A DNA stretch of 37,755 bases from Atractiella rhizophila (GCA_021432655.1 MU271304.1:62001-99755); one strand, 5' to 3'; positions 1-37,755 are shown, counted from the first letter of the stretch. Notes: generated from the letters alone by a model not told the origin. A program made the numbers and translations.

Positions 1-403
1 ACCATGGAGTTCACACTCACAACCATTAGACATCAGCCTTTTTATTCGCGCCCGACGATATGAAACGTTCACGTTGCACACCTTTATGCAAAAACTTCGG
101 CCTAACGACTGCCCCTGGATGGGGTCGAACACGAATGCCAAGATCACACCCCAAGAAGCAAAAATGCGGATGGAGCTTTTTCAGGATCTTGTCTATTGGT
201 TTATTGATAATTTCTTAGTGGACGTTTTGAAAGTGAGCCATTTCATGTGTCGACGCGGCGACGGTGGGCTCAAATGCGCCATAGACAACATTCTACATTA
301 CGGAGTCCTCTGCCTATCGAAACCGTGCCTTATACTTTAGACAAGACGATTGGCACGATATTTGCCAGCCTTTGCTGGGGAAAATGTCGCAGACTCTCTT
401 CCA
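1..403 (+). repeat. Direct repeat, copy 1 (partner 2876-3278, offset 2875 bp); left end lies outside the window
   Basis: Base-by-base match. ORFs 74..340 and 2949..3215 differ at one residue. Confidence 0.95.
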
Positions 404-500
404 ACGACTTGGCGGGTTTCGGATTTCACCGCTTATGCTGACTTCTTGTCCTGTTCGAGTACATTTGCATGTACATCTGCGCTTTGTCTGGGTACAGTAG
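1..500 (+). pseudogene. TERT: 3'-truncated TERT copy (end of TRBD/T motif), continuing off the left edge of the window; pseudogene or short isoform gene
   Basis: 1-403 matches 2876-3278 with 3 substitutions seen (205, 245, 328). It encodes ...DLVYWFIDNFLVDVLK / TTFYITESSAYRNRALYFRQDDW...LFQRL, then unrelated sequence. The unspliced frame stops at TAG 498-500; a spliced alternative ends at 526. Confidence 0.75.
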
Positions 501-1022
501 TAGCAATCAACTTCGTCGTGGCTTAGAACTGATGCGAAGAGGTGCGTGGTTCGGTTGTGCAGAAGGTGTCCTTTATGATATTATCTGCTTGACCTTGGCA
601 GTTTGACCCATCAAACGCGTCATAATCCACGCGATAAACTCTACAAAGCTGTAACAGTGTCTTGTTCGATTCATGAATCTTTGAGTTCAATACATCGTTC
701 ACGTCATGAGGAACGCCTCTTGCTTACTTCATGACACTTTCGGCGCACTTGTTAGGAGCCGTTGAATATTTGCAAGTTGGTCATGAAATCGCCAATTTCT
801 TGACCAGGCGGTTCGGGCTACGCGCTAGAATCTGAAGCAAGGACGCTTCTGCTGAGCAGCTGTCAGATTCTTTGTGAAGGATTTCTCTGAGTGAAACTAA
901 TGGTGTACTTTATGTTGCACTCGAGTGTAAGTTTGTGAGGTTGACCATTTACCTGCTATCTCGTCCAATCATATGTGACATCCGTCGATACTAGCAGACT
1001 AACGTTTTTGTGAACTCTCAGG

Positions 1023-4000
1023 ATGGCAGAAACGATGTCGCACCGCGTGCTCTCGTCCTACTTCCCATCCCCAGGACGAGTTTTCACGCTGCTTGAATGG
1101 CTCAGTCCCAATGACCCGACCAGAATCCTCCACATTGACGATCCAGAAGGCTTCCGCCGTTTTCTGAATGATTCTTTGGTTGGGGTTGACTTCGATGCGA
1201 CGACCTGGAAAGGCCCTATTCTGGATACCACGGCACATGGAGAGTCATCTATTGAGGTGGGAAGAGCTATAAAGTTGTGACCCCCATTAATCCATGTTCA
1301 AGTTGATTCGCAAATCTCAACTGAGGTTGTTGAGCGTTGGCGCAACCAAGTCCAGAACAGCAGCTCCGTCCGGTTCTAAATCTTCCCCGCATCCAAAAAA
1401 CATCTTGATACTCGGTTGTTCTAACGTAAGTCTTCCTCTTATGAAGGGATGTGACAATTTTTAACGAGTACCAGGAATCAGGAGGGGTGGCAATCAAATT
1501 TCCGAATACCACTGTGGCATTCTTGGAACAGAATAAAGACATTGCAAAATTAATCGAGAGGTCAATTCTCGACCTTGGGATGACAATGAGCTGACTATAC
1601 AAATAGAGCTGGACCTCATGCTTTCACTCAGTTGCTGACAAGAACATCCTTCTTCCTCTCCTTACCGAACAATTGCTACGTTCAAGTCGCCGGTCCTGCT
1701 CTTTCCGAGCTTCCCCTTCCCGTAGACAAAAAATTGTCACGCATAAGCGCGGCCGATACGCCAAAGGACGGTTCAGCCCGTGGACCACAACCGCTAGAGC
1801 ACACGCAGTCATTGCCGGGACGGTTAATAACGCTGGACCAACCTATATTAAAACGGACAAGGTCATTGGGCGTCGAGACTGAGAGCGAAAACATAAAGAA
1901 ACGAAGGGTTGAAGACGACTCTTCTCCTTCTCTGTGAGGACTTTTACATTAGTTTTGATTTTACTGAGGTTCCGCAGGATAACCGCAAACTCGATTCATT
2001 TTGCCAGAAATCGTATTTTTCATTCTCGTCCTGTGAGACTCTTGACGGGAGGAATAAACTCTGGAGTATCTCCGAACAGTGAGGCACGACCTTTGACTTT
2101 TTGCACGAACAATTAACGAATTTGGCAGATATCCTCAATCGCGTCAAGTTGCTATTTGGTCCTTCCGATGAGAGGGCTCGTCACTTATCCAAATACATGT
2201 TCCCGCGAGCGTATGGCCTACGAAGCTGTTTTGATACCAAAGATGAGCTCAAGGGTTTGTCGGGGATTAAATTCGACGAGCGAGAAAAGGAGATTAAGGT
2301 AAGTAGGAGCATGTCGTTTAACAGCTGATTGTGAGGCGACATGACAGGCTTTGGGAGCGTTGAAAACTCCAAAAAAGATCAAGTCTGTGATCCGTCTGAT
2401 CGAGGAGGTAATACGAAATCACTCACGAGTCGATTATCGCCGCCTGCTGGACCAACATTGTCCCCGACGGTTGGGTCGAGGAGCAAGAAATTGTACAGAG
2501 AATGAAAAAACAAAGGTATGCTTATATCATCCCAAGACAGGTATTTGATACCTCAGAAGGATTCTTTATTGGAAGCTGAGCCTCACACGCAAATATCAAA
2601 GAATGAGGTTAGCTTGGAGGTGTCGCATCCTTCACTGGTTGTGCCTCATGGTGCAAGAGAGGCGAAGGAAGCAGTTCGACTACAGCCGAAGTTTTCTGAA
2701 TATACAATAGCTGCTTACGAGGTATGTGCCAAGTCGTTCCCAACCGTATCTCTGACACTCTGACCTGAAGGTTGAATCTTACGTGAAAGCCATAGCCCTG
2801 GCCATCTTTCCCGCTGATCTCTGGGGCTCGGACACTAATTGGGATATTATGTGGTTCAGTTCATATTTTACTCTCACCATGGAGTTCACACTCACAACCA
2901 TTAGACATCAGCCTTTTTATTCGCGCCCGACGATATGAAACGTTCACGTTGCACACCTTTATGCAAAAACTTCGGCCTAACGACTGCCCCTGGATGGGGT
3001 CGAACACGAATGCCAAGATCACACCCCAAGAAGCAAAAATGCGGATGGAGCTTTTTCAGGATCTTGTCTATTGGTTTATCGATAATTTCTTAGTGGACGT
3101 TTTGAAAGTGAGCCATTTCGTGTGTCGACGCGGCGACGGTGGGCTCAAATGCGCCATAGACAACATTCTACATTACGGAGTCCTCTGCCTATCGAAACCG
3201 TGTCTTATACTTTAGACAAGACGATTGGCACGATATTTGCCAGCCTTTGCTGGGGAAAATGTCGCAGACTCTCTTCCAGCGTCTAGAACTTGTGAGTGAC
3301 ACGCCGACGACAAACTGTGATTTTGACCGCAGAACTAGGAAAAGGCTCAGGCTCTGCTCACCGCTCGCCCACTTGGGTTCTCTAATGTGCGATTATTGCC
3401 CAAGGATACTGGTGTTCGACCCATTGTGAACCTCAAACGGAGGGTAGCAAAGAAGATTGTAACTTTTCTAACTTCCCGTTTCCTCTAGTGACACCAGGGT
3501 AGAAATCAGTCGGTCAACAAAACATTGTGGAGCTTGGTCCTTCAATCAACTTTCTTCTCCAGAACACATTCCAGATTTTGACGTACGAGAAGGTACGCAC
3601 TCTTGAAGTGGCAGCTAGCTTCAACCCCCGCTTACGTGGCAGCAGAATACGAATTCCCGCTTGTTAGGATCATCTGTCTTTGGTCCTAATGAAATATACA
3701 GAAAACTTAAATCTTATAAGTGCCGACTGCTACAACAGCATGGGAAGGTGTAAGCTTTCAGCCTTGTAACACATCGGTACTCACGTTCCAACAGACCTCG
3801 CATGTATTTTGTCAAAGTCGACATTCAGGCATGTTTCGACACAATCAAGCACGAAAAGTTATTTTCTGTGGTAGAGAACATATTGTCTGAGGTGCAGTCC
3901 CCCTATCAAATACCCCATCGTTCTCACACAAGCGATCAGGAGGGGTACATGATTCAGAAGTATGGTGTCGTGCTTCCGGCTGCTGGTAAAATTTCGAGGA

Positions 4001-5475
4001 AGTTCCAACGCCAAGGATGTCCTGACTGTGGGCAACCGCGAAGCAAGCGATCAGTCTGCTAATGAGCCACGGCAGATCAACATGAGTCCTTTCCTGCCCT
4101 AGCGGGAAAACTGGCGGAGGGATTACAACATGCAATCTTCGTGGATTCGGTTATTTACCCCTTTGAGGAGAGTACACGCGTCAAGAGTTTACTCACAGAG
4201 CATATCAAAGAGAATCTTGTGAAAGTGAGCGCAGTATCGTTTCCCGAGGCCAAGCTAAAGACAGTTCAAGATCGGAAATCATTTTTATCAACAGCGAGAT
4301 GGCATTCCCCAAGGCTCAGTCCTGTCTACGATTCTTTGCGCGTGCATTCTTCCATTGCCCTTGATAAAGCAAACATCTTACCTCATTACAGCTTCTTCTA
4401 CGGTGATATGGAGCTAACTGCCCTGACCTTCATTAAGGAGCTTCTTGATGTTTGTTAGTCTCTCGTCGTCCCTTCTCCTCTCAAAGGGCATTAGCTATTA
4501 ATGCGATACACCGACGACTTTCTCTTCATAACACCGGACCCAGATCAAGCCATCAAATTTCTCACTTCAATGTACCGTGGTCATCCAGAATACGGTTGTT
4601 CCATTTCGCTAGGTAAAAGTCTGGTGAACTTTCCAGCCGAGATTGACGGTCAATTCATTGCCTCAATCGGAGCGTCAGAGGGTGCGCTTTCGCTTCCAGT
4701 CTACTCAGTAGCTCAATTAGCCGCAGATTTCCCTTGGTGCGGTTATCTCATTTCTCCACGGGACCTTTCAGTCAAGGGAGATTATAAGCGTCAAACTGGA
4801 TTTAGTACGCCCGTTCCTTCTTTTAGCGCCTGACAGTTCTGTAACTGTGACGCAGATATTGCCGATACGCTCACTGTCGAGTTCTCACGGCGACCTGGGG
4901 AGGTTTTCGCGTACAAAATGCTGCAGTCTATCAAAGCCCGCGCACACATCATCTACAACGATACTGCGCACAATGGATACCAAAATGTCCTACACAATAT
5001 CTATCAAAACTTCTTGCTCACTGCGATGAGATTTAGCAGTTATGTCAAGGTTTGGGGGGTGAGCCTGCGCCGGAGGGAGCCATGGTTCTTAGGTGATTCC
5101 TCTTCTGTCATGGAGGAGTAGCTGACAGATCCTCAGATGTGATTGATCAATGCTGCTATTTCGCTTTCGTGGTGATACGAAATCGGAGTAAGACCAAAAT
5201 AGCCAAAGAATGTGGAGCGGAATGCAATATTTTGCAGCGAGAAGTCGTATGGTCAGCATTCAATCCATACTATTCTAGGAGAATTGATAACCTTTGACAG
5301 GTTGGGGAAACACGCATTTCAGGCCGTTCTCAGTCGACGCCCAAAGCAGTTTTCGTCTGTCGTACTCAAGCTGAAGAAAGACTTAATGAGACGCACTAGC
5401 TCCAAGTTACAATCCAAGCTAGCGAAAGTCACCTCACGAGCTAGGAATGAGGATCTATGGAAAATCAAGTTTTGA
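1023..5475 (+). CDS. TERT: Telomerase reverse transcriptase, full length, multi-exon
   Basis: Spliced translation shows TEN motifs (KNILILG, NNCYVQVAG), CP (YRRLLDQHCP), QFP (WGSDTNW) and the T motif (FYITE...LYFRQDDW). RT motifs follow: 1/2 (VRLLPKDTGVRPIVNL), A (YFVKVDIQACFDTI, 3805), B' (GIPQGSVLS, ~4301), C (LMRYTDDFLFI, 4498), D (GHPEYGCSISLGKS) and E (FPWCGYLI). Stop TGA at 5473-5475. Confidence 0.96.
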
Positions 5476-6986
5476 ACAAGTCACGTTATTATTTGCGTAA
5501 AGAAACTAGTACTTAATTTGGGTTTATGTACATGAAGTCCAGGTATTACTTCCGCTAGAAATGGAATAGAAAAGAGTGTTCCAATCGGAATAGTCTTCGA
5601 TTCGGTGTAAGAAACTTAAAAGAGCGTCCTTCAGAGCTTGACCGTTGTGCGGATAGGTTAGGTTAGTGCGCTGGAGGCGTGGCCGGTGCCTGAGGGGGAG
5701 TTGCTCCGGCGACTCTGTCGAGGAAGCTTCCGGATACTTGTGTCCCTTTCTTGTCTCCAGTCTTCGAGCTGATCTTTGCCGTATCCTTTGCGGCTGCGAC
5801 CTGGGGAATGATCAGTCGGCAATCTGTAAGGTCAAAAGGAGAAACCGACAGCTTCTTCAGGGGGATTCTTGGCTGCTCGACTTAACAGAAACTCCTCCAA
5901 CAAAGCCGCATTACGAGAGTTGGGCTTCCACACAGCATATATGATGTCCCCAGCCAGTGGAATTAGTCCCATACCGCTACCAATCATCACGTTGACAAAC
6001 ATGCGGTCAGTCTAATAATGCCCTATCAGTCAACTCGCGGCGCTGGTGATGAATGGACTCACGAGTGAACGAGGACAGTCAGACTTTTTGATAGGCTTGA
6101 TGATGAGGGTATAAGCAAGCAAAAAGTCTAGGATCCAATCACACAGGGTTCGACACCTCACAGTGCGACAACGTACCCACGATGTCTCCCAAGAAAGGAA
6201 TAAGACCCAGGATTGCCTAGTTGAATATGAGCATCGATTCGCAGCTAGCGGGGGTTAACTCACAGTCCATCCGAAACGGAAACCGCACAGGCTGAAACCT
6301 CTGTCTATCGTCCGACGTCCGACGTCAATGGGTTTCTGCGAAGTGAAATGAGTAAATTACCTAGGTAGTGAGCCCTTCGACGAATCTTTTTCTAAGGAAA
6401 GTTAGGTTGAGCAGAGTTTGTCACATTGGGATGAAAGACGAACAAGGAGCTTTGCATCCTTCTTGCTCAAATTTTCGGGTATCGCCCGCTTTCTCTTCTT
6501 CGTTCGACCCCTCGCATCGACATATTCCTACTCTAGGCATTAAATGGTCTTCCAATGCGACAGAACGAAGACACACCTCATAATGAGGATCCTTGGGCTC
6601 TGTCGGTGCAAATAGATGGGCAAATCAATATAGTAAGAGAACAACATGGGAAATGGAACGGAACGAACCCAAGCCCTTGGCACTGTTCTCAAGGTAGTGA
6701 CCACCTATTTTTTTCGCAATTGTAGACGCCATTAAACACTACGAGTTATTGGTATATGCTGTAATGGCAAGTGTGGGTGCTGCTGATGTGCTCGTTTTGT
6801 GTTGAGAAGGGAAGGGAACAAGGCTTCTTGTCAACAGGACGTCACCAATGTGGAATACAGTTTAGATTAGTTGGCGTCCCCGCGCGCTTATCTGCGCAAC
6901 CGCCACGCGCAACTCCAAGCGCCTCGAATCCAAACCGGCCGTCACCGTGAGCGATATTGGAACAGCTTCAGAATGGAAAACGACCC
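4363..6986 (+). repeat. Tandem segmental duplication, copy A (TERT 3' end, DUF4112 gene, CDC73 promoter and first codons)
   Basis: Matches 6988-9601 at offset 2625 bp. About 7 substitutions seen up to ~6800, then markedly diverged in 6805-6950. Confidence 0.96.
5663..6732 (-). CDS. DUF4112-family membrane protein, copy A (8 exons)
   Basis: Spliced: MASTIAKKIGG...EPKDPHYEEYVDARGRTKKRKRAIPENLSKKDAKLLKKIRRRAHYLDRGFSLCGFRFGWTAILGLIPFLGDIVD...GLIPLAGDIIYAVWKPNSRNAALLEEFL...PPAH*. RFGW/GLIPxxGD/N.RN are typical of fungal DUF4112 proteins. All introns are GT-AG. Confidence 0.88.
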
Positions 6987-8100
6987 AGATAAAGCAAACA
7001 TCTTACCTCATTACAGCTTCTTCTACGGTGATATGGAGCTAACTGCCCTGACCTTCATTAAGGAGCTTCTTGATGTTTGTTAGTCTCTCGTCGTCCCTTC
7101 TCCTCTCAAAGGGCATTAGCTATTAATGCGATACACCGACGACTTTCTCTTCATAACACCGGACCCAGATCAAGCCATCAAATTTCTCACTTCAATGTAC
7201 CGTGGTCATCCAGAATACGGTTGTTCCATTTCGCTAGGTAAAAGTCTGGTGAACTTTCCAGCCGAGATTGACGGTCAATTCATTGCCTCAATCGGAGCGT
7301 CAGAGGGTGCGCTTTCGCTTCCAGTCTACTCAGTAGCTCAATTAGCCGCAGATTTCCCTTGGTGCGGTTATCTCATTTCTCCACGGGACCTTTCAGTCAA
7401 GGGAGATTATAAGCGTCAAACTGGATTTAGTACGCCCGTTCCTTCTTTTAGCGCCTGACAGTTCTGTAACTGTGACGCAGATATTGCCGATACGCTCACT
7501 GTCGAGTTCTCACGGCGACCTGGGGAGGTTTTCGCGTACAAAATGCTGCAGTCTATCAAAGCCCGCGCACACATCATCTACAACGATACTGCGCACAATG
7601 GATACCAAAATGTCCTACACAATATCTATCAAAACTTCTTGCTCACTGCGATGAGATTTAGCAGTTATGTCAAGGTTTGGGGGGTGAGCCTGCGCCGGAG
7701 GGAGCCATGGTTCTTAGGTGATTCCTCTTCTGTCATGGAGGAGTAGCTGACAGATCCTCAGATGTGATTGATCAATGCTGCTATTTCGCTTTCGTGGTGA
7801 TACGAAATCGGAGTAAGACCAAAATAGCCAAAGAATGTGGAGCGGAATGCAATATTTTGCAGCGAGAAGTCGTATGGTCAGCATTCAATCCATACTATTC
7901 TAGGAGAATTGATAACCTTTGACAGGTTGGGGAAACACGCATTTCAGGCCGTTCTCAGTCGACGCCCAAAGCAGTTTTCGTCTGTCGTACTCAAGCTGAA
8001 GAAAGACTTAATGAGACGCACTAGCTCCAAGTTACAATCCAAGCTAGCGAAAGTCACCTCACGAGCTAGGAATGAGGATCTATGGAAAATCAAGTTTTGA
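6973..8100 (+). CDS. Chimeric CDC73(1-5)::TERT C-terminal fragment (end of B', motifs C, D, E, thumb/CTE), ~297 aa predicted
   Basis: ATG GAA AAC GAC CCA (CDC73 start) reads in frame through an intron remnant (DKANILPHYS) into TERT exon FFYGDME. Downstream exons and introns show no differences from 4392-5475 by eye. Predicted exon lengths 102+187+78+237+115+175 = 894 nt. Confidence 0.6.
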
Positions 8101-8287
8101 ACAAGTCACGTTATTATTTGCGTAAAGAAACTAGTACTTAATTTGGGTTTATGTACATGAAGTCCAGGTATTACTTCCGCTAGAAATGGAATAGAAAAGA
8201 GTGTTCCAATCGGAATAGTCTTCGATTCGGTGTAAGAAACTTAAAAGAGCGTCCTTCAGAGCTTGACCGTTGTGCGGATAGGTTAGG

Positions 8288-9357
8288 TTAGTGCGCTGGA
8301 GGCGTGGCCGGTGCCTGAGGGGGAGTTGCTCCGGCGACTCTGTCGAGGAAGCTTCCGGATACTTGTGTCCCTTTCTTGTCTCCAGTCTTCGAGCTGATCT
8401 TTGCCGTATCCTTTGCGGCTGCGACCTGGGGAATGATCAGTCGGCAATCTCTAAGGTCAAAAGGAGAAACCGACAGCTTCTTCAGGGGGATTCTTGGCTG
8501 CTCGACTTAACAGAAACTCCTCCAACAAAGCCGCATTACGAGAGTTGGGCTTCCACACAGCATATATGATGTCCCCAGCCAGTGGAATTAGTCCCATACC
8601 GCTACCGATCATCACATTGACAAACATGCGGTCAGTCTAATAATGCCCTATCAGTCAACTCGCGGCGCTGGTGATGAATGGACTCACGAGTGAACGAGGA
8701 CAGTCAGACTTTTTGATAGGCTTGATGATGAGGGTATAAGCAAGCAAAAAGTCTAGGATCCAATCACACAGGGTTCGACATCTCATAGTGCGACAACGTA
8801 CCCACGATGTCTCCCAAGAAAGGAATAAGACCCAGGATTGCCTAGTTGAATATGAGCATCGATTCGCAGCTAGCGGGGGTTAACTCACAGTCCATCCGAA
8901 ACGGAAACCGCACAGGCTGAAACCCCTGTCTATCGTCCGACGTCCGACGTCAATGGGTTTCTGCGAAGTGAAATGAGTAAATTACCTAGGTAGTGAGCCC
9001 TTCGACGAATCTTTTTCTAAGGAAAGTTAGGTTGAGCAGAGTTTGTCACATTGGGATGAAAGACGAACAAGGAGCTTTGCATCCTTCTTGCTCAAATTTT
9101 CGGGTATCGCCCGCTTTCTCTTCTTCGTTCGACCCCTCGCATCGACATATTCCTACTCTAGGCATTAAATGGTCTTCCAATGCGACAGAACGAAGACACA
9201 CCTCATAATGAGGATCCTTGGGCTCTGTCGGTGCAAATAGATGGGCAAATCAATATAGTAAGAGAACAACATGGGAAATGGAACGGAACGAACCCAAGCC
9301 CTTGGCACTGTTCTCAAGGTAGTGACCACCTATTTTTTTCGCAATTGTAGACGCCAT
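8288..9357 (-). CDS. DUF4112-family membrane protein, copy B
   Basis: Same exon structure as 5663-6732. The differences seen are 3 synonymous and 3 intronic substitutions. Confidence 0.88.
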
Positions 9358-9587
9358 TAAACACTACGAGTTATTGGTATATGCTGTAATGGCAAGCGTG
9401 GGTGCTGCTGATGTGCTCGTTTTGTGTTGACGCAGGGAATGGAACAAGGCTCCTTGTCAACAGGACGTCACCATGAAATACAGTTTACATTGGTTGAGGG
9501 TCCCCGCGCGCTTATCTGCGCACCCGCCACGCGCAACTTGCAACACCTAACCGCCGCCGCCCTTTGCGATATTGGAACAGCTTCAGA
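9358..9587. promoter_or_regulatory. Short divergent promoter between DUF4112 (-) and CDC73 (+); diverged duplicate at 6733-6972
   Basis: About 230 bp between head-to-head ATGs. Contains a TGTTGAC...GTCAACA inverted repeat and CGCG-rich boxes. Confidence 0.6.
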
Positions 9588-11149
9588 ATGGAAAACGACC
9601 CTCTCTTGGTCCTACGCGCCACTCTAACCAACAAACTAACGATAACTCTTCTTGACGACTCCAGTCCCGCCAACGAAGTGTACACCATTTCAGAATGTTC
9701 CTTCCTCTCATTCCCGGTGCTGAATGAGGCTACTAATGCACGCATCACCCTCCCCAAAACCACCCCGACTCGCTTTCGGAAGCCTGGGATGTCGGGGACT
9801 GATCCAACCACGAGTCCCGCCGATTTTTACGACCTCCAAAGCTTGCTCAACGGATATTTAATGTCTAAAAAGTCTTTTGGAGAATACGTCCAGGAGTGTC
9901 ACAAGATGGGAGTCTCGTTTATCTCGGCAACGGAGAGGAAGCAGATGGTAGATTACTTGGATGGAGTTCACGAACACATTCCCTCAGTCATCGAACCTCA
10001 GTACGCAATTCAACAAGAAGGAGGATTAGTGGACATGGACGTGGGAATGGATGGAGCGGATGCAGGAGGAACTCAAATTCCGGATGAACCAAGGGGGACG
10101 AAGAGGCGATATGTTGTGGACAAAGCTGACCAGGAATTTGTTGCGAAGCTCAGTAAACTTCAAGAGGGACGCCAGATTTTGGACAGAAACACAGTTCTTC
10201 GAGGCGTAAAAAAGAATGTATGCATGTTTCCTCCGCACACGAAGTCTAATGACTTGATTCTAGAACTTTGAAAGCGTAAGAACACTCCTCGCAGATCGCA
10301 TAAAGCAATCTCGGGAAGATGCGAAACGACTTTCTCTCCTCTCGCAAAACCCGACCCCGGCGGTTCAGCCTGCAATGACACCATCACAAAAGGTGCAGGA
10401 CAAGAACAAACGTCGCCCTCTCCATCCAATTATCGTCATTTCCCCTTCCTCGACGGCACTAATAACAATGCACAATGTCAAGCATTTCCTCGAAGACGCA
10501 GTGTTCGTGCACCACTTCCCCCTCACTTTGGTTTAATCTAACTCCAAGCACAGGTTCGAATCTTCGGATCAGGCTCGAAAATCTTCAGGAATGAAGATGC
10601 CTGACGACGTCGTGGCTATCCATCACCTTCGTACGACGAGTACAATCAGCGCTTCACTCTCTTCGGGTCAAGGGATTCAACGGCAGGAGGGGCCTCAGAA
10701 AGCCGCCAAGTATTTCGTGGTCGATGGAGTGGATGCGTTGGCAAAGTTCGGAGAGGGAGAGGAGGCTTGGGATCGTGTCGTTTGTGTCATGACAACTGGA
10801 CAGGAGTGGCAGTTTCGCCCTTACAAGTGGTCTGAACCTAAAGAGCTTTTCCATCACGGTTCGTACTACTTGGGTCGTTCTGAGTATGTTGTTCTAATTT
10901 GGCACATCTATGCACTAGTCAAAGGCGTGTATGTTCGATGGACTTCTGATCCGCCCAACCCTAAAGTTCTAGGATGGAACGTAACGGAGCTGAAAGTGCG
11001 CTATATTTCTTACTTTCTGGCTGACAATACTGATATGAATGCCACAGATCGATCCACACAAGCGTCACATTGACAAGAGCGTCGTAGCTGATTTTTGGAG
11101 AAGCTTAGAAGCATGGATAGCCTCCCACAAGCCATGGCTCGCCTTCTAA
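9588..11149 (+). CDS. CDC73: Paf1-complex subunit Cdc73 (parafibromin)
   Basis: MENDPLLVLR... N-terminus, FISATERKQMVDYL, PIIVISPSSTALITMHNVKHFLE, WDRVVCVMTTGQEWQFRPYKWSEPKELF, IDPHKRHIDKSVVADFW...AF*. Confidence 0.93.
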
Positions 11150-11167
11150 ATACCACACAACGTCATC

Positions 11168-11952
11168 TTATAATGCCCGTGCATCCTTCAACTCCTCTAA
11201 TTTTCCGCTCCCTTTTAATGTTCCTGCCAAAGCTCTTTGAAGAATTGTGTTCGACGATGGGTTCAGATCGGCTGGAAGGACATTGTTCTGCATTCCTTCC
11301 ATTGAAGCGAGAATCACCGCAAGTGTTTCCATGTATCGTGGAACGGCGCCGCGTATTTCGAGAGCACCTCCAATGGCCTCCAACGCAGCTAGAGCGATAC
11401 ACATTAATAGTTTTCCTCCCAAGACCATACACGCACGAATGGGCTGGCCAAAGCGATGAAATACTTTGGCTGCTGACTCGCAAAATCCGGCTTGTTTCTG
11501 TTTCTCTGTCAGCTTAATAACCCCAGAGATAGAAAAATGTCGACAATTTCTCTCCATTCTTGTGCTATGAGAACGATATGATCTCGCTCCTGATCTGGCG
11601 GTGAAACCTGGAGCGCACAACGAAGCACTAAATCTTTTAACTCTTTATGTGTAGTCTCATTGATCGAAGGCGAATTTGCGAGCCTCAACGCCCGAGACAA
11701 ACATGTCGTGTAATCTTTGGAATAGTACGCCGCGTATGTGCTGAAGACTCCTTCAGGTTCCGTGGATTCAAACCACTGTTAGACTTCTGATCTTAGCGCA
11801 GTGCATTGCACTTGAAGCAAGTTTGAGGAACTGACATGCGGCTTGTCCAGCTTCGGGGCATAGGAAGATGCTGTAATGACAGCACGGCCTATTCTGGTCC
11901 TTGAAACGAGTAGATCATCGTCAAAGAATGGAAGCGCATCATCGTCTTCCAT
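11168..11952 (-). CDS. Small TPR-like protein resembling the C8orf76 family
   Basis: Spliced: MEDDDALPFFDDDLLVSR...SSYAPKLDKPH/WFESTEPE...AYYSKDYTTCLSRAL...ELKDLVLRCAL...DARAL*. The N-terminal FDD..L...SY.PK...P.WF pattern is recalled from C8orf76. Confidence 0.65.
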
Positions 11953-12161
11953 ACTACCTTAGCATATAATCAACCAAAATATGAATGGGAGCACGAGCAG
12001 CAAGAAGCAAGTACAAACCTGTTCCGGATCTGCAACGCCTCGAGCAAGGTTCCGACTTTATCTGTGTTTGAGTTCAATGATTTAGCGCAGCAAAATCGTA
12101 TCTGTTTATCCCGCAGCAAAGCTTGTCTGATAATTCGGACAACTGGAAACTCTACAACAAA

Positions 12162-12978
12162 ATGTCAAATGAGGCTCTCTACAACTCAGCTGCGGCTTTT
12201 TACCTTCAGGGTTCTTATGCGGAGTCTTTTCACGCTCTTTCTCTTATGGACTCCTCCACTCTGGCTGCTCGCACACTCCGAATTGCTGTCATGACTGCCC
12301 TCTATGTCCACAAAACACCTCTACACGATTCCCCCGCCGAACTTACCCTCTCTCCGAAGCAATTCCTTGACGCTCTCGTAGATGGAATTAGTGGCAGCGA
12401 AAGTCACAACGGAGCAGAAGGCCAGAGCGAAGAAGTCATGGTTGCCGTGGCTGTGGCAGCTGTCAAGATGAACGAGCGCAAATGGGCGAAAAAAAGGCTC
12501 CGTGATTGGTTAAACGACAATCAGAATGCTGGTCCCGCTCTCGATATTTATGTACTGCATGTTCTTGGTCCAAAGGATGAGGAATCATTCAGTTATATAG
12601 AAAGCTTGGAGGACGAGACCAAAAAGACCGTTCGTGCCTTTTCACCCTTACTGAGTTGGATCCTAATCTTGGCGATAGGAACTTCGAGCGCGTTTAAACA
12701 AACTGAAAATGGTTTCTGCACGTCCTGCACGCCGGAAGTCAAAAACGAAAGTCCCTTCAAACCGAACCGCTTCATTTGCTCTACAATCATCTGCGCCAAA
12801 ATCTAAGGATTCTTGGGCGTCAGTCTTCCGGTCTTACGTCGCTGCAAACAACTTGTCCAACCTGGCAACCATTGGACTGCTCTTTTCCTTTCTGTCACTT
12901 TTGTTCAAGGCCCGAAACCAAGCATTGATGAAGGTTTTAGAGGCATTGAGTTGGACCAGCAAACCAGGCATGCTGTAG
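12162..12978 (+). CDS. Tail-anchored protein, probable Pex26/Pex15-like peroxin
   Basis: Two exons (intron ~12630-12679). Contains LDIYVLHVL (resembles the Pex26 ELYxLHVL motif) and a C-terminal hydrophobic segment LATIGLLFSFLSLLF followed by basic residues. Confidence 0.55.
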
Positions 12979-13079
12979 TTCATTGGCAATGTCAATATGT
13001 ACTTGAAGGAATAATAATACACTGCCGATGGGGTACGGAATGCAGGACGTGATGAACTGTGGTTGGCAGCTTGAGAGTG

Positions 13080-16048
13080 TTAGTCCACCAGCTCTGCCAG
13101 CTTAAGAATAAAAGTTAGCAGGACCGAGCTGAAGACAGCCAGGCCAAGGACCGTTGGTCCAACGTAATCGTGATAACTGTGTCTCTATTAGCGTCAGCTG
13201 AGTGAAAACGAAAGAGTAACTGTACTCGACCGCCATTTTATTTCGGACATGCAGCACACGCCACACATGGGTATAAGCCGTGTACGCAATTCTGAGAAAT
13301 AAATCTGAGTGTTAGGCTTAGATGTAGAGGGGAGAAGAGCACGAACGCAACAAGAGCAGTCGCTGTAAAAAGAATGCTGGCGACGCTAGCTACCCAATCA
13401 TTTCCATAATTGAGGAAAGAGATAGCAATCGCAGAAATCTGATTACAGTCAGGTCAAGAACGATGTCAAGGTGATAGACGCACTACGACGCTAAACTCGA
13501 GCCAGCCAAGCGTTGTTCGCTCAAGCGCAAAGAACACCTTTGGTTCGACTCTGACTGGAACGGAGATTCTCTTGTTCTCTGGCGCTCTGAATGTGCTGGT
13601 ATATTCGATGCGTTGTCCCTCATCATGTGGCTCCATGCTCTTTCCCGAGTTCTCCAATTTGCTGGTAAGGATCTTTTGTAGTTTCTGGGGTGTGAGCTTT
13701 GTAACCTCAGCCAACTCCTTCTTCCTTCGAAGAACGGGAGGTGCATCAAGAAGAGCGCGGTCAGCAACTGTGGATTCTCGTCGTTGCCTGGCTTTCACAA
13801 TGTCTTCGCGGGGAAGATGGGTCCAAGCGGATTCATTCTCTTCATCCTTCGTAGTAGAGGTGTATCGGTCCACAAGAGCTTCAGTGTCTTCTTCGTCTTC
13901 GGAAACTGGCTCGCCATATGTTGGTGAGTCTTGGGACGAGGTTGCGGTTGTGCCGCTGTTGAGGGCTGAAGAAGAGAGTCCAGACGGACGCTCGATACCG
14001 ACAGTATTCTCCGTTGGTTCCTACAGTAGCTATGTAAGCATGGCAGGGCGTCATGAGCAATTAGAAGCTCACCTTTTTGATGTCGATGTCCATTTGAGGA
14101 AGCCAGAAAGGGAGAAGCTCCACTCGCTCCGGCAAGAGCATCGCACATCCCGTGATAAACTGCATGACGATTAGCTAGAAAACGAGTCTGCTGAGGAATG
14201 GCTGTACTTTTGAAAACTTCGGAACAGCTTCAACCTGCTCCATTGGTCAATTCCGGTGTCAAATTGAAGACAACATTGGTTACGAACAAGATGTGAGCTG
14301 ACGAGGTCGCGAACCCATTCCGGAGGTTCTTGGCCAAGTTGGGTTTGCAGTTTCACTTCAAGGACACCGTAGGGGAATCGGTGAATGTCCTCTTCTGGGA
14401 GTTGCTCGAACGGATAGTCAATGCCTAACGTGGTGATCAGATGCAATGTTCCAGCACGAAGCGGGGACTGGCAAACCGATATCAGTCCTCCTCCAATTTT
14501 TGCCAGCTCGTTCACGGCCCCAGTTATCTTCGCGGATCAAACTCAGCTCAGTGTCAAACGATATCCGGACTCTGGCGTCTCCTGGTAATTGGAAAGCGGT
14601 TCGACTAAATTTCATTCATCTCATGCTCCCATATTTCAAAGAGGCACTTACTTGTAGAAGGTGCGCATTACTGGTTGTAAGTTCTTCTCCGCCACACTCT
14701 TCTGCACTTCCTTCGCCAACCTCTTCATCCCCTCCACTTCTTTCTCACTCTTCTTCCCCTTCTTCTTCATTTCGTCAAATGTAGCATCCAAACTCAGCTT
14801 TCCACTCAAATAATCGTTCACTTGCCCCTCTTTGATCGACACCCGAGCTTTGACACTCTTTTCTCCAGTCCAATCCTCTCGGTGGGTCTTTCGCTCCACA
14901 AAGATAGTCTTTTCGGTCTCAGGCCCGTACCACCGTAATCGAATGGCTTCGGCCCCCTCGTTCTTTTCCAGGCGTCCTAGGTAAAGATCAAGAGACTCGT
15001 TATCAAAATAAATGGAGGAGATGGCGGAGTCGGATTCTTGAAATGGTTTGTCGGGATTGAACACTAGAAAAGCTCAGGGGTGCGATATGTCGCATAGAAA
15101 GGACCAACCTAGAACGGGGAGGTGTTGCAAAATGATGAGTTTCAATTCGACAAAATTGTCTGTCGGGATTCCTCAGCCAGTGGACCTTGAGACACAGAAA
15201 CGACACACCTTTGTGGACCCAATATTTGGTTGTTTGTCTGGTGAATGCGTTTTGCGACGCACCAGCGCTTGCGTCACCGACGACTGGATGTCCTCTTGTC
15301 CTGACGAGGTTGTAGAGCCTGGAAAGTTGGATGATGAGGTCGTCGTAATTCTCCCTATAGAAAGGTTGCTTGTTGAGGTATTCGGAAACAAACTGGGCTC
15401 TCAATAGACGTCCTGTTTTCTTATCATGCTTCTTCGTAATCTTCATGAACCCAGTGTAGTTCCATTGAGTGAACCTCGCTGTGTCCCGTTTAGCGGAACG
15501 CAGTTGAGATACCAAAGAAGAAGCGAACCGAGCTCATGGACGTCGCAGATAACGTTAGCCAGGTCTTCCTCTAGCTCAAGAAACCGGTTTTCAATGCCTT
15601 CATCCACGCTTCCCTCGTCATCGTCATCCGTGTCTCCTCTCTCAAGGTCCTCGTTATTCGGCTCACCATTCGCTAGTTCACCAACGTGATCCGAGCTTTC
15701 TGGAGGATGTTGACTCTTATCAGCTTCTTCCACCAGATCCTTTATACGGGTCTCAAAGACTTGAATGTGCTCTTTGATCTCTTGAATCTTTCCACCACGA
15801 CTTCAACGACACAGCTTCCCAGCATGCAGAGGAAAAGGTTGACTGACCTTCGAGAGCTGAAACCCGTTTATTTTGTCCAACTCCTTCTCCAAAAGCTCAA
15901 TAAAAGCTGTTTCTTCTTGGTCCCCCCAATCCCCTTTGCACTCCTTGAGAGTTCGCTTTATGTATTTCTTCAAGTCGCCGTAGGAAATGTAGAAAGGTCC
16001 CCATTCGACGTAATTGGTAGCATTTTTGATGGCAGCTCCAAATTTCAT
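13080..16048 (-). CDS. VTC4: Vacuolar transporter chaperone catalytic subunit (polyphosphate polymerase), SPX-VTC-DUF202
   Basis: SPX start MKFG...YISYGDLKK. Also [76 protein letters not shown] and [14 protein letters not shown]. Confidence 0.94.
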
Positions 16049-16247
16049 GCCTGTTGGTGACTTGGTGATTGGACAATAAGACAGGAACAAACAGTGAGTT
16101 TAGGAAAGAGAAGAAATCACTGGTTCAGGAACGTGCCTAAAATTGTTCCGACGTTTATCGAGCCGTCGTGAATACGCCGAACGTTGAATTATTTCAGCCA
16201 GCGTACGTGACGGACGGCGAGTACGTGTGCCAAAAATTTCATCAAGC

Positions 16248-18509
16248 ATGCCGCGAGAGTTCAGGAAGAGAGGCAAGCGCAAGCCAAAGTCCGGCCAAGA
16301 ATCAAACGAGTATCAGAAGTATCGAGAAGTCCAGGCTCCCGCGTCAGCTGCTGATATCGAATACGACGAACAAGTAGCAAACGAGCATGAGGCAGAGTTT
16401 GCTGATCCACAGACAAGTGGAAACGGGGTTGAGGGAGGGAAACAGTGGCCGCAGTTGTCGGAAGACGTGAAGGCTTATTGGAGGGGTATTGATGAGCGTA
16501 TCAGGGAGTTGGAATCTTTAGCGGGACCTTCGCAGCTGGAAGACGAGGATTCTGGTGAGAATTTGTGTTTAGCTTGTGGAACGGAGCGTGAATTGTTCAT
16601 CTGTAGATGCGTCTCTGCTTCTGCGCAATGCACTCGAGTCTTTATCTTCTTCTGACGCTTCCTCGGAACTCGCACTCGCTACTGATCCGGAAACCTCGCT
16701 AATACTCGAGCGGCTCTTGCATTCCATGAATGACTTCTCCCGCCGAGTCCTCGTCGATCGCTTTGCAGGAAACTATGTAGACCTCAGCTGCGACAGGTAC
16801 GCCAGTCATGTCCTCGAGACGATGTTCGCTGTCGCTTGGAACACGGTGGCACGAGAGAGTTCCAGTTTACTGGTACCCAGGAAGGAAGAGGTGGACAGCA
16901 TGACGGACCTCATTTCTCTAGTCACAATCGAAATTGCTCAGGATCTCGAACGTGTAGCAAAGGATCCGTTTGGATCCCATGTTCTGAAAACCTTGGTGCT
17001 GCTATTGATGGGGAAAGTGGGAGAGGGGAAGACAGAGAGAAGTAAGAAGAGCGAGAGATTTCGGAAGAAACATGTAGGGCACATAAAAGGATTAGGAGGG
17101 GAGGAAGAAGGGAAGGGAAAGGAGAGACAGGTTCAGGTTCCGGAGGAATGGAAGGCGTCAGGTGCTTCAGTTATAAACAAAGCTAGGTCATGGGGAAAGG
17201 ACCTGAGGGAACTATCATTCCAAGAGGCGGGCTGCGTCGTTGTCCAGGTATATTCTTACACTTCTGCGCCACCCTTCGCTTAAAACAGGGTTACAGGTTT
17301 TGGTAGAGCTTGAGCATGATCTACAAATGTTTGAAGACGAAGGCTCTATACTGCTCTGCCTCCTAGATCAGTCCACTCGGTCATCTTACCTTGCTGACGT
17401 CCTACGCTCCGACGGTCCGTCCCATGTCGCAGAAGCAATATTCACCTGCTGCCCATCCTCTCTTTTTCTCGACGTGTGGAAACATGATCTACTTCCATCC
17501 CTCTCTCGGCTATTGAAACACCCCATTGCTAACTACCCTCTCATCCAAGCAATTGGATGTTTGGACGAACAAGGTCTGAAGGAAGTCCTCGATGCCCTAG
17601 ATAAAGACGGCGGTATGCTTGCGGATATGGTCGATACTAAAAGGCTAGGATGCGTTCGCACACTAGGGGAAAGACTTGCGAAAATTGGATATCGTGAAGG
17701 GGAAAAGAAGTGGGTTGCCGTCATTGAGAAAGCTTTCAAAGGCGATGGCACCTGGAAAGAAGGAGAGCTTGTCGCCTGCATTATGGGGCTCACCAGGCTT
17801 GAAGTAAGCTTTCCAATCACATGCGCCAATATATATAGCTAATCGAACTGCAGTTGTATCGAAAACTTCCTATGGAGACGAGGGATCGAATCGAGACCCA
17901 AGGCGCACTACTCCTGCAAACATGGCTCATACTTCCTCCCCCTTCCAACGAACTTATCATCAAGTCACTCCTTTCCCTGTCCCCTCAACGCATAATCGAC
18001 CTCGCTCAGTCTCCAATCTCCTCTCGTGTTCTGGACGTGTTGTTGGAGTCCAACGCCGTACCACCGAAGGACAAACGAACTTCCATCCGACTTCTCATAG
18101 GTCATTACCACACGCTCGCAGACAGCAAAATTGGGAGTAGGGTCGCTGAGAATTGTTGGGCTGTCGCTGATACCTTCATGAAGGTGCGCTAAGTCATTCC
18201 ATTCTGCCCAACAGAGCTAACTTCCCATGATTGCGGTAGGAGAAGATTGTACAGAGCTTGACGGAGCATACAAGTTTCCTACATGCAAGTCAATTCGGCC
18301 ATTTCTTGGCAAAGAAGATCAACATTCCCCTTTATCTACGCAATCGGCAATCGTGGATCGAAGCAATGGCAGCTGCAGACCGATTGCAGAAGCGGGAAAC
18401 GCAGGTCGACGGTGACGAAATGCAGAAAGATCAAGGCAAGAAAAAAAGAGAGCGGGATGAGATTGATGTATTGTTTCAGGAGGTAAAAAAGAAGAAGCGG
18501 AAGGGCTGA
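16248..18509 (+). CDS. NOP9: Nucleolar PUF-like protein Nop9 (18S rRNA maturation)
   Basis: MPREFRKRGKR start, VKAYWRGIDE, ELALATDPETSLILERL, DRYASHVLET, HPIANY, SKIGSRVAENCW and C-terminal DEIDVLF. Confidence 0.9.
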
Positions 18510-18930
18510 AAAAAAGAGTGGAGGAAGTAAGATGCGGATTTCTGGCACATTGCGTTCTTAGTTGTGACGTGGAGGCTGATTATAAGTGTGGTTGCTAATA
18601 CCTCACTCTTTTATGATGCCTCTTATATACACAAGCGTCATATCATGCAAGAGGTAGTTTAAAATACGCGTCGAGGAAGTTGCATCGACACGGCTTCGTT
18701 TCACACACTGGTAGCGTTGCAGTGATTTGGCGTCAAGCTTCAGCCTCGTTAAGTTGTATGTGCGTTCGCTGGCATTCCGCTCCTCGCTCCTCTGTACTGA
18801 GCATAAAACCTCACTTGCCTTCTTCGTTGTGATCGGTGAACCGGTACCGGTCCCACGGTTAAGTGCGCATCTTTCAACCCACGTACCAACCAAGAAGCTT
18901 TACCCCAGTCAATCCTTTCTTCAGCCTATA

Positions 18931-20639
18931 ATGACAGAGACACGCACACGGCGTTCTTCATCAGTTGCTCAGTATCTTCAAGACCCGCCAAGGGATCATC
19001 ACCTGTGCGTTTTCAGCTAAACCCAGATTGGTCTGACACGCATCCAGAAACCACTTAGGACAAGCATCAGAAGATGTTTCCCCAGCGCAATTTGAGCTAG
19101 AGTCGAAAGTTAAACAAGATAGGGAGGAGACGGGCCTAGAAAAGGAATCCTCGTTCCTTGCCGACTTAATCTCACAGAGGTGGATCACAAATCCGAGTAC
19201 GTCCTTCAAGTGTCAACGGAGCAACAGAGATCGAATGAAAGTCTTCCAGAGTCATCTCTCAAGCTTCTAGTCATAATTGGTTTCTTATACGGCCTTTTTG
19301 AATATCCTCTGGCGCCATTCGTGTCTTCAAATCCCCTCCAACCACTCGTCTTTCCCTCTTACAAATTGGAACCGATTGCGGAGGATGGTGGAGTACCGAA
19401 GTACGGGAAGGGACTGAAAGACATTGTGTTCTTGCTCTTTGGAATCATAGTCTTCAGCTTCGTACGACAGTCGTTCACTTTATGGGTTTGCAAGTGAGTT
19501 TTCCTTCTGCTCCTCAAATCTGAATGGGGCGAAATGGGCCGGTGCCTGGTCTGGTAGGCCGTTTGCACGATGGATGGGGATCAAGAGCGAAGCAAAGCTT
19601 TCTCGGTTCATGGAACAAGGTTATGCTGTCTTCTACTTCGGCTGCACCACAATTGCAGGACTAGTGCGCGGGCTCATTGCTCTTCCCCTCTACCTGCCGT
19701 TTAATCATTTGTACAGTATGTTATGTCGCGAACACCAACGTGGTGGTACGATACAAAACACTTTTGGATCGGTTATCCCCATTGGCGCATGAATCTCGAT
19801 CTTAAGGCTTACTACCTCATACAGTTCTCATACTGGCTGCAGCAGGCCCTCGTGCTGGTGCTTTTGCTCGAGAAGCCGAGAAGTGATTTCTACGAGCTCA
19901 TCGGTCATGTATGTCTTTCTGCTCTTGGAGACGCAAAGATTGATATCCTCATTAGCACATTGTTACTCTTTGGTTGATTGGCTGGAGCTACGGTATCAAC
20001 CTGAATCAGATAGGATGTGCCGTTTTTGTGTCAATGGACTGGGCCGACACAAGCCTTGCGGTCTCACTTAATTTCATCCTTGGGTGATCTGTAGAGCTGA
20101 CGTCTGCTTTCAGCTGGCCAAGTGCTTCAACTATCTGAAGTATGAGATGACGGCAAATACACTCTTCGTGCTGTTTATTGGAACGTGGTCGTACGTGCAG
20201 TGTTAAATTTTGCTTCCACCAGTAGAGTTGACCAACAACGCAGATATTTTCGAATATATCAAAACATTCGCATACTTATTTCTGTCTGGTTCGAATTCGA
20301 CCTCATTCCTGCCTACGCTAAACAATTTACTCCTCACCTCGGAGTGTGGTTAACATGGTGGATGAAATACCAAATCTTTGTACCACTCTTTCTCCTTTTA
20401 TGTCTGAACTTATGTATGTGCTCTCCTCTTTCCCAGACTCAGATGCTGATGAAAGAGGGCAGTCTGGTATGTTCCTCTTGATCAGATTATCGGTAACAAC
20501 GATTAATGATCGTTGAAGGTACTTCTTAATCTGGCGCATTGCCTTTCGTACGATATTCAGAGGAAAGTCTGCAGAAGATGAGAGAGAGGAAGGTGAATCG
20601 GACGACGAAGAAGACCTACAGGAGAAGAAGAAGAAGTGA
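18931..20639 (+). CDS. Ceramide synthase (TLC/Lag1p domain), paralog 1
   Basis: KYGKGLKD, RFMEQGY, Lag1 motif EKPRSDFYELIGH/HIVTLWLIGWSY...MDWAD, C-terminal DEREEGE...KKKK*. Confidence 0.93.
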
Positions 20640-21187
20640 TCTTCGCGTGAACGTTTACATATGGTTGTAGGTAGAAAAGTAGTTTGATGGTGGGAGCCGT
20701 TTCCATATAGCAGGGCTAATAATGTCAAATGCAGCCTCTGCACAACCGTGCATGCTGAATTCTCAGCTGATGCGTACCGTGACTCACAGAGGGAGATATT
20801 GGCACCGCACCGAAGACCCCAGCACCTGAGCGAGCGAAAGCTCTTCCTTCGCCTCCAATAGCCAGCAATCCCTGGCCTCTCGCCTCCTGCCTCATAATTA
20901 TCCAGCCGGGACCTATCTTACTTCCAATCCTTCGATGATCTCTTCTCGGGCGTGATGCCAGCTTCAGATGGCTCTTTCCAATGAGCTTCTCACTAGGCTC
21001 CCTGGACACCATCCTTTCGGATTTGTAAACGGCTGGAGATGTTTTGTCAATGGGGAAGTCAAGAGCTGGGTTCAGGACTGAAGATTAAGATTATATACCT
21101 TTGTCGTGCCTTCGCGTTTGTCACGCGAACTTCCGGTACCCTTTTATTGCTACACTCTCCAGGAAGCCCTAGCTCAATAATTAAAAA

Positions 21188-22844
21188 ATGTCGGATAGAC
21201 GCACTCGACGCTCTTCTTCCCTGGTACAATATCTACAGGATCCTCCAGGGGATCATCACGTGTGGGTGCAGCTTGTTGAAAGTAAATCAGTTCTCAAATG
21301 AAAAAGGCAGGAACCATCTTGGGACGGTCCATGAAGACGCTATACGAGGTCGACACCATGCGAAGCCTAAGAGACGAGGAGATGTCGATTTCATTAGCGA
21401 CTTAATTTCACAAAAATGGATCATACATCCCGGTTGGTGTTGCGCTCAAACTCCGCGTCGCTACTTACGAAATCGGAAACTTAGAATCGTCTTTCAAGCT
21501 TTTATTACTCATTGCCTTGTCGTTCGCCCTATTCGAATACCCATTGAAGCCATTCGTAGAGTCGAACCCCATATTACCCTTAATTTTTCCCTCCTATAGA
21601 CTCGACCCTCAGCCAGAAGACACGGTCCCGAAATACGGAAAAGGGGCGAAGGACATCCTCTTGTTACTCTTCGGGATAGTATTCTTCAGCTTCCTGCGCG
21701 AATCGTTCACACAATGGGTCTGCCGGTAAGCGTCGGTTTACCTCCCAGACGAAGAATCTCTGCTTAACGCTATCTCACAAGGCCGTTTGCTGAATGGATG
21801 GGCATTAAAAGCGAGGCTAAACTCGCGCGATTCAAGGAGCAAGCCTACACAGTTCTATATTTCAGCTGCAGCTCCATTGCAGGCTTCGTCTGTCCCGACC
21901 TCTGCTCTCATTTTCATATTAATGTTGGGATAGTATGTGATGTCACGAACGCAAACGTGGTGGTATGACACGAAGCATTTTTGGCTCGACTACCCGCAAT
22001 GGCGCATGAACTTTGAGCTCAAAGCATACTACCTCGCTCAATTTTCCTATTGGCTTCATCAGGCAATCGTAATGCTGCTCATGCTGGAGAAACCACGGAG
22101 CGATTTCTACGAGTTGGTGGGCCATGTGCGTTTGCTCTTGCTCTCAAACTGTCGCAATAACGGAAGACTGTAGCACGTTGTCACCTTGTGGCTCATTGGT
22201 TGGAGCTACCTCATCAACCTGAATCAAATCGGAGTGGCAATTTTCGTTACTATGGATTTTAGTGATGCAGTTTTTGCCGTCAGTCTACTTCCACCTCTGC
22301 CATGTGTCCAGCTAATCGCTGAGCAGTCCGCCAAATGTTGCAACTATCTGAAATACTCTAAAACTGCCAATACTATCTTCGTTTTCTTCATTGGAACGTG
22401 GTCGTACGTCATCCTTTACCTCCAGCATGCTTTCATTGCAGGTTCATGACAGACGTCCACAGCTACTTTCGAATATATCAAAACGTCCGAATCCTCCATT
22501 CCGTCTGGTACGAATTCGATTTGATCCCGGAGTATGCGAAACAATTCACACCTCATCTCGGAGTGTGGTTAACCTGGTGGATGAAATACCAGATATTTGT
22601 CCCACTCTTCCTGCTCCTATGCCTTAACCTATGTAAGAGCTCTCCTCTTGCAGAATATTGACGCTGATAAGGGATACAGTCTGGTATGTTCCAACAACTT
22701 CGAATTTAAGATGCACTGACTGCTGGTTGGAGGTACTTCCTCATTTGGCGAGTGGCGATGCGTACAGTGTTCAGAGGGGAATCAGCGGAGGACGAGAGGG
22801 AAGAGGGGGAAGACGATGATGAGGAGGACAAGAAGGACAAGTAG
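21188..22844 (+). CDS. Ceramide synthase (TLC/Lag1p domain), paralog 2
   Basis: Same exon architecture as paralog 1. EKPRSDFYELVGH/HVVTLWLIGWSY...MDFSD; ends EDKKDK*. Confidence 0.93.
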
Positions 22845-22959
22845 GTACTCCTACTTGAGGGAGAAGACTATATTACTCTTCTGGGGCAATTTAAAACATA
22901 TAGTCTTTATTCCCAACTCCCATAACTAACCCTCAACAACCCTGAGCTATTTAATCCCC

Positions 22960-23596
22960 TCAACGCACAACTCCAGATCGCGACAAGCCCTCTTCTTGGG
23001 CTTCTTGTTCTTCGATGGCATCTGCCTGTGTTACCGCTCTCAGTACGCTCTTCTTGGATGACTCCTGTAGCTCGCCGCCTGATATGGTTTCGTCTAAAAT
23101 TGCGTATGCCTTCTGGAAGTTGAAAATACTGCCCAACCAGTTACACAATGGACAAATATGTAAGGGAACTTACAGATCGAGCTCGCAAACGTTTCCAAAG
23201 TAACGATCCAAAATCTCCACATATCGATGGATGACCTCCAAGGTTATAAGCTCGTTGTCTCCAGCGGCTATGCCAGCGATAAAAAACAAGCTAGCATATC
23301 TCCTATAAACGACCTTGGTGTCTACATGATACAACATGATACAGCTTTCTCAGCATCCCTGACCTCTCACACAGAAGTGCGCACCTTTGTACTCCAAGAA
23401 GTTACACATCTTTGTTCGCCTGGCTAGCACCATTTGCGTGACATCCTTCACAATCTTTGACTTTGTTTTCGTTGTCAGCGTCGTGAACCACTTGGACAGT
23501 CGAACCTTCCCCTGTCGGGACACGAGTAGCATGTACTCAATCTAGCGAGCATAAACACGTGAAGCAAACCAAGACTGAGGAGACGCTTACAGCCAT
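22960..23596 (-). CDS. APS1: AP-1 adaptor complex sigma subunit
   Basis: [21 protein letters not shown]...YRRYASLFF...[42 protein letters not shown]...QESSKKSVL. Confidence 0.92.
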
Positions 23597-24114
23597 CTTT
23601 CTTCCGGCTCTGCTGCTCTGTTGATAACTGTCTCGCTGTTTGGTGGCAGCTCACAGGACACGACAAAACATTCCGATTTACAGATGGCGCGCCAATGGTC
23701 GCATATGCATCATTCATTCTTCATTCACTGATTGGTTGCAGAATAGCACGTTATTGCCTTTCATCTAGCATTTTGTATCCAGACACGACTTCAAACTTGA
23801 GGTGTCGAAACTCAGAGGGCTTCGCAAAGAATTGGAGTAGGCGATTATAATGACTGACTACAACGATTCTTTGTACATCAAATTACATGGAAGCATTGTG
23901 GGTAGTCCTGTGCGGCTTGTGAAGTTCTAGAGATAACAGGTCGGAGGAAGGCACTGATAACGGAGCTTTAGGGTGAACCCAACGAAGGCGTTTGAACAAC
24001 AATTTGCCAGCTACCTTGGAAGTTCTCGAAAGTGCTTCCCGAACCCATGAGCATCTTCTCGACAAATTCCATTCCGTGATCGATGAGACATCGTGCCACC
24101 TAACAGGTCATGCG

Positions 24115-25516
24115 TCAGTGGATACCACTACCCATTCCTCGCGCGTCCGGTAACCACAGGGCCAACTCCTTGCCTTTAGACCGATGCATGTGAGCCACTG
24201 GGGTAGATCAAAACAAACAGCGTACCAGCGCTTGCAAACATCGCCAATTTGGGATTGAACGACACGACGCGACTTGGGCTGCCAGCATGCCCCTCAAACG
24301 TTTTAATTGGGGTTAGCGTATTGATTTCTCCAGTTACAGAGTTCTGCTGTTGAGTGTCCCAAACATGGACTTTCCCATCTGCTGAACCTCCGATGACAAA
24401 TCTGCCATCGGGTGTCCACGAGACCTCTGACCCGCTCATTCCCAGACTTGGGTCGTAAGGTGTCGCCGCTGCACTGGCAGGTTCAAGGCCCAAGTGTCCT
24501 TAGAGAGCACTTAAGTAACATGTTCTAACGCGAAGCACACCTACCAGTCACACGGTGAGTAGTCTTTCCGCTGAAAGCATCCATTATAAAATGGACATTT
24601 CCGGTCGTTCCTATAAGGAGCTGCGTGCCGTCTGCTGAGAATTTGAGCGAGGTGAAGGTGGGGTATCCACCTGTGAGATTTGCAGCTGCAGGATCGTCGA
24701 GGTGGAAGGTTTGAAATGGCTCCTGTTTGATCGATGAGAATTACTTCGTGAAAAAGATTAGCTTGATTCACCTTGTCGTAACCGCGCATATCATACAGAA
24801 GCACTGTTGATTTGAGGTTGAGGGCTACCCCAAAACAGATTCCACCGTGATCAAATGCTACACAGGGATTTCCTGCAATGTTCAGGAGACCCTAGAGGCT
24901 GGAATAAGATCTAGTATTCCGCGTGACAATGTCTTACTTGGCATTTGTCTGCTCGTAAATCCCAAACCCGAACTGTGTCGTCCATTGCACCAGAAAGGAA
25001 CGTATCATCCACTGGACTAACCTCCAATGACGTAACTCTGCGTTTGTGCCCTTTGAAATAACGCAAGAAGCTGTTGTCGTGAAGAGAAAGATAACGTATT
25101 GTATCTAGCAGAAGACTTCAGCAAGTAATGCGTGTTGCAGAATATATATACCGTCTTCCTTAGTGGATGCGTATACGACGGTGCTGGAGGTATGAGCAAA
25201 ACGAGCTAGGTGCACGCCGTATTTCTTGGAATAAAGTTGCTTGTGATGCCTGCTGTCGGTAAGCAATAGCACCTGGGCTGAATGGAAACCCACTTGCCAG
25301 TTCTGCAGGAAAAAAGTTGCAGCTTCTCATCTTCCCCAGCTGTTACAAGGTACTCTCCTTTGTCGTCAAAGTCGATGGACGTGAAGTAGCGGCCATGTTC
25401 AACATGGGACTTGTACAATTTGGCAATTTTGAAGGATCCCTAAAGCTTAAACTCAACACAAGACCATATGGGTAAAAAAAGCGCACAATTACGTCTGGAG
25501 ATATTGTAAGACCCAT
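24115..25516 (-). CDS. SWD2: WD40 subunit of COMPASS/CPF (WDR82 ortholog)
   Basis: [73 protein letters not shown]...ELALWLP. The 3' end is uncertain because an extra terminal exon is possible. Confidence 0.9.
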
Positions 25517-25844
25517 TTTAAATCTGCTTCTGCCTTCCAGCTGCTTCCCTGTTCTGTGTTCCTTCGAGAGAATGCGGTCTAACCTCTGGCCTTCGAACCA
25601 AATAGGTGTTACAATCCCAACAAGGGGCTGTTGTATTTTTCTCTCTCATCTCTGGATTTCAGAAAATTCCTAAATTGTGTACAAAACATAGGTACTTGTT
25701 TGCTCCTCTTTCTAGACGTAACTGACTTTCTGCATAGGAAAATAAACGAGTAACTAGTACTCCGCGTCCTTAAACAAGCTGCGAGTTGTCCTCACGCTCA
25801 ATGTTTCATTGCTCACGTCCTACTCAACAGCACTTTAGTACAAT

Positions 25845-26974
25845 ATGCCGACAAAAGGAGGGCGGGAAGCGAAGGAAGCTTACTTCCAAAAGCTTAGGAG
25901 TTATATCGAGACTTATCGTAGGTTTATTCTCCCTTCCTCACCATGCTCAATGGTACTGCAGCATCCATCTTCATCGTAAACGTTGACAATGTGGGATCAA
26001 CTCAAATGCATCAAGTTCGACAATCGCTCAGGGGAAAGGCTACTGTGTTGATGGGCAAGAACACCATGGTCAGGCGTGCTATCAAGGGAATGCTTGGCGA
26101 CTTCCCTCAGTTCGAAAAGTTCCTTCCTCACGTCAAAGGCAATATTGGATTTGTCTTCACTTCCGGAGACCTGAAGGATGTTCGCGACCTTATTATTGCC
26201 AACAAGGTGAAAGCTCCCGCTAGAGCTGGCGCTCTTGCCCCTCTCGACGTCACTGTTCCTGCTGGAAACACCGGAATGGAACCGGGCAAAACCTCGTTCT
26301 TTCAAGCTTTGAACATTCCTACCAAGATCGCAAGAGGAACCATCGAAATCACCAGCGACGTTCACCTCGTTCAAGCGGGTACCAGGGTCGGCGCTTCCGA
26401 AGCTACCCTCTTGAACATGTTGAACATTTCGCCTTTCACCTACGGCATGACTGGTGCGCACATTTACTTTTCCGAATGGTCCTGATCTCACGTCCAAATT
26501 AGTCGTTCAAGTTTTCGATAACGGAAATGTGTTTTCTCCCAGTGTCCTCGATATCACGGATGAACAACTCCTGAAAACCTTCCAAAGCGGAATCCAGACC
26601 ATCACCGCTATATCTTTGGCCACTAAATATCCCACTCTTCCGAGTGTTACTCATTCCCTCGTCAATGCCTACAAGAACTTGTTATCCGTATCCCTCGCCA
26701 CGGAATTCGAATTCGAGGGATCCAAGCAGGTTTGTCTCACTTTCATTCATCGGAGCCGTTGCCGACCAATTAAACAGCTCAAAGATCGTCTGGCCAATCC
26801 GGAACTCTACGCCGCCGCTGCTCCTGTTGCTGCTGAAGAAAGCAAAGCCGAAGCCAAAGTTGAGGAAGCTCCGAAGGAGGAGGAAGATGAATCTGGTTCT
26901 GATGTACGTTCATCTTTTCTCCCCAGGATACCAAGCTGACGCATGTTTAGATCGGGTTCTCTCTCTTCGATTAA
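25845..26974 (+). CDS. RPP0: 60S acidic ribosomal protein P0 (uL10)
   Basis: [71 protein letters not shown], acidic tail ending IGFSLFD*. Confidence 0.97.
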
Positions 26975-27340
26975 CCTGAATATATGTCTTACGAGTGATT
27001 TTGAATGTTATGCCTCTTTTCTCTCCTTATCAAATTTTGGTCGCAACAACGAATAGCACTGCGCACGCTGTCCTGAGCCGGACGAGGACAATTATGCGTG
27101 TATATCGCTTGAGTGGTGGGTGATAGGGAAGAGAATTTCGGGGAGATCGGGCCCTTGACCTCAATCACTGACTGCTCACTTATGTCATGTACTGCGCTCA
27201 GAGCGGGCGTCATGACATGTGCCTGAATAACAAGTTGTGATAAATTGATGGGGGGTGGTGTCGTGAAGAAATATGATATAAGGTAGCGCATGGCAGTAAA
27301 CTAAATGCAGAGCGACGCTTTCTTGGAATAGTCTCAGTGT

Positions 27341-30300
27341 TCATGCAGTCTAAGGAAGGTTTAGATACTGTCATCTGAGAAGGACGTAGCACCCACTGTT
27401 GACGCTCAATGATCGACTTCTGATGTTCATTCCGGCCCACACGCCAGTAATAGTCTAGCGCGCCGCTCTTCCCCAATTCTGTCAAGAACTCTTCATCGTG
27501 AGTGATCACAATCTATGACAACGGGTCAGTAGGCACTGATATAACTGTGTCAGAGCTACCAGCTGAAAGTTAGACTGCGACCGCCGCTCGTTGATGATGC
27601 TATGCCAGAAAGTGATGGGTGAACTGCTAAACGCGGCGCATGACTCACTCGGCGAGGGACGTGGCGAGTGCTTGTATATTGTCTCTATCCAAATTTGTTG
27701 TTGGCTCATCCAGAGCGAGAACGCCACAATTCGTCCCGAAAGATTCCGCCAACGCAAGACGGATGATGATAGATGCAAGAACTTTTTGGCCAGCGCTACA
27801 ACGACCGCGCATGTCCATTTCGACCTCATCCTTGACCATGACAACCTAAGACAACTCTGAGCGAAGTTTTCACCCTCCAAGCCACGTACGCGGTAGTTGT
27901 ACACCCTGTTTCCTTTGGTATTCTCGTTCTCCGATCGAATCTCAATCTTGTCGATGTCTGCCAGCCGTTAGTTTACATTATTCTGTCCAAAACTCGCTCA
28001 CCGGTTCCCTGGTACGTCTTGTTCCACAAATTGTGTATTATGTCGTTGATCTCCTTCATCTTGTGAGTGTGGAATTTCATGATGGCCCTGGATATCGCTC
28101 GACGTGCACAAATAAAGGTTCAAGAGAACAAACTGGTCTAATGCTTTCCCATACTTCTCTAAATCGGTATTTGCAACCTCTGCAGTCTAGGAAGGAATGA
28201 CCATTAGATCCTGTTTTTCTTGAGGTGAGTTGTCCACACCTTGACTTTAATCAGTTGCGTCCGGTAACTTCCAAACACGTCGCTGTATTCGTCTTTCATT
28301 TCTTGCTGCTTCTCTTTCAGGTTCTTGGCCGCGGATTCAGCCTCAGCTCCTAATCGCACTAACTGGAAAGTATTCAGTCAAACCGACAATGCACATACAA
28401 GTGTCACCTTGGATTTTGCTGCCGACAATTGTTGCTCTAATGCCTCGTATTGGCCGTCAAACTGGCGCTTCATCTTCTCCACCTCTGCGATATTCAACTT
28501 AGCAATTTGGTCTTTGATCTCCTTGATCTCTTCCACGAGGTCTCTGTGACGAATATTGTCCTTCAGATTCCTCTGAATAGTCAAACTTTCTGACGCTTCC
28601 TTGTCCATAGTCGTCACTTCTTTGTCCAATCGTTCCCGCACTTCTTCGGCAGCTTGGATCTGCATCGCAAGCTCTTGCACCTCATTTTGACAGATTTCGA
28701 GCGCTTTCTCGCCACCACGATTTAAGAACCTAGTGATGTCCTTTTGAACCGCTTCAATTTCGTCCAAGCTCTTGTTGATGTCTCGCAGAACTTGACTCTT
28801 CTGCCTCTCCTTCTCTTCATTTTCCGTCTTAATCGAAGCAAGCTCATCCTGTGCCGTCCGCAGAGCTTCCCGGCATTCTTTGCTTTGTCTTTCCAAGTCC
28901 TAATTCACAGTCAACACTTTCCAACGAAGCCCAGTTATCGTACCTTATGTTGCTCCTCAAGTTGGACAACACTCCTCTGCTTTACCCTTCTAGATTCTTC
29001 GAGTTCTGTTCGACTTTGGACCTGGAAACGGGTATCTTTGAGATCCATTTCCAGCTTATGAATGGTATTTTCTGTGACGCTTTTACTCCGAAGTTTTCTT
29101 TCCTTCTCTGTGCTGAGCTGATCCATGTCCCTCTTGTGCCGTTTTCTGTACCCCACTGAGCAATAGAAGGTAGGAAAGGTCCGTCCTACATGAGATCGGC
29201 AGCATCCTGCATCTCGCCTTGGACATCGTCAGCCGTACGGGTCGAACCAGTGAGTATCAGCTCTTCATTCAAATGCCTTGTATCTTCCTCGATATTCTTC
29301 AGTTCGGAGCTTAGACGAGTCACCTCGGAAGATATTTTTCTAAGCGCTTGAAGTTCCTTCATATCATCCTTCAGCCGCGAGAGTGTGTTGCGAGACTGTA
29401 ATGGTGATAAGTACGCCAAAAAATGAAGCGGTAAAAGCTTGCGTTCTCGGTATCCGTAGTGATCTCCACCAGAGCTTTTTCCTGTTGGAGCACTGAAGTT
29501 CGCAGGTAGGGGATCTCCTCTTTTTCTAACTTTTCGATCAATAGGAATGACGGTTGGGCGGCGCGAAGTTGGTTCAGTGAATTTTGTCGGTCATGCAACT
29601 CTTTCGCGACTGCTGCAGACTTTGAATGCTCTGCCTTCCTGATCAACTTTTCTACCTAGTAAAAGCTTCAGCCAACATGCCCCGCTGAAAAGAATTGTAC
29701 TCACATTTGACTTTAAACGCATGTGCTCTGCTGGATTCGCAAAAGTTCGTAGGCACATCCCACACTCGTTCTTTTCCTGAGAACTTCCAATCTGCTTCTG
29801 AAACCATCGGATCATAGAGTCTCCTGAAGACATTTGCCTGTGCCAAAAAGTTAAAGTCAAGTATTTTTTGTCAGAGGACGCACCCATGGAGCTCCTGTAT
29901 TTCACGTTCCTGCACAGCGATATTTCTCTGAAACACAGTCGGTAGTTCAGGAAAGTCGTCATCTGTTAGCTTTTCCTTCTGAAAAACGATGGCAACGTCA
30001 ACAACCTCTTGATGGCCTGATAATATCTTTCAGCTTGAATCAGGCATGCAATGGATCGCCTACAATGTAGGCGCTCCTCGGCATCCTTCAGCTCTCTTTT
30101 GACGAGAGCGACCTTCTGTTCGACCTGTGCTAACCTCCTGGAGTTCGCGTTTTGGGCATCTTCAGCTTCTCTCATCTCATTCTCCTTCGAGCTGCAAGCG
30201 AAATCTCAGAACGTATTCTCGACGACGGACGCCAAACCTGATCAAGTCACTCATTAAGGTTTCCATGTTTTCTCTACTGGGAGCAGCACCACAAAGCTCG

Positions 30301-32723
30301 TGGACCTTCTTGGAGTGTCGATTCAGACTATAAAGCCGTTAGAAGCTACCTTGTGCAGTAGTGGCGGCGCACTGTGCTTCAATGCTGTCTTCAAGCTTCT
30401 TAGCCTCTGCTTTTTTAAGGCTCAATCGCGTCCTCGCCTCGCCTTCTGTGCTAAGCTGGGCAAGCTCTTTGTGAAGCTCATCCCTTCGATCTTCTTCCCG
30501 TCGCACTTCAGCCCCCTTGAGTCTGAGCTTGGCATCGTAATCGCTCGCAGAGATTTCATTGATTATTGCTGTCAGTTTGATCCTCTGCTCGTTCAGGTCC
30601 CGCTCTCCCGCTTCAATGTCAGAGTCAGCAACGCTGATAGATTCAATGCGAGTGTCAGTTTGAATGATTTCGCTTTGTAGTGTCCTCTAAGGAAAAGTTC
30701 GCTTGTCTACTAGTTAGATAGGATCTCACTCACTATTTGTTCCTTGATCTGGCGACAAGACTGATTGTGAAGAGATTCTTTGTTTCGGAATGTCTCAAGC
30801 TCTCGAGCCTTTTCGCCTTCTTTTCGTCTACTTTCACCCTAACAGAAAACTTATTGACATCAAGCATTTTCCTGACGACTGACACCTACTTTCAGTTCGG
30901 CGAGTTCAGCCTCCAAGGTCTGACAAACGTTGTCCAGTATGCGGATGAACTCCTTGATCTCGTCATCTTCGAGGCCATCGCGTCCATATCCAAGGATAGA
31001 GTGTTTGACGCTCTTGGTGGTCACCATTTTCCGAAGTTCGGCCCTTTGCTCATGATACCTCTATTACAAACATATCACTAGGAGATACTACGTCGGCGAA
31101 GGAACTAACCTGAAGCTCCGCCTTTAGCTTGCCTTCTTCTGCAAGTTTGGCATTCTGCTTCCTCACAAGCTGAGCAGCTTTCTTCTTCTCTTCGGAGACT
31201 AGCTCTTGTTTCTGTGCAATGCTCTTCTTGTGTGACTCCAGGTGGGCGTCATAATTTCGGACTTTCTCTTTAAGCTCCTCAGTTGAGTCTGAAGTGGTGT
31301 TCAATGTCAAATGGGCTATATCAAAACATCACGAACCAGGCAACTCTGTCATGTTCTCTCTGATGACCTCTGCATTCGATTCCGTTCTTTTCTGTTCGGC
31401 AAGAAGCATCTTGTGTTTCTGCAGTGTTTCTGTGTATTGGGTAGTCGCTTGATAAAACTCCTGGTTGGTGGCTTGTTGCTCTTTGACGCCTCTAGCAAGA
31501 TCGTCGTACTCTTCCCTCTTGGCTCTAATCTCCGACTCGAGCACTGAGATAGCCTTCTCCAGCTGCCCACTAATGAGAAGCTGGTCTGCATCCTTGAATG
31601 GACATACTTTCTGTGCTCTCTCACGGTCTGTACGGAGAGAAATCAAGCGCTCGCGGTCTACTTTGATTTCGTTGGTCATATCCTTTCTTAGCGATTTGAT
31701 GTTGTCCAAAGCCTTTGTGTATTTGGTAGCTTCGAAGACTGCACGCAAGCTGCTTAGAACTGACTGGCGAAGAAGGCCCATTGCTCACTTTCATCGAACT
31801 TCTTCTTCAGAGTGGCTGGTTCAGACAACGGCCAGTTAGAATCCTCCTGATGACAGAAGATCACATTTTCGAGAATGGATTTTGACACGCCAAGTTGGAT
31901 GGGTATTTCTTCGTCAAGCTCAGAACATTTGGTTGAAACGGTTCGACGCTGACACTCAGGTAAGCGAGAGCACGGACTAGACGACGCCTACCCTGCTCGC
32001 ATCCTCACCGCCGTCTGCATAAGACAGCGTGCCTTCCAACGTCTTCATCGAGTATGTAGTTGCTTTCTTTGTAACTTGAAGGCGGCGGTCAACGATCATC
32101 CTCTCCCCGTTCGTATTCTTGAATCTTAACTTCACCTCTGCTTTGATTTCCTTCGAGCCCGCCATCTGTCGGAAAACCGTGAGTTATCTTTCCTTGGTTC
32201 AGGGGAAGGTCGACCTGAGGGTCGTGGACAAAAGCCCCCCCTTTGGTATTTGGAGGCAGGTCGCCGGTAGTAGCATATTTCAAACACTCAATGATGGTTG
32301 TCTTTCCGCTACCATTGTGTCCCACAATCACCGTCAAGGGAGTGTAGAACTGGATGATGGAGAGTGTTGTCGTGTCGAAACTTCGGATTCCTCGAATTGC
32401 TGCACGGTCCAGAGATGACCTGGGAAATTGGTATCAGTTCCGTGGTACGCTGGAGCCATCAAAGTGTACGTCTGTAAGGCACAGCAGAACGAGGCTCTGC
32501 CAATGGGGTTACTCAGACGGAGCTAGCGCTAAGGCACCCATCGACTTGCTTCAATCAGACGAGTCTGCCGCAGTGGATAACACCACTCGCACGCGTCTTT
32601 ATGCTTCACACCATTGCCCCCTCTGTAATCATCCATCCACAGCGGAAGCTGTCCTTCAGAGGGCTTCAAGAAACCTCGAGATATTACGAGTGTCTCCATA
32701 AGGCGGCAGATTCCTACGCACAT
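27341..32723 (-). CDS. RAD50: DNA repair SMC-family ATPase Rad50 (MRN/MRX)
   Basis: [15 protein letters not shown], Walker [29 protein letters not shown], coiled coils with zinc hook CGMC (~29753-29764), [10 protein letters not shown] signature, [18 protein letters not shown]. The ATG is split AT|intron|G. Confidence 0.95.
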
Positions 32724-33127
32724 GCTGTTGATTCCCAATCCGTCACTTTGCAGCACAGCGATGCTTAAGTCGGTACTTGCTAGTGGACGCAGTGGACTCA
32801 ATCTCGAGTGCAGTTCCAAGCGCTAGAAAAGCGAGTTGAAAGCGTGTTCAAAGGTCGGTTTCGGCGCAACGTACTAGATGTGAGCGCAGATTGCAATGAG
32901 ATAGAGACCTTAAAAGGCAGCGTTCTGACACCCTTAGCTGCTTGTCTGGTTGTCTTCAGTACTGAGTCATTATGTCACCACGATCGATCACAACTTCGAA
33001 CTGTTGATCAACTCAGAGTCAAGCACTAGCACTATCGTTTGATTGCTCCTTGTTCGCCAGAAACACTGAACTCAGCACGCCAATCATAGCTATAACAGTA
33101 CACTCTGACATCTGAGACATTAGCACC

Positions 33128-35040
33128 ATGGCAGATCTGGAAATGTTAGCAGAGTTAGAGAACATGAAGCTTCAGGATACGTCAAGGGAATTGGACTGTA
33201 AGGCACTCGCCCTCCAATGTCTATTGTTCTCAGACACTATTTAAGTGGTCTTTGTGTTGGACTGTACGGGGTATGCTCTCATGAGCTTTTGTCATGTTCC
33301 TCAGCATTGACCTTGGTGACGAAGATCGATGGGATCGTACATAACCGTTCGTTCGCCTCTTCCTACCAAAATGTCACCTCATATTGTTTGCCCAGTCTGC
33401 AACGCAAAACATCGAAGTCATTTGTCAAGAAATTGTTCAATCTGAAAAGTTGGCATCCCCGGATTGCCTCAGAATCGGTCTCATCGCTTACCGCGACCAT
33501 CCTCCACAGGTGAGTAAGAGCGGAGGTGGTCTCTACCGTGCTGAATGCCCTCGCTTCATCCTTATAGGACACAAGGTCCGTCCCGACGATGTTAAACGAG
33601 GCTTATTGACTCGTTATGTCAGCTATATTACAAAGAACTTTGGCTTTGGTAAAGGATCAGACGTCGCAAGCATCAAGAAACAGCTGCAAAGTCTTTACGC
33701 TTCTGGAGTAAGTGTGTTCGTTTACCAGATAACTCTGTTTGAATGGCTTTGTAGGGCGGTGACGGACCTGAGGCTGTAACCGCCGCGCTGAAAGAGACCC
33801 TTCTTATGGACTGGCGACCGTCGGCATCTAAGATTGCTGTTCTCATTGCTGACGCGCCACCTCATGGAATTGGAGAGTACGGAGATGTAAGCTAAACTCT
33901 CGCAGCCCGCATCCGCGCTCATCACAAGTCTGCTAGGCTTTTGCAGATGGCTCTCCTGAAGGTAAGTCTTGTGTTACAGTTTTGCTGGTGATCATGGTCA
34001 CCAACAGGAAGCGACCCATTGATCCTCGCCAGAGAAATGGCAACTAGAGGAATTACTCTGGTGCGTCCTCTTCTACCCATTTATTTTAAACTGAGGGAAA
34101 AGCAGTTCTGTGTCGCTTGCGAGCCTGCTCTTTCAGGCTACTCCTATGCCCTGGACCACTTTCGCGCACTCTCGGACATCACTTCTGGAGGTAAGCAACT
34201 TTAGTTGCCGTGATCTTCGAGAAATTTAAGCGTGTGGTATAAGTTCTCCTTCCGCTCACAACTGCCGCCCTGCTCGCTCATGTGATTGTCGGCAGTGCGT
34301 TAGAACAACTTGATATGGAACGTCTGATTCGCGAAGTGGGGGAAACCATTGCACAGAAGATCCATCAAGGTCAAGAGAGCGTCGATGACGTTGCCCGACA
34401 ACTCCATGAAACCTTACTTCTACGCAACGAGTCGACGAAGCAACTTCGAGTGGAGGACATATATCGTGACACTCCAGAGTCACGGCACAACGTGCAGACT
34501 TACATCAACGCTCCTGACTTAGCCACTGCACGGACACAGTTGAAACGAGTGCGACTCCTTCCGCTACATTGAATCATCTGATATGCCCTTTAGGTGCCTG
34601 GCAGCCGGTTGACACAAAAATTTCTAGATTCTCGCTATTCTTCGCGTGGCCATCTGTCCCTCTATCCAGCGCCGGGTCCATTGCGTCCTCCAAAACCCGA
34701 TGCTTATAAAAAGGCGAGAGTTGAACGACACAAGCTGAACGTGGACCCAAAGATGACTTTTTTGGGCAGTACTACACCAACCAAGTCGTCCGCAGATTAT
34801 GGGGCCATGCGTGACGGTTCTTCTCCATTGTCGGGCTTCGATATGGACGACGACGACGATAGGATGGAAGAAGACGCGGAACCTTTTGATGACGACCCGA
34901 ATTCAGAAAAGGATACGCAAATAATCGCACAGGATGTTCAAGGTCAACAGATTCACTTCGGGCGAGATCCGATCACCTTCGAACAAGCGAAGCGGATCAC
35001 TTCTTCAGCTGCATGGCGTGCATTCAGAGCGTCTTCGTGA
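33128..35040 (+). CDS. von Willebrand factor A domain protein (similar to the vWA domain of vwkA-type alpha-kinases; no kinase domain seen)
   Basis: MIDAS VFVLDCTG/SM, GLIAYRDHPPQ, GGGDGPEAV, VLIADAPPHG, GSALEQLDMERL; many short exons. Confidence 0.85.
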
Positions 35041-35978
35041 CCTGTTGCTACTCACTAGTCGTGCTCCTTTGTGTATGTCAGGTTCTGACTTCTGCGTCTG
35101 TAGAATTAGGAAGTGACTTTTCCCAGTTTTTCTCTTCACTTGAACTGCAACAGTTACAAGTGGAAGTCAGCTTCAGTTGCGCGGCGAAATTGAGGATAAC
35201 CTGTGGACTAGTCAATCCCTCAAGTCGGGCAGATTTACTCCGGCATCACTGTGATTGCGTACAGGGAGACCTGCTGGATCCGCCTTAATGTGCCAATCTC
35301 ATTGAACGAGACAGCATCCTGCCCCCTTTTTTAGTAATATTTGTGCTTTTTAAATCAGATTGATGTGACTTTCAGTCAAATTATGGCACAGTCATCCATA
35401 TTCATCTCCGAGTGTATGCCAGCCACTTTCGGTTTACGTTCGTCCTTCTGACAGCATCAGTTGTAACCCACTTAATGGGACTTAGTCAGTCCAGCACAAC
35501 TTGCTAACAGACTGGAAGCAACTTCCTATCGAATCTCGCTGTTTTGGAAATTTCATATTTTCTCAATCCCAGAGTGTTTATCCTGAGGAGAGCAATGACA
35601 TCCCAACAACCAATGAAGTGCAGCTTCGAGGTTGCGTGTTTCCAAAATCAAAAAGCTGACAGGAACCTGAATTTACAATGTTGGTTACTTAACACAGTAG
35701 GGTGAGTGTCATCCCCCACAAGTCCATCCGTAGGGGATACTTCCCTTCTTCCTCACATTTCAATGCACCAGTTGAACTGCGCTGCAGCCCGTCACTCAGA
35801 GCTTCTCGTGTCCAGCACAATGCTCTATATACAAAATATCTCACATTTTGTTTGAAACTCTGTCAGTCAGGATACCGGGTTGGAAGGGTCGCACGGAATT
35901 ATCACGGTAATGTGCAGAAGTAGGATGGAAATGTGCCGCAAGCCGTGAATTGCAAAATATCAAGATTGTATATCTGGC

Positions 35979-37755
<1,777 letters not shown>

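Follow-up and report, generated by a model that had tools for sequence, protein, structure and literature searches.

Positions 6973 to 8100 of a 37,755-nucleotide stretch from Atractiella rhizophila (the window throughout this text; the species is a basidiomycete of the Pucciniomycotina, Atractiellales, by taxonomy look-up) contain a reading frame that begins with the first codons of CDC73 and continues into the 3' exons of the telomerase gene, TERT. This arrangement raises the question of whether the frame is a new gene that acquired the CDC73 promoter, as the first-pass annotation proposed, or whether it has some other origin. We conclude that the CDC73::TERT frame is probably not a working new gene and that the organism itself most likely does not have this fusion at all. 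At roughly even confidence, we read it as the seam of a head-to-tail repeat that arose when a haplotype piece was put in series during assembly.

The window is eukaryotic in character, with short GT..AG introns of 44 to 69 nt and a G+C content of 44 to 50% (1-kb windows), and an exon of ribosomal protein P0 within it matches a protein of Atractiella rhizophila at NCBI with 100% identity. Protein searches gave best identities of 53 to 67% for a TERT exon (Tilletia and Ustilago) and of 34% for the N-terminal part of CDC73, with no 100% match for either. The sole full-length TERT in the window ends at a stop codon at 5473-5475, and CDC73 was recognized by Pfam matches to CDC73_C (E = 9.4e-26) and CDC73_N (E = 0.001, below the cut-off). 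The features of these genes that bear on the question are as follows.

1590-1937, + strand: TERT TEN match (Pfam/tblastn)
2796-3215, + strand: TERT TRBD match (Pfam/tblastn)
3279-4362 (1084 nt), + strand: single-copy middle of TERT (no self-match in self-BLAST; ORFs; tblastn)
3754-4062, + strand: RVT_1 match, motif A region (Pfam E = 3e-4, below the cut-off)
4342-4391, + strand: native TERT intron, 50 nt (sequence; loose ends of spliced contigs)
9588-11073, + strand: native CDC73, from the CDS start through the CDC73_C region (Pfam)
25961-26449: ribosomal protein P0 exon, 163 aa

The fusion frame begins just before the junction of a direct repeat. Self-BLAST recovered 4363-6986 and 6988-9601 as head-to-tail copies with 98.63% identity over 2627 columns and a period of 2625, and the parts of this repeat that matter here are the following.

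4363-6986 (2624 nt), + strand: copy 1 of the 2.6-kb unit, with TERT 3' exons, a DUF4112 gene, a promoter block, and the CDC73 5'UTR, ATG and 11 further nt
6951-6986, + strand: 36-nt stretch identical in both copies (last part of the CDC73 5'UTR, then the ATG at 6973 with the 11 bases that follow it)
6987, + strand: unmatched A at the seam, which neither parent has
6988-9601, + strand: copy 2 of the 2.6-kb unit, with the second DUF4112 copy and the promoter of native CDC73

The seam (6980-6994) reads ACGACCC-A-GATAAAG. Its left parent is CDC73, broken as GACCC/TCTC (9597-9605), and its right parent is the TERT intron, broken as CCCTT/GATAAAG, so that the right-hand parental breakpoint (4362/4363) falls inside the native intron at 4342-4391. 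The CCCT microhomology pointed out in the first-pass annotation was confirmed in both parental sequences (AACGACCCTCTC at 9594-9605 in CDC73; TGCCCTTGATAAAG at 4356-4369 in the TERT intron). A CCC near the join is common to the two parents and, with the one filler base, gives the seam the look of an ordinary end-joining product. There is no N anywhere in the window, and no piece boundary is visible at the seam in a sequence that does not itself display assembly contig boundaries. A metagenome scan returned 0 matches for a 39-nt sequence spanning the seam; this count carries no information, because the same scan also returned 0 for the 36-nt stretch shared with the native locus.

We then reconstructed the spliced frame that crosses this seam.

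6973-7074, 7120-7305, 7351-7429, 7481-7715, 7760-7875, 7925-8100, + strand: fusion frame, six exons, 297 aa (spliced translation)

The frame starts at the CDC73 ATG at 6973 and comprises 894 nt (297 aa plus the stop), of which CDC73 contributes 5 residues, the seam with the intron remnant 10 and TERT the other 282. Beyond the seam, the second copy retains 29 nt of the TERT intron (6988-7016) that lack an upstream donor and read open. The claim that a junction reading GAC CCA GAT AAA places the CDC73 ATG in frame with TERT is therefore reproduced, and all five introns of the frame appear as GT..AG joints in one of the sequencing runs described below (X3, contig 7). The earlier description of the product also holds: it retains motif C (RYTDDFL, with the YTDD signature), motifs C to E as a whole and the C-terminal domain (TERT_C Pfam match, E = 3.9e-8). 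It begins after motif B' and lacks TEN, TRBD, motif A and motif B', the last two of which (VDIQACFDTI and QQRDGIPQGS, respectively) lie in the single-copy middle of TERT. The full set of elements of an active TERT (TEN, TRBD, motifs 1, 2, A, B', C, D and E, and the C-terminal extension) is thus incomplete, and with TEN, TRBD, motif A, motif B', the fingers and half of the palm missing, the product cannot polymerize. In the assembly, the arrangement is that of a tandem-duplication chimera, namely, head-to-tail copies with a unique junction, at which a start codon and its upstream region stand in frame with 3' exons.

An open frame of this kind is not surprising in itself. Each breakpoint from 4342 to 5300 was paired with the 14-nt head of CDC73, using a filler of 0, 1 or 2 bases, and the RNA-supported introns were applied; 294, 295 and 296 of the 959 breakpoints, respectively, gave a frame free of stops up to the native TERT stop, i.e., 31% whatever the filler length. 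This bears out the estimate of roughly one in three given with the original proposal. It also leaves the term "frame-restoring" without support, as selection is not needed to account for the frame. The proposed history, in which a clean CCCT join was followed by a change of TT to A, finds no counterpart in the data: no intermediate was seen, and what the seam contains is one unmatched A in a frame with a chance probability of about 0.31. An additional feature of the copy-1 5'UTR is a GTGAGC at 6947. The retained acceptor at 7016 lies 70 nt downstream of it, and use of this GTGAGC as a donor would remove the fusion ATG by splicing.

The repeat unit holds more than the two parents of the fusion. 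Between TERT and CDC73 lies a gene of the DUF4112 family, present in both copies.

5663-6732, - strand: DUF4112-family gene, copy 1, nine exons, 215 aa
8288-9357, - strand: DUF4112 copy 2 (CDS), encoding the same protein as copy 1

Its nine-exon structure follows from eight CT..AC joints between 5796 and 6669 in spliced contigs of three runs (X3, X4 and X5), and its largest exon (5847-6011, 55 aa), used alone as a query, matched PF13430 at E = 2.4e-11, its score of 44.2 bits exceeding the cut-off of 23.3. This gene and TERT converge at their 3' ends, with one X3 contig passing through both, whereas at the 5' end a short promoter shared with CDC73 separates the two genes. Besides the TERT tail, the 2.6-kb unit accordingly carries the whole DUF4112 gene, a bidirectional promoter and the first 14 nt of CDC73.

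A second direct repeat lies on the other side of the intact TERT. Positions 1-403 match 2876-3278 with 99.3% identity and a period of 2875 (self-BLAST), with three mismatches (at 205, 245 and 328), and tblastn matches of basidiomycete TERT proteins cover 8-479 as well as 2883-3575. Two further features thereby come into view.

1-403, + strand: end of an upstream partial TERT copy (TRBD/T-motif region); copy 1 of this repeat, which runs past the left window edge
404-6986 (6583 nt, 6.6 kb), + strand: middle piece with the TERT upstream region, complete TERT, DUF4112, the promoter block and 14 nt from the start of the CDC73 CDS

At 403/404 the partial TERT copy abuts the region upstream of the complete TERT. 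The order of the locus is thus a left part that ends at the equivalent of 3278, the piece 404-6986, and a right part that begins at the equivalent of 4363, with the middle piece overlapping its left neighbor by 2875 nt and its right neighbor by 2624 nt. Only 3279-4362, between the two repeats, is single copy. In the remaining 28 kb of the window, self-BLAST found no other recent repeat and one pair at 71% identity. The first-pass annotation had overlooked both the DUF4112 gene and this second repeat.

The two copies of the 2.6-kb unit do not differ evenly along their length. Over 4363-5825 (TERT tail and 3'UTR, 1463 nt) there are 0 differences; over 5826-6772 (~950 nt) there are 7 substitutions, a contrast with the preceding segment that is significant (Fisher P = 0.0017). 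Three of these substitutions lie inside DUF4112 exons and are silent, which leaves the protein the same in both copies. The greatest divergence is concentrated in one block.

6806-6950 (145 nt), strand not assigned: hypervariable block in its copy-1 version, between the DUF4112 and CDC73 transcript starts

Compared with 9431-9565, this block has 15 substitutions and 7 indel events, a divergence of about 20%. A young duplication from one template should be uniformly identical, and an old one should have accumulated changes in the TERT tail as well. By their sequences, the copies differ as alleles do and not as the products of a young duplication would.

Sequencing runs gave an independent view of the same region. 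A word search found 23 runs, and contigs of four of them (X1, X3, X4 and X5) were compared with 5500-8100; the other 19, with small word shares, carry no weight here. X1 is a DNA run with the same organism label as another run, X2, and contains 0.83 of the sampled words; X3 contains 0.48. The contigs of X3 and X5 are spliced, which identifies these runs as RNA. The runs are probably from strains other than the assembled isolate. Base 6987 is covered by contigs in 0 of the 4 runs, and by none among all 6 contigs of X1, a count to be read with the nature of the data in mind: these are contigs and not raw reads, from which rare variants are dropped, so that they show presence and not absence. X4 is without cover over 6805-8100 and X5 over most of 6892-8100, and neither is informative on the seam.

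Where the runs are informative, they display the native arrangement. In X1 the locus is unduplicated, as both parental breakpoints are passed without a branch: contig 1 (2592 nt) leads from the native TERT intron (loose end ...CATTGCCCTT before 6988) unbranched into the TERT tail and 3'UTR, and contig 6 continues from 6951-6986 directly into native CDC73 (TCTCTTGG...). The same continuation of 6951-6986 into native CDC73 is present in X3, which also contains the native CDC73 5' end with a 5'UTR resembling copy 2. At the acceptor next to the seam, the native TERT splice is the only one present in spliced contigs of X3 and X5, the loose ends of which, before 7017 (X3) and 7018 (X5), carry the upstream exon ...GATTCTTTGCGC; these runs perhaps come from strains without the duplication. 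The claim of a new gene made by promoter capture thus stands in one part, in that the CDC73 upstream region, its ATG and 14 nt of its CDS are in frame with the last six TERT exons in the assembly, but falls short in the other, as the junction was found in 0 of 4 runs, the DNA run and the spliced runs showing only the native arrangement.

X1 also contains the copy-1 variants. Contig 5 (205 nt, 6776-6980) matches the copy-1 block with 0 differences at a depth of 70.5, against about 225 to 259 in the flanks, and contig 2 (125 nt) likewise agrees with copy 1 at 5982/5991 (0 differences, depth 72), its alternative, contig 3, having a depth of 152. The majority contigs carry the copy-2 letter at all seven differing sites in 5826-6772, and there are 13 further sites, between 5847 and 7179, at which they depart from both copies in the window. 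At this single-copy locus X1 therefore has two or more haplotypes. One of these is identical to copy 1 wherever it is seen, and the copy-1-specific variants behave in X1 as minority alleles, the pattern that marks a heterotype false duplication. X1 is not simply the assembled sequence, nor is it demonstrably the assembled isolate.

Other sources of the differences between the copies were considered and set aside. Outside the block, 9 of 10 substitutions are transitions, 5 of them at CpG, as RIP-like mutation might produce; their direction is mixed between the copies and they are indistinguishable from ordinary polymorphism. Error-prone synthesis at the junction is rejected as the source of the differences in 6806-6950, since the block occurs as an allele in X1, where the locus is unduplicated. 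Copy 1 might also have ended at a de Bruijn unitig end, given that its last variant lies at 6950 (6950 + 36 = 6986, k = 37). This is not supported by the other repeat, the last mismatch of which (328) lies 75 nt from its seam, and it is also opposed by the lack of any variant 36 nt inside the start of copy 2.

The whole DUF4112 gene within the unit, the second repeat and the allele-like differences together make an artifact at least as likely as a real duplication. What is observed is the geometry, the allele-like differences and the native arrangement in the other runs; the presence of both haplotypes in the assembled isolate, and their serial joining by the assembler, are inferred. In this scenario, the isolate would be heterozygous (dikaryotic or heterokaryotic), and the piece 404-6986 would be its second haplotype, placed end to end with the first instead of merged with it, i.e., a heterotype false duplication. 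The unmatched A at 6987 would be noise at the end of the piece, and the organism would have one TERT, one DUF4112 gene, one CDC73 and no CDC73::TERT gene. A single unmerged overlapping piece explains both repeats (2875 and 2625 nt) around 1084 single-copy bases, and one event thereby covers the repeats, the single-copy spacer and the allele-like differences. It also accounts for the identity of copy 1 with an allele found in nature, for the unmatched base at the seam and for the lack of this seam outside the assembly.

Errors of this type are well documented. The relevant passages of Rhie et al. (2021, PMC8081667) place heterotype false duplications among the commonest assembly errors and note that they can be misread as exon or gene duplications. 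The present locus resembles the cases treated in those passages in its adjacent copies, its haplotype-type variants and the occurrence of these variants as alleles of a single-copy locus in read-derived contigs. It departs from them in its continuity: in the same passages (PMC8081667), the classical scaffold artifact leaves a gap, and a second kind of false duplication arises at contig boundaries, with a length of about that of a read. The described cases usually have a gap or a contig boundary; the present sequence runs on without interruption and has a single odd base at its seam. The uninterrupted window, free of N where a classical artifact would leave a gap, and a seam that resembles end joining are points against an artifact. 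So is the fact that a twofold template switch between homologues in the course of repair would yield the same mosaic.

In the human copy-number variation literature, duplication-normal-duplication rearrangements are ascribed to replicative template switching. Like the present locus, they consist of two direct duplications around a short normal spacer, and their joins show small insertions and homology that is short or imperfect; unlike it, they are derived from one template, whereas here the copies carry different natural alleles. The principal alternative, which we regard as a serious if tentative one, is that the locus contains a real, complex duplication private to the isolate and without consequence for telomerase, with the fusion ORF as its by-product. 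Such a duplication would have come from a replication or repair event with two backward jumps (from 3278 to 404 and afterwards from 6986 to 4363), or from two tandem duplications that took place separately, and would have left an extra TERT 5' fragment, an extra DUF4112 gene and the frame joining the CDC73 start to the TERT tail. The continuous sequence without N and the seam with its short shared CCC and 1-nt filler, like that of end joining, speak for it, as do the two DUF4112 copies, both intact and encoding the same protein. The absence of the seam from the runs is compatible with it, as neither X1 (0.83) nor X3 (0.48) matches the window throughout. In X1 in particular, the majority of which differs at 13 sites, a missing junction is equally expected under a real strain-private duplication.

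Gene-boundary-ignoring tandem duplications are, in addition, a known and common source of chimeras. The portions of Rogers et al. (2017, PMC5460883) on which we draw report 76 chimeras among 1116 duplications in Drosophila yakuba. The arrangement described there is alike in that the promoter and start of a downstream gene are joined to the 3' end of an upstream gene, with the intervening gene duplicated whole. The Drosophila duplications (PMC5460883) were confirmed in reads and changes in expression were measured, whereas the present seam is known from the assembly alone. Several observations weigh against a private duplication. Two recent repeats in the same gene within 10 kb are improbable unless they arose in one complex event. 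Copies of one haplotype should be uniformly identical, yet the 145-nt block is about 20% diverged and occurs as an allele in X1, so that template switching between homologues or later recombination with other haplotypes would have to be added to account for it. Finally, the seam is found in 0 of 4 runs. Were the duplication real, its product would most likely be inert or unstable, and the true change would be one in the dosage of the DUF4112 gene. The by-product may nonetheless be transcribed, because the copy-1 promoter block is a natural allele of the CDC73/DUF4112 promoter.

The reading closest to the original proposal, in which the frame is a real, selected and expressed gene that places the TERT palm (motifs C, D and E) and thumb under the CDC73 promoter, e.g., as a telomerase modulator or a dominant-negative form, appears to us highly improbable. 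It can draw on the open frame of 297 aa with RNA-supported introns that ends in the native last exon, and on the naturally occurring allele that constitutes its upstream promoter block. Its sole outside support comes from an artificial human TERT C-terminal fragment, the vector-driven expression of which in tumor cells is reported to be associated with telomere dysfunction and growth effects. The human fragment is alike in being a TERT C terminus without the catalytic core and differs in that the present frame also has motifs C to E and a 15-residue foreign N terminus. Set against these points are the chance probability of an in-frame outcome (P = 0.31), the TERT tails with 0 differences, which give no signal of divergence or selection, and the count of 0 junction-bearing contigs in the RNA-type runs, the strains of which may lack the duplication. 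The sequence of clean join and later TT-to-A change that this reading invokes is without evidence, and the GTGAGC at 6947 might, if it acts as a donor, splice the ATG away.

More improbable still is an extension of this reading, in which the rearrangement would be real and three TERT-derived transcription units would lie next to one another: the intact gene, flanked by a TEN/TRBD fragment from the N terminus that the TERT promoter drives and by the CDC73-driven palm (C, D and E) with the thumb. The two fragments would act on telomerase in trans, as decoys for the RNA or for telomere partners. Were it correct, it would represent a natural split, dominant-negative telomerase module in a root-endophytic basidiomycete.

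The readings differ in what they would mean for the annotation of this genome. A real duplication would add a further strain-private chimera to a well-known class. Its interest would be modest and would lie in the capture of a part of telomerase, given that a C-terminal TERT fragment has biological activity in human cells. If the repeats reflect haplotypes placed in series, as we favor, annotation of the assembly would contain three spurious entries (a TERT-like gene, an additional DUF4112 gene and a TERT 5' fragment), and the locus would serve as a clean example of how serial haplotypes imitate "promoter capture". Transcripts of the fusion, should they occur, would be marked by the junction-spanning sequence GGAAAACGACCCAGATAAAGC.

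The two copies of the tandem 2.6-kb unit differ most in the interval from which the DUF4112-family gene and CDC73 are divergently transcribed, and the assembly is compared here with sequencing runs X1 (DNA) and X3 (containing spliced contigs). The features concerned, and two further repeats in the window, are as follows.

Features of the window considered here
5663-6732 and 8288-9357, minus strand: two assembly copies of the DUF4112-family gene, nine exons, 215 aa
6806-6950 versus 9431-9565: hypervariable stretch of 145 nt that separates the transcript starts of the divergently oriented DUF4112 and CDC73 genes
1-403 versus 2876-3278: second direct repeat, period 2875, 3 mismatches, seam 403/404
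19715-20475 versus 21932-22692: older direct repeat, 71% identity over 778 columns

Situated between TERT and CDC73, the DUF4112-family gene is convergent with TERT, its 3' end facing that of TERT. Its exons are very small (24 to 166 nt), and its two assembly copies encode an identical protein. The two versions of the hypervariable stretch in the window differ by ~20%, in addition to indels, and a third version of the CDC73 5' untranslated region (UTR) is present in X3, as a loose end before position 6951. Two haplotypes are found in X1 at a depth ratio of ~1:2 (72 versus 152 at 5952-6076), and the copy 1 version of the stretch is the minority allele, with a depth of 70 at 6776-6980 versus 225 to 259 in the flanks. 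The summed depth of the two branches falls ~30 below that of the flanks; therefore, X1 does not come from a simple haploid culture, and there may be a third variant, dropped from the contigs.

The CDC73 5' UTR of copy 1 reads GTGAGC at 6947-6952, where copy 2 has TTTGCG, placing a candidate splice donor 70 nt upstream of the TERT acceptor (7015-7016) that is retained in copy 2 without its own donor. Were this motif used, the ATG at 6973, which opens the CDC73-TERT fusion frame, would be lost by splicing.

No protein identical to that encoded by the duplicated TERT exon (4495-4680 and 7120-7305) was found in a collection of 5.8 billion proteins; a 100% protein match exists for another gene in the window, P0. 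A. rhizophila TERT may be without a public gene model. On the 5' side, the complete gene is preceded by a partial TERT copy, left by the second direct repeat and extending through the T-motif. The frame of this partial copy is open across the seam and reaches a stop at 498-500, and over the first nine bases beyond the seam, the two sequences still match at five positions.
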